Source: Candidatus Hermodarchaeota archaeon
Lineage (GTDB): Archaea; Asgardarchaeota; Thorarchaeia; Thorarchaeales; Thorarchaeaceae
DNA length: 64,000 nucleotides
Direction of reading: 5' to 3'
Assembly: GCA_048885865.1 (NCBI GenBank)
Contig: JBHLLF010000012.1
Span: 16,106-80,105, forward strand
In this document: one piece after another, positions 1-64,000 of the stretch
Position numbering within the stretch: position 1 is the stretch's first letter
Layout of the letters: each line of letters opens with the position of its first letter
The notes under the pieces: generated by a model
Seen by the model: only the letters and a program-made list of their open reading frames with translations
Databases searched by the model: none
Told to the model about the DNA's origin: nothing
Made by a program: the position numbers and the translations under genes

Positions 1-3000
1 CATCTGTATTGCACGGTTTGTCGCAGTTCCAACGCCATGCATAGCGCCAATGAGATTCATTCCAACATCCGCCTTAGCCTTATCCTCGCTAGTTGTCAAA
101 TCTACATTAGTTGAGGTTCCCATTGCTAGATTCTCAATCATTGCATCAAGTGAACTGGGAAATGCCGAAACTATGCTTACTGAGTCAAACTCATTTGTTT
201 CACTCATCACCTCCCTGAGCTTGGCCGCAGCAACACTCCCTCTGACGACAACAATTAGTTCGATGAAATCATTACCTAGATTGCTCATGTAACTCCGAAT
301 TCTAGTCACCGTTACCTTCATTGATGATGCTTTGAGATGCTGAGGAAGTATCAAAATGGCCCTGTCGTCGAGAACGATATCTGGTCCATCATCTAGATTT
401 CGTTCCCATGTGACATCATACAAGCCAAGTTTCTCGATAATATAGTCAGTTATTACCATTCTTACTGCATCAAGTCCTCTTCCCGGCAAAGTAAAAATGA
501 AATCGCCTGGCACAATTGGCAAAGCTTCTCTCTCAATTGTCCCCAATGATACCAAGTCACGAATGACTTCGCCTATGTCATCACTTTCCATTCTTGAATC
601 GATTGCTGTCAGAATCTCCTCCATTTCAGCTTGAGTAGCCATATTTCGAGAGGCAAGAAATGCTACAATATGCGATCCCAATTCCCCCAAACGATCATAT
701 ACCGCTCCCATTGGTTTCGAAGAAGAGCCATTGCTGCCATATTGAACTGTTGTATCATGTTCCAGAGAGGCATCTTTGGGTTCTATAATTGCTCCTTCAT
801 CATGAGGTTTTGACTCAAAAGGCGATTTCTCAAGAATGCTGGTCATTTCAAATGGTTGCGTTGCAATCTCGAACGGTTCTGTCCCAGGCAAGACAATCAG
901 TGCTCTTCCACGCTTTAGTGTCTTAAGGTACCGTTCTTGTTCCTCATCAAGGGACATGAATCTGGCACCAATGGGACTATCATAGGGAAGTCGAAAAGCA
1001 ATTTTCGTAGCTGTGTTTGCCAGAATATTCGAAGACACATTCGGTCGAGTTGATATCACAACTACACCTTGCCCCGTTGCTCGTTGGAGCATAACCATAG
1101 ACTCTCCGGTGGTGACATCTGCAGCTGTATGTCTCGTATAGCTTTCAGGTACAAGATTACTGGCTTCTTCGAGAACCACTAGATGATGAAGACCTGGCTT
1201 TATCCCTCTGTGCAATGCGTAGTCAAAGATGCGTTTAGCTATGAGATTATACAGCAAACGAGCGGCATCCATTCCACCCGTCCTAGCAACATACTGCAGG
1301 TCAAGAATCACACGCTTATCCATAAGATTCGAAATCTTTACTGCATCTCGACCGCCACTTAGAATGGTCCCAAGTGGTTCTCTGGATAGAATCTCCAGAC
1401 GATTAAGGAGTGCATCTCTAGTCATGATAGCTGTCCGATCCTTTCCTGCAAGGTCTGATACCTCACGAATCAATGCTTGAATCGAGTTGTCATTATTTGA
1501 TGCACGCGCAATCTCTAGAACTGCCTCACGAAGAAGCTTTTCCATTGCAGGCGAGAGTTCTGAAGAAACACCTCTCTCGTTTAGGAGCTCTCTCAATATT
1601 GCAAAGGTTGTATATGCATGCTTTTCCCCAGAATCAGTTTCTGGATCCATGAAATCAATCACGAATGATGGATCTACTCCGGGTTTCAATACAAGGACAT
1701 CATTGTCACAGAGGTTTACTAATTCTTGATATTCAGATCCCTTTACATCAAAGATCCACCATGGAACACTCGACTTCTTACTTAGTTCAGCAATAAGGTG
1801 TTTCACCAGAGTAGTCTTTCCGGTACCAGTTGCTCCAAGTACAGCTACATGTTCCCGAAGCCATTCCGGTTTCAAACCGACATCATTTATTCGGCGCCCG
1901 CCAAAGACAGCTCTTGCAATGACAAACTCATTACTCACCAACTTTCTTGATGGAATTGAAAAGGTGGGCGCAGGGGATGCGGCAATGACAGGTAACTGCT
2001 GGACCGGTGTATTCAAGAAAGCTACCAATCTACTCACATGAGTCCTTTGTGACGCAATATGTCTTCTAAGAAGGAGTTTGTAGGCTACACCCTTCCCTAT
2101 GGTTTTAGGTTTCAATTTGACTTTGCTATCTCCTCCCCATATTGAGTGAACGACACCACACACCGCTTCTTGAATGCTTGAAAGCTGTTTGGAACTGTCT
2201 GTTCTTATCGCAAGAGAAACTGAGGAATCAAACCAGCTGGTATTTCCCTGTATCTCCTCATAATCGCGTAGCAGCTTCTTTTTCTCTGAATGGTCTGCCA
2301 GGGAGTCTTCGTTCCGTTTTTCTTTTTCACGAATTGTTTTCCATTGCCCTTCCAGTTTTCTCTGTTCACGCCCAGGTTTGGCCTTCGAAAAGACGCATGT
2401 GAGACTTACATCATATCCTTGCCTAAGCGAAGTTGAGAGGAAAGTCCCAATCTGCGAGCTTTCCAGACTGGGCGCGACTCGTGGCTCTCCATTAATTAGC
2501 AACAATGCAGTATGCAGCTCTCTGGATAAGTTCCCTTCCAAGTTAAGAGAAAGGATGCCTGATACGGCGTCCATGAGGCTCTTTCCTCTAAGCTGATGGA
2601 GTTCCACATTGCTAAGAGAGGATATCAATATGGCCTCGGCTCGAGTCGCCTCATGTCTAAGAATACTCCCAATCTCTTCCTCATTCTTGCCTATTCCAGT
2701 TATGAATATCCGTAGAAAGGCTTCGCCCCTCGAAACACCCGCTTCATATGCCATACTGACCTTCTCATTCATTCCTGCACGAAGTGCTAGAAGGAATGCA
2801 GTAGCATATTCTGGCCGATCATTCCGAGCAACATGGACCGAGCCAGGCGCAGATATGATATCAAGACAACATGTTGCCACAGTATGGTTTCCAACGTTCA
2901 TTGACACTAAATCATCATCTAAGACCGCAGTCAATGTTTGCTCAAAAGTTATCTTTCTGCGAGCCACTAGTACGCCCATTAATATCGGACCTATGGAGAT

Positions 3001-3165
3001 TATGATTTCAATGAACAGTTTCGATGGGATTGAAACTGGGGTGATCAGTCCTAGTAACGGGAGCAAATAGACTACTATGAAGTAGAAAGATGAGATAGCA
3101 ATGCCAGTAAGCCATCCGAGCTCAATCCATCTCCATAGTCCTGGAAGACTCTTCCTAGATGGCAT
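1..3165 (-). CDS. Membrane-anchored VirB4/HerA(DUF87)-like P-loop ATPase, partial (runs off window start, >1055 aa)
   Basis: Manual translation of large parts. ATG at 3165 follows a GAGGGAGG RBS. Begins MPSRKSLPGLWRWIELGWLTGIAISSFYFIVVYLLPLLG with two hydrophobic helices. Walker A REHVAVLGATGTGKTT (~1810-1857), Walker B HLVVLEEASN (~1160-1190), then VVISTRP..ILANTATKIAFRL. Absent from the ORF track, consistent with no stop codon inside the window. Confidence 0.88.
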   Translation of the reverse strand, partial: MPSRKSLPGLWRWIELGWLTGIAISSFYFIVVYLLPLLGLITPVSIPSKLFIEIIISIGPILMGVLVARRKITFEQTLTAVLDDDLVSMNVGNHTVATCCLDIISAPGSVHVARNDRPEYATAFLLALRAGMNEKVSMAYEAGVSRGEAFLRIFITGIGKNEEEIGSILRHEATRAEAILISSLSNVELHQLRGKSLMDAVSGILSLNLEGNLSRELHTALLLINGEPRVAPSLESSQIGTFLSTSLRQGYDVSLTCVFSKAKPGREQRKLEGQWKTIREKEKRNEDSLADHSEKKKLLRDYEEIQGNTSWFDSSVSLAIRTDSSKQLSSIQEAVCGVVHSIWGGDSKVKLKPKTIGKGVAYKLLLRRHIASQRTHVSRLVAFLNTPVQQLPVIAASPAPTFSIPSRKLVSNEFVIARAVFGGRRINDVGLKPEWLREHVAVLGATGTGKTTLVKHLIAELSKKSSVPWWIFDVKGSEYQELVNLCDNDVLVLKPGVDPSFVIDFMDPETDSGEKHAYTTFAILRELLNERGVSSELSPAMEKLLREAVLEIARASNNDNSIQALIREVSDLAGKDRTAIMTRDALLNRLEILSREPLGTILSGGRDAVKISNLMDKRVILDLQYVARTGGMDAARLLYNLIAKRIFDYALHRGIKPGLHHLVVLEEASNLVPESYTRHTAADVTTGESMVMLQRATGQGVVVISTRPNVSSNILANTATKIAFRLPYDSPIGARFMSLDEEQERYLKTLKRGRALIVLPGTEPFEIATQPFEMTSILEKSPFESKPHDEGAIIEPKDASLEHDTTVQYGSNGSSSKPMGAVYDRLGELGSHIVAFLASRNMATQAEMEEILTAIDSRMESDDIGEVIRDLVSLGTIEREALPIVPGDFIFTLPGRGLDAVRMVITDYIIEKLGLYDVTWERNLDDGPDIVLDDRAILILPQHLKASSMKVTVTRIRSYMSNLGNDFIELIVVVRGSVAAAKLREVMSETNEFDSVSIVSAFPSSLDAMIENLAMGTSTNVDLTTSEDKAKADVGMNLIGAMHGVGTATNRAIQM

Positions 3166-3424
3166 TCTAAATCGGCCTCCCTCGCTCAATTCATGACTGG
3201 ACACTGCGTCATCACCCGTCCGGAGTTAGAGCACTGTGAATGCCTCTTGCGAATCCACAGTCTACCCTTGGTGATTTACAATTACATATGAACTCCCCCA
3301 GAATCTGATAGTTCGGTAGGAGATTAAAAACTCGAATACAGACTCATGAGAGAATTCAGAACACGCTATGCATGAGGCTTTTGCATAGCTGCAATCTATT
3401 TCACAAGAAACGAGGTGACTGCAT

Positions 3425-5386
3425 TTGAAGCGAGTCTGCACAGGAATAGTAATGATATTGGCAGCACTGTTCTTAGTATCTAGTTTGACTGCAGATGTAG
3501 CATCGGCAGAGGAAACCCTTGTCGTAGTGCGCGGAGAATTGGTGCCTATCACTGCAAGACTCCTTCAGAACGGCACCTTCGGAGATCCAGTAATCAACCA
3601 GCGTCTTCTTTTCTACGATCAGACGCAAGATATCTTCATTGGATCTGCCTTTACAGACACCAATGGCTATGCAATAGTACCCTGGAATGTTTCGATCAAT
3701 CACCCTTTGGGACTGTGCATGTTAAATGTAACATTTGAGGGAAACACTTCGCTTTCTTTGTTTCCTTCCTGCCAATGGTCTTCAGTCATTGTGGTTTCTA
3801 CGACAGTTATAGAGGTTCAAGTCAAAGAGAACTCTATTCACCCAGAGGATGAAATTGTTCTTACTGCCAAAATCACTGATGATCATAATGCATCAATTAG
3901 TGGGGTCACTATGGCTGTTTATAGTGAAGGTGCCCTTCTAGCAGTTGCTCCAACGAATGCTAGCGGCTATGCAACTTTCATTATAGATTGCAATAACACA
4001 TGGTGTATCATTGGACAAAACACATTGAGAATAGTCTTCGAACAGGATATGGTACGCTTCCTAAACGGTTCACAGATTCCGATATCTGTAAACGTTCACC
4101 AAATAGCGACATCTATTGAAATAGAAGATTTCTACAACTCTACAGTTCATTTGAATGACTCATTCTGGTTGCAGATGACAGTTCTGGCTGAGGGTCAGAA
4201 CCACTCCGATGCACCACTTGTTGTGTTTCTTGATGAAAATCCAATAGATGCTATCGTGAGCGACATAGATGGTATTGCAGAGCTAAGTCTAGATATTGAT
4301 TCACGGTATATACTTGGGATGCACACCATTAAGATAGAATATTTGGGGACCTTCCGTTATGAATCGTCATACAAAGAACTTAACATATCCGTGATAAGCC
4401 CCGCAGCAATCTACATTGAATTGCCAGATTCAATCCCTGTAGGAGTAGAATCTGAAGTCCAAGTAACACTCCATGATCTCTTTATGAGACCGATTCACAA
4501 TGCCACTGTAACGCTATTTGATGAACGTACTCATGAGTTGCATTTGATATCATTCTCCTTTGGACAAATCACAGCTACTTCACGCATTGCCTTCAATGGC
4601 CCTCTTGGACCCAGAAATCTACAGTTCGAGGTTTCACATTCATTCTTGACAGATAAAACTAGAATAATCCCAGTTATAGTTTGGTCGCAGCCTTACATCA
4701 TCATGACCTATCAAAACATACGAGGCTATGCATCGCCTTCTCAAGTTGTGACGTTCCAAATTCAGCTAAATGCAAGTGGAATCAATATACCGGAACGACC
4801 AATTGCGTGGCAAATTGGAGACCACTTGGTGACTACGTCTATCACCAATAATGACGGTGTTGCAGAAGCCGCATTTCCCGTTTCTTCAGTAGAAGGTCCC
4901 TATCTATTAGTCATAAGCTATAATGGTAGCATACTAAACTACGAACTACCCGCAGTCTTAGAATATGAAATCATTGTCAGCAGAGTTGTTCCGGTAGCTG
5001 TGAATATGGTGAAGTATTCGGTTTATCCCTCTCTTCAAGAAATTGTAGTTCAATTATCCATCATAGCACTGAATGGCACCCCTCTAGAAGATGTAAATCT
5101 GTCCTATGAGTGGCTAGGCCAAAGAAGTCTTGCTAAGAGTCACGAGTCGGGCATTGTAGAGATTAGTCTTCGCATTCCCACGGAATCAGGTGTCTATAAC
5201 CTATATTATGAAACAGAGGAAGCCGCGTTCGCACAATCTTCCACTGGATACCACATCATTATCATCTCTAGCGCAGAAGCAATGGCTGGTCAAGGTGTAG
5301 GAATTCCCATCATCGTGCTCAGCCTTAGCGTATCAGTTGCACTTGCTAGCATACCGGTTCTATGGCGACGCCGTCTAATAGGATGA
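3425..5386 (+). CDS. Secreted, C-terminally anchored Ig-like (Big) repeat surface protein
   Basis: N-terminal signal peptide; repeated beta-rich units with T(D/N)xxGxA and Y/FxG motifs; C-terminal TM helix followed by WRRR. Confidence 0.75.
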   Translation: MKRVCTGIVMILAALFLVSSLTADVASAEETLVVVRGELVPITARLLQNGTFGDPVINQRLLFYDQTQDIFIGSAFTDTNGYAIVPWNVSINHPLGLCMLNVTFEGNTSLSLFPSCQWSSVIVVSTTVIEVQVKENSIHPEDEIVLTAKITDDHNASISGVTMAVYSEGALLAVAPTNASGYATFIIDCNNTWCIIGQNTLRIVFEQDMVRFLNGSQIPISVNVHQIATSIEIEDFYNSTVHLNDSFWLQMTVLAEGQNHSDAPLVVFLDENPIDAIVSDIDGIAELSLDIDSRYILGMHTIKIEYLGTFRYESSYKELNISVISPAAIYIELPDSIPVGVESEVQVTLHDLFMRPIHNATVTLFDERTHELHLISFSFGQITATSRIAFNGPLGPRNLQFEVSHSFLTDKTRIIPVIVWSQPYIIMTYQNIRGYASPSQVVTFQIQLNASGINIPERPIAWQIGDHLVTTSITNNDGVAEAAFPVSSVEGPYLLVISYNGSILNYELPAVLEYEIIVSRVVPVAVNMVKYSVYPSLQEIVVQLSIIALNGTPLEDVNLSYEWLGQRSLAKSHESGIVEISLRIPTESGVYNLYYETEEAAFAQSSTGYHIIIISSAEAMAGQGVGIPIIVLSLSVSVALASIPVLWRRRLIG

Positions 5387-5395
5387 TAATAGAAT

Positions 5396-5502
5396 TGGTG
5401 CTCCGGCCGGGATTTGAACCCGGGTCGAGGGATCGAGAGTCCCTCATGCTGGGCCGGACTACATACGGTTGCATCATGACTTCATGAAGCATCTACCGGA
5501 GC
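5396..5502 (-). tRNA. tRNA-Glu(CTC) with 29-nt intron at 10/11 (5464-5492), CCA encoded
   Basis: Reverse complement: GCTCCGGTAG[intron]TGTAGTCCGGCCCAGCATGAGGGACTCTCGATCCCT...GGGTTCAAATCCCGGCCGGAGCACCA. BHB central helix CGGT/ACCG with bulges AG|A and TA|T. Confidence 0.93.
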
Positions 5503-5602
5503 TAAGGCGCACCAGTCCGGAGCGGGTGTGCTCACTCCAGACTACAAATAAGGCTTTCCCCAAATCTTTCGCCAAATCACACAAGCAGCGTTAAATCATT
5601 AG

Positions 5603-5797
5603 TCATGGAAATAGACTCGTGAAGCTACTCCAGCTGTCCTCAAGAATCTGAAAGAGTCCTGCTACAACGTCTTGTGCCCAACCTGTTGCCTGCAGTATCA
5701 CAGCAATGACTATCGACACAGTAACCACGGCAATACCAAGCAGGAGACTCTCTTCAACGAGAGGGCCGCCCTTTTCATCCCTTATCGGGTCATGCAT
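5603..5797 (-). CDS. Flp/type IV-like pilin with class III signal peptide (64 aa)
   Basis: MHDPIRDEKG|GPLVEESLLLGIAVVTVSIVIAVIL: charged leader ending KG, Glu at +5, hydrophobic helix. CAGGTGG RBS before ATG 5797. Lies downstream of a TadA-like ATPase. Confidence 0.75.
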   Translation of the reverse strand: MHDPIRDEKGGPLVEESLLLGIAVVTVSIVIAVILQATGWAQDVVAGLFQILEDSWSSFTSLFP

Positions 5798-5866
5798 AGA
5801 ATTCCACCTGATTACCTGTCCATGGAATGGTATTTTAACTGCCCTCAAAAACGAAACAGGATGCCC

Positions 5867-7558
5867 TCAGATCCGTGCAAACCACAATGACTGCCCTTTA
5901 GTCCAAATCTCTTTTCCCAAGCTTCGGCTTCCACTATTGTCTGATGTTTGTAACCTTTCGGATAGAAGATTGACTATTTCGTTGTATGCTTGAATATGAC
6001 TTTCATGTCCAGCTGCACGTGCAAAGGAAAGATACGCGCCGTCTGTTGCCCAATGCAATTCTTGCGATGAATTGCAATTGTAGACTGTACTGAGTCCTAC
6101 GAACTTGAGTACTCCTTCTGAAACTGTTCTTTGGACTTCAGCAATCTCGCTGACGCGTCTAATCGACTCTCCAGGTACTGGTCGTACCATTGTCACAATC
6201 AAATCCATCATAGCTATACTAGATTTGTCGATATTGTGCCCAGTTGTCCAACGGGACACAAGACTAGCTGCAGAAGAGCTATGACAGGTTTGCATTGCAC
6301 GAAGACCTGCTGCAATAGCTTGGAAAAGTGCTTGGCTGTGCTCTGCAGTTTGGATCTCACCAAGCACAAGATAGTCTGGCGACCTATGGAGGGTTTTCAC
6401 AATCTCTAACGATTTGTCGAAATGCCCATCTACTTCATCAACGGGGTCGACTTTGAAACGAACTTGGTTGTGATCGTGAAGACTTCTGCTTTCTACTGCA
6501 TCTTCTATGTAGATTTTTCTCCAGGTTTTTGGGCTATCCAAGTCAAGTGCATTCAATAGAGTAGTCTTACCTGTCCCAGGACTTCCAGTTATCGTTATGT
6601 TAAACCTGCACCCCAGTGCCAAAAGAAGTGCTGCCGCCGCTTCAATTGGAAGTGTGCCATTGCGAATTAGGTCCAAAATGGTGAAAGCATTCCTCCGCGC
6701 CCGTCGAATTTCCATATGCAACCCATCAGGGCTTAATGGCGGCAGGCTGGCAGATACTCGCAGATTCGTATCAAAGAGATTCAAGTCAGTCTTCAAAGAA
6801 GGATTTCTCCTATCTAGATGGAGGTTACTCTCTGCACGTAGTAGTGTGGTTAGACGAGGGACATCTTCTTGCTGAAGCTCATGTTTTGAGATACATCTTC
6901 CTAACCTACAATGGTCAAAATAGATAGGCTTTCCTGGACGGTCCATGTACACTTCTTCCACGTCATCATCCAACAGAATTGGGAGGAATGGTTCTAGCAC
7001 AGTTGTTTTGTTTGCCACTATCATAGAGATTCTTTCTCGTGTCGTGCTGCCTATCTCAGGTAACGATGTCAGGAGGTTTCTACAAACATTGTCAGCAACC
7101 TGCCGAAGTCGAGTTGAAATATCAGACCTTCCTATTGACTGCCGGAGATTACTTCGAATTGATTCACTCAGTTTCTGCATGAGTCCATACTCGAGCGAAG
7201 TCCTCACTAGTGGATGCGAACGATGAAAAATCCCTCTTCTACCTGCTCTCGAGAAGTAGAACGAAAGATATGGACCTACCAAGTAAGCATCTACTGGAAT
7301 CCAATCACTGTCTGGAAACTCGTGATCACCTATATAGACTGACTCCCATCCATCTCCTTTCCAAGGAGGATTTGTTGAGATTGGACCAGAAATTCCACTC
7401 AGATGAATGAGCCTTCTAGAGTCCTCCAGAATCAGCACCCTCTTCCTATTCTCTTCTTCAAATACCATAGAGAGCCTAGTGCATTCTGAAGCCGTTCTCT
7501 CAGAACAATCCTTGCATCTTGTGTCCGGACATCTGATTAATTCGAGCGTATCTTCCAT
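5867..7558 (-). CDS. Type II/IV secretion ATPase (CpaF/TadA/VirB11 family)
   Basis: LLDDDVEEVY, Walker A GSPGTGKT, IED Asp-box, LHRSPDYLVLGEIQ, TCH His-box, RRVSEIAEV. Confidence 0.9.
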   Translation of the reverse strand: MEDTLELIRCPDTRCKDCSERTASECTRLSMVFEEENRKRVLILEDSRRLIHLSGISGPISTNPPWKGDGWESVYIGDHEFPDSDWIPVDAYLVGPYLSFYFSRAGRRGIFHRSHPLVRTSLEYGLMQKLSESIRSNLRQSIGRSDISTRLRQVADNVCRNLLTSLPEIGSTTRERISMIVANKTTVLEPFLPILLDDDVEEVYMDRPGKPIYFDHCRLGRCISKHELQQEDVPRLTTLLRAESNLHLDRRNPSLKTDLNLFDTNLRVSASLPPLSPDGLHMEIRRARRNAFTILDLIRNGTLPIEAAAALLLALGCRFNITITGSPGTGKTTLLNALDLDSPKTWRKIYIEDAVESRSLHDHNQVRFKVDPVDEVDGHFDKSLEIVKTLHRSPDYLVLGEIQTAEHSQALFQAIAAGLRAMQTCHSSSAASLVSRWTTGHNIDKSSIAMMDLIVTMVRPVPGESIRRVSEIAEVQRTVSEGVLKFVGLSTVYNCNSSQELHWATDGAYLSFARAAGHESHIQAYNEIVNLLSERLQTSDNSGSRSLGKEIWTKGQSLWFARI

Positions 7559-7608
7559 TCACATCCTCGCCTTTGGGAGTATAATTCAAATCGGTGTCAC
7601 ATGATTAT

Positions 7609-8646
7609 CTAGGTTAGAGAAACTGATGCAATCACTTTCTTCATCATTCCGAAATGGTCCCGAATGCTGTACTCAGCCACTTGAGTCGCTTCCGAGGCAA
7701 GCTTCTGAGTAAGCACAGACCGTTTTCCATGTTCATCTGCAACTAGACGATCGCTTGCGTAGGCGGCGGAAACAGTGAATATGAAGGGATTTCTTCCTCC
7801 TCTCTTTGAAGCCGGTATCATCTCTAGAACTTCAAGGATCTTATCTCTGAGAGCATTCTCATACTTCTTTGACTCCCATCCACGAGCTATCACCTTTTTG
7901 AGCACCTTTTCACTATTCATCAACATAGACAAGACTCTTGGCACATAGTCATCTGGACGTCGAATTTCAGGGGCAACACCTGTTAGTGATTTGAGTTTCA
8001 GTGCTTCTCTAACAATAGCCCTGACATTAACACGATGACCACATTTCTCGAATGTATTGGCTATCTCATCCAAGGTGATTGGTGCCCCATCCTTGAATTC
8101 TCTAACAGCCATTAGAAGACATACAGCTATGAGCAGGATATTGTTGTTAACCTTCTCCGAAGACTCAGAGGATATCTTCTTGTAGAGATAGGCAGTGCGA
8201 TCACGGACCTGTTCATTTAGCATTAGCAGCTTAGAAACATGGTTGAGAGTTCTGAGAGCTCTATACTTTGCTTCATTTCTGCCAATCCGTATTCGCGTGC
8301 TGTATATCATCTTAAGCCGCTTGAATTTCTTCTGCGATCGTGCTGTGAGAGTCTGACCTTGTGCATCTTGGAAATATCTGTCTTTATGGAAGCCAATATA
8401 GCTCCCTAAACCGTCAACAATATGCATACGATTTCCAAGAGATACGTATACACTTGCATCAGGTGCACCGTCAGATACCTTTTCACCCATCTGGTAGGTA
8501 GGTGACACGTATTCTCTAGAGATTACTAGACCGCATTCTACACATACAATATAGCCCTGGTTTGCCGTTATTAGACCGGAACAGTCGGGGCAAGACCAAG
8601 ACGAGTTTTGAATAGCCTTGAATGTTTCATCAATCAAAGACCACAC
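7609..8646 (-). CDS. Divergent transcription initiation factor IIB (TFB)-like protein
   Basis: N-terminal CPDC..CVECG zinc ribbon, two cyclin-like repeats, GRNP motif, C-terminal TQKxASE..VAEYSIR HTH. Confidence 0.8.
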   Translation of the reverse strand: MWSLIDETFKAIQNSSWSCPDCSGLITANQGYIVCVECGLVISREYVSPTYQMGEKVSDGAPDASVYVSLGNRMHIVDGLGSYIGFHKDRYFQDAQGQTLTARSQKKFKRLKMIYSTRIRIGRNEAKYRALRTLNHVSKLLMLNEQVRDRTAYLYKKISSESSEKVNNNILLIAVCLLMAVREFKDGAPITLDEIANTFEKCGHRVNVRAIVREALKLKSLTGVAPEIRRPDDYVPRVLSMLMNSEKVLKKVIARGWESKKYENALRDKILEVLEMIPASKRGGRNPFIFTVSAAYASDRLVADEHGKRSVLTQKLASEATQVAEYSIRDHFGMMKKVIASVSLT

Positions 8647-8826
8647 CCATATACCGCATGGGTTCGGGTCCTAACTAGATTTCAGGAGGGTTTCAGTCCG
8701 TTCTTCAGAACATGCTGTTCTACAGAGCTAATTCTCAGTGCTTTACAGAGGGTGTTAACAGTCTGGACTGACAGAAAGAGAGATGCCCGAAACTATTACA
8801 TGGAGTATGAACTCTCGAAGACATTT

Positions 8827-9192
8827 TCACATTATAGCTACCAAGAACCTGTTTTGGTCAAACGTCTTTCGTTGAGCAGCTGTAGGATTACTGAGATCAA
8901 GAGTCATTCTAAGCCCTCCTATCGTGCCAGTAACTTCAATCCCATTTTCGTCTCTTATTCGAAACACCTTGCCTTCCGCATACAGCTTGGCATTCTCTCC
9001 TCTTGCAATTGGTTTCGAATCGAAAATAACAGTGACCTCGTCCCTTAGCTTAATCGTACCAGACAGGACTTCAGGAAGCTCTAATGAAATCCGTGCACCT
9101 TCTTCTTTGGCAATCATCGTGACAACTTTCAGCCTCTTTGTTTCGGTGTCTTCAATTGAGTCAACTGTGGCATTCTTTAGCCTGATTACCAT
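8827..9192 (-). CDS. rpo8: RNA polymerase subunit Rpo8 (Rpb8/RpoG)
   Basis: 121-aa OB-fold pattern with GKVF and TIGGLRMTL, matching the Rpb8 SFGGLLM motif. Confidence 0.75.
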   Translation of the reverse strand: MVIRLKNATVDSIEDTETKRLKVVTMIAKEEGARISLELPEVLSGTIKLRDEVTVIFDSKPIARGENAKLYAEGKVFRIRDENGIEVTGTIGGLRMTLDLSNPTAAQRKTFDQNRFLVAIM

Positions 9193-9256
9193 ATTCTCAC
9201 GCTCCTCGGCGCTTGGTTGGCGGTCAGTCTGGAATTAAAGTTGTCGTTCTATTCGT

Positions 9257-11305
9257 GTGCTGTTTTTTAGGCAACATACTGACCGGGGTTTGGTGGGTTT
9301 CTTGAGCCAAAGGACATTAGCATCAGTCATTGCCTGCGCATGTATTGTATTCGCCCTTGTCGCACCTGTTTCTGCATTCTACTTCGAATTCCACTACTTC
9401 GAAACTGACAAGCTAGCGTATGAAGTAGGTGAAACAATAAACATGGTTGCTGAACTTATTGCTGATTTCAGTGGAGATGGGTGGTGCTATGTGTCGTTTG
9501 CAGTAGTGACCGATCAAGGTCCTGTATTCTCAGATCTCTATTATATCTCACCCTCAATTGACGTACGACACTTCAATTCATCCTACACCATCCTCCCAGG
9601 AGACACCTCACCAGGAGTAAATGGCACCCAAGCCTATGTAATCTTCAATGTCGAGATCTATGACTCCTATTCACAGGGCGAGGGAGATACTGTTGTTGTG
9701 AATATAACAAGGGGCCATCTTGGTGTTCTTCCGCTATCACCTTTGAACATTGAATTCAACAAAAATTCCACCCTTGCCTTTAAAGTTGCAAGTACACACA
9801 ACCAGTCCATTCCATACAGGAACAGCCCTGTGACAGTCACACTTCTCAATTCGACATCTGATTCAATACTAGAAATTGATACGACAACATCCTCGGACGG
9901 AGAAATATGGATTAACTGGACTGAAACCACAGGCCCTCCTGGTGATTATACAGTTACAATAGCAGGTAATGGAACGGAGAGCTTCCTTCCCTTTTCAGAT
10001 TCTTTCCCCCTCGTAGCAACAAGAGCGATTTCCAATCTAACAATCTTGTCTGCACCACCATCAATTCATTGCCAAACACCAGATGGCAGTCAAACCGAAT
10101 CCGCTGACATATTGGTAGATCAGAAGACGCAAGACGGTCAGCTGATTTCTGATAGTACGATTCTGTGGACTACGACCTTTTCTTCGGGTACAATGAACAA
10201 ACTTGGTAACGGACTCTACAGTGTGTCAATACCATTCACTGTCAAACCAGGCCTATATAGTGTGAATCTTACAGCAATCAACCCTCTTTATCGAAATGAA
10301 TCTGAATCGGTCACAATTGATGTGATTCCCTATGATGTTCATCTTTCAACAGCAAATGCTACGTGGTATGCCAAGCGAGGAAACAATGTTACCTTGATTG
10401 TAAGTATCAATTCCACCTTACTGCAGAGCCAGCTAATTCCAATAGAAATCTTTGATTCAATTGGAGAAATCAATGTCACTGTATCAGTCATTGCTAACAG
10501 TCAAGCGGAAGTTACACTCTCTATCAGCAGCGATACATCACTAGGTTCTCATTCAATGTCCATTGAAATACTCGAAAGTGCGTACAGCGTTCAGAATCTC
10601 CTTGACCTGAAAATCAATGTTCATGGAGTCATCGATGTTGATGTCGTGTTCAACTTAGTCTATTATGGGGAGATTACTCAGGTCGATATCAATGCTACAG
10701 ATGATAATGGCCAGAGTGTTGGGTTCATTGATTTGAGAATCTATGCTGATTCAGCCCTTACACCCTTTTTCACAATTAGCAATGCAGATGCCACGTCCCC
10801 AATAGAAGTTCCCTTTTTGTTCGATATCTATCCTGGATCACACACTCTTCATTTGTACATAAGCAGTCCTTGGTGTGAAGAAGCAAATATCTCAGAATCC
10901 ATGACCGTCTGGATGAGAACTAGCATTGTGATAATCATTGGGGACTCCACTTCTCCTGGACCTATATCTCCCTCTCCTACAGACTATGACTCGGATCTTA
11001 TTCTCTCCACGATTTCATTCGGCTCAATCAGCAATCCTCCACCAATCTTAGTGAGTGAAACCACGTCGATAGAGTTGCCAACTGCTCTTGAAACCTCTCT
11101 GGAGAGCTGTCCTAGACTAAGCTCCGGCACTAGCAATCGATCAACTGATTCAGCAAATTCTCTTATCTCAGAGTCTGGAAACGGCCATGCAGTTCTCAAA
11201 CGCAACGATCTCAGAGGAGGGACTCCTGAACTCCTAGCAATCAACTCTTCTACCGATCTTGATGTGCACCCATACGATATAATTCCCCATTCAGCTGACT
11301 CTTGA
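9257..11305 (+). CDS. Secreted Ig-like repeat surface protein; 3' end overlaps korA antisense
   Basis: Signal peptide (..VFALVAPVSAF), beta-rich repeats, many NxS/T sequons. True start probably ~9302. Confidence 0.7.
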   Translation: MLFFRQHTDRGLVGFLSQRTLASVIACACIVFALVAPVSAFYFEFHYFETDKLAYEVGETINMVAELIADFSGDGWCYVSFAVVTDQGPVFSDLYYISPSIDVRHFNSSYTILPGDTSPGVNGTQAYVIFNVEIYDSYSQGEGDTVVVNITRGHLGVLPLSPLNIEFNKNSTLAFKVASTHNQSIPYRNSPVTVTLLNSTSDSILEIDTTTSSDGEIWINWTETTGPPGDYTVTIAGNGTESFLPFSDSFPLVATRAISNLTILSAPPSIHCQTPDGSQTESADILVDQKTQDGQLISDSTILWTTTFSSGTMNKLGNGLYSVSIPFTVKPGLYSVNLTAINPLYRNESESVTIDVIPYDVHLSTANATWYAKRGNNVTLIVSINSTLLQSQLIPIEIFDSIGEINVTVSVIANSQAEVTLSISSDTSLGSHSMSIEILESAYSVQNLLDLKINVHGVIDVDVVFNLVYYGEITQVDINATDDNGQSVGFIDLRIYADSALTPFFTISNADATSPIEVPFLFDIYPGSHTLHLYISSPWCEEANISESMTVWMRTSIVIIIGDSTSPGPISPSPTDYDSDLILSTISFGSISNPPPILVSETTSIELPTALETSLESCPRLSSGTSNRSTDSANSLISESGNGHAVLKRNDLRGGTPELLAINSSTDLDVHPYDIIPHSADS

Positions 11306-12120
11306 CCTGAAACTACCACATCTGTAAGAAGCGTCCGTTCATTCTGAATTTTCGTTGAGATCCTACGAATCAATTTGTCATGTACTTCAGGATCCGATGT
11401 CCTTCGATAGCCATATTCATCATGCGTTGACCCAGTGACAAGCAGGTTGTGGCCTTCACCGAACCTTGGCATTTGCATCCAACCATTCTCATTGAATCCA
11501 TCAAATGGAGGAATTCCCACCTTTGCATACCTTCGCTGAACCTCAAGACTTTCCTTTGTGTTCACAACAACTCTCTCTCGAGAATGTCCCACGATTTCAT
11601 CTGAAAGAATTACCACTGGATGTCTAAGCTTCTCCGAGAGATGAAAGGCACGCAACGTGAGTTCGAACGTTTCCTGTGCAGAATTAGGACAAAGCACCAC
11701 GCTCTCAACGTCACCGTGTGTACCCCATCTTGATTGCTGGAAATCTCCCTGTGCGCCTTTTGTAGCCTGCCCAGTGCTAGGTCCTGCACGCTGGACATCT
11801 ACAATGACACAAGGAGTTTCAGTCATAATTGCATATCCTATGTTTTCCTGCATGAGACTAAAACCAGGGCCGGATGTTGCCGTCATTGACAAGGTGCCGC
11901 CCCATGAGGCACCGATTACTGCAGATATCGCACCTATCTCATCCTCCATTTGAAGATAGGTCCCTCCGACACTTGGAAGACTCTCTGCCATTATTTCTGC
12001 AATCTCAGAGGCTGGAGTGATTGGATAGCCAGCAAAGAACCGGCATCCTGCTGCAATTGCAGCTTCGGCACATGCCTGATTTCCCTGCCAGAAGTTGACT
12101 GATAAATCGCGACCGGCCAT
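10984..12120 (-). CDS. korA: 2-oxoacid:ferredoxin oxidoreductase alpha subunit
   Basis: GNxA, AGYPITPASE, QMEDE, TATSGPGFSL, VQRAGPSTG motifs. Confidence 0.93.
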   Translation of the reverse strand: MAGRDLSVNFWQGNQACAEAAIAAGCRFFAGYPITPASEIAEIMAESLPSVGGTYLQMEDEIGAISAVIGASWGGTLSMTATSGPGFSLMQENIGYAIMTETPCVIVDVQRAGPSTGQATKGAQGDFQQSRWGTHGDVESVVLCPNSAQETFELTLRAFHLSEKLRHPVVILSDEIVGHSRERVVVNTKESLEVQRRYAKVGIPPFDGFNENGWMQMPRFGEGHNLLVTGSTHDEYGYRRTSDPEVHDKLIRRISTKIQNERTLLTDVVVSGQESAEWGIISYGCTSRSVEELIARSSGVPPLRSLRLRTAWPFPDSEIREFAESVDRLLVPELSLGQLSREVSRAVGNSIDVVSLTKIGGGLLIEPNEIVERIRSES

Positions 12121-12225
12121 GAAGTATAATCCTCAGGGCGGCTGTCCCACAAGTCCTTGATAAGCGTTGACTTGGAGTACTTTGCCGATAGTCTTTTATC
12201 ATGCACCACAAGGATGGCCTCTTCA

Positions 12226-12329
12226 GCGGCCGTAGTCTAGCCTGGTTAGGACGGAGGCCTCCCAAGCCTCCAACCCGGGTTCGAATCGACATACGACTCT
12301 CGCGTGTTGAGATAATCCCGGCGGCCGCA
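12226..12329 (+). tRNA. tRNA-Gly(CCC) with 30-nt T-loop intron (~58/59; about 12285-12314)
   Basis: GCGGCCGTAGTCTAGCCTGGTTAGGACGGAGGCCTCCCAAGCCTCCAACCCGGGTTCGA[intron]ATCCCGGCGGCCGCA. Junction ambiguous because AATC is repeated. Confidence 0.92.
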
Positions 12330-12374
12330 CATTCTTTTCGTCAGACTTAAGGACAAGTAGACTAAGTTGAGAGC

Positions 12375-12447
12375 GGCGAGTGATGACTGCCATGACCCCA
12401 ATGAGTCCAGAGTGACGATGATATGGATCTTGAGTAACGAGCTCGCC
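12375..12447 (+). ncRNA. Candidate C/D box guide sRNA
   Basis: Terminal stem GGCGAG/CTCGCC; C box GTGATGA, D' ATGA (12401), C' GTGACGA (12412), D-like TTGA (12430); guides of ~11-14 nt. Confidence 0.55.
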
Positions 12448-12551
12448 ACTATTACTTTCGGCTAGCACCACTTCTCGCATACATTTAATCGAACAATTCG
12501 CATAACTCTTTTAAGTTGCTGATTTGTTTCTATTTCGGACTGGGATGACTC

Positions 12552-13745
12552 ATGACGCGTGACTATGTGGAAGACGAACTGAGTCGACAGAGTGTATTCA
12601 AGTCGGAGCAATTGCTGTCCATCGACTATGTTCCAGAAACTCTCCCACATAGAGAGTCTGAGTTGAGGAAGCTTGCCCAGAGTTTCAAGACACTAATTGC
12701 CTCTCCAGGTCGCGCAAGTCAGAAGTTTATTATCGAGGGTCCAGTGGGCACCGGAAAGACAGCTGTGACTAAGCGCTTTGCAGAGCAAATGGTTAAAGCA
12801 GCTGCCCGCCGTGGCATACAACTGCACAAACTGCACATAAACTGCAGAGTGAGTAAGAGTACCTATCTTGTGTATTTGCGGGTGTTGAGGGAGTTTAAAC
12901 CAAGATTTCCCCGACGAGGCCATTCACCTGAAGAAATTCTGCAGATGGTTGTGGAAGTACTTGATGAAGAAGATAGATACCTTCTATTGATACTTGATGA
13001 GCTCGACTATTTCATTAGACAACGAGGAGCAGACATTCTCTACGATTTGACTAGGCTGATGGATGACAGGTTGAATGCCCCTCAGCGTTTGTCTGTAATT
13101 GGAGTGGGGAGGAAGATACCCCTTGATGAGAGCATCTTGGATCAAAGCACGTTGAGCACACTTCAAAGAAACATACTTCGTTTTGATCAATATGCATCTA
13201 GCGCCCTATATGATATTCTAAAGGAACGAGCAGATATGGCATTTGAGAAGGATGTCGTTATGGATGAAACACTGCAGCTTATCTGCGACATTGCCTCAGA
13301 ACGTGGAGATGCTCGTTATGCAATCGAGCTACTGTGGCGTGCAGGAAAACAAGCCGATAGTGCAGATTCCCGAAAGGTGATTCCTGATTATGCTCGCAAG
13401 GCCAAGGCAGACACACATCCCGAGTTGAGGAAAGAGGTGTTCGCAACTATCCCACGACAGAATATACTTCTTCTCCTAGCAGCTGCAAGACAGCTCAAGG
13501 TGAATCGAGGCGCCTATATCACAATGGGTGAGCTCGAAGAGATGTATCGCCCGATATGCGAGGAGTATGGCGAAGAGCCAAGAGCGCACACCCAGATCTG
13601 GGAATGGGTACAGGATCTACATGCGCATGGTCTTCTGGACACAAAACGTTCAGGTACTGGCCAGAGAGGCCAGACAACCCTGATAGGTCTCTCTGATGTA
13701 CCAGCTGAGATGTTGGAACAACATCTGCTCGATCTACTTACCTGA
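12552..13745 (+). CDS. cdc6: Orc1/Cdc6 replication initiator (paralog A)
   Basis: YVPETLPHRE, GPVGTGKT, LDELD, GDARYAI, C-terminal wHTH GQRGQT. Confidence 0.95.
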   Translation: MTRDYVEDELSRQSVFKSEQLLSIDYVPETLPHRESELRKLAQSFKTLIASPGRASQKFIIEGPVGTGKTAVTKRFAEQMVKAAARRGIQLHKLHINCRVSKSTYLVYLRVLREFKPRFPRRGHSPEEILQMVVEVLDEEDRYLLLILDELDYFIRQRGADILYDLTRLMDDRLNAPQRLSVIGVGRKIPLDESILDQSTLSTLQRNILRFDQYASSALYDILKERADMAFEKDVVMDETLQLICDIASERGDARYAIELLWRAGKQADSADSRKVIPDYARKAKADTHPELRKEVFATIPRQNILLLLAAARQLKVNRGAYITMGELEEMYRPICEEYGEEPRAHTQIWEWVQDLHAHGLLDTKRSGTGQRGQTTLIGLSDVPAEMLEQHLLDLLT

Positions 13746-13756
13746 AGGGGGGTTTC

Positions 13757-14050
13757 ATGATTTCTACTAATACTGATGACGGATTTCGAGTACCAATAGA
13801 GGAACTATTCTCTTCAAGAGGGAGAATCAAGATAATAAAAGAACTAGCCACCTCCAGCGAGCTGAATATATCCGAACTCTGCCGGAGAGTTTCCTTGAAT
13901 CATAGCTCGACCAAATCGCATCTCGAGGTACTTATCAAATCAGGTCTAGTCGAGGAAAAGATGTTTGGGAGAATCAAAATCTACCGCTATCGGATAGAGG
14001 ACCACAGGGCACGAGCCTTACGCAACCTGTTTGGACTATGGCAGTCATGA
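13757..14050 (+). CDS. ArsR-like winged-helix protein
   Basis: FSSRGRIKII..LNISELCRRVSLNHS..HLEVL..GLVEEK.FGRIKIY. Confidence 0.85.
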   Translation: MISTNTDDGFRVPIEELFSSRGRIKIIKELATSSELNISELCRRVSLNHSSTKSHLEVLIKSGLVEEKMFGRIKIYRYRIEDHRARALRNLFGLWQS

Positions 14051-14066
14051 CTAAGAGGTCTGCTAA

Positions 14067-14906
14067 TTGCACTCCTATATTGCACGTCTCTTCTATCTTG
14101 GAGATGCCTATCATGGGTCTCAATTTCAGCCGAATCTCAAAACCATACAGGGTGAACTCATTGATGCGTTGAATCGTTGGGACTCGGGGAGTAAAGACGG
14201 CTATACTACTCAGACGGTCCAACTCTCGGGTCGTACCGACCGAGGAGTGCATAGCATAGGTCAAATTGTTATGATAAACGGGGAAAGGAAGCTGGAGATA
14301 GATAAAGTAAACAGATACCTACCGCCTGATATTGCATTGTGGGCATATGCCATAGCTCCACCCAATTTCAATCCTCGATATGATGTGCTTATGAGACATT
14401 ATAGATACTATCTTGATACAAATCCGTCTGATGTGAATCTCCAAGCGATGAGAACTGCCATACAGCTATTATCCGGAACCCGTGATTTCTCTCATCTCTC
14501 CAAGCCAGATGGTGACAGACCAACTACAACCACGATTATCAATGCAAGTCTCCTGAAATCGGATGACAGCATTACTCTGGATATCTTTGGCACCAACTTC
14601 CTTTGGAAGCTAATCAGAAAGACAGTATCACTGCTTGAACAGATTGGAGCTGGCACTATGGACATTCAGACCTATTCAGATCATCTCAATGGCCATAACA
14701 TGATTCCAGGAGGTATTGAGCCTGCTCCACCAGAATGCTTGGTACTAGTGGAAACAGCGATACCAATTCGCATGACCACTAGTAAGTATGCAATTTCAAG
14801 GGTGCGGAAGGAGTTGAGAGTCCATTTGAACTATCTCAAAAGATCCAGACGTACACTAAGTGCAATTAGTGATGACTTCATCTTTCATCAAAGAAACCCT
14901 TCTTGA
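14067..14906 (+). CDS. truA: tRNA pseudouridine(38-40) synthase
   Basis: YxGxxYHGSQxQP, GRTDRGVH, RHYRY, FLWKLIR. Confidence 0.93.
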   Translation: MHSYIARLFYLGDAYHGSQFQPNLKTIQGELIDALNRWDSGSKDGYTTQTVQLSGRTDRGVHSIGQIVMINGERKLEIDKVNRYLPPDIALWAYAIAPPNFNPRYDVLMRHYRYYLDTNPSDVNLQAMRTAIQLLSGTRDFSHLSKPDGDRPTTTTIINASLLKSDDSITLDIFGTNFLWKLIRKTVSLLEQIGAGTMDIQTYSDHLNGHNMIPGGIEPAPPECLVLVETAIPIRMTTSKYAISRVRKELRVHLNYLKRSRRTLSAISDDFIFHQRNPS

Positions 14907-16086
14907 CCTCTAGCCAATCCGAGAAGACTCCTTTCAATCGAGGATTCCTTCTGACCATCTCCAATATTGCATTCCTATAAACAGGTGCTGTTCTCCTTCC
15001 AGAGATTGAAGCGATTCTAGAGAGTTTTAAGAAAAGGTCTGATTCCTTGTCTCGTTTTCTATTCCCCCGCCAAACCAACATTGGCCAAGCTGGCTGAGAA
15101 TACTCAACATTCCTATATGGCGTCACTTTTCTGCTTGTCGAAATTCCAACCGCCAAGAAGTCATACACATAGGCCAGCAGTTTCCAGTTTTGCCGCCTCC
15201 AAATTCGTCCAAGTGATAAATCAGCAAGGGAGAGAAATTCAAAACCTTGGTCTAGTTCTTCCGGAGTCGTGAGGTGAAGATGTACATTCTCCTCAAGCCA
15301 AAGAAGCAGTTGATTGTGGTCCATATCCAATTCTGAAACAACACGTTTGGCAGATTCTGGGTCTGTAGTCATAAACAGCCGTCCAAAGGCTTCTCTAACC
15401 TCACGACGTACATCACGTGATGGCAGTCCCACATCAGATGTGCGTCCGCTTACAGAAAGTGTTTCAAGATCTGATATTGCAGCTCGAAGATCGCCCCCAG
15501 CCCTATCAACAATTCCCTCTAACACGTCGTCAGAGAACACAGATTCATGTGCAGCTGCAATTTCTCTGATGACAGTTACCATATCACTTTGTTCAATTGG
15601 GTCGAACATGAACACCTTGCAGACCTTCACCAAATCCTTGAGGCGTAAGCTGTTTGGATCATTTGCTGTCATTATAATGGGATGGACTGTGTCTTCAACG
15701 ATTTTCAGAATCGCACCCACCCCTCCTCGATCACTAGTCCCGGAGAGCCCGTCTACCTCGTCTAGGAGAAGAAGACGAAGTCTACCGTCCAGAGTCTGTT
15801 GCGTTGCCGCTTTCCATACTTGATTTTCGATAGTACCCTTGTTTCGCTTATCGCTTGAATTGAACTCTACCAGTTCTAGGTCGTAGTCATGAGAGAGCGC
15901 ACCAACAGAAGCAGTCTTTCCCACACCCGGAGGGCCAATCAATAATGCCGCTTTCTTACTAGGCAATCCGTCAATCCAAGACTGGATCCACTTCTTCAGC
16001 TCTCTTATCGTATCGACGTTGCCAGCTACCTGCTTGAGACTTGTAGGTCGGTGGAGTTCTGGCCAAGGCAGGTTTCTGTGTTTCAT
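14878..16086 (-). CDS. rfcL: Replication factor C large subunit
   Basis: RP..GPPGVGKT, EFNSSDKR, DEVDGL, GDLRAAI, WLEEN. Confidence 0.93.
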   Translation of the reverse strand: MKHRNLPWPELHRPTSLKQVAGNVDTIRELKKWIQSWIDGLPSKKAALLIGPPGVGKTASVGALSHDYDLELVEFNSSDKRNKGTIENQVWKAATQQTLDGRLRLLLLDEVDGLSGTSDRGGVGAILKIVEDTVHPIIMTANDPNSLRLKDLVKVCKVFMFDPIEQSDMVTVIREIAAAHESVFSDDVLEGIVDRAGGDLRAAISDLETLSVSGRTSDVGLPSRDVRREVREAFGRLFMTTDPESAKRVVSELDMDHNQLLLWLEENVHLHLTTPEELDQGFEFLSLADLSLGRIWRRQNWKLLAYVYDFLAVGISTSRKVTPYRNVEYSQPAWPMLVWRGNRKRDKESDLFLKLSRIASISGRRTAPVYRNAILEMVRRNPRLKGVFSDWLEVKKGFFDER

Positions 16087-17039
16087 GATTTACCCCGTTC
16101 CAGTCCTATATGCGCTAATAGTGCACTCAGCTGGACTTCTCCACTTGCTCCCTCTCCTATCCGAAACTCGACTTCTGCAGCCCTCTCAAGAATCAGCATC
16201 TTTTGATCCTCTGCCATGTCCAGCTTTAACACTTCTCTATGCAGTTGTCTTGCCAAATCTACGGGGGACACTCCCTGCTGGTAGATGAGTACTCTAAGTT
16301 TCTCTAGAGAGTCCTCATAGTTCGCATCAGCTGAGTCCAGCATCTCCCTAATCGCCTTGGGGTTTGCTCTTCCCGCTATTGAGTAGACTATTGTATCATC
16401 CACCTTTTCTCCTGCAGATGCAGATGCTTGAAGAAGGTTGATAGCAGCCCGCATGTCCCCTTCTGCGAGATAGAGTATAGCCTTGGTCCCACTTACGTTG
16501 ACAGAAACTTTCTCCTTTTTCGCAATGAATTTGAGCCTCTCAGCCATTGAGTCATCATTTAATCGGGCAAATCTGAATATCGCACATCTGGATTGAATTG
16601 GTGGAATAATCCTGCTCGAATAGTTGCATATCAATATCATTCTGCACGAGCTCGCATACGATTCCATCGTCCGTCTTAATGCATGTTGAGCGTCAGCAGT
16701 AAGATGGTCTGCCTCATCTAGGACCAGAATCTTGAAGGGTGCATCTCCCGCTGGCATGGTCCTGGCGAAGTTCTTTATCTGATTCCTGACGACATCAATA
16801 CCTCTCTCATCACTTGCATTTAGTTCCATGAAGTTACGATCAAAGGTGTCGTCAAAGAGATCTCTTGCCATCGCCATTGCAGCGGTAGTCTTGCTTGTGC
16901 CTGGCGGTCCGCTGAATAGACAATGCGGTACATTCCTGTTCTCCACGAATTTGGTTAGGCTCTCAATAATCGATTCTTGTCCAATAATCTCCCCGAGAGT
17001 GGGAGGGCGATATTTCTCTGTCCAGAGGTCCAAGTCCAT
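16083..17039 (-). CDS. rfcS: Replication factor C small subunit
   Basis: WTEKYRP, ELNASDERG, DEAD, ALRRTME, SRC; no intein. Start taken at MDLDLW. Confidence 0.95.
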   Translation of the reverse strand: MDLDLWTEKYRPPTLGEIIGQESIIESLTKFVENRNVPHCLFSGPPGTSKTTAAMAMARDLFDDTFDRNFMELNASDERGIDVVRNQIKNFARTMPAGDAPFKILVLDEADHLTADAQHALRRTMESYASSCRMILICNYSSRIIPPIQSRCAIFRFARLNDDSMAERLKFIAKKEKVSVNVSGTKAILYLAEGDMRAAINLLQASASAGEKVDDTIVYSIAGRANPKAIREMLDSADANYEDSLEKLRVLIYQQGVSPVDLARQLHREVLKLDMAEDQKMLILERAAEVEFRIGEGASGEVQLSALLAHIGLERGKS

Positions 17040-17233
17040 TTGATTCCCATCCAGTCGTAGGCTGCGGTGACAATCTTCTGCTGTTCTTAAAAGCTTCTCC
17101 GGAAGCATCAGTCAATTGGAAACAGAAGTCTAACTCATTAGACAATACCCCTGTCAGACTAAAAGGAGCACCATTATTCATGCTTTAGCACAAGTTCTTA
17201 TGGTACGCCAATCAATCGAAAATTGTGTGCACA

Positions 17234-17827
17234 ATGAGTTCTCAACGCGACTCCAAGACTGTGAGAGACCGATTTGCAATGCAGTTTCTAAACGAAACCC
17301 GTAGGTGTTTCTTTCGTGAGGATGTGCCAGAGATCACGATAGGAGGAGAAAAACTAGGTCCTTTCAAAGCCGAAACTGCGGCGCAACTTCCGAATTGGGC
17401 AATCGAGAAGCTCACTGTCTATGATTTTGTTGACTTGGATGTCAGTGATACGTATGATTCTTTTCGGTCCTTTCAAAACCTGTATAATACAGAGAGAGAG
17501 GACCCCAAATTACAGAGTCTTTATGATAAAAAGAATGAGCGGCCCAAATTGCTTTATTCTGCTCTCATTCGAAAGATGAGCCAGCTACAAAGTGACAAGA
17601 CCTCAATGGAACCGCGTCGTTATGCTGATATTAAGAAGATGAGCACAATGCTCAGAATTCTGACCGAAACTCGTTTGTCTAAACTAATACGCGCTGCAAA
17701 ACCCGAGTCTGGCGTAAGTCAAGATAACCGGAAGAGAATGTCGCGAGAAGAAAGGTGGCTCGCAGATGAACTCTACTCTCTACTCTCTGCTTGGCGCGAA
17801 ATGGTGAGAGAAAAGACCATAGTCTGA
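17234..17827 (+). CDS. GINS complex subunit Gins23 (Psf2/Psf3-like)
   Basis: N-terminal B domain (EDVPEI..GPFKA..LPNW) then helical A domain (RLSKL..MSREE); directly upstream of mcm. Confidence 0.8.
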   Translation: MSSQRDSKTVRDRFAMQFLNETRRCFFREDVPEITIGGEKLGPFKAETAAQLPNWAIEKLTVYDFVDLDVSDTYDSFRSFQNLYNTEREDPKLQSLYDKKNERPKLLYSALIRKMSQLQSDKTSMEPRRYADIKKMSTMLRILTETRLSKLIRAAKPESGVSQDNRKRMSREERWLADELYSLLSAWREMVREKTIV

Positions 17828-17966
17828 AGAACGTCCAACAGCTCTGACAGAGTTAAAAGGCAAGCTCACAACTAACGAGAACGGGTTTTAATATCTGACC
17901 CCTACAGACACAGTGTGAGAGTCGTGTGACATCACTAGGACTACATCTGGAGTGTTCTGACTAATC

Positions 17967-20042
17967 ATGACAACAGAAATGGAGACCGAAGAGAGAAGAT
18001 TCGAGGAATTCATTCGCACTTTCAAAGATGAACATGGCAATCCAGTCTACTGGTCTAAAGTACAAGAGATGTCCGTTGACGGTGAAACTTCATTAGTCAT
18101 AGACTTTGAAGATCTTATCAGCTTTGATAATGAATTTACAGCAGATGCCACAGAAGATCCTCAGTCATTTCTCAAGAACGCTCACAATGCATTGGTTACT
18201 ATCCTTAGAATCGAAGATCCAAAGTATGTTGAAGCAATTGGGCATGACGCATTAAATGTCCGCATCATTAACTATACTGATACTGTTCCTCTTAGATACA
18301 TACGGGCGCGTCACATCGGGAAGCTAATCCGTATCAAGGGTATCATGATGCGTGCAAGCGAAGTCAAGCCATTATTGGTCAATGCCACATTCGAATGCAG
18401 AATTTGTGGTGATGAAATTCCTCAAGAACAAGAGGAAGGTCGCTACACCGAACCCGCATTTTGTACTAGCTGCGGGAAAAAGACCCCTATGAAGCTGTTA
18501 CTTGGGCAAGGAAAATCACGGTTCATAGACTGGCAGAAGGTTCGAATACAGGAATCACCTGAGGAGCTTCCTCCAGGACAAATGCCACGGTCCGTCGATG
18601 CAGTGCTCAAGGGTGACATAGTGGACATCTCAAGACCTGGGGACATGGTCAATGTGACAGGAATGCTCCAAACCGCACCTGACTTCTCTAGGAGGGGCGG
18701 GAAGCTAGCCACCTTTAGAGTGTTTATCGAAGCCAATGGAGTAGAAGTTGCAGAGAAGGAATATGAGCTTGATATTTCCCCTGAAGACAGGGAAGAGATA
18801 CTCGCACTGTCTGAGAATCCATATATTCATGAGAAGATTTACAGATCAATTGCACCTGCAATCCAAGGGCATGACGACATCAAGAAATCAATCTCACTTC
18901 TTCTATTCGGTGGAGTCGAGAAGATTTTCGAAGATGAAGGAATTCGGCTAAGGGGACGGTCAAACATTCTACTAGTTGGTGATCCCGGGACTGGAAAAAG
19001 CCAGATCTTGAAGTATGTGGCAGATCTTGGCTCCAGAGCCCTGTACACATCAGGAAAGGGTACCACTGCTGCAGGTCTGACAGCAGCTGTTGTTCATGAT
19101 ACTGACAGCGGAGCTATGACACTTGAAGCTGGAGCGTTGGTTCTGGCAGACAAAGGAATTGCATGCATAGATGAGTTTGACAAAATGGATCCAAATGATC
19201 GAACAGCAATACACGAAGCAATGGAACAACATACTGTGAGCATAGCAAAGGCTGGCATTGTTGCGACATTGAATGCACGCACTTCCATTCTAGCCGCGGC
19301 GAATCCCTCACTTGGCCGATATAACATTTCATGGACTCCACAAGAAAACATCAAGCTACCCTTCACAATTCTGTCCAGATTTGATTTAATCTGGGTCATG
19401 ATTGACACTCCTGATGAAGAGCGCGACAAAGACCTAGCAGGATTCATTCTAGATTTACATCAGGGGAAACCGAGGAAGGTAAGAGATGAAACAGCCCCAA
19501 TCCCGAAGAAGCTCTTGAAGAAGTATATTGCATTTGCGCACCGCGAGTTCGAGCCTAAACTGACCCCTGAGGCTGCTGAGGCAATAAAGGACTTCTATGT
19601 GGGTCTTCGAAAAAAGGCTCAAGAAGAAGATGCCCCTATACCTATCACTGCCCGGCAGCTGGAGTCATTAGTACGTCTTGCAGAAGCTCGAGCAAGAATG
19701 GCACTAAAGCGCGAAGTCAGCAGAGAGGACGGGCTAGCGGCTGTTGACCTTATGAAGGCATCAATGCAAATGGTGTTTTATGATGTTGAAACTGGTGAAT
19801 TTGACGCAGACCGGATTTATGCAGAAGAGTCTTCGAGTCAGAGACAAATTAGAACTGCAATTATCGAAACCCTCAAGGAAATGGAAGACGACGGTGTGAA
19901 TAGCGAGGTTGAGCTTTTGCAGAGACTAGAGATCAAGAAGATTTCAAGAGAAAGAGCTGGGCCGGTCATAGAGAAGCTTCTACTAGAGGGTACTGCATAT
20001 AGGCCTAAAGGCGAGGGTACCATACGACTGCCGCCAAAGTAA
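17967..20042 (+). CDS. mcm: Replicative helicase MCM
   Basis: Zinc finger, GDPGTGKSQ, IDEFDKM, SRFD, TARQLE, C-terminal wHTH; no intein. Confidence 0.97.
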   Translation: MTTEMETEERRFEEFIRTFKDEHGNPVYWSKVQEMSVDGETSLVIDFEDLISFDNEFTADATEDPQSFLKNAHNALVTILRIEDPKYVEAIGHDALNVRIINYTDTVPLRYIRARHIGKLIRIKGIMMRASEVKPLLVNATFECRICGDEIPQEQEEGRYTEPAFCTSCGKKTPMKLLLGQGKSRFIDWQKVRIQESPEELPPGQMPRSVDAVLKGDIVDISRPGDMVNVTGMLQTAPDFSRRGGKLATFRVFIEANGVEVAEKEYELDISPEDREEILALSENPYIHEKIYRSIAPAIQGHDDIKKSISLLLFGGVEKIFEDEGIRLRGRSNILLVGDPGTGKSQILKYVADLGSRALYTSGKGTTAAGLTAAVVHDTDSGAMTLEAGALVLADKGIACIDEFDKMDPNDRTAIHEAMEQHTVSIAKAGIVATLNARTSILAAANPSLGRYNISWTPQENIKLPFTILSRFDLIWVMIDTPDEERDKDLAGFILDLHQGKPRKVRDETAPIPKKLLKKYIAFAHREFEPKLTPEAAEAIKDFYVGLRKKAQEEDAPIPITARQLESLVRLAEARARMALKREVSREDGLAAVDLMKASMQMVFYDVETGEFDADRIYAEESSSQRQIRTAIIETLKEMEDDGVNSEVELLQRLEIKKISRERAGPVIEKLLLEGTAYRPKGEGTIRLPPK

Positions 20043-20062
20043 CAGGCAGCTTTACACTGGAG

Positions 20063-22315
20063 ATGACCACAACGCAGCTTGAGAGCTTGTCCGTAAATAA
20101 GAAGGTCATCAATCTGCTTCGGGATACTGGAATACTCACACTCTTTCCCCCTCAGATATCTGCCTTTGAAACAGGAGTGCTGGATGGCAACAATCTAGTT
20201 CTGGCAGTTCCCACAAGTTCTGGCAAGACGCTAGTGGCAGAGATATCCATGCTCAAGTGTATTCTAGATGGACGCGGCAAAGCATTGTATCTTGTTCCGC
20301 TACGGTCTCTTGCAAGAGAGAAGTATTCAGAATTCAAGAAATACGAATCACTAGGAATCACAGTCGCGATGTCTATAGGGGACTATGACTCGCCGGGCAC
20401 CCGTCTAAGAGAGGCAGATATAGTTGTATTGACGACAGAACGAGCTGACTCGTTAGTGCGCCATAGAACACAATGGCTTGAAGAAGTAGGAATCTTGGTG
20501 GTAGATGAGGTCCATCTAGTGAATGACCCACAACGGGGTCCTACACTGGAAATGGTCATTGCCAAGATGATGCAGAGTCTTCCAGATGTGCAGATTTTAG
20601 CATTGAGTGCCACCATCTCAAATTCTGAGAGAATTGCAGAGTGGCTGAGTGCAGATCTTGTCACAAGTTCGTGGAGACCGGTGCCATTGAAAGAAGGCGT
20701 CTACTTTGACAATAGAATCGCATTCATTCTTGAAGGAGAAACAAAGTCTATCCCCCGAAAGCGGTCGGAGATAATCGGTGACGTGGTCTGCGATATCTTG
20801 GATGAGAAGGGTCAGGCTCTTGTGTTTGTATCAAGTAGAAGGTCAACTGTTGCAGTAGCCAAGAAACTTGCATCATCTGTGCGTCCTTATGTCAATACAG
20901 ATGCGCATGAACGTCTAGCGAAAGCAGCTATGAAGCTGTCTGCAAGACCCTCAGCTCCTGAAGCAACGAAAACCCTAGCAAGAGTCATCGTTTCAGGAGT
21001 GGCATTTCACCATGCTGGACTTGATAACAATGAACGTACACTGGTTGAAGACTTCTTCAAAGACGATTTGCTAAAGGCTGTAATAGCAACTCCAACCTTG
21101 GCAGCTGGTGTGAATCTTCCAGCTAGACGAGTCATCATCCGTGATTATCGACGCTTTGAACAAGGACGAGGAAGCTATACTATTCCAGTCCTCGAGTACA
21201 AACAGATGGCCGGAAGGGCTGGCCGTCCAAAATACGACAGGTATGGAGAGGCAATACTCATTGCCAAATCCGAGCAAGAACGTGACGCACTAACGGACGA
21301 GTATGTATTAGCCCAACCAGAGAGAATCACATCCAAGCTCGCATCTCCTTCTGCTCTCCGTTCCCACCTACTTTCCACCATTGCTACAGAGATGACACGA
21401 GATAGAGAGGAAGTTGACTCATTGATTAGAGGAACGTTCTTCTCTTGCCAGTTTGACCCGTTAGAGATTCAGCATCATGTTTCGTCAGCTCTGATATTCC
21501 TTGAAGAGGGCCAACTGATTAGCACCGAATCTGGATCATACTCCGCAACCCCATTGGGCAAGAGAGCATCCAGACTATACATCGATCCCTACACTGCTAT
21601 ACTACTCCGCGATGCACTGACTGAAGCCGAAGAGGTTTCACTTATCGGTGCACTCCATCTCATATGCCATACTCCAGACCAGCAGACCACCTATCTTACC
21701 AAATCGGACTTTGATGAGTACGATTACTTTGTTGAAAGAAACAAGGATGACTTCCTGATTGAACCCCCAATAGATGAGTTTGATGACTACGGGGAGTTTC
21801 TTGCAGAGGTAAAGACCGCAAGACTACTGGAAGAATGGATCTCTGAAAGTTCGGAGCGTGAAATCACTGAAGGATTCAATGTGGGTATGGGTGATGTTCA
21901 TAGGTATGTTCAGACAGCAGAATGGTTGGCCTATTCAGCATCAGAGATTGCTAGAGTAATCAATACCACACAGCACATCCCGTTCTTCTACAATCTTCGG
22001 GCTCGTCTAAAATATGGAGTGCACAGAGAACTGCTGGATATTGTGAAACTTAGAGGAATCGGTCGCATAAGAGGAAGGATGCTTTATAGCAATGGTTTGA
22101 AGAATCAGTCTAATCTCTATCATGCATCCATTGAGCAAATCGCCCGTGTACCGACCATTGGCACTTCGTTGGCCAAATCAATAAAACGACAGCTCGGGGT
22201 GGATATTCCGATGACTGAGGACGAGACTGCCTCTCTTATCGAGTCTGCTGATGATGACGAGGACCCATTTTCGATTCAGACTCTTCTTGAAGACTTTGAG
22301 ATTGAGAATGACTAG
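20063..22315 (+). CDS. hel308: Ski2-like DNA helicase Hel308/Hjm
   Basis: PTSSGKT, DEVH, LSAT, HHAGL, TLAAGVNLPA, QMAGRAGRP, C-terminal HhH GIGRIRGR. Confidence 0.95.
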   Translation: MTTTQLESLSVNKKVINLLRDTGILTLFPPQISAFETGVLDGNNLVLAVPTSSGKTLVAEISMLKCILDGRGKALYLVPLRSLAREKYSEFKKYESLGITVAMSIGDYDSPGTRLREADIVVLTTERADSLVRHRTQWLEEVGILVVDEVHLVNDPQRGPTLEMVIAKMMQSLPDVQILALSATISNSERIAEWLSADLVTSSWRPVPLKEGVYFDNRIAFILEGETKSIPRKRSEIIGDVVCDILDEKGQALVFVSSRRSTVAVAKKLASSVRPYVNTDAHERLAKAAMKLSARPSAPEATKTLARVIVSGVAFHHAGLDNNERTLVEDFFKDDLLKAVIATPTLAAGVNLPARRVIIRDYRRFEQGRGSYTIPVLEYKQMAGRAGRPKYDRYGEAILIAKSEQERDALTDEYVLAQPERITSKLASPSALRSHLLSTIATEMTRDREEVDSLIRGTFFSCQFDPLEIQHHVSSALIFLEEGQLISTESGSYSATPLGKRASRLYIDPYTAILLRDALTEAEEVSLIGALHLICHTPDQQTTYLTKSDFDEYDYFVERNKDDFLIEPPIDEFDDYGEFLAEVKTARLLEEWISESSEREITEGFNVGMGDVHRYVQTAEWLAYSASEIARVINTTQHIPFFYNLRARLKYGVHRELLDIVKLRGIGRIRGRMLYSNGLKNQSNLYHASIEQIARVPTIGTSLAKSIKRQLGVDIPMTEDETASLIESADDDEDPFSIQTLLEDFEIEND

Positions 22316-23367
22316 AAGTAAAAATCACTCAAGTTCTTTCTTAGCCTGTCAACAAGCTCTTCTGTATACTTTGTACAGTTCTCACTCTCAGAATGTTCGT
22401 CTGTGTATGCTGTAACATCAGTGCCACATAGCTCCTCGATTATATTGCGTGAGCATTTCCCTACTATATCGAGATCATAGCCCCCTTCGATGAAGAATGC
22501 GACTCTCCCTTCACAAATACTCTTTGCCATTGAGTTTAGTCGTGAGTTCATCATTGCCATTCCTGAGGTAGTTAGACCTAAGACAGTCAATGGGTCACTG
22601 AAGTGCCCATCAAACCCACATGAAACAAGCACAAACTCGGGTCTATATGACTCGCCAATCTTCTCCACAATTTCCGTAAATGCGATGTCGTAGGACTTGT
22701 CACCAGCTCCTGGATACATCGCAAGATTCACGTTGTATCCTTTTCCTTCCCCCGAACCGATTTCATCCGGAAATCCTGAACCGGGGAAAAGCGTTCGCCC
22801 GTCTTGATGGAGCCCTATGTAAAGCACCTGGTTACTACTGTAAAACGTATTCTGGGTTCCATTTCCATGGTGAGCATCATAGTCAACAATTAGCACTCTC
22901 TGGATGCCATGTTGTTGAAGAAGATGTTTTGCTGCGACCGCGACATTGTTGATGAAACAGAACCCAAAGGCTCTATCGTATTCTGCGTGATGTCCTGGTG
23001 GGCGGCACAATACGTACGCGTTGTCAGATTCACCTTGCATGATTCTGTCCATAGCTAATGTTCCAGCACCAGCAGCCATCATGGCAGCTTCATAGGTGTA
23101 TTCATTGACAGCTGTATCCAATGTGAAGTATCCACCACCCCTTTCGGACTTAGTCCTGACCAATTCGATGTACTGTCTATCATGAATGGAATGGACCAAT
23201 TCCAGATCAGCTGGCATGGCCTCTACGATTCTGACCTTGGACTCCTCAAGAAGACCGGTTTCTTTGATATGTTTCATAGCAGAAATCAATCTCTCAGGCC
23301 TTTCTGGGTGACTTGGTGATATCATATGCTTAGTGAACACTTCATGATAGAGCAGATCTGTGACCAT
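22312..23367 (-). CDS. Histone deacetylase-family (Zn-dependent) deacetylase
   Basis: HPERPERL, RPPGHHA, GFCFINN, DAHHGNGTQ, EGGY. Confidence 0.93.
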   Translation of the reverse strand: MVTDLLYHEVFTKHMISPSHPERPERLISAMKHIKETGLLEESKVRIVEAMPADLELVHSIHDRQYIELVRTKSERGGGYFTLDTAVNEYTYEAAMMAAGAGTLAMDRIMQGESDNAYVLCRPPGHHAEYDRAFGFCFINNVAVAAKHLLQQHGIQRVLIVDYDAHHGNGTQNTFYSSNQVLYIGLHQDGRTLFPGSGFPDEIGSGEGKGYNVNLAMYPGAGDKSYDIAFTEIVEKIGESYRPEFVLVSCGFDGHFSDPLTVLGLTTSGMAMMNSRLNSMAKSICEGRVAFFIEGGYDLDIVGKCSRNIIEELCGTDVTAYTDEHSESENCTKYTEELVDRLRKNLSDFYF

Positions 23368-23512
23368 TATTACATCCCAAGTCCTCCTTGGTTCAATTCC
23401 CTAAGATAAGTGTAGACCTCAGACCCAATGCAATCGAATCCATTAGAACACGTGTTCTAATACACTTTGCAATAACGTTTATCTTGACATCGGTTTACGA
23501 CAACGACTGCAA

Positions 23513-23621
23513 GGGTCGGTAGTCTAGCTTGGTATGATTCTTGCTTGGGGCGACTAAGGACCTAGGGCCTCAAGTCACAGAATGCAAGAGATCGGGCGTT
23601 CAAGTCGCCCCCGGCCCACCA
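23513..23621 (+). tRNA. tRNA-Pro(GGG) with 32-nt canonical intron 37/38 (23551-23582), CCA encoded
   Basis: GGGTCGGTAGTCTAGCTTGGTATGATTCTTGCTTGGGG[intron]TGCAAGAGATCGGGCGTTCAAGTCGCCCCCGGCCCACCA. Confidence 0.92.
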
Positions 23622-23624
23622 TTT

Positions 23625-24188
23625 TCACGAAGCCTGTACTTCCCATAGAGTTTCATAGATTGGTCCTGAGGAGGTCAGAGTGCTTTTCGTCATCCTGAAA
23701 CAATCGACAGTCATAGTTCCTACTGACTCATTTGTCAGATGTTCGATGTTTTCCCTTATTTGGCTACGATCACGTACAGCCCTGACCCGTGCAATTGTTG
23801 CATGAGCATGGAACTTCCTGTCACGTGAATAGCCTAAATTACCAAGCCGGTCATCAATTTCCAGTTTCAGATCTTTTACTCTTCCTGCATTGTCAGATAC
23901 CCCCACCCATATGACTCTAGGGCGGCTGGCGCTTGGGAATGCGCCCACGCCATCAATCCGGATTGTAAAGGATTCATACCTGATATCTGAAAGCTCATCT
24001 CTAATTCTCTCAATATCCGTATTTGGTGTATCCCCAAGGAATCTCAATGTGAAGTGGATATTCTCTCTTTCCACCAGTTTCATTTTTGCTGACTGACTGT
24101 CTAGTAATGATTGAATGTGAGCAATTCTTGAGAGAAGCGCCTCATCATCGATGTCAATACTGAGAAACACCCGACTTACTGATGACAC
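23625..24188 (-). CDS. thpR: RNA 2',3'-cyclic phosphodiesterase (2H family, LigT/ThpR)
   Basis: Two HxT motifs (HFTL, HATI), FP..RPRVIW, S.LT..GPIY. Confidence 0.92.
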   Translation of the reverse strand: MSSVSRVFLSIDIDDEALLSRIAHIQSLLDSQSAKMKLVERENIHFTLRFLGDTPNTDIERIRDELSDIRYESFTIRIDGVGAFPSASRPRVIWVGVSDNAGRVKDLKLEIDDRLGNLGYSRDRKFHAHATIARVRAVRDRSQIRENIEHLTNESVGTMTVDCFRMTKSTLTSSGPIYETLWEVQAS

Positions 24189-24292
24189 ATCGATTCACCT
24201 CGCTCTATCATTTCAGGAAACATAGTGTCATATTAGACTGACGACCGCAAGGGTAAAGTGGAGTACCACTTCGCTTTCAAGGGACCCTGACC

Positions 24293-24832
24293 ATGAAGCT
24301 CGTAATACTAACTGGGATGCCTGGATCCGGTAAGAGCGAAGTTGCAGATGCATTTCATAATGCTGGTTTTCCGGTCATTGTCATGGGCGATGTCATTCGC
24401 AAAGAAGTGGAGCGTCGTGGAATGGATGTAACTCCCAAAAACAACAAGTTAGTCATGTTGGAGCTTCGCGATCGAGATGGTCCAGGTGCTGTGGCTAAAC
24501 GCTGTTTGGAATCTCTGAACAACTCAGACTCCAAAGTAGTAGTGATAGAGGGATGCAGAAGTCTTGCCGAAGTTGATGTGTTCGATGACTATGCGAAAGA
24601 AGTATGCATAGTCTGTGTACATGCGTCCCCAAAAACGCGTTTTTCACGTCTGCAGAAGCGTGGCAGAAAGGATGACCCTCAGGACTGGGCAACGTTCAGA
24701 GAACGTGACCTCCGCGAAGTATCTGTTGGTCTAGGAGCAGTAATCGCACTTAGTGATATTGTAATAGTGAATGAAGGAACCTTAGAAGAGCTACGGAATG
24801 AATCTAACACTCTTGTTCAGAGGCTTACTTAG
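24293..24832 (+). CDS. UPF0200 P-loop nucleotide kinase (dephospho-CoA/adenylate kinase-like)
   Basis: GMPGSGKS, MGDVIR, RFSRLQKRGRKDD. Confidence 0.85.
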   Translation: MKLVILTGMPGSGKSEVADAFHNAGFPVIVMGDVIRKEVERRGMDVTPKNNKLVMLELRDRDGPGAVAKRCLESLNNSDSKVVVIEGCRSLAEVDVFDDYAKEVCIVCVHASPKTRFSRLQKRGRKDDPQDWATFRERDLREVSVGLGAVIALSDIVIVNEGTLEELRNESNTLVQRLT

Positions 24833-25252
24833 ATGGATGCTATTGTAAGATGCCCTGTTAATCCTACAGAGGATAAGGCCCGAGTCTGTTCTGCACTTAC
24901 CAATCTCTTTGTTTCGGATAGCTCCTGCAAAGAAACCGAGTATGGCTACATGATGTTGAAATCAAATAGGAGAAGCTCGCTTGACCTTATGCAACAGCAC
25001 ATTCACGTGCTCCGGATTATTGATGCAGTACGGAAGAGAGTTTTGTCGAACTGGGATGGGACCAAGACATCTGTCTTCTTTGATAAGCAGGCTGCATATT
25101 ACGGGAAGCTGAGGCTTGTTGATGAAACCGAAGAAGAGCCTCCCCTAGGATGCATAGAACTAGAGATTATGTTTGAGGATGAGGATGCCTTTGATAAGTT
25201 CCTTGCATGGTTTGTGCCTCCTACTGAGGATGGAAAGATTGTTACCAGTTAG
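24833..25252 (+). CDS. UPF0201/DUF54 RNA-binding protein
   Basis: VNPTEDxxRV..AL.NL, I.DA.R, DKQAA..G, PLG.I. Confidence 0.85.
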   Translation: MDAIVRCPVNPTEDKARVCSALTNLFVSDSSCKETEYGYMMLKSNRRSSLDLMQQHIHVLRIIDAVRKRVLSNWDGTKTSVFFDKQAAYYGKLRLVDETEEEPPLGCIELEIMFEDEDAFDKFLAWFVPPTEDGKIVTS

Positions 25253-26280
25253 AACTGTGCTGTTGTGACTTCGCGTGTGAGACCACTATGCACAGGTACA
25301 AGAACATGATATTTGACAGCAAATCCCAAGTCTTGCATCATTTCCTTGATTTCTAGTTCTTGGCTTCCACAGATGCATAGGCGTCCTCCGTCTTTGAGAA
25401 TCTCAGGTACTTGTTCTAAGAAGGTTAGGGCGAGTCTTCTCGCCTTTGCACCTCTGGTGGAACTGGTCCGACCATATGGGGGATCCGTAACTATACAGTC
25501 TACCTTCTTTACCTGTAAAGGCGGCCAACGCGAATCAGCTTGGATGACAGATGATTCTTCGTCCATTAAATCTGCAAGATTCTTCATCGCACCCATGATT
25601 AAACGCCAGTTAAGGTCCCATCCCAATACCCTTGCTCCTAGGATGGCTGCTTCGCATAAGATGCCCCCGCCCCCGCAAAATGGATCGATTACAGTCACTT
25701 CGGGTCTAACACCAGCAAGATTGCAGATCACTCTCGCCAACTGGGAATTCATCATTGATGGGTGGAAGAAGGGCTTCTTCCCTGGTTCCCTGAGTCTTAG
25801 CTCCTGCCTTAGCTTCGACTCTTTGGAAACGCAAACCAGCGTTCTATCGGGAACTATCATAACGAGTATTCTTACATCCGGGTTGTCTAATGCTACTCTT
25901 GCATCGGTCAGATTGCCGATACGTGCACCCAATGACTCACTCAGTCTATTCCTGTGTTCTACATGTCTTTCTTCTACAAAAGACTTAGTCCTAATTGAGA
26001 ATGTTTCTGTTGGTTTCACACATGACACTAGAATATCATCTGAAAGCCATTCTAGTGATGCATCTGACAGTTGTCCCTGAGCAATTATGGCTCCCGCTTC
26101 TTTTACCATGGCAGCCCTTTCCAGCAGAAAATCAGTGAGGTCATAGGTTGACTCAATCTGAGCTAGAGGCCCAAGCCACGTAACCTTGGCATCAGCTCCT
26201 GCTAACTCAATCAACGAATCAATCTCAGCCTTAGCGAGGTTGAAATTCTCGCCCGATATGATCACAAAGAAGGTTCGCAA
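25249..26280 (-). CDS. trmG10: tRNA (guanine-10-N2)-methyltransferase, THUMP plus SAM domain
   Basis: PFFHPSMM, DPFCGGGG, TDPPYGR, VHSGLTR. Confidence 0.88.
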   Translation of the reverse strand: MRTFFVIISGENFNLAKAEIDSLIELAGADAKVTWLGPLAQIESTYDLTDFLLERAAMVKEAGAIIAQGQLSDASLEWLSDDILVSCVKPTETFSIRTKSFVEERHVEHRNRLSESLGARIGNLTDARVALDNPDVRILVMIVPDRTLVCVSKESKLRQELRLREPGKKPFFHPSMMNSQLARVICNLAGVRPEVTVIDPFCGGGGILCEAAILGARVLGWDLNWRLIMGAMKNLADLMDEESSVIQADSRWPPLQVKKVDCIVTDPPYGRTSSTRGAKARRLALTFLEQVPEILKDGGRLCICGSQELEIKEMMQDLGFAVKYHVLVPVHSGLTREVTTAQF

Positions 26281-26293
26281 TTTAAACCCCTGA

Positions 26294-27058
26294 TCAGACT
26301 ACCAGATTGTCCCCGCCCAGGAATGCACGTTGGAGCTCTCCATATAGGATTTCAACTCCATCCATGAGCTTTGCAGATACAGGTACGACAGGACTGCCCC
26401 CGCCGATGTCATCAAGCATACGAAGAATTGCACTGGAGTATTCTCGAACAAGACCAGTGGAACTGTCTTCGAGAGCCTCTTCCAGCAGGTAGGTGTCAGA
26501 TGACCATGATAGTATTTCATCTATTTGCTCCTCCATAAGGATATCAGGTTTGCTTAGAACGCCGATTTGAGGGAGACCAAAACGGATGCTTATCGAGATA
26601 CCAAGAAGCATTGAAGAAAGATATCCAACTGGCGTGCGAGCAATATTCGAATCAAGCAGATAGAGCGAAACAGCTGGATCTTGACCCATAAGGCTTGATA
26701 CCATCAGAGGTCCGGAGTTTCGATAGGCAAAAAGCTCCATTTGTCCGGGACAGTCAACCAAGACATAATCGCGTTCAAGTTCGAATATCTCTTCTCGCAT
26801 ATCACCCACATGACCTATAGCCATGTCCAGGGATGCAACAAGAGCACCATTTGGACCCAAACCAAACTGCTGCATCACTTCGCCATAGTTCACATATTCA
26901 CGGATATCGACATCACTTGTGTAAGGTGGATCATCTACTCCAGGATCAAGATTCACAACAGTGACGCTTGTTTCCGCCTCCACCAGCCATTTCTCAAGAG
27001 ATGATGTAAGAAGCGATTTTCCTGATCCCGCAGTGCCAACTAAGAATGTGAAGAACAT
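26294..27058 (-). CDS. GPN-loop GTPase
   Basis: GTAGSGKS, NLDPG, LGPNG, DCPGQMELF. Confidence 0.93.
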   Translation of the reverse strand: MFFTFLVGTAGSGKSLLTSSLEKWLVEAETSVTVVNLDPGVDDPPYTSDVDIREYVNYGEVMQQFGLGPNGALVASLDMAIGHVGDMREEIFELERDYVLVDCPGQMELFAYRNSGPLMVSSLMGQDPAVSLYLLDSNIARTPVGYLSSMLLGISISIRFGLPQIGVLSKPDILMEEQIDEILSWSSDTYLLEEALEDSSTGLVREYSSAILRMLDDIGGGSPVVPVSAKLMDGVEILYGELQRAFLGGDNLVV

Positions 27059-27176
27059 GACTTCAACCGAATTGCTTTGAGCAATGAGCTCTCTTTGAGT
27101 CCTTCGGTCGTATAGGTTAAGTGGCTACATATCACTTCGCAAATCTTTATCAGAAAAGCACCTTTGGAATCATGGT

Positions 27177-27917
27177 ATGGAAGGAAGTGAGGCATTGCAT
27201 AGGCTGGCCGAAGCCATGGCGGGAGAGATATGCCTCGCTGAGAATGATCCTGGAGCTGTGATGAAACGCTGGCGCGAGCGTTTTCAAATCTCTCAGAAAC
27301 ACTTGGCAAAACATCTAGGCGTATCGCCTTCTGTAATCAGCGATTATGAAAGCGGAAGAAGAAAATCACCTCGGGTTGAAACCATAAGGCGATTTGTTGA
27401 AGGCTTAATCGAGATGGACGCTGTTAATGGTGGAAGAGTTGCAATGGCACTTGAGAAACTCATAGCTCCAGAAATAGCATCTGATGCCATACTTGACAGT
27501 AGGGAATTTGGGTTACCTGTACCAGCACGTCTGCTAGTCGACCGTCTTGAATGCAAAATTCTCACACACAGTAATCTGCTAGATCGTGACATCTATGGTT
27601 ACACAGCGCTAGACAGTGTAAAGGCCATTGTCAGTTTGACACCACAGCAGCTTCTTCGACTGTATGGAGGAACCACTCAAAGGGCGGCAATTCTCACGAA
27701 CGTTACTACTGGACGTTCTCCCATGGTTGCAATAAAGGCGAGTCAGATTGGCACTTCTGCTGCAGTGAAGCCAGCTGTTGTAATATTACAAGGAGTTAAG
27801 GAGCTTGACCCACTTGCTGTCAAAATTGCAGACAGTATTCATCTACCTCTTTGCGTGTCAGACCTAGCTGCCGACGAATTGGTTCGAGAGTTAAGGTCAT
27901 TCAACCCACAGATGTAG
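27177..27917 (+). CDS. XRE-family HTH regulator with C-terminal DRTGG-like domain
   Basis: SQKHLA..LGVSPSVISDYESGRRKSP; GYT.LDS..AI; V.TGRSPMVAI. Confidence 0.88.
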   Translation: MEGSEALHRLAEAMAGEICLAENDPGAVMKRWRERFQISQKHLAKHLGVSPSVISDYESGRRKSPRVETIRRFVEGLIEMDAVNGGRVAMALEKLIAPEIASDAILDSREFGLPVPARLLVDRLECKILTHSNLLDRDIYGYTALDSVKAIVSLTPQQLLRLYGGTTQRAAILTNVTTGRSPMVAIKASQIGTSAAVKPAVVILQGVKELDPLAVKIADSIHLPLCVSDLAADELVRELRSFNPQM

Positions 27918-27934
27918 ACCATTGAGGGACCCTT

Positions 27935-29230
27935 ATGGATTTCATTATGGAGCTGAACGATCCTATCCATGGTTTCATCGGACTCACAGAACTTGAGTCC
28001 AAAGTTATTAACTCAAAGCCCTATCAACGACTGAGACGGATAAAGCAGCTCTCTGGTGGCCATTTCGTATACCCAGCAGCTGAACATACACGTTTCGGAC
28101 ACTGCATTGGTGCAATGTATCTAGCTGGTCTGACAGGAAAAAGGCTACTCGGACCAATGGATCTTGGTGATAAGACCTTTCAAGAGGTACGTATTTCGGG
28201 CCTTTTACATGACATGGGTCATGGTCCATTCAGTCATGTGTTTGAAGAGTCGCTTCTTGAACGAAGGGGTTGGAACCACGAAGACGTGACCGAGTGGATC
28301 ATCCGTGAAAGCGAGGTTGGAGACCTCCTTGAGGATGGTGGAATATCTAAGAACCGAATAGCCAACCTAGTTCGCGGAAGACGTGAAACCAAGACTGACT
28401 CAGTTGTTAGTTCCATCGTTGCAGGTCAAGTCGATGCTGATAAGATGGACTATCTGATTCGAGACTCATTCTATTGCGGGGTCAATTATGGTCTTGTTGA
28501 CATACATCGACTCATCAACAGTTTGGAAGTTTCTGATGATTTGATACTTGAATTCGACATTGCAGCCAGAGGCGCCCTGGAAGCATTCCTTGTTGCACGG
28601 TATGAGATGTTTCTCAATGTCTATTATCATAAAACAGTTCGCAGTGTTGAGGTAATGTTGGTCAAGCTCATGAATGCTGCAGACAGTGTTTTGGGATTGA
28701 CAAGCTTCTCAACTCCTGAGGAGTTTCTGAAACTAGATGATATGTCACTGATATCAAGAATTAGAAAGATTGACCCCACCGAGTCTGAGGATGCCAGAGA
28801 AGCCGTCACAATGGTAAACATGTTAGATTCGCGTATTCTGTACAAATCAGTATTCGAGAAGGTGCTGCATACCGAAGATCGTTTTGTTTCCAAAATTCTT
28901 ACGAAACGTAGAGTTAGAGAGAGCATTCAGGATGAGATTGCAGCATTAGCAGGTGTACCAGCCGATGAAGTAATCGTAGACGTACCTACTCTCCCATCAG
29001 TTCCCTATAATCCACATCAGCTCAATCCCATGGAGATACGAATCTTTGAGATGATTGATGGCAAGAAGGTGTCTCATAATCTCTCAGAATACTCAAACAT
29101 TGCAGAGATGATGAAGGTGTATCTCGATGTTATTCGTGTGTATACATTTGACCACAATCGTAGAAAGGTCGGGAAAGCAGCCCGTGAAGTCTTTCAAGAA
29201 GTCCCAGACGCCGCATTAATTCACATGTGA
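27935..29230 (+). CDS. HD-domain phosphohydrolase, SAMHD1/dNTP triphosphohydrolase-like
   Basis: DPIHG, QRLRRIKQL, HTRFGH, LLHDMGHGPFSH, DADKMDYLIRD, VYYHK. Confidence 0.9.
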   Translation: MDFIMELNDPIHGFIGLTELESKVINSKPYQRLRRIKQLSGGHFVYPAAEHTRFGHCIGAMYLAGLTGKRLLGPMDLGDKTFQEVRISGLLHDMGHGPFSHVFEESLLERRGWNHEDVTEWIIRESEVGDLLEDGGISKNRIANLVRGRRETKTDSVVSSIVAGQVDADKMDYLIRDSFYCGVNYGLVDIHRLINSLEVSDDLILEFDIAARGALEAFLVARYEMFLNVYYHKTVRSVEVMLVKLMNAADSVLGLTSFSTPEEFLKLDDMSLISRIRKIDPTESEDAREAVTMVNMLDSRILYKSVFEKVLHTEDRFVSKILTKRRVRESIQDEIAALAGVPADEVIVDVPTLPSVPYNPHQLNPMEIRIFEMIDGKKVSHNLSEYSNIAEMMKVYLDVIRVYTFDHNRRKVGKAAREVFQEVPDAALIHM

Positions 29231-29345
29231 TTATTGGCTAAGCTTAGCACAAACTCATACCACGAAGAACATAGTCTGTGTGGTGATTATATAGTAACCT
29301 CCGAGATTCTACATTGGACCATCTTCTAGGTCCGGAGCTGAACGA

Positions 29346-30293
29346 TTGACTGACGAGCTAACCGAAACGCTGCAAACCATAAAGATGATTGCCGGCGTTG
29401 AAAATGTAGTCCTAATTCAGAAGGATGGGCTTCCCGTTGCTAGTGCTGGGGTTTGGTTCAGCAAGGAAGAAGTATTCGCGGTCGCATCATCAACATGTGC
29501 AATCTATGGTGTTGCACGTCTTATCCATGGCGAATTCAAGTATCTTCTCATGGAGTCTGAAACCTCCAAAGTATTTCTTGCATCACTTCCCAATGATCCT
29601 GACTACTTCTTGACGGTTACAACAGCACCCAGAGTGAATCTTGCGGCGCTATTCATAGAGATGAAGGACAGTTTGTCTCGTGTTTCATTCTTGCTGCGAC
29701 AGCATGTGGATGGACGGCTCCCACCACTGCGCTCCTACAGTACCGATGAAACCCATCGCGTTCTTAGTGGATTCGCTGTGGCTGAAGGACAAGACACCTC
29801 CTATACCACATCACGGTCAATCATCTCACTTGACCGGTCTCAAGCTCTCACACTGAGAGCGCTACTACGGCAAGTTCATGATAGCATTCCTGATATCGAC
29901 TCGGTCTTTCTCTCTCTAAGTGGGGGCGTTCGTGTTTCTCTAGAGGGATTTACTAATGATAGACTTGCTGCAATGTCATTTGCACTACATGATGCATCAG
30001 AACGCGTGGTACGAACGCTCCGAAACAGCTCTCTTCAGACTGTTCTCTGCGAAGCGGGATCTACAAGACACTTCATCTATGCGGTGCCAAACGGGGTGTT
30101 CAGTCTTTGGGTAAATCGTGGTGGTCAAAAACTTGGTCTCATGCGGCTTCTACTGAAGCACTACATAGAGGAAATCAAGCGAGTTCTCAGTACTGCCGAA
30201 GTAATGCGTCCTTCAGTTCCGGATGATCTAAGGGAGCTGCTTCTAGCTGGCGGCAATGACAATGGAGTAGTTTTAGCGAGGCGAGAGCCATGA
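29346..30293 (+). CDS. Tandem roadblock/LC7 (MglB/LAMTOR-like) domain protein
   Basis: Two repeats: IAGVENVVLIQKDGLPVAS..VNLAALFIEMK and IPDIDSVFLSLSGG..LAAMS..KLGLMRLLLK, joined by a ~40-aa linker. Confidence 0.82.
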   Translation: MTDELTETLQTIKMIAGVENVVLIQKDGLPVASAGVWFSKEEVFAVASSTCAIYGVARLIHGEFKYLLMESETSKVFLASLPNDPDYFLTVTTAPRVNLAALFIEMKDSLSRVSFLLRQHVDGRLPPLRSYSTDETHRVLSGFAVAEGQDTSYTTSRSIISLDRSQALTLRALLRQVHDSIPDIDSVFLSLSGGVRVSLEGFTNDRLAAMSFALHDASERVVRTLRNSSLQTVLCEAGSTRHFIYAVPNGVFSLWVNRGGQKLGLMRLLLKHYIEEIKRVLSTAEVMRPSVPDDLRELLLAGGNDNGVVLARREP

Positions 30294-31210
30294 CTTATTC
30301 TATAATGCGAATGATTGAACTAATGGGGGACGATTTTCCGCTTCTGCTAAATTCCGTGATGAATCGCCTTCCTATCTTGGTAACTGGTCAAGATGTTGAA
30401 TTGGTAGATGACATCACTGAAAGCCTTACCATGCTATGCCCTCACCATCATAAGCTTGTGTTTTGGCGTGATTTCACCTCAGAAAGCGAGCTTCTTGCAG
30501 TATGGGAGGAAGAAAAGCACAACTATGAAGTTAGTAGGACCATAGTCTGTGGGCTTTCGTCAAACCTAAGACTGGCTCTAGAACGAATAACCAGATTTCC
30601 TGGGTGGCTTCTTGCAATCCCCATAGGAGCCAGTGTATTAGGAATGCATGTGGATGAAGAGATGATGCAGACAGTGATTCATCGAGTATTACAGCATTCC
30701 AGCAATTGTGGAATCTTGAGAGTAAATTCTCCTTCATCGATGAACTTCTCCCTCATAGAGTCATGTAGCAGCAATTTGGAAGTGGAGAAGAAGATAGTAA
30801 CTAAGATTCTGACCCGAAAACGTCAATCTCTTGAGAGAATCAGACGTCTTCTGAGAAAATCACTTCGTGGAGTCAATGTGTCAAGTGGCATCATAAATGC
30901 CGTTTTGAAGCTTGATGACGAATCTGAGAAACTAACACATGATGTGTTTGATGAAGAAATAAGCAACTACGTGCATGCAGCCAGAAGAGCAGTTACTCTG
31001 CTATCAAGAATCCGCCTGGCCAGGGAACTTGGTGCATCCACTGCACTGACTGAGAGGAATCTGTACGAAGCAATTGGATGGGAAGGCGGTGATCTGTCTG
31101 ATCTTATCCGATTCATCCGTGCAGAGTGGCACGAGGACTTTTCTGACTGCGTGAAGTCTGGTGCTTTATCGGGCCTCGGTGCATGGGTTGACAGTATGTG
31201 GGGAACGTAA
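30290..31210 (+). CDS. Hypothetical protein, putative stand-alone cDENN/dDENN (folliculin-C-like) domain
   Basis: FPLLLNSVMNRLPILVTGQDVELVDDITESLTMLCP fits the cDENN helix-strand-helix-P pattern; helical C-terminal half; ATGA overlap with the roadblock gene. Confidence 0.55.
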   Translation: MTYSIMRMIELMGDDFPLLLNSVMNRLPILVTGQDVELVDDITESLTMLCPHHHKLVFWRDFTSESELLAVWEEEKHNYEVSRTIVCGLSSNLRLALERITRFPGWLLAIPIGASVLGMHVDEEMMQTVIHRVLQHSSNCGILRVNSPSSMNFSLIESCSSNLEVEKKIVTKILTRKRQSLERIRRLLRKSLRGVNVSSGIINAVLKLDDESEKLTHDVFDEEISNYVHAARRAVTLLSRIRLARELGASTALTERNLYEAIGWEGGDLSDLIRFIRAEWHEDFSDCVKSGALSGLGAWVDSMWGT

Positions 31211-31225
31211 TCAGGGAGTGAAGGG

Positions 31226-31804
31226 ATGATTATAGACTATGGTACTCGTACGGTCGGTCTCAAGATAGTGTTCTTTGGTCCTGCAATGAGTGGTAAAACC
31301 ACTGCCATAAGATGGCTTTTCTCGAGCCTTGATTATGCAGACAAACTGACATCCATTGAGAACACTGTTGGCAGGACCATGTTCTGCGATTTTGGCACAA
31401 TTCCATTTGCATTGGGAGACAGCTGGAAAATCAACGCTCATATATGGTCAGCAACTGGTCAAGACTTCTATAGGTCAACTAGAGAAGTGGTCCTTGTAGG
31501 TGCAGATGGAGTCATTTTCATGGTTGACTCTCAGGAACACCTATTGCAGGAGAATCAGGCAAGTTGGAACGAGCTGGTGGCATTGGTGGCGGAGGAGGAG
31601 CGACCACTGCCAATAGTTGTCTGCCTTAACAAACAAGACCTTCCCGGAGCAGTTCAAGAAGACGAAATACGGGTACACCTAAGACTTCCACGCTCAATCC
31701 CTGTGTTCAAAAGCATAGCCAAAGATGGCTTTAACATTCTGGAGGCATTTCAGCATCTCTTTCGAGACGCCATGCGAGCAAGTGTTCTCACGAAGCCAAT
31801 TTAG
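31226..31804 (+). CDS. MglA/Arf-like small GTPase
   Basis: G1 GPAMSGKTT, G2 GRTMFCDF, G3 SATGQ, GADGVIFMVDSQ, G4 NKQD, G5 SIA. Confidence 0.9.
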   Translation: MIIDYGTRTVGLKIVFFGPAMSGKTTAIRWLFSSLDYADKLTSIENTVGRTMFCDFGTIPFALGDSWKINAHIWSATGQDFYRSTREVVLVGADGVIFMVDSQEHLLQENQASWNELVALVAEEERPLPIVVCLNKQDLPGAVQEDEIRVHLRLPRSIPVFKSIAKDGFNILEAFQHLFRDAMRASVLTKPI

Positions 31805-31925
31805 TATGAATCAGAAGGGCGCAAAATCAACATCTGTAGCGAACGATTTATACGACCTCATGTAGCTGCGACGCACAGTCTTGGGCCGAAGAGTATGACG
31901 GATTCAAGAACATGAGGAATCATTC

Positions 31926-33602
31926 TTGAACACAAATCAAGATCAGACCCGCTTTGTTTTTGTTACAGGGGGCGTACTCTCCGGGATTGGAAAAGGTGTC
32001 ACAACAGCGTCGATTGCAAAGCTTTTCCAATTTCGGGGATACAAAATCGGAATAATGAAAATAGACCCCTATCTGAACATTGATCCCGGAACATTGAACC
32101 CTGTTGAGCATGGCGAGGTGTTTGTGACAGATCAGCCATGGGCCTTTTGTCCTGCGGAAGGTTTTGAGTTCATAATCTCTGAGATTGATTTGGATTTTGG
32201 TACATATGAGCGCTTTACTGGGCTGGAAGTGCATCCCTCTCAAAACATCACATCAGGTCAGATCTACATTTCAGTAATTCTAGGAGAACGAAAAGGGAGC
32301 TTCCTAGGCAGAACCGTTCAGATAATTCCTCATGTCACAGATAGGATAAAACATCGAATCTGGAAGGTGGTAGAAGAACAAAAACCCGATGTGCTGCTGG
32401 TGGAAATAGGAGGCACGGCAGGGGATATCGAGGCGATGCCATTTCTTGAGGCTGTTCGTCAGTTGATCAGTGAAGTAGGTCATGAAAGAGTTGCTCTTGT
32501 ACATGTGACTCTTGTTCCCTACATGGGCTCTGTTGGAGAGTTCAAGACCAAACCAACCCAACATAGTGTCAGGACTCTTCAAGGTCTTGGTCTTCAGCCC
32601 GATGTCATAATTTGCCGAGCTGAAAGGGAGTTGCCTCCTTCGGCGGAAAGCAAGATTGCTCTCTTCTGCAACGTTCCTGAAAATAGGGTTATCTCCAATC
32701 CCGATATCCCGGTCATCTATAGGCTGCCACTGTCATTCGAGGATCAAGGTCTCGGAAGCATTCTAACCAATCATTTAGGTCTAGAAGACAATCCGCCTGA
32801 CATTGAACAATGGCTTGAAATGGTGAAGAGGTTTGAATCTCCTACTGACAGTCTAATCATTGCAATGCCCGGGAAATATACGACACTCAGTGATTCCTAC
32901 AAGAGTATCAATGAGGCGATTTACCATGCTGCTGCAGCTTGCGGTGCTCGAGTGACAATCAAGTGGATTGAAACTGAAGAGCGTTGCGATGAGGCAAGCC
33001 TTCGTGAGGACTTGAAGGACGTAGATGGAGTGCTCTTGACACCAGGATTCGGTGAACGTGGTGTCGAAGGCATGATTTGTGCTGCTACACTGACCTTTGA
33101 TCTTGAGATTCCACTATTAGGAATCTGTTATGGCGCTCAGCTTGGAACCGTAGCTTTTGCAAGGAAAATGATGGACTGGAAGGGTGCACATACCACAGAA
33201 GTAGATGCGGACAGTCTCTATCCTGTCATAGACCTAATGGACGAGCAAAAGAACGTAGATGACAAAGGCGGGACAATGCGTCTGGGCGGTCATGAAGTAT
33301 CGATTCTAGAGGGAACAAAGCTCCACAGTATTTATGGAAAGACAACCACTAAAGAGAGGTTCAGACACAGATTCCATCTCATCGACAGGTATGTCAATAG
33401 AATGAAGGAACAAGGATTAATCGTTTCTGCGTATGATACCAGCGGTGAGATAATCAATGCTGTGGAACTTGTCGATCATCCTTTCTGGATAGGTGTTCAA
33501 TTCCATCCGGAGTTCAAGTCTCGTCCTGACTCTCCACACCCTCTCTACTTGGGCCTTATTAGAGCAGCTCTGGAATATAAGAAACAGAGAGGGAAAGCGT
33601 AG
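31926..33602 (+). CDS. pyrG: CTP synthase
   Basis: GGVLSGIGKG, DPYLNIDPGT, KTKPTQHS, GICYG, QFHPEF. Confidence 0.97.
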   Translation: MNTNQDQTRFVFVTGGVLSGIGKGVTTASIAKLFQFRGYKIGIMKIDPYLNIDPGTLNPVEHGEVFVTDQPWAFCPAEGFEFIISEIDLDFGTYERFTGLEVHPSQNITSGQIYISVILGERKGSFLGRTVQIIPHVTDRIKHRIWKVVEEQKPDVLLVEIGGTAGDIEAMPFLEAVRQLISEVGHERVALVHVTLVPYMGSVGEFKTKPTQHSVRTLQGLGLQPDVIICRAERELPPSAESKIALFCNVPENRVISNPDIPVIYRLPLSFEDQGLGSILTNHLGLEDNPPDIEQWLEMVKRFESPTDSLIIAMPGKYTTLSDSYKSINEAIYHAAAACGARVTIKWIETEERCDEASLREDLKDVDGVLLTPGFGERGVEGMICAATLTFDLEIPLLGICYGAQLGTVAFARKMMDWKGAHTTEVDADSLYPVIDLMDEQKNVDDKGGTMRLGGHEVSILEGTKLHSIYGKTTTKERFRHRFHLIDRYVNRMKEQGLIVSAYDTSGEIINAVELVDHPFWIGVQFHPEFKSRPDSPHPLYLGLIRAALEYKKQRGKA

Positions 33603-34759
33603 TGGACCATAACCTTGACTCAATGCTTGCCATATTGGTCGAGGAGATAGAACGTGTTGAGGACACTAGAAAGCGGTTTGGGTCAGTTCTATCACGAATC
33701 AAAGGGGAGCTGGATCTGGGTCGATATCCTGCACTTGCAGCAGACGCTGTGGAAACACAATTCTCTAAGATGATTGACCCCACAGACCTGTCTGGGCTAA
33801 GAATTGCAGGAGTTGATGGTGGTCTTATTAGAAGACGGTTCAGATCAATAGATTTGATACTCACTCGTGGCATAGCGGTGGTCTTTCAATTCGGTCCAGA
33901 AGAAGGTCCAAGGGTGGATTTCTTTCCAAGTGCTTTTCCTGAGCCCAGTATCAGACCAGTGATGCTTACATTACCGAGCCCAGAACTTGACCAACTTGGG
34001 TCCCTTGAACGCATTGCCGCAGAATTAAGAGTCACCCTATCTATCCTCGATGAATTCTATGTTGACCTGATTTTAGTAGATGGATCCCTGTTCTATCATC
34101 CCCGAGACCGACCAAGCATTGGGTCAGCTGTCTACGAGAAGTTTCAGGAAGTAGTGGCTCTGTATAGGCAGCTCTATCATAAGGCCAGAGAAAAGAGGAC
34201 AACCTTAGCAGGGATAGTAAAGGATAGTCGATCAACTCGAATAGTCAATATCCTAAGTGACATTCTTCCACATATTCTGCGTAATCCAGGCATTTTTGAA
34301 ATGATGCAAGGAGTCGACTACCGTTGGCTTCTCAAATTCTCTAGAGACTGTGATCTTCTTGACACATTTCTCGAGGAGGGTGAACGGACGTTTGCCTTCA
34401 AGTATTCAGCTGAGTTGACACAAAACACAAATTCTCTCTCAGACGATCTTTCGAAATGGGCATCTTCGATTTGGGTCACATACTTGAAGACTGCGCGTGA
34501 TGACCTCCCTATCAGAATAGAGATTCTTGTTGATGAAAGCAATGGGACTGCACAGATAGATAAGGCTCTCTCAGCTATTCTCCCTCTCTCTTGGCAGCAT
34601 CCTGAGTATGGGATCCCTACTCCAGTGCTGGAAGCAGATGCACGAGCACGAATCAGTAACAACGAAACACAACTCATTGTCGATCGATTGATGGCTCTTT
34701 CCGGTCTTACCTATGCGACACTTGAGAGAAGACGTTCAAGAAACCCATTTGGAGGTTAA
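33602..34759 (+). CDS. nurA: DNA double-strand break repair nuclease NurA
   Basis: AGVDGG, ELR, LVDGSL, GIVKDS, YGIPTPVLEAD..ARI; upstream of herA. Confidence 0.88.
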   Translation: MDHNLDSMLAILVEEIERVEDTRKRFGSVLSRIKGELDLGRYPALAADAVETQFSKMIDPTDLSGLRIAGVDGGLIRRRFRSIDLILTRGIAVVFQFGPEEGPRVDFFPSAFPEPSIRPVMLTLPSPELDQLGSLERIAAELRVTLSILDEFYVDLILVDGSLFYHPRDRPSIGSAVYEKFQEVVALYRQLYHKAREKRTTLAGIVKDSRSTRIVNILSDILPHILRNPGIFEMMQGVDYRWLLKFSRDCDLLDTFLEEGERTFAFKYSAELTQNTNSLSDDLSKWASSIWVTYLKTARDDLPIRIEILVDESNGTAQIDKALSAILPLSWQHPEYGIPTPVLEADARARISNNETQLIVDRLMALSGLTYATLERRRSRNPFGG

Positions 34760-34762
34760 TAT

Positions 34763-36277
34763 TTGTCTGAAATATCATCATTCACACCAATTGGTACCGT
34801 CATCTGCGAGCAAGACTCACCCAACGTCATGGAGTTTTCTTTCGTTGTTGAAGGGGAAGCTCATGAGCTGGTAGTAAGACGGGGCGAGTTCGTTTCAATA
34901 GCAAACGACGATCAGACAGTCATTGCTAGAGTACAAGACCTAGTGAGAGTCAACCGATATTACCAGCATGCCGAGGCCGTAAGAGAATACCAATCTAGAG
35001 GAGAGCCGCTCCGCTCAATCTTTCCTACTGACCGCTGGCAATATACTATTGCTAGAGCCCAAGTCCTTGGTCTGTGGTCCGAAAACAGGTCAGTCCGTCC
35101 ATACTTCGCCGTATCTCCAGGAGCACGAGTAAGCAAGGCAGACAGCGAAGTGCTGGCTGCTTTTCTGAATCTTGATGACACGGATGGACTCAACTTAGGT
35201 ACTCTGGCTCATCACACTCTGGAGTTCAAACCATCTATCAACCGGCTCCTTTCAAAACATCTTGCCATATTAGCCATGAGTGGTGCGGGGAAGTCCTACT
35301 TTGTTTCCGTCCTTCTTGAAGAGCTTTTAGCACGCACAAAGAAACAAGGTAGGCTGGCTGTGATTGTTGTCGACGTGCATGGAGAATACACCTACCTACA
35401 GGGCCTCACAAATGACGTATTGGGTGAGCCAGACCTCGAAATCGATATAGAGCATATTCGAGGGTCACACATCCAAATTCCAGTACAATCCCTGGCTGCT
35501 GAAGCCATAGGGTCTCTTGTTGCTGACATGAGTGCCATTCAAGTTCGTGATCTAAGGCGTGTAGTTTCTATAATGCGAAAGGACGCAAAGAATGGCTATA
35601 CACTTGGTGATATCATTGACTATGTCAGGACTGATGAAACCATCAGTAAGAACACAAGAGAGGCTCTTGTAGGATGGCTTGTTAATCTAGAAGAAACCGG
35701 ATTATTCGGCAAGGAAGGTATTCCGAATCTTAAGAGCATCATTAAACCTGGGAAGCTGACCCTCATTGACTTGAGTGACTTCATCAGTTTAAAGAAGAAG
35801 CAAATCGTCGTGTCACATTTAGTGAGCGAGCTCATGTTTCTGAGGCGCCGAGGTTCAATTCCTCCATTTCTTTTGGTCTTGGAAGAAGCCCACCAGTTTT
35901 GTCCGGAGAGCCGGCATGAGCTTGCCCTTCCTAAGAGTCGAATCGAAACTATAGCACGGGAAGGACGCAAGTTCTTCGCATTACTCTGTTTGGTTTCACA
36001 AAGACCCGTGAAACTCTCGACGACCGTGTTGAGTCAGTGCAGCAATCAAGCAATCCTCAGAGCAACGAATCCATATGACCTCGAACATATTGGGCGTAGT
36101 AGTGAAGGCATCGACCGAGCGTCATTAGACACCATAACCACACTCGAAGTAGGAGAGGCTCTTTTTGTTGGGGAAACAGTTTCGGTTCCTACTTTTGTTA
36201 AGATTCGAAGGAGGCACTTTGAGCCATCTGGGCTCACCCAAGGTCTATCTGAGGCGCTGAAAAAGGCTGACAAATAG
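34763..36277 (+). CDS. herA: HerA helicase (HAS-barrel plus ATPase)
   Basis: HLAILAMSGAGKS, DVHGEY, LEEAHQF, AREGRKF, SQRP. Confidence 0.92.
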   Translation: MSEISSFTPIGTVICEQDSPNVMEFSFVVEGEAHELVVRRGEFVSIANDDQTVIARVQDLVRVNRYYQHAEAVREYQSRGEPLRSIFPTDRWQYTIARAQVLGLWSENRSVRPYFAVSPGARVSKADSEVLAAFLNLDDTDGLNLGTLAHHTLEFKPSINRLLSKHLAILAMSGAGKSYFVSVLLEELLARTKKQGRLAVIVVDVHGEYTYLQGLTNDVLGEPDLEIDIEHIRGSHIQIPVQSLAAEAIGSLVADMSAIQVRDLRRVVSIMRKDAKNGYTLGDIIDYVRTDETISKNTREALVGWLVNLEETGLFGKEGIPNLKSIIKPGKLTLIDLSDFISLKKKQIVVSHLVSELMFLRRRGSIPPFLLVLEEAHQFCPESRHELALPKSRIETIAREGRKFFALLCLVSQRPVKLSTTVLSQCSNQAILRATNPYDLEHIGRSSEGIDRASLDTITTLEVGEALFVGETVSVPTFVKIRRRHFEPSGLTQGLSEALKKADK

Positions 36278-36382
36278 AATAATCTATGATATTCTCCAAT
36301 TAGAGGCTATTCCCAAAACAGTCAAAAAGAAAAAACATTAGCTCTCCTCAAAGCACCTACTGGATATGCGGGGGCCCTGCGT

Positions 36383-36898
36383 TTGTCTGATAAGAATCTC
36401 GAAGAAATTAAGAAAATTATCGACATTATGCAATCTGGACTTGTAGAGCTATTTGACCAGCTCCACGAACTCAGACGTCAATTGGATTTAGCAGGTGCAG
36501 ATTTTGAATCTAGCCCCTCACTTTCACCAGCTCCAACAATCTCTAAGGCTGCGGCTGCAACCAAAGAAGAAGACACAAACGAATCATCATCAGCTACAAG
36601 CATGCCCCCGGACGAATTAGCTGACATTCCCCTGACAAATGAGAATGTTTCAATTGTTCTTGATCCCATCACGCAGGAATTGCAGACTGGAGAGGCACCT
36701 GCTCAGGTCATAGCAGAATATCTTGAGGCTGCTAAAGACTATCTTATTCAAGAACATTCAGCCAATGAGAAGGTCGTACGGGACATAGATGTGGTATTGA
36801 AATTCCTCCACGCCAGAGGCAAAAAGGGAATTCGACCAGAAGAACGAGATAACATCCTTGAACGAATTCGAAGATGGAAGGTACACCTAACCATCTAA
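36383..36898 (+). CDS. Hypothetical protein (coiled coil, S/P/E-rich linker, helical domain)
   Basis: 171-aa ORF with TTG start; composition only. Confidence 0.65.
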   Translation: MSDKNLEEIKKIIDIMQSGLVELFDQLHELRRQLDLAGADFESSPSLSPAPTISKAAAATKEEDTNESSSATSMPPDELADIPLTNENVSIVLDPITQELQTGEAPAQVIAEYLEAAKDYLIQEHSANEKVVRDIDVVLKFLHARGKKGIRPEERDNILERIRRWKVHLTI

Positions 36899-36921
36899 AA
36901 TGTCAGGATGAAAGAAGCAAG

Positions 36922-36950
36922 AACCTCACCCAGCAATTCTGGATGAGGTT
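36922..36950. terminator. Hairpin between convergent genes
   Basis: AACCTCACCCAG-CAATT-CTGGATGAGGTT, 11 of 12 bp paired. Confidence 0.4.
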
Positions 36951-36962
36951 AAAGGGCCCTCA

Positions 36963-37283
36963 CTATTCCAAATCGATTATGATACGTTTGACTTTCGTCT
37001 TTGATATCTTCTTCAAACCGTGTTGCCCGGGTTCGTAACGGCATTCCAGAAGACCCGATTCATAAAGTATCTTGATTTGGGCACTGGCATTCGCCTCCGT
37101 TCCCCCGAGGTGTCGTGCCACTCGTGTCACATCCTTCTCACCCTGCAGAAGGAGTTTGAGTATCTTTAGCCTAGTTCCAGAAGATAGCGCTCGTCCAATG
37201 CGTAGAATAGCGTCGTCCTTGTCAATTTGCAGTGTTTCAGACAGTAGTAACACCTCGCATGAGTTAGCCTGTTGCTCAAGCAA
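36963..37283 (-). CDS. ArsR-family HTH regulator
   Basis: RALSSGTRLKILKLL..VTRVA..ANASAQIKIL..GLL. Confidence 0.85.
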   Translation of the reverse strand: MLEQQANSCEVLLLSETLQIDKDDAILRIGRALSSGTRLKILKLLLQGEKDVTRVARHLGGTEANASAQIKILYESGLLECRYEPGQHGLKKISKTKVKRIIIDLE

Positions 37284-37391
37284 GTCTTTATTATACTTGT
37301 TGTTTGTGTATACTTTTTTTGCTAGTGCGCTTCTATACCGATGTCAATCCTTATAGCCAAAGCAACGAACGCGCAATCGAGTGCAGAGCCC

Positions 37392-39410
37392 ATGGGCGAT
37401 GAAAGTGTATTCATAATGGGATTCGACATCCTTCCCAGCCAAAGTCCAAAGTCTAAGAGGAGTGCAAAGTTTGCATGCGTGATCATGCACGAAGGCGTTT
37501 CGTTGAACGAGTATCCTGAGATATCTCGTGGAGCACTCTTAAAGCTGGTCCGAGAGATTCGTCCCAAATGGCTATGCACCGATAACATCTTCGAAATAGT
37601 ACCTGATAGCAAATCTCTCTTTCGTTTTGTTGACAAAATACCAGCAGAAACCCGATTGGTTCAAGTTACCGGAGTCCCACCACGTCAAATTTCTTTGAAG
37701 CGACTTGCGAAGAGACATGGACTAAGTGTTCGTGGAAAACCAACACCACTCGAATCCGCGTATCTTGCAGCTCAGTTGGCTATGCTGGGTATCGGACATA
37801 GTCTGGAATGCTTTGGAGAGCAGACGGAGATCAAGGTAGCTCGTGGGAGAAAGCCTGGTCGTGGCGGTCAGAGTGCAAATCGCTTCAGACGCAAGGTTCA
37901 CTCCCAAATTCAGCAAATGACAAGATATATTGAAGATCAGCTGAAGACCGCAAAAATCGATTATGACATTGATGTTAGGAGTTCTGATTTTGGCTACGCA
38001 AGCGCCCGAATAATCGCATACGCAACCTTGCCAAATATCCGTACATTGATTGAATCAAAACGTGGCGGTGACTTCAAGATACTCATATCACCAGTTAGAA
38101 AGAGAGTTGAATTCCTTCCTCTTGAACCAAAACCCATCACCAGTGCTTTACGACCAAGATACTTCATTTTGGGAATTGATCCAGGTTCCACAGCAGCAAT
38201 ATGTATGCTGACATTGAATGGAAAGATACACCGACTTTCGAGTGGGAAGTCGCTGACCAGAGCTGACATAATTAGGCAGGTGTATGAACAAGGAATTCCT
38301 GTGATGGTTGCAACAGATGTCACTCCTGTGCCCCACTTCGTGAAGAAGATAGCAAGCACTGTAAATGCTGAGCTATTTGTCCCAAAGCGAGAAATCCCAG
38401 TTTCAGATAAACAAGAGCTGGCAAGGGAGTTTTCTGACGGTTTCAAGATACGAAATGCTCACGAGCGAGATGCTCTCACAGCCGCGGTGTATGCTTTTCG
38501 GAATATCCAACCAAAGCTACAGCAGATAGAACGAAAGATACGTGATGAACAGCTTGTTGTTGATAGAAACCAATTGAAAGCATTAGTCATCAAGGGCATG
38601 TCAATGAAAGAGGCTATAGCTAGTCTTCTTCATGAGGAGTCGAAAGAGGTCGAGATTGTTCCAGAGCCTATTAAGGAGGAGGAACCGCTTACACAGGAAC
38701 GATTCGATTCACTTCTTGCCAAGCAAGCAGAAGCAGAGGCTGAGAACCTTGTACTTAGCGAGAGAGTTGAAGATTTAGAGCGTTTTGTAGAGTTCTTACA
38801 GTTTCGAGAGAGTGAACTGACAGACAGCTTGGACATCGTCACAAAAGACAACTACTGGAAAATCAAACGAGACCGAGAAGTTGTGAAGAAAGACAATGAA
38901 CTTGAACAGTTTAGACGCGAAGCGAAGAGCCTCAAGAAAGAGATCGAGCAACTGAAGAAGCGTTTAGAGAATCTCAGGGGTGTAAAACGGCGTGAGATTC
39001 GGGGTGATATGCTTGCCATTAAGTCAGTCCCTCATTTCACAAGAGAGAGTATAGAAGAATATATACAGAAAGTGGGCCTGAAGCCTGGCGATATCGTTCT
39101 TTTCGAGGATGCTAGCGGTGGCGGTCCTCAAACAGCAGGACTGTTGATTGAACGTGGCATTCGTGCAGTGATTGTAGACACTCACTTGTCGCACCTGTCA
39201 GAAGAAGAGCTTGTGCAATCTCTAATTCCTGTCATAAATGCAGAAGAAGTTGAATTGCAGAGGGTCGATGAGTTTGCATTCATTAGCAGAAAGAAGTTTG
39301 AAACACAGCTTCAATCATTCATTGCCACAGTACGTGAAAAGGCGCGTCAGAAAGGCGAGGATGAGCTTGTTGAACTCGTTGAACGATACCAACGTGAAAT
39401 CGAACGCTAA
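37392..39410 (+). CDS. DUF460 family protein (RNase H-like domains plus long coiled coil)
   Basis: IMGFDI, DNIFE, LVQVTG, GRGGQSANRFRR, ILGIDPG, ATDV, HERDALTAA, coiled-coil C-terminal half. Confidence 0.85.
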   Translation: MGDESVFIMGFDILPSQSPKSKRSAKFACVIMHEGVSLNEYPEISRGALLKLVREIRPKWLCTDNIFEIVPDSKSLFRFVDKIPAETRLVQVTGVPPRQISLKRLAKRHGLSVRGKPTPLESAYLAAQLAMLGIGHSLECFGEQTEIKVARGRKPGRGGQSANRFRRKVHSQIQQMTRYIEDQLKTAKIDYDIDVRSSDFGYASARIIAYATLPNIRTLIESKRGGDFKILISPVRKRVEFLPLEPKPITSALRPRYFILGIDPGSTAAICMLTLNGKIHRLSSGKSLTRADIIRQVYEQGIPVMVATDVTPVPHFVKKIASTVNAELFVPKREIPVSDKQELAREFSDGFKIRNAHERDALTAAVYAFRNIQPKLQQIERKIRDEQLVVDRNQLKALVIKGMSMKEAIASLLHEESKEVEIVPEPIKEEEPLTQERFDSLLAKQAEAEAENLVLSERVEDLERFVEFLQFRESELTDSLDIVTKDNYWKIKRDREVVKKDNELEQFRREAKSLKKEIEQLKKRLENLRGVKRREIRGDMLAIKSVPHFTRESIEEYIQKVGLKPGDIVLFEDASGGGPQTAGLLIERGIRAVIVDTHLSHLSEEELVQSLIPVINAEEVELQRVDEFAFISRKKFETQLQSFIATVREKARQKGEDELVELVERYQREIER

Positions 39411-39428
39411 AAGGAGATCGAGAGAACT

Positions 39429-39656
39429 CTATTCAGGAATCTGAATCCAGAGAATGTTATTTCCTCGTAGCAACAGCTGACCATATTTGGCTCGAATCTC
39501 CTCATTCTCAAGCTCTTCTGCATCAGCTAATGTCAAGTTCATGTACATATCACACCTAGTAAGTCGCCCTCGGAAGATTCGTTGATCCTTTAGTTTTATC
39601 GAAATGACATCATTGAGAACTGATTCAAGTGCTTTGATGGGCATGTTCTGTGACAC
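39429..39656 (-). CDS. Sm-like archaeal protein (LSm/SmAP)
   Basis: Sm1 IKLKD..FRG.L...DMYMNLTL.DAEE; Sm2 LLRGNNI. Confidence 0.92.
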   Translation of the reverse strand: MSQNMPIKALESVLNDVISIKLKDQRIFRGRLTRCDMYMNLTLADAEELENEEIRAKYGQLLLRGNNILWIQIPE

Positions 39657-39794
39657 TGTCTTATCCTCAGGTCAGGGCCAAGTCTGAACATTATAAAGCC
39701 TTTGCTGAAAAGCAATTGAAAACTGTCGTATCATTGAATCACACGTCAATGTTAAGTACAGATTGAGATGCAAACCAAATGGACTCGAATCAAT

Positions 39795-40787
39795 ATGTCA
39801 ATTATCTGTCTAGGCATTGAGGGAACCGCACACTCTTTTGGAGCTGGAGTAGTATCCAGTGATGGCCAAGTACTATCCAATATCTGGGATCTGTTTTCGC
39901 CAGAAGAAGGTGGAATACATCCTCGGGAGGCTAGTCGACATCACTCAGATATAGGCCCTACCATAATTCGAAATGCATTGGAGAAGGCCTCCATCTCCAG
40001 TGAGGACATTGATTTGATAGCTTTCTCTAGAGGCCCTGGTCTTGGACCATGTTTGAGGACCACAGCAACGATTGCACGCACATTATCCCTACGATTAGAT
40101 GTACCCTTGATTGGAGTAAATCACTGCGTCGCACACATAGAGATAGGCCGTCTTGAGTCTGGTTTCAGTGACCCAGTGACTGTATATGTTTCAGGAGGGA
40201 ACACACAAATCATTGCGTACGCCGGGAAGCGATATCGAACATTTGGTGAAACCCTAGATATCGCCATCGGAAACATGCTTGACACTTTTGGGCGAGATGC
40301 GGGGATGCGCTTTCCAGCAGGCCCTCAAATAGAACAAGAAGCTACCAACGCTGCCAATTATCACCCATTGCCTTATTCTGTCAAAGGAATGGACATCAGC
40401 TATTCTGGGATGTTGACCGCAGCCAAGAGGCTCATTTCTGAGGGAGTTCCATTGGCAGATGCATGTTTCAGTGTTCAAGAAACAGCATTTGGCATGCTTG
40501 CTGAGATTGCTGAACGTGCAATAGCTCACACGAAGAAGAATGAGCTTCTCTTGACCGGAGGAGTAGCACGGAACAACCGTCTCACAGATATTCTATCGGG
40601 AGTTGCACAACGGCACAATGCAGAATTCCATAGAGTCACACCTTCCCTTGCGGGTGATCAAGGTGCAATGATTTCATGGACTGGCATTCTTCAGCACGAG
40701 GCTGGAGACAGATTGAGTGTTGCAGATTCCACAATCCTCCCAAAGTGGCGTACAGATGAACAAGACATTGTGTGGAGGAAGTCATGA
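39795..40787 (+). CDS. kae1: KEOPS t6A synthase Kae1
   Basis: LGIEGTAH, GIHPREA..HH, GPGLGPCL, VNHCVAHIE, GETLDIAIGN. Confidence 0.96.
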   Translation: MSIICLGIEGTAHSFGAGVVSSDGQVLSNIWDLFSPEEGGIHPREASRHHSDIGPTIIRNALEKASISSEDIDLIAFSRGPGLGPCLRTTATIARTLSLRLDVPLIGVNHCVAHIEIGRLESGFSDPVTVYVSGGNTQIIAYAGKRYRTFGETLDIAIGNMLDTFGRDAGMRFPAGPQIEQEATNAANYHPLPYSVKGMDISYSGMLTAAKRLISEGVPLADACFSVQETAFGMLAEIAERAIAHTKKNELLLTGGVARNNRLTDILSGVAQRHNAEFHRVTPSLAGDQGAMISWTGILQHEAGDRLSVADSTILPKWRTDEQDIVWRKS

Positions 40788-41410
40788 TGGAGATTTGGAA
40801 CATTGGAGCAGAGTCTACAATATACAGATTCGAGCAATGGGGCCATACAATACTGCTGAAACATCGTCCACAGAAACTCTACTTGCTGAAGGAGATAGAT
40901 GAATTTCTGAGAGCATCTAGAACGAGTAGAGAATGCAAGATGCTGACGGTAGCAAGAAATCTCGGAGTTCCCACTCCCACAGTGTATTGGGTCGACATGC
41001 ATAGACATTCTATTGCGATGGAATACCTCCAAGGCAAACAGCTCAAACAGATAGTCGACGAGATGTCAGTTGATAGACTACAAAAGATTACCAGCGAATT
41101 CGGGAGGCTAATCGGTCTTTTACATAATGGGGGCATCGTTCACGGTGACCCTACTACCAGTAACGTGATAGTCAACCAAGAGGGGAAGCTGTGGATTGTC
41201 GACTTTGGACTTGCTGAAATGAATGCCACTGTAGAAATGAAAGGAGTCGATCTTCATCTAATGCGACGAGCATTTGAAACTACTCACTGGGATTTCGAGG
41301 CAATTTTGTGGGATGCTGCTCTTGAAGGCTACAAGACCATCCAGACCGAAGAAACAGACAATGTGTTGGCTCGAGTTGAGGAGATTCGAGAACGTGGCAG
41401 GTATCACTAG
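40784..41410 (+). CDS. bud32: KEOPS kinase/ATPase Bud32
   Basis: GAES, HGDPTTSN, DFGL, RGRY; directly after kae1. Confidence 0.95.
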   Translation: MMEIWNIGAESTIYRFEQWGHTILLKHRPQKLYLLKEIDEFLRASRTSRECKMLTVARNLGVPTPTVYWVDMHRHSIAMEYLQGKQLKQIVDEMSVDRLQKITSEFGRLIGLLHNGGIVHGDPTTSNVIVNQEGKLWIVDFGLAEMNATVEMKGVDLHLMRRAFETTHWDFEAILWDAALEGYKTIQTEETDNVLARVEEIRERGRYH

Positions 41411-41503
41411 TAGAACAAGTCATTGAGCAATCTTTATATCCACAGCCATTGGCCGTGAGGCTGACCCGGTTTCTTGGGACTTAAGAACTCAGAGGCACTC
41501 TTA

Positions 41504-41965
41504 ATGGCAAGGATGCACACACGCCGCAAAGGCCAGTCTGGAAGCAGACGACCCTCTACACTACAAACTCCTGAATGGCTGGAGAAGGAGAAAAATGCGG
41601 AGTGGGTAGAGAATAAGGTAGTAGAGCTTGCAAAGGCTGGAAACACCCCCTCAATGATTGGTATGCTACTTAGGGACCAGTATGGTATACCTCTGGTGAA
41701 GGTGATAACCGGGAAGAAGATCATGGATATCATCACTGAGAACAATCTTCAGAGACAAGTCCCTGAAGACCTTCGCAACATGATTGCTAAGGCTGCAAAG
41801 ATTCGAAGACACTTGGAGGAGAACAAACGAGACTTCGTATCAAAACGTGGCCTCCAGCTTGTTGAGAGCAAGATTCACCGACTGTCGAAATACTATAGGA
41901 AGAAGCATGTGCTTCCTGCGGATTGGAAGTATAGTCCAGACCAAGCTGCTGTTTTGTTGAGGTAG
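41504..41965 (+). CDS. rps15: 30S ribosomal protein uS15 (S15/S13e)
   Basis: MARMHTRRKGQSGS, IG..LRDQYGIP, PEDL, ESKIHRL..YY. Confidence 0.96.
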   Translation: MARMHTRRKGQSGSRRPSTLQTPEWLEKEKNAEWVENKVVELAKAGNTPSMIGMLLRDQYGIPLVKVITGKKIMDIITENNLQRQVPEDLRNMIAKAAKIRRHLEENKRDFVSKRGLQLVESKIHRLSKYYRKKHVLPADWKYSPDQAAVLLR

Positions 41966-41999
41966 CTTTATCATCAAGGCTTTGTTCTTTAGCCATGAG

Positions 42000-43325
42000 A
42001 TGAGCGGCAAGTCACGTGGGACTCCTAGTTTCAAAGCCATAAAAGCACAGTATTCAGAGATTTCTTTCAAAATAACCAGGCCAGTCATAATTGTAAGCTC
42101 ATCTATACCTGAGTCAACACTCGCTTCAGCAATCCTATCCAGATCTATCTTCAAATCCGGTGGGCTATTCCACATTACATTCGTCGAGCCAGTTGTGCAT
42201 GCTGAAGAAATAAACAGATTGCGAAGCACCTACTCAGACTCGACCATGATTGTCGTTGGAGTTGATGTTGCAGACAAGAAACGCATCAAGAAGGGAAAAG
42301 GCTACCCTGTTTTCATTGGAGGCGTCCATGGGTCAGAACAGGTTCAATCACTTTGTTTAGGAAACGAACGGACCATCTCTGCAGCATCATACATCCTTGC
42401 TGATGAGATTACCAAACCCGGCTCTGAAGAACTACAACTTGCTGCAGCAGGGACATTGCTCAATAACCACTCTGCAAAGCTGAAAGGCGCGGCAAGAGAA
42501 GTAGTAGCATCCGCTCAGAATAAAGGACTAATTGAGGAGAAAAAGGGGTTCAGACTGTTCGGAGTCAACTTCATGCCTTTGAATGAAGTTCTGGCTTACA
42601 GCATATGGCCATATTTGCCCAATCTAAGTGGTAGGCCAGAAATCTGTGACAAGATCTATGAAGAAGCCGATATTCCCTACCCGAAGTTCAAGACGCCTCT
42701 TAGCTCCCTTACTTCTGAGGAGGCAACAAAGGTGAATCAGCATCTTTCCCTCAAGCTTGATCCAAGTGTAATTTCTCAGGTCTTAGGACAGGATTTTATT
42801 TTCTCCAATGAAAATGAAACGAGTCCAGCACGCTTACTATCTGGAATAAGAGCCATAGCTGAAACTGCTTGGACTTTAGCTGAACCCAGTGCTTCTACAG
42901 CTATTTGGATTGGTGATCGGGCGCAGGTACTGAAGAGATTCCTTGATTCATATAAAGCGCATTCAAAAGAGGTCATTGCTGGTGTGGAACGGATGGTTGT
43001 GCTTCTTCAGGAATCAGAGAGTGAAGGAGCAGATCAACCCCTTGTGATTTCACATACTGAAACACACGAAGAAATACTGAGCGATGTGGGACGAATCGTT
43101 CTTGAAGCGAATTATGTCGACACAGACAGGCTAATGATCATTTCAAAGGACAGCGGCATCTCTGCAATATGGAAGTCAGGAACTATCTCCCTCCAAGATT
43201 TGTTCCGTTCTCTAATTGACATAGGTATCTATCCAAATGCCACATCATCAAATTCGCTGAGGGTCAATGACACTTCTGAGGAAACAAAGTCAAAGATTGC
43301 GGATGCTCTAACAGGCAAGAGATAG
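42000..43325 (+). CDS. Degenerate RecJ/DHH-family protein (no catalytic motifs)
   Basis: Occupies the rps15-DHH-pcc1 position and retains the family's PYLPxLSG helical region. The DxDG equivalent reads SIPES and no DHH is present. Confidence 0.65.
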   Translation: MSGKSRGTPSFKAIKAQYSEISFKITRPVIIVSSSIPESTLASAILSRSIFKSGGLFHITFVEPVVHAEEINRLRSTYSDSTMIVVGVDVADKKRIKKGKGYPVFIGGVHGSEQVQSLCLGNERTISAASYILADEITKPGSEELQLAAAGTLLNNHSAKLKGAAREVVASAQNKGLIEEKKGFRLFGVNFMPLNEVLAYSIWPYLPNLSGRPEICDKIYEEADIPYPKFKTPLSSLTSEEATKVNQHLSLKLDPSVISQVLGQDFIFSNENETSPARLLSGIRAIAETAWTLAEPSASTAIWIGDRAQVLKRFLDSYKAHSKEVIAGVERMVVLLQESESEGADQPLVISHTETHEEILSDVGRIVLEANYVDTDRLMIISKDSGISAIWKSGTISLQDLFRSLIDIGIYPNATSSNSLRVNDTSEETKSKIADALTGKR

Positions 43326-43333
43326 GTGAGTCA

Positions 43334-43573
43334 ATGAAGGCAGTAATTGAGCTGAATCTTGCGTCGTCATTGGAAGCAGAAGAAGTTCTTCAGGCTATAT
43401 CACCTGATAACTTTCCATTACCTCCCGGTCTTGAGATTGATTCAAAAACCAAGGATAATGTGCTTGTTGTTGAGATTAACTGTACTCGGGGACCAAAGAG
43501 TCTTGGTGCAACAGTTGAAGACTTGATGAGTGCAATCGATCTATCTCTGCGTACAATGCAGACAATTGAATAG
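43334..43573 (+). CDS. pcc1: KEOPS subunit Pcc1
   Basis: AISPDN, SL.AT.EDL; 79 aa; position in conserved cluster. Confidence 0.88.
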   Translation: MKAVIELNLASSLEAEEVLQAISPDNFPLPPGLEIDSKTKDNVLVVEINCTRGPKSLGATVEDLMSAIDLSLRTMQTIE

Positions 43574-43580
43574 AACTAGC

Positions 43581-45038
43581 TCAGTTATCCTGACTTAGGA
43601 GCTCGCTATGGATGGCATCAGCTCTTGAACGTGCCTGAGTTGCCATCTCTTTAGTAATGAAGCCTCTTTGAACTGCACGTTTCAAGAGATGCTGGTCAAT
43701 CACACGTACTTTCCCATTCTCCTCAAATGGAGTCTTAATCACATCAATCTCAAGGTCGACGTATCTGATGCGTCCAGGACCGCTTCCATTGCTAGGGTAG
43801 AGCTCTACACCAGTATTGATATTCAAGTAGGTTCCCTTCAATTCATCGTTCTTTGAATAGTATTCAGTGATAAGAGTCATAGAGCCGGGAACTACTTCAG
43901 TCAGCGCGTAGTCCCCTTCATCTCTAGCGACTTCCACTCCTTCTGGATAGTCTTGGAGCAGTTTGAGCTTGCGACTTGTATGACGAAATTGTCGTCGAAT
44001 AACTAGTCCCCGTGAATTTGTTTCGACAACTCTTCCTTTTGTCAAGAGTATAGACCTGCCATCCAGCTTCACATGTTCAATGTTAATTGGATCATCAACT
44101 CTTGGCATATCCAAGCCAATTACTTTGTCCAGTTTTGAAGTGAAGTATTTTCGTTCTTCTGGGCGATCTTCAATGAGTAGTTCAACCAAGTCCACCAAGG
44201 GCGCATATCCTGCGCTTTTGTAGAAATGATGTTTGTCAACAGTGGGCTTGATTTTTGCTCTTGTCTTATCTAGTGCTTCCTTCACTTCCGCTGGAAACTC
44301 GATATCTGCATTGCTGGTCCCCTCAAAGAGCAAATCGGTCGTGTCGAGTTCATCATATTTGGAATATATCCCCTGTGCCACATCAAGTAGGTCTTCCACT
44401 TCATTTCGTAGTTCTTCTTCTGTGAGCTTCTCAGCTGCAGTTCTCCACAGAATTCCCCATTCCTCAGTGTGGTTTCGTAGCTTTCTCCCCAAAATCATGA
44501 GATTATTCCTCATTTCTTGATCCTTGATTTTGGTGCTGAGTCTTACAACAGGCTCGGGCAGAAGCACTGAAGAGCGTCCAGGTATTGTTATGCTTGACGA
44601 TAGAACTGGAGCCTTGCGTCCATAGTCATGCGCCCGAACTTGGACCATGATACTATCTCCCCTTCTCAACCCTCTATCTGGAAGTAGTCCTGAGATGATG
44701 CCAAGGTCTATTCGAGTCTGTCCAGTCTTTTCGTCTCTGCCAAGAACAAACCCCTTGTAAATAGAGCTCTTTGCAACTCGAGGCGTGCGCGTTATCACCC
44801 ACCCAAGTCGTCTTCGTAGCACTTCAGTCAATTTTGCCAGAATCGACTCATAGGCAATTGCCACAATGCCCTGAAGATCACTACGATCCCAGATATCAAC
44901 ATCAGGTATCTCACTTCGGAAGGGCAGCCCAAATCTTCTTGCTACCTCAGGAGTGGGTTGCACTATCTCAAAGTGGTTCTGTAGCATTATCTGTGTTAGC
45001 GATTGAGCGTAGATTCCTCTTATTCTCGCCTTAATCAT
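43581..45038 (-). CDS. RNA-binding protein/probable ribonuclease FAU-1 (RNase E/G-like plus DUF402)
   Basis: RIRGIYA..LT, WGILWRTAA, Y.NINT.VE, YVDLEIDV. Confidence 0.88.
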   Translation of the reverse strand: MIKARIRGIYAQSLTQIMLQNHFEIVQPTPEVARRFGLPFRSEIPDVDIWDRSDLQGIVAIAYESILAKLTEVLRRRLGWVITRTPRVAKSSIYKGFVLGRDEKTGQTRIDLGIISGLLPDRGLRRGDSIMVQVRAHDYGRKAPVLSSSITIPGRSSVLLPEPVVRLSTKIKDQEMRNNLMILGRKLRNHTEEWGILWRTAAEKLTEEELRNEVEDLLDVAQGIYSKYDELDTTDLLFEGTSNADIEFPAEVKEALDKTRAKIKPTVDKHHFYKSAGYAPLVDLVELLIEDRPEERKYFTSKLDKVIGLDMPRVDDPINIEHVKLDGRSILLTKGRVVETNSRGLVIRRQFRHTSRKLKLLQDYPEGVEVARDEGDYALTEVVPGSMTLITEYYSKNDELKGTYLNINTGVELYPSNGSGPGRIRYVDLEIDVIKTPFEENGKVRVIDQHLLKRAVQRGFITKEMATQARSRADAIHSELLSQDN

Positions 45039-45120
45039 ATGTGAACACTGGCCCGGGCATAAGGCACCAACATCGTACCGTCAGCGATTTTTGACTGGTC
45101 GCGAGCTCCACTGGTATTGC

Positions 45121-45387
45121 TCATGCATCACGTATTGGCTCTAGATTGCTTAATACGCGCCAAATTCTTGTACGAGCAAAGTTAGGACAATTCGGATCTT
45201 GATTTGGTTCATCCAGAATTGCAATTGCATTCTGTGCTCTGGCGGCTGGTGAATCCGCTTCATTTTCCAGTGCTGCAATGGCCTCATTGGCGGCTCGCCT
45301 GATGTTTCGGGGAACCGAGTTGTTCTCTGATATCTGCTTGAGAAGCTGTTTGCTTAAGTCAATGTTCTGTTGGGTTTCGGCGTCCAT
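45121..45387 (-). CDS. UPF0147 family protein
   Basis: SVPRNIRRAA, AIAILDE...DPN.P..ART.IW. Confidence 0.9.
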   Translation of the reverse strand: MDAETQQNIDLSKQLLKQISENNSVPRNIRRAANEAIAALENEADSPAARAQNAIAILDEPNQDPNCPNFARTRIWRVLSNLEPIRDA

Positions 45388-45560
45388 CTGGACTCACCTC
45401 TGAATTGTCTCTACGCACAAATGGAGTGCGAACAACAAGACAAAGACCTGAATTTGCGCATATCAACGTTTCCGTCGAGCCACGTATCATGAGCCTTTGT
45501 CGACCTTCTATAGTGGATTGTCTTATATCCGCTAATACCCTCATTCCTATTGTGGCCATT

Positions 45561-45914
45561 ATGGATAAGACGAATGAAGGTTCAGTCAAGAAGATGGCTG
45601 AACTTCTCCGCCAGGGGGCAACAATGCTAGCAGAGTCATGTCCGCAATGCGGGTCGCCCCTCATGAAAGTACAGGATGACATATACTGTGCCACATGTGA
45701 TCGGAGAATCGTATACGCAGAATCCGATGAAGAAGCTGAAACTCAAGCGGTCAAGGTTCTGATTCCACAGTTAAGAGAAACTCTGATACGAAAGCTCTCA
45801 TCCCTGACCAGTGTCTTAGAAACCGAAAACGACACAGAGGCACTGACAAAGCTTGCTAACCTGATGGTGCTCCTTTTGCAGGCCCTACATAAACTGGAAA
45901 GCATGAATAGCTAG
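45561..45914 (+). CDS. UPF0148 / SSSCA1-like zinc-ribbon protein
   Basis: MAELLRQGATMLAESCPQCGSPL..IYCATC; start taken at MDKT. Confidence 0.88.
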   Translation: MDKTNEGSVKKMAELLRQGATMLAESCPQCGSPLMKVQDDIYCATCDRRIVYAESDEEAETQAVKVLIPQLRETLIRKLSSLTSVLETENDTEALTKLANLMVLLLQALHKLESMNS

Positions 45915-45916
45915 AA

Positions 45917-46561
45917 CTATTCCTTCTTGGTTCCCCTTCGAAGTCTGGCCCTACGTGCCTTCACTTCCTCAGGTCCTTTCAGGACCTTGCTCTTTCGAAT
46001 CTCACACTGTCTGATTGGTATTATCTTCTTGACTTCTTCGTGTACTTCAGAGGCCAGTTCTCCCAACAATACCTTCTGAACGAGCTCATCAAAGACGTGA
46101 AGCTTGGCATGCTTTCTTATTATCCGCTCGATGGTCTTTCTGACCGCATGCTCTTGGCTCGTCCTTGATCGGGTGTTCGTAAATACAATGACCGAGATTC
46201 GCATCAAGAAATCATCTTTTGTCAAAATAGGCCCTATCCAGTCTATTCTGGATGTGCCTCTCCTCACAAGACCCCTGAGATAGTCCGAACTCCACTCATG
46301 TCCATGAAAAACAGTATTCGCCTGTTGTCCCACTACCTCAAGTATCTTGAATCGAATCTTCACGTGAATTGAATCAAAGTCCCCATTCAGATCATACAAT
46401 GTAGGCTCCACTGTGCGTCCAATCAATAGCTCCGGATTACCAGATGGTGTGAGACCTATCTCCTTGTTGTCGAAATAGTCTGGTGCAAGTATCTGATACC
46501 AGACCTTCTCACGCCACTTGTCTCTGGTCCTTGCCGCTGCCTGTCTACTTCTTGAGGACAT
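45917..46561 (-). CDS. rps3ae: 30S ribosomal protein eS1 (S3Ae)
   Basis: DKW..K.WY.ILAP, LIGRTVE, LVRRGTSRID, PIRQCEIRKSKV. Confidence 0.95.
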   Translation of the reverse strand: MSSRSRQAAARTRDKWREKVWYQILAPDYFDNKEIGLTPSGNPELLIGRTVEPTLYDLNGDFDSIHVKIRFKILEVVGQQANTVFHGHEWSSDYLRGLVRRGTSRIDWIGPILTKDDFLMRISVIVFTNTRSRTSQEHAVRKTIERIIRKHAKLHVFDELVQKVLLGELASEVHEEVKKIIPIRQCEIRKSKVLKGPEEVKARRARLRRGTKKE

Positions 46562-46774
46562 CTGACTTTCACGCTCATGTGAGTATTAGTGAATCTAAAG
46601 AATCACGATTTGGTCTGTGGGTCTGAGCCCCCGGACCGCGCCGACATTCAACGAGTCGAATAAAAACATTGTGACATGTCCTGCACGAGAATGCTTGAAT
46701 TCATCAATGAATATGGACACACCCGAGCAAACTAGATATGGAATGTATTGCAGGACGACTTGGAGACAACTACA

Positions 46775-46909
46775 ATGACAGAAATTGTATGTCCTCGGTG
46801 TGGCTACAAGGAAGTCGCCATGGTAAAGAAAGAGATGATGGGGGATGGCGGCTACAGAAGACACTACCGCTGTCCAAGATGCAGCAATACTTGGGAGAAA
46901 AAGGACTGA
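46775..46909 (+). CDS. 44-aa zinc-ribbon microprotein (TFIIS C-ribbon-like), not in ORF track
   Basis: Manual translation MTEIVCPRCGYKEVAMVKKEMMGDGGYRRHYRCPRCSNTWEKKD*; two CPRC knuckles; GGAGA upstream. Confidence 0.7.
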   Translation: MTEIVCPRCGYKEVAMVKKEMMGDGGYRRHYRCPRCSNTWEKKD

Positions 46910-46969
46910 ATACTGTCTGCTTTGTTCCAAAATGATTATATCAAGACTAGAGGCTTTCATGCAACACGC

Positions 46970-47057
46970 GCGGAGGTTGCCAAGCCTGGTCAAAGGCGCA
47001 GGGTTTAGGTCCCTGTCTTGTAGAAGTTCGCGAGTTCAAATCTCGCCCTCCGCACCA
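46970..47057 (+). tRNA. tRNA-Leu(TAG), no intron, CCA encoded
   Basis: GCGGAGGTTGCCAAGCCTGGTCAAAGGCGCAGGGTTTAGGTCCCTG, long variable arm, TTCAAATCTCGCCCTCCGCACCA. Confidence 0.95.
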
Positions 47058-47109
47058 TTTATCCTCATTTTCGAGTATGCTAATTCACTTATAGCGTGGT
47101 GAATCTCCT

Positions 47110-64000: not shown

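What the first reader, a model, noticed from the sequence alone, without database searches (positions are those of the whole stretch)
1..8646. Candidate Asgard pilus/DNA-transfer locus: TFB-like, TadA ATPase, Flp pilin, tRNA-Glu, Ig-repeat protein, membrane VirB4-like ATPase
Seen: a CpaF/TadA ATPase is followed by a 64-aa pilin on the minus strand. The same strand carries the membrane VirB4/HerA-like ATPase 2.4 kb downstream, with a membrane-anchored Ig-repeat protein divergent from it. No TadB/TadC platform or prepilin peptidase is in the window. Inference: a pilus motor, pilin, DNA pump and adhesin together could form a contact-dependent DNA exchange or uptake system analogous to Ups plus Ced. 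I know of no such description for Asgard archaea.
Basis: partly seen in the sequence, partly recalled or inferred. Interest (0 to 1): 0.72.

Follow-up and report, generated by a model that had tools for sequence, protein, structure and literature searches.

The report
Asgard mini-pilus operon beside VirB4-like ATPase
A Thorarchaeota (Asgard archaeon) chromosome carries a small, old pilus gene set with its own transcription-factor-B copy, next to a giant membrane-anchored ATPase folded like the motors of DNA-transfer machines; a joint role in cell contact or DNA exchange is plausible but unproven.

Summary
The locus is chromosomal and vertically inherited, not a mobile element.

It holds two gene sets.
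- Pilus set: Rpb8-like gene, divergent TFB, TadA/CpaF-family ATPase and a 64-aa Flp-like prepilin with its own promoter. This is the Asgard form of the published archaeal type IV filament "subsystem 4D". That subsystem is described as pilin-less and probably a remnant.
- In other Asgard families the same operon also carries TadB/TadC-like genes and ends in this pilin. In Thorarchaeota the fused platform gene and the peptidase lie elsewhere in the genome.
- ATPase set: an Ig-repeat surface protein transcribed divergently from a 1258-aa two-TM ATPase. The ATPase has a VirB4-like fold, HerA-clade sequence and a winged-helix tail. An 82-aa two-TM, possibly VirB2-like protein lies 3.3 kb further on.

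The two sets are adjacent in 62 of 66 Thorarchaeota species, but so are the housekeeping flanks. Elsewhere they are mostly unlinked, and each occurs without the other. Three links do exist: an adjacent paralog pair in another Asgard family, a pilin/82-aa fusion, and one Nitrososphaeria operon running ATPase, platform, pilin, HerA-like.

Verdict: observation confirmed, interpretation partly supported. This scan has followed up the same locus at least seven times in other Thorarchaeota genomes.

The parts
1..3204 (-). N-terminal 1068 aa of a 1258-aa membrane-anchored ATPase with a VirB4-like fold and HerA-clade sequence. The full gene is C12:15533-19309, so it continues left of the window. Domains: two TM helices, a VirB4-like N-terminal domain, a DUF87 P-loop ATPase, and a tail of two winged-helix + alpha/beta modules.
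   Evidence: Pfam DUF87 53 bits. NCBIfam best hit is CedD at 44 bits, far below the 600-bit cut-off. The PDB profile search finds HerA best, E=3e-13. AF2 model of residues 85-800 has pLDDT 83.6. Foldseek ranks VirB4/TrwK first at E=9e-21 over about 800 columns, then HerA at 1e-14 and TrwB at 1e-10. The tail model has pLDDT 75 and only weak winged-helix or nuclease-like matches. TM helices.
3205..3424 (.). Divergent promoter region between the ATPase and the Ig-repeat gene. Each side has its own conserved BRE/TATA-like element.
   Evidence: Footprint across Thorarchaeota loci: GGGGGwGTTCwTATG on the ATPase side and TTTTAATCTCCTA on the other side.
3425..5386 (+). 653-aa type-I membrane surface protein with Ig-like repeats. 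It evolves fast.
   Evidence: Signal peptide and a C-terminal TM. Big_1 at 32.5 bits and Big_3_5 at 31 bits, both just under cut-off. Orthologs are 26-92% identical in the family. A 23%-identical homolog is again divergent from the HerA-like gene in the sister family, G025.
5396..5502 (-). tRNA-Glu(CUC) with an insert in its 5' half.
   Evidence: Rfam tRNA 35.6 bits at 5399-5472. ARAGORN calls tRNA-Glu (ctc) only after in-silico removal of the insert. No tRNA-derived repeats lie nearby.
5603..5797 (-). 64-aa Flp/Epd-like, helix-only prepilin. It has a variable leader, then an invariant [G/A]|[G/S]PLVEE motif with Glu at +5, one TM helix and a conserved amphipathic tail.
   Evidence: Alignments. 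Found in 106 of 121 Asgard-phylum genomes sampled. It closes the TadA-TadB-TadC operon in other families. No Pfam match.
5829..5847 (-). Conserved BRE/TATA-like promoter of the pilin gene (GAGGGCAGTTAAAATACC), about 40 nt upstream of the ATG. A GGTGG ribosome-binding site follows.
   Evidence: Sequence. Conserved as GGGGCnTTAAAAkA across Thorarchaeota loci.
5867..7558 (-). 563-aa TadA/CpaF/VirB11-family secretion ATPase. It is the only T2SSE-family gene above cut-off in this genome. It has a family-specific Cys-rich N-terminus.
   Evidence: Pfam T2SSE 68.5 bits. Single copy in the genome. PDB best hits are afGspE at 5e-26, CpaF at 6e-18 and FlaI. Present in 39 of 41 related genomes.
7609..8646 (-). 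345-aa divergent TFB/TFIIB paralog, 50 bp upstream of the ATPase gene. It is the most conserved gene of the set.
   Evidence: Pfam and NCBIfam matches. The genome has seven canonical TFB genes, each with two strong TFIIB repeats, and a single-repeat 119-aa ORF elsewhere. It lies next to the ATPase in at least 7 Asgard families. 196 clusters at E<=1e-30 include Odin-, Heimdall-, Hodarchaeales- and Nitrososphaerota-labelled members.
8670..8685 (-). Conserved 16-nt element CTGAAATCTAGTTAGG, ending 24 nt upstream of the TFB-like start codon.
   Evidence: Conserved as CTGAAAyyyAGTTAGG upstream of the TFB-like gene in 57 Thorarchaeota loci. It occurs once in the whole genome.
8827..9192 (-). 121-aa RpoG/Rpb8-like gene with its own TATA box, heading the gene row.
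   Evidence: Pfam RNA_pol_RpbG E=0.0019, below cut-off. The gene in the same position in another family scores 33.9 bits, above cut-off. Pairwise similarity between the two is weak.

Best explanation
The stretch holds two conserved chromosomal gene sets lying side by side.

Set 1 is a reduced type IV filament operon of the Tad/Epd kind. It is the Asgard version of published "subsystem 4D".
- Its row is an Rpb8-like gene, a dedicated divergent TFB, a TadA/CpaF-type ATPase, and a tiny Flp-like prepilin with its own strong promoter.
- Inferred mechanism: the A24 peptidase (on C35) cuts the prepilin before GPLVEE. The ATPase, docked on the fused TadB-TadC platform (on C25), then polymerises it into a thin, helix-only pilus. 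The TFB paralog probably directs or tunes transcription of the set.

Set 2 is an Ig-repeat surface protein and a 1258-aa two-TM ATPase, transcribed divergently.
- The ATPase has a VirB4-like N-domain and fold, and a winged-helix tail.
- It is associated with an 82-aa two-TM hairpin protein that may be VirB2-like.
- Inferred mechanism: a Ced/Ted-like, domesticated-T4SS-like membrane translocation motor.

The two sets are separable modules that probably cooperate in some lineages, with the pilus providing contact and the ATPase providing transfer.

Shown: gene identities, folds, conservation, operon forms and linkage patterns. Inferred: that a pilus is built (about 0.75), that set 2 is a surface or transfer motor (about 0.5), that the sets cooperate (about 0.4), and that the cargo is DNA (about 0.35).
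For: Set 1:
- ATPase family and closest solved relatives.
- Prepilin pattern: a variable leader followed by an invariant [GA]|[GS]PLVEE and a TM helix.
- The pilin family is present in 106 of 121 Asgard-phylum genomes.
- Complete operons (TFB-like, T2SSE, T2SSF, T2SSF-like, pilin) occur in families f3, f12, f4 and f6. Shortened forms occur in f8, f13 and f1.
- The genome has a single T2SSE, a single T2SSF and a single A24 peptidase.
- The C25 platform is a TadB+TadC fusion. It is conserved but unlinked in the family.
- The pilin has its own conserved promoter.
- The literature match to clade 4D (TFIIB + RPB8 + ATPase + membrane protein) comes from PMC4858521 and PMC13705601.

Set 2:
- Foldseek ranks VirB4/TrwK first.
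- The TM + N-domain + ATPase layout is the same as CedD, as described in PMC11868833.
- The Ig-like neighbour is kept in f1 and f2. A secreted 560-aa protein sits next to the homolog in f12.
- The 82-aa protein lies directly upstream of the homolog in f15, 3.3 kb away in f1 and 5 kb away in f12.

Links between the sets:
- Adjacent in 62 of 66 Thorarchaeota species.
- In f16 a HerA-like paralog, a 109-aa two-TM gene and a pilin paralog lie within 2.2 kb, with a T2SSE gene about 8 kb away.
- In f20 a 150-aa protein fuses the pilin family (hhalign 97.3%) to the 82-aa family (94.5%).
- On a Nitrososphaeria contig the row T2SSE, T2SSF, 214 aa, Flp-like pilin, HerA-like runs on one strand with a 36-bp gap before the last gene. 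That HerA-like protein is closest to this ATPase among the six DUF87 paralogs of the genome.
Against: - Flanking housekeeping genes (rpS10, amino-acid kinase, 2-oxoacid oxidoreductase) are as syntenic in the family as the candidate genes. Adjacency inside Thorarchaeota therefore proves little.
- Outside the family the two ATPase genes sit on different contigs or 50-270 kb apart in most genomes.
- Family f3 (0 of 4 genomes) has the complete pilus operon but no HerA-like homolog and no 82-aa homolog. G025 has both of those, while its pilin and a clear T2SSE ortholog were not found. In f12, 12 of 17 genomes lack the HerA-like gene.
- The neighbourhood also tends to hold cdc6, so old origin-proximal synteny could explain part of the linkage.
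- By sequence the ATPase sits in the HerA clade. No VirB4 hit reaches E<=1 in the PDB profile search. Its CedD score is far below the family cut-off.
- The 82-aa protein matches TrbC/VirB2 only at E=0.05 and at language-model scores of 0.85-0.86.
- No polytopic CedA/VirB6-like protein lies within 34 kb.
- No promoter motif is shared between the sets.
- There are no expression data.
- The pilin has no Pfam match. The published view of subsystem 4D is that it is a remnant.
Confidence: 0.55

Rival explanations
1. One reading: all parts form one obligate machine for contact-dependent DNA exchange or uptake, a functional analogue of Ups pili plus the Ced importer. The parts are the TFB, the pilus ATPase, the pilin, the Ig adhesin and the VirB4-like pump.
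For: - The gene order is fixed in 62 of 66 Thorarchaeota species.
- The genes stay clustered after rearrangements in G019, L106 and L146.
- A Nitrososphaeria row of genes on one strand, separated by short gaps, joins all core parts.
- Further support: the f16 adjacency, the pilin/82-aa fusion, the VirB4-like fold and the winged-helix tail.
- In Sulfolobales, Ups, Ced and TFB3 work together (PMC11868833).
Against: - Each module occurs without the other: f3, G025 and most of f12.
- The modules are unlinked in most Asgard families.
- In the window the ATPase is not in the pilus operon. A tRNA gene and an opposite-strand gene separate them, and each has its own promoter.
- No CedA-like channel is nearby.
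- There is no evidence on cargo.
Confidence: 0.3
2. The ATPase, platform, TFB and Rpb8 set is a repurposed remnant with a transcription-related or other non-filament role, as proposed in print for subsystem 4D. On this reading the 64-aa protein is a small membrane protein and not a pilin.
For: - The tight, phylum-wide link of a TFB paralog and an Rpb8-like gene to the ATPase.
- The published interpretation (PMC4858521, PMC13705601).
- Scattered core genes in Thorarchaeota.
- No Pfam pilin match.
Against: - The small protein has the full prepilin signature, with Glu at +5.
- It is under strong constraint: 67-98% identity where the ATPase shows 41-94%.
- It sits at the end of the TadA-TadB-TadC row in several families.
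- It was not detected in the one genome without a clear T2SSE ortholog, although that genome keeps the platform gene.
- An A24 peptidase is kept in the genome.
Confidence: 0.12
3. The 1258-aa ATPase has nothing to do with the pilus. It would be a HerA-clade motor for DNA repair, defence or chromosome handling at the membrane. Its place beside the pilus genes would be inherited synteny.
For: - The best sequence matches are HerA proteins, including defence-associated ones.
- Housekeeping flanks are equally syntenic.
- The gene is unlinked from the pilus genes in most families.
- It is present in G025, where the pilin and a clear T2SSE ortholog were not found.
Against: - It has two N-terminal TM helices and a VirB4-like rather than HAS-barrel N-domain.
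- A secreted or Ig-repeat neighbour recurs in three families.
- A two-TM small protein is directly upstream in f15.
- There are recurrent links to pilus genes in f16 and Nitrososphaeria.
- A separate DUF87 gene giving the genome's strongest match to that model (101 bits) lies elsewhere on the contig.
Confidence: 0.25
4. The locus is an integrated conjugative or viral element inserted at the tRNA-Glu gene.
For: A tRNA gene sits in the middle of a cluster that carries two secretion-type ATPases.
Against: - The same order and the same housekeeping flanks are found in 76 Thorarchaeota species.
- Every gene is single-copy and tracks the species divergence.
- GC content is even at 0.41-0.47.
- No integrase appears among the neighbours.
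- There are no tRNA-derived direct repeats.
Confidence: 0.02

Closest known systems
Archaeal type IV filament clade/subsystem 4D of Pyrobaculum and Thermoproteus (Makarova, Koonin and Albers 2016, PMC4858521; PLoS Genet 2026, PMC13705601)
   Same: A VirB11-family ATPase and a TadC-like membrane protein in one predicted operon with a divergent TFIIB homolog and the RNA polymerase subunit Rpb8. The window has Rpb8-like, TFB-like and ATPase in a row. Other Asgard families add the platform genes.
   Different: 4D is described as having no pilin, as being specific to Thermoproteales, and as a likely remnant or transcription-related system. The 2026 census found 4D components in only 17 Asgard genomes and judged them unlikely to act together. 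Here the operon ends in a conserved Flp-like prepilin found in 106 of 121 Asgard-phylum genomes sampled. Orthology to the Thermoproteales genes could not be tested.
Bacterial Tad/Flp (type IVc) pilus and the archaeal Epd pilus of Methanococcus
   Same: A CpaF/TadA-type ATPase, two TadB/TadC-type platform proteins, a short helix-only pilin with Glu at +5, an A24 peptidase, and in one Asgard family a ParA/MinD (TadZ-like) gene.
   Different: There is no Pfam Flp match. The motif is [G/A]|[G/S]PLVEE rather than G|xxxxEY. A TFB paralog heads the operon. In Thorarchaeota the platform genes are fused and, like the peptidase, encoded elsewhere.
Ced (CedA, A1, A2, B, D, E) with Ups pili in Sulfolobales, and Ted (TedA, B, C) in Thermoproteales: chromosomal, domesticated T4SS-like DNA transfer
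   Same: A chromosomal, membrane-anchored HerA/VirB4-like ATPase with the TM + N-domain + ATPase layout of CedD. A small two-TM hairpin protein nearby resembles CedA1/TedC. A type IV pilus set and a special TFB are in the same biology.
   Different: The CedD model scores 44 bits against a 600-bit cut-off. No CedA/VirB6-like channel was found nearby. The ATPase carries a 460-aa winged-helix tail. The pilus is Flp-like and not Ups-like. No DNA-damage or transfer data exist.
VirB4 (TrwK) of conjugative type IV secretion systems
   Same: It is the best structural match over both the N-terminal and the ATPase domains (Foldseek E=9e-21, about 800 aligned columns).
   Different: Identity is 10-13% and the whole-chain TM-score is low (0.34). 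Sequence profiles place the protein in the HerA clade. No VirB3, VirB6, VirB8 or relaxase genes are present.

Membership tests
Tad/Epd-like type IV filament system | Secretion ATPase of the TadA/CpaF/VirB11 family | tested here: met
   Pfam T2SSE 68.5 bits against a 24.9-bit cut-off. The PDB sequence search ranks afGspE, CpaF and FlaI first.
Tad/Epd-like type IV filament system | TadB/TadC-type (T2SSF) platform protein | tested here: met
   There is one gene in the genome, on contig C25: 508 aa, T2SSF 33.9 bits against 25.2. Its two halves match the two separate platform proteins of other families. It is unlinked in Thorarchaeota and adjacent to the ATPase in f3, f4, f6 and f12.
Tad/Epd-like type IV filament system | Class III signal (A24) prepilin peptidase | tested here: met
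   There is one gene, on contig C35: 179 aa, Peptidase_A24 30.7 bits against 26.5.
Tad/Epd-like type IV filament system | Short pilin with a cleavable leader, Glu at +5 and a hydrophobic helix | tested here: inconclusive
   The sequence pattern and the conservation profile fit. There is no match to any Pfam pilin model. Cleavage and assembly are untested.
Archaeal T4F subsystem 4D | TFIIB homolog in the same operon as the ATPase | tested here: met
   The TFB-like gene lies 50 bp upstream on the same strand. This holds in 66 of 68 Thorarchaeota loci and in 7 or more Asgard families.
Archaeal T4F subsystem 4D | Rpb8/RpoG gene in or beside the operon | tested here: inconclusive
   The window gene scores only 18.7 bits against a 27-bit cut-off. 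The gene in the same position in f3 scores 33.9 bits. Pairwise similarity between the two is weak.
Archaeal T4F subsystem 4D | No associated pilin | tested here: not met
   A conserved Flp-like prepilin follows the ATPase or platform genes.
Archaeal T4F subsystem 4D | Orthology to arCOG05559 and the clade 4D ATPases of Pyrobaculum and Thermoproteus | not testable with these tools
   No Thermoproteales sequences could be reached. The TFB-like family does extend to Nitrososphaerota-labelled proteins.
Ced/Ted domesticated T4SS-like DNA transfer | CedB/CedD/TedB-type ATPase | tested here: inconclusive
   The TM + N-domain + ATPase layout and the VirB4-like fold are met. The NCBIfam CedD equivalog scores 44 bits against 600, and VirB4_CagE scores 27 bits against 643.
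Ced/Ted domesticated T4SS-like DNA transfer | VirB2-like two-helix pilin (CedA1/TedC) | tested here: inconclusive
   An 82-aa two-TM hairpin protein lies at C12:12070-12318. TrbC/VirB2 matches at E=0.049 for a family member. Language-model neighbours T4SS_pilin/TrbC score 0.85-0.86. There is no PDB profile hit.
Ced/Ted domesticated T4SS-like DNA transfer | Polytopic CedA/TedA/VirB6-like channel protein | tested here: not met
   No ORF with 5 or more predicted TM helices lies in C12:1-34000. The rest of the genome was not searched for one.
Ced/Ted domesticated T4SS-like DNA transfer | DNA import or export activity | not testable with these tools
HerA-NurA repair helicase | Soluble HerA with a HAS-barrel N-domain, beside NurA/Mre11/Rad50 | tested here: not met
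   The protein has two N-terminal TM helices. Its N-domain aligns with VirB4. Its neighbours are a surface protein and housekeeping genes. Another DUF87 gene, at 101 bits, lies at C12:51297.
Integrated mobile element | Integrase, att repeats and patchy distribution | tested here: not met
   

The most novel reading that the evidence does not exclude
Asgard and TACK archaea share an ancient chromosomal apparatus with four parts. A Flp-like pilus machine, run by its own TFB paralog, works with a VirB4-like membrane ATPase and a VirB2-like small protein. Its job would be to make cell-cell contact and move DNA. If so, the closest archaeal relatives of eukaryotes have a dedicated system for exchanging chromosomal DNA, and the published pilin-less "remnant" subsystem 4D is a working pilus.
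Probability: 0.3. Interest if true: 0.8.

Novelty: new variant of a known kind. Interest (0 to 1): 0.55.

Why it matters
- Asgard archaea are described in the latest census as poor in type IV filaments, with scattered genes of doubtful function.
- Here one compact operon form is found across the phylum: TFB paralog, ATPase, platform and a previously unlisted Flp-like pilin. This gives that census a concrete candidate filament and gives "subsystem 4D" a candidate pilin.
- A dedicated TFB heading a surface-structure operon is a simple, testable case of TFB-paralog-specific regulation.
- The recurrent tie to a VirB4-fold membrane ATPase makes cell contact and DNA exchange in relatives of the eukaryotic ancestor something that can be tested. 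The candidate genes can be expressed, localised or looked for in cultured Asgard strains.

Tried and rejected
Rejected:
- Mobile-element reading. The GC content is even, the flanks are conserved, and there is no integrase and no att-like repeats.
- A shared regulatory motif between the two gene sets. The 16-nt element upstream of the TFB-like gene occurs once in the genome and only upstream of that gene in 57 loci.
It is too short to test. The conserved GAAAy core fits it in only some species, so I make no claim.

Led nowhere:
- ARAGORN on the tRNA as it stands.
- The 82-aa family against solved structures.
- Pfam on the pilin.
- Single-sequence PDB search with the big ATPase.
- tblastn of the Nitrososphaeria HerA-like protein against the genome missed the big ATPase, while blastp and phmmer found it as the best paralog.
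- RNA evidence: no RNA holder was listed.

Limits:
- The genome-contig scan with the pilin profile returned only Thorarchaeota, so it named no other lineage.
- Names of families f3, f12, f15, f16 and f20 remain unknown.

Tools unavailable:
- The pdb_via and pdb_via_wide libraries were not installed.
- As a result, the context of more Nitrososphaerota homologs and a second look at the N-domain alignment could not be obtained.

Full report
**What is there.** The window is G000:C12:16106-80105 in a 3.58-Mb, 87%-complete assembly. Close homologs carry NCBI labels of Candidatus Thorarchaeota. On the minus strand, from right to left, the genes are:
- an Rpb8/RpoG-like gene, 8827-9192;
- a divergent TFB, 7609-8646;
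- a TadA/CpaF-family ATPase, 5867-7558;
- a 64-aa single-TM protein, 5603-5797;
- a tRNA, about 5396-5502.

Then comes a 653-aa Ig-repeat protein on the plus strand, 3425-5386. After it, again on the minus strand, is a large ATPase that starts at 3204 and runs off the window.

Reading the contig to the left shows that this ATPase is 1258 aa long. It is followed by an amino-acid kinase, rpS10, GlmS, an 85-aa ORF and other housekeeping genes. None of these is a platform protein, a peptidase or an integrase.

The tRNA passes Rfam's threshold. ARAGORN sees it only after an insert in the 5' half is removed in silico, and then calls it tRNA-Glu(CUC).

**The pilus set.**
- The ATPase is the only T2SSE-family gene above cut-off in the genome. 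Its nearest solved relatives are the A. fulgidus GspE-like ATPase, CpaF and FlaI. VirB11 is far weaker.
- The 64-aa protein behaves like a prepilin across orthologs. The first 10-13 residues vary, and then [G/A][G/S]PLVEE, a hydrophobic helix and an amphipathic tail are almost invariant.
- A profile of this pilin finds one or two copies in 106 of 121 genomes sampled from the phylum.
- In a closed 1.4-Mb genome of another family the gene row is Rpb8, TFB-like, ParA/MinD, 116 aa, T2SSE, T2SSF, 244 aa, pilin.
- The same core (TFB-like, T2SSE, one or two T2SSF-type genes, pilin) recurs in four more families. Shortened forms occur in two others.
- In Thorarchaeota the platform is a fused TadB+TadC gene. 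It is always on another contig, and 650 kb away in a closed genome. The A24 peptidase is on a third contig.
- Footprints across 76 species show that the pilin has its own BRE/TATA element. They also show that the TFB-like gene is preceded by a 16-nt element that is unique in the genome.

**What is already published.**
- Makarova, Koonin and Albers (2016, PMC4858521) described clade 4D of Pyrobaculum and Thermoproteus. It is an ATPase and a membrane protein in one operon with a TFIIB homolog and RPB8. It has no pilin and perhaps a transcription-related role.
- A 2026 census (PMC13705601) calls 4D a likely remnant. It reports that Asgard filament genes are scattered and that 17 Asgard genomes carry 4D components "unlikely to act together".
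- The window's set is therefore a member or close relative of a known kind. The added point is that it ends in a conserved Flp-like prepilin and is widespread in the phylum.
- I could not reach Thermoproteales sequences to test orthology. The TFB-like family does include proteins labelled Odin-, Heimdall-, Hodarchaeales and Nitrososphaerota.

**The big ATPase.**
- It has two N-terminal TM helices and a DUF87 P-loop domain.
- Its best NCBIfam match is to CedD, far below that model's cut-off. Sequence-profile hits are to HerA proteins only.
- A confident model of residues 85-800 (pLDDT 83.6) matches full-length VirB4/TrwK best, at E=9e-21 over about 800 columns. HerA and TrwB follow.
- The whole-chain TM-score is low, so this is fold-level likeness and not membership.
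- The 460-aa tail models as two winged-helix + small alpha/beta modules. Its matches are only weak: Cdn1/Can2, replication terminator protein, RPC62, YaeQ and FokI. This hints at nucleic-acid binding and proves nothing.
- The TM + N-domain + ATPase layout is that reported for CedD (PMC11868833).

**Partners of the big ATPase.**
- The Ig-repeat gene is divergent from it throughout the family. A 23%-identical homolog holds the same position in the sister family.
- In another family a secreted 560-aa protein follows the homolog.
- The 85-aa ORF left of the window (82 aa from its Met) is a two-TM hairpin with a basic loop.
- Its family lies directly upstream of the ATPase homolog in family f15, 3.3 kb away in Thorarchaeota and 5 kb away in f12.
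- The hints that it is VirB2-like are weak.
- No CedA/VirB6-like polytopic protein is nearby.

**Are the two sets one system?** Evidence for:
- Adjacency in 62 of 66 Thorarchaeota species with enough flank.
- In family f16 a HerA-like paralog, a two-TM gene and a pilin paralog lie within 2.2 kb, with a T2SSE gene about 8 kb away.
- In f12 the operon lies 13 kb from the homolog.
- In f20 a 150-aa protein joins the pilin family to the 82-aa family. hhalign gives 97.3% and 94.5%, and nine sequence clusters carry the fusion.
- A metagenome contig carries T2SSE, T2SSF, 214 aa, Flp-like pilin and a 582-aa HerA-like gene on one strand, with a TFB-like gene upstream. Its HerA-like protein is 87% identical to a protein labelled Nitrososphaeria.
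- That HerA-like protein is closest to the big ATPase among the genome's six DUF87 paralogs.

Evidence against:
- Housekeeping flanks are equally syntenic in the family.
- Most other families have the genes on different contigs or far apart.
- f3 has the operon without the ATPase or the 82-aa protein.
- G025 has the ATPase, the Ig-like neighbour, the 82-aa protein and even the platform gene. Its pilin and a clear T2SSE ortholog were not found.
- Most f12 genomes lack the ATPase.
- cdc6 is often nearby, so old origin-proximal synteny may contribute.
- In the window the sets are separate transcription units.

**Verdict.** The VirB4-like part is supported at fold level. The single-machine, DNA-exchange reading remains a reasonable hypothesis with mixed comparative support and no functional evidence. 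The same locus has already been followed up at least seven times by this scan in other Thorarchaeota genomes, with similar conclusions. Those notes are not independent evidence.

Noticed in passing
L085:6405-6854 (+), L086:2930-3382 (+), L087:5544-5999 (+): In one Asgard family (f20) a protein of about 150 aa fuses a Flp-like prepilin N-terminus to the 82-aa two-TM family. Nine sequence clusters carry the fusion, so it is not an assembly artefact.
   Followed up: yes
L179:7983-16034 (JGI contig Ga0129301_1000061, Nitrososphaeria-like): The locus runs: TFB-like gene, four small pilin-like ORFs on the other strand, then T2SSE, T2SSF, 214 aa, an 87-aa Flp-like pilin and a 582-aa HerA-like ATPase on one strand. 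The ATPase carries DUF87, TrwB, TraG and AAA_10 matches. Only this one locus could be read.
   Followed up: partly
window 8670-8685 (-): A 16-nt element, CTGAAAyyyAGTTAGG, lies 24 nt upstream of the TFB-like start codon. It is conserved in 57 Thorarchaeota loci and occurs once in the genome. No ordinary TATA box is obvious there.
   Followed up: partly
window 5396-5502 (-): The tRNA-Glu(CUC) carries an insert in its 5' half, outside the anticodon loop. Standard tRNA finders therefore miss it.
   Followed up: partly
G000:C25:8511-9728 (L015): Two tandem genes encode Rpb5 C-terminal domains fused to an N-terminal Mrr_cat / inactive restriction-endonuclease-like domain (184 and 210 aa).
   Followed up: no
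window about 35192-35830 (C12:51297-51935): A second DUF87/HerA gene (504 aa, 101 bits) lies on the same contig. It gives the genome's strongest DUF87 match. Its neighbours were not examined.
   Followed up: no
window 9257-11305 (+): A second large secreted protein (682 aa, signal peptide, weak MG2 match) is divergent from the Rpb8-like gene. Its ORF overlaps the 2-oxoacid oxidoreductase gene on the other strand by about 320 bp. Only its N-terminal half is conserved in the family.
   Followed up: partly
G000:C9:49861-50091 and C76:1389-1589 (L098, L097): The 82-aa two-TM protein has two paralogs in this genome: one 71% identical, and one as the C-terminus of a 172-aa membrane protein. Most relatives have several paralogs.
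   Followed up: partly
G015:C21, G008:C1, G013:C236: The pilus ATPase gene carries one in-frame stop (TAG or TGA) near its 3' end in three species of the same genus.
   Followed up: no

Follow-up and report, generated by a model that had tools for sequence, protein, structure and literature searches.

Three adjacent genes on the positive strand

The window analysed here, a 64,000-nucleotide stretch of contig JBHLLF010000012.1 from a Candidatus Hermodarchaeota archaeon of the Thorarchaeota (Asgard) lineage, carries three adjacent genes on the positive strand encoding a tandem Roadblock/LC7 protein (gene 1), a stand-alone cDENN-dDENN protein (gene 2) and an MglA-type small GTPase (gene 3). Gene 1 (29346..30293) initiates at a TTG codon and encodes a single chain of 315 aa. 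A Shine-Dalgarno-like GGAG motif at 29334-29337 lies 8 nt ahead of the TTG, and the sequence TTATATA (29287..29293, positive strand), ~55 nt upstream of the gene, reads as a possible archaeal TATA box and may act as a promoter element. Pfam identifies a Robl_LC7 domain at residues 7-91 of the gene product (E 1.2e-8), and the second Roadblock repeat weakly matches cvnB5 (3leq). The AlphaFold2 (AF2) model of this protein (pLDDT 78) contains two complete Roadblock folds, residues 1-118 and 159-282, each with the order alpha-beta-beta-alpha-beta-beta-beta-alpha; as modelled, the two folds form an MglB/LAMTOR2-like pseudo-dimer within one chain. The best Foldseek matches are MK-D1 Roadblock3, LAMTOR2, a Thor Roadblock protein and MglB, with TM-scores to the target of 0.7-0.86. 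The gene 1 product was also considered as a supplier of a longin domain, a role that was rejected given that its best matches are Roadblock proteins and that Mon1/Ccz1 appear only as long, high-rmsd alignments.

Gene 2 (30290..31210) encodes a protein of 306 aa. Its ATG at 30290 overlaps the TGA stop codon of gene 1 by 4 bp (ATGA), and this overlap, together with the alignment of homologues from residue 1, supports the ATG as the start of the gene. A word-indexed search returned 228 homologues at E<=1e-3, and an exhaustive search yielded 63 cluster representatives at 50% identity, most of them ~300 aa in length and with identities down to ~20%. Among homologues from Thorarchaeota metagenome-assembled genomes the protein is 75-97% identical. 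A profile of the family matches 231 of 400 Asgard genomes (66 of the 90 of high quality), mostly with one copy per genome; judged by this conservation, the reading frame is a real gene and not a chance ORF. An earlier reading made from the sequence alone had expected the protein to be annotated as hypothetical, and all of the homologues are indeed either unnamed or "hypothetical protein", while scans of the gene 2 product against Pfam and NCBIfam gave no match (for Pfam, none even at E<=1). The same reading had the protein start directly with a quoted stretch of sequence, which is right to within ~10 residues; the quoted stretch begins at residue 12, after MTYSIMRMIE.

Gene 3 (31226..31804) begins 15 nt past the gene 2 stop codon and encodes a protein of 192 aa that is, by similarity and motifs, an MglA-type small GTPase. 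Searches against PDB sequences returned MglA as the best match (E 5e-29, 104 bits), followed by Arf, Arl and Rab proteins at ~1e-9 to 1e-8, with Arf and Rab scoring 43 bits or less; the Gtr1_RagA family matches at E 1.3e-3, compared with 4e-13 for Arf and 5e-29 for MglA. Alignment with Myxococcus xanthus MglA (6hjh_A) locates a P-loop (GPAMSGKTT), an NKQD motif, and a switch I GRT that aligns with the DRT of MglA, whose arginine (Arg53) is a predicted intrinsic arginine finger (Tran et al.). The WSATGQ of the gene 3 product aligns with the MglA sequence YTVPGQ, such that a serine replaces the G3 aspartate and the glutamine is retained. A set of 25 orthologues spread over the phylum keeps all of these features.

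Predicted fold of the gene 2 product

An AF2 model of the gene 2 product, built on a 35-sequence alignment, has a pLDDT of 90 and a pTM of 0.85, and divides into two subdomains. Residues 1-157 (30290..30760) form a three-layer alpha/beta sandwich with P-loop-NTPase-like topology, assigned as the cDENN subdomain, in which strands at residues 29-33, 54-58, 84-88, 106-111, 141-147 and 150-155 are interleaved with helices. Residues 164-303 (30779..31198) are all-helical and are assigned as the dDENN subdomain, consisting of helices at residues 164-191, 199-205, 209-246, 255-262, 269-280 and 292-303, with low confidence in the last ~15 residues. This secondary structure agrees with what had been read from the sequence, beta and alpha elements in alternation and then a helical bundle. 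The absence of a longin domain, also claimed there, is borne out by the model, in which the first cDENN helix starts only four residues in, at residue 5, and by the ~300 aa length of the homologues; searches found no longer, fused homologues, which is weak evidence to the same effect. Neither Pfam nor the AF2 model reveals another domain (membrane, enzymatic or nucleic-acid binding) within the 306 aa. The tripartite DENN module (Levivier 2001; Zhang et al. 2012, PMC3521125) has an N-terminal u-DENN/longin lobe ahead of the DENN domain and an all-helical d-DENN domain immediately behind it. With no u-DENN/longin lobe, the gene 2 product is a cDENN-dDENN protein and not a complete DENN module.

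Foldseek comparison of the model with the PDB placed FLCN first, and the top nine matches include FLCN (6ulg, 8dhb, 3v42, 6nzd), DENND1A/B and C9orf72-SMCR8, followed by DENND10 at rank 12 and another C9orf72-SMCR8 entry at rank 14. The probabilities of these DENN-clan matches range from 0.72 to 1.0 with modest E-values (3.5e-3 to 5e-2). TM-scores over the whole chain are also low at 0.3-0.4, probably as a result of a differing orientation of the two subdomains. VIA-align, which is independent of Foldseek, was used to compare the model with 48,161 chains, and the first five places were all taken by DENN proteins (DENND10, FLCN, C9orf72 and SMCR8). The best match is DENND10 (8p0v_M), of which residues 157-357 align with model residues 3-285 at Z 13.4 over 187 residues. 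Residues 345-558 of the FLCN C-terminal domain (3v42_B) align with model residues 1-282 at Z 12.8 and an rmsd of 3.5 Å over 187 residues, and 6nzd_H, also FLCN, has the same Z. C9orf72 (7o2w_A, residues 202-467) and SMCR8 (6lt0_B, residues 705-913) follow at Z 11.1 and 10.9, and DENND1A (6ekk_A, residues 170-374) and FNIP2 (6ulg_N, residues 416-1105) at Z 8.9 and 7.2. The DENN-clan alignments cover model residues 1 to ~285, that is, both cDENN and dDENN, and those of DENND10, FLCN, C9orf72 and SMCR8 reach residues 282-291. The likeness to DENN and to the folliculin C-terminal domain proposed from the sequence is therefore upheld by two aligners in which DENN-clan proteins are the best structural matches; structure prediction, Foldseek and VIA did not place unrelated alpha/beta folds at the top.

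ESM Atlas comparisons point in the same direction, and sequence comparisons do so weakly, with no significant DENN match for the gene 2 product itself by any sequence method. ESM Atlas searches by features returned C9orf72-like, Folliculin_C/SMCR8_C, SPA, DENND11 and Avl9 entries at 0.85-0.96, and searches by shape returned SMCR8, Avl9/DENND11, a Heimdall Folliculin-like cluster and FLCN. Among the 35 homologues, Pfam reports Folliculin_C in two (best E 4.8e-4), the sole family to recur, and DENN in one (E 0.09). With the Pfam Folliculin_C model, the genome that carries the window gave no match, but neither did the control genomes, so this negative says nothing either way. By phmmer the gene 2 product had no match among PDB sequences at E<=10; ferritin-type helical matches (E ~0.007), obtained with the family profile A1 against PDB sequences, were regarded as spurious.

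After the first five places, P-loop/RecA-type ATPases are interspersed in the VIA list. Their alignments cover residues 1-159 only, as is expected given that the central DENN domain has the topology of a minimal P-loop NTPase, without the nucleotide-binding residues (Zhang et al. 2012, PMC3521125). The gene 2 product contains no Walker A motif (GxxxxGK[ST]); the loop past strand 1 reads VTGQDVELVDD, and the family consensus at this position in alignment A1 is G-x5-VD. That the protein is a degenerate P-loop/RecA-like ATPase with a helical tail, similar to DENN by convergence, was accordingly rejected as very improbable: the alignments to PilT/GspE/VirB11/RecA-type ATPases reach Z 7-10 and a T2SS ATPase cluster is found among the ESM Atlas shape matches, however these alignments end at ~residue 159 where those of DENN proteins run through the helical domain with higher scores, no Walker A is present, and the feature search, together with the weak Pfam matches, singles out Folliculin_C, C9orf72-like, SPA and DENND11.

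Conservation of the operon and its published description

The neighbourhood of the DENN gene was compared in 56 loci, gathered by contig look-up and across 13 GTDB families within the Asgard phylum; approximately 30 come from a single family and are therefore not independent. The order tandem Roadblock, DENN, GTPase is collinear and co-oriented in 53 of the 56 loci, spanning all 13 families. One exception (L014) is cut by a contig end, another (L051) has a DENN gene alone, and in the third (L002) a pair of DENN paralogues sharing 26% identity stands in tandem, with no adjacent GTPase gene. Strong matches to a tandem-Roadblock profile (E<1e-50) fall in the same families as the DENN gene, and families lacking a DENN gene (e.g., f8, f10, f11 and f13) give generic Roadblock-level matches of ~1e-11 or none. 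On this shared pattern of profile matches, the tandem Roadblock and DENN genes are therefore gained and lost together. The analysis thus shows the DENN fold, the operon and its conservation across much of the Asgard archaea, and the assignment of the gene 2 product as a cDENN-dDENN protein and the middle subunit of a three-gene GTPase switch module is considered very probable.

An operon of this composition, comprising a Roadblock-superfamily protein, a non-Rag small GTPase and a DENN-domain protein, has been described in most Asgard archaea by Liu et al. (bioRxiv 10.1101/2020.10.19.343400, Fig. 5b; Nature 2021), who compared it with FLCN/Ragulator and proposed GEF activity. Adjacent, co-oriented Roadblock, non-Rag GTPase and DENN genes are what was found here across Asgard lineages, and the gene 2 product almost certainly belongs to the Asgard DENN family of that study, an identity taken from the text of the paper. 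The DENN assignment is thus correct and already known, and with the operon in the literature since 2020/2021 the window represents one more example and not a discovery. Later papers count DENN domains among the established Asgard eukaryotic signature proteins, and Asgard longins of the FLCN/SMCR8 type have also been discussed. Searches of the literature found no biochemical study of the Roadblock/GTPase/DENN operon and, beyond a passing list, nothing that combines DENN, Asgard and MglA.

The present analysis differs from the Liu et al. account in two respects. The GTPase is termed "Rab-like" there, whereas the GTPase of the window matches MglA at E 5e-29, compared with ~1e-8 for Rab, and carries the MglA hallmarks; and the Roadblock protein is termed "LAMTOR1-like", whereas the protein of the window is a two-domain tandem with LAMTOR2, MglB and MK-D1 Roadblock3 as its nearest matches. 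What is added is therefore modest, consisting of the MglA type of the GTPase, the single-chain pseudo-dimer of the Roadblock protein and the shared phyletic pattern of the two regulators.

Possible roles of the DENN protein

Proteins containing DENN modules, among them the DENND1-like Rab GEFs, folliculin-FNIP and C9orf72-SMCR8, control membrane traffic and lysosomal nutrient signalling in eukaryotes and were long considered eukaryote-specific. A DENN protein encoded in an Asgard operon with Roadblock and small GTPase genes bears on the origin of the eukaryotic GTPase regulatory machinery. FLCN shares with the gene 2 product an alpha/beta cDENN core and a helical dDENN, at a sequence identity of 12-13%, and likewise works beside Roadblock proteins (Ragulator and the Rag C-terminal domains) and a small GTPase. 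However, FLCN has an N-terminal longin domain with a catalytic arginine and pairs with FNIP, whereas the gene 2 product has no longin; the GTPase beside FLCN is Rag where that of the operon is MglA-type, and here the Roadblock domains reside on a separate chain. DENND10 (FAM45A; chain M of the Commander complex, 8p0v) has a structural role as a subunit of an endosomal complex of eukaryotes, with an N-terminal uDENN/longin lobe (residues ~1-150) that the gene 2 product does not match. The GEF complex of DENND1A/B with Rab35 (6ekk, 3tw8), the paradigm of DENN-mediated nucleotide exchange, shows the same DENN fold (Foldseek probability 0.72-0.93), but DENND1A/B has a fused tripartite module and a Rab substrate, and ranks below the FLCN/C9orf72 group in structural similarity.

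Homologues of the gene 3 and gene 1 products form the MglA-MglB polarity switch of Myxococcus and Thermus (3t12, 6h5b, 6izw). The 2:1 MglB:MglA stoichiometry of these PDB complexes is mimicked by the tandem Roadblock chain, although the operon joins its two Roadblock domains in one protein and has a DENN gene between the Roadblock and GTPase genes. To our knowledge, no DENN protein has been described with bacterial MglAB systems, in which the GEF is RomR-RomX. MglB itself, a Roadblock homodimer, forms a complex with MglA and is its GAP, and a dual GEF/GAP activity has also been quoted for it (Tran et al.). In the fused eukaryotic module the longin, DENN and d-DENN parts all contact Rab, and the longin domain has been derived from MglB-like Roadblock domains (Zhang et al. 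2012, PMC3521125). A mechanism can be proposed on these analogies, in which the tandem Roadblock protein, the DENN protein and the GTPase are probably co-translated and assembled together. The tandem Roadblock protein would bind the GTPase 1:1, serving as platform and GAP in the manner of the MglB dimer, and the DENN protein would dock beside it, so that Roadblock and cDENN-dDENN together would rebuild the tripartite DENN module in trans. Within such an assembly the DENN protein would either promote nucleotide exchange, as DENND1 does on Rab35, or take no part in catalysis and provide the scaffold half of a regulator built on Roadblock/longin domains, on the model of FLCN-FNIP and C9orf72-SMCR8. 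Support for an action of the DENN protein on the MglA-type GTPase comes from the conserved linkage of their genes.

By analogy with DENND1, the DENN protein may quite possibly be the exchange factor of the adjacent GTPase. The catalytic residue of FLCN-FNIP and C9orf72-SMCR8 is found on the longin domain and not on DENN, which argues against a catalytic role, and the DENN GEF substrates known to us are Rabs, not MglA-type GTPases. Almost as likely, the DENN protein would have no catalytic part and serve as a scaffold or as a partner in dimerisation that would only stabilise or localise the complex, as in FLCN-FNIP2 and C9orf72-SMCR8, leaving all regulation of the GTPase (GAP and possibly GEF) to the tandem Roadblock protein. 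The nearest structural matches, FLCN, C9orf72, SMCR8 and DENND10, are of this non-GEF or scaffold type, with Z 12.8-13.4 for FLCN and DENND10 versus 8.9 for DENND1, and the dual activity quoted for MglB also favours this reading. The GTPase retains an arginine aligned with that of the MglA switch I DRT, and a Roadblock GAP would thus need no arginine finger; the two tandem DENN paralogues found without an adjacent GTPase in one genome suggest DENN-DENN pairing. What may speak against a purely structural role is that charged residues of the DENN family, R26, E75, R83, E166, E211 and E279, are invariant or nearly so (R26, along with P28, is invariant in alignment A1); the strict linkage of the operon to one GTPase is just as compatible with direct regulation.

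It is improbable that the DENN protein instead acts downstream of the nucleotide cycle, as an effector binding the MglA-type GTPase in its GTP-loaded state and relaying the signal to another process. Operon linkage alone fails to separate regulators from effectors, and the unrelated housekeeping neighbours (an HD-domain protein and NurA/HerA) give no clue to a pathway; however, the 306 aa hold no further domain, and the characterised DENN-clan proteins among the matches all belong to GEF or GAP complexes.

The operon might preserve the eukaryotic DENN module in an unfused form, an evolutionary reading that is on balance unlikely. Control of the GTPase, one of MglA type and not a Rab or Rag, would then be shared between a pair of MglB-type Roadblock domains and a free-standing cDENN-dDENN protein. 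If true, DENN would have arisen as an accessory to the MglA/MglB switch of archaea, and would only afterwards have been joined to a longin derivative and turned towards Rab, Rag and Arf GTPases. This point is not made in the published descriptions consulted, which call the operon GTPase Rab-like. A partner GTPase that looks MglA-type and not Rab-like connects the DENN module with the MglA/MglB switch of prokaryotes, the proposed source of the longin domain (Zhang et al. 2012, PMC3521125). As for the wider setting, the three-gene module is surrounded by unrelated housekeeping genes, and its neighbours in the window, a GPN-loop GTPase and NurA/HerA among them, are typically archaeal.

Operon surroundings and additional copies

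Pfam annotation covered the regions flanking the operon in the window (26294-29230 and 31926-36277). One gene, on the minus strand, codes for a GPN-loop GTPase (ATP_bind_1); the others encode an XRE-type HTH protein, a protein with HD and HD_assoc_2 domains and a NurA-HerA pair. A 558-aa ORF also located here (31926-33602) is a putative CTP synthase gene. No flanking gene points to a pathway for the GTPase module.

Loci of family f22 (genera g69, g70 and g71) encode a second, longer small GTPase of 226-231 aa that matches the operon GTPase with an E-value of about 1e-18. This gene lies on the other strand, approximately 500 bp past the operon GTPase, the two being convergent, and was located at L044:781-1467, L045:732-1412, L052:4512-5198, L053:660-1349, L054:679-1359 and L055:705-1400. 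Two genomes of family f18, G126 and G127 (loci L047, L048 and L049), carry two full Roadblock-DENN-GTPase operons on separate contigs.

Tandem DENN paralogues

At locus L002 (GCA_054681365.1, contig BAAHGB010000007.1), two tandem DENN-family genes (L002:3052-4936) encode proteins of 304 and 311 aa that share 26% identity (E-value of 2e-21) when compared with each other. Inspection of this locus found no adjacent tandem Roadblock or GTPase gene; the pair adjoins UvrD-helicase and PD-(D/E)XK genes. By analogy with FLCN-FNIP, the two products may form a DENN-DENN heterodimer.

Families without a hit to the stand-alone gene and clusters of similar shape

At the thresholds used, neither the DENN gene nor its tandem Roadblock partner was found in several well-sampled Asgard families (0/31 in f8, 0/22 in f11, 0/12 in f10 and 0/12 in f13). 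A cluster of 380-aa Heimdall proteins in the ESM Atlas, with a Pfam match to Folliculin (longin), resembles the DENN model in shape; together with these absences, this suggests that a fused longin-DENN form may replace the stand-alone protein in some lineages.

The Atlas shape search also identified a bacterial Chloroflexota cluster (289 aa, no Pfam family) and a Promethearchaeota 'CpXC domain' cluster (282 aa), each with a TM-score of about 0.5 to the DENN model in both directions. These clusters could be stand-alone DENN-like proteins beyond the range known so far, or proteins that only look similar because of a P-loop-like fold.
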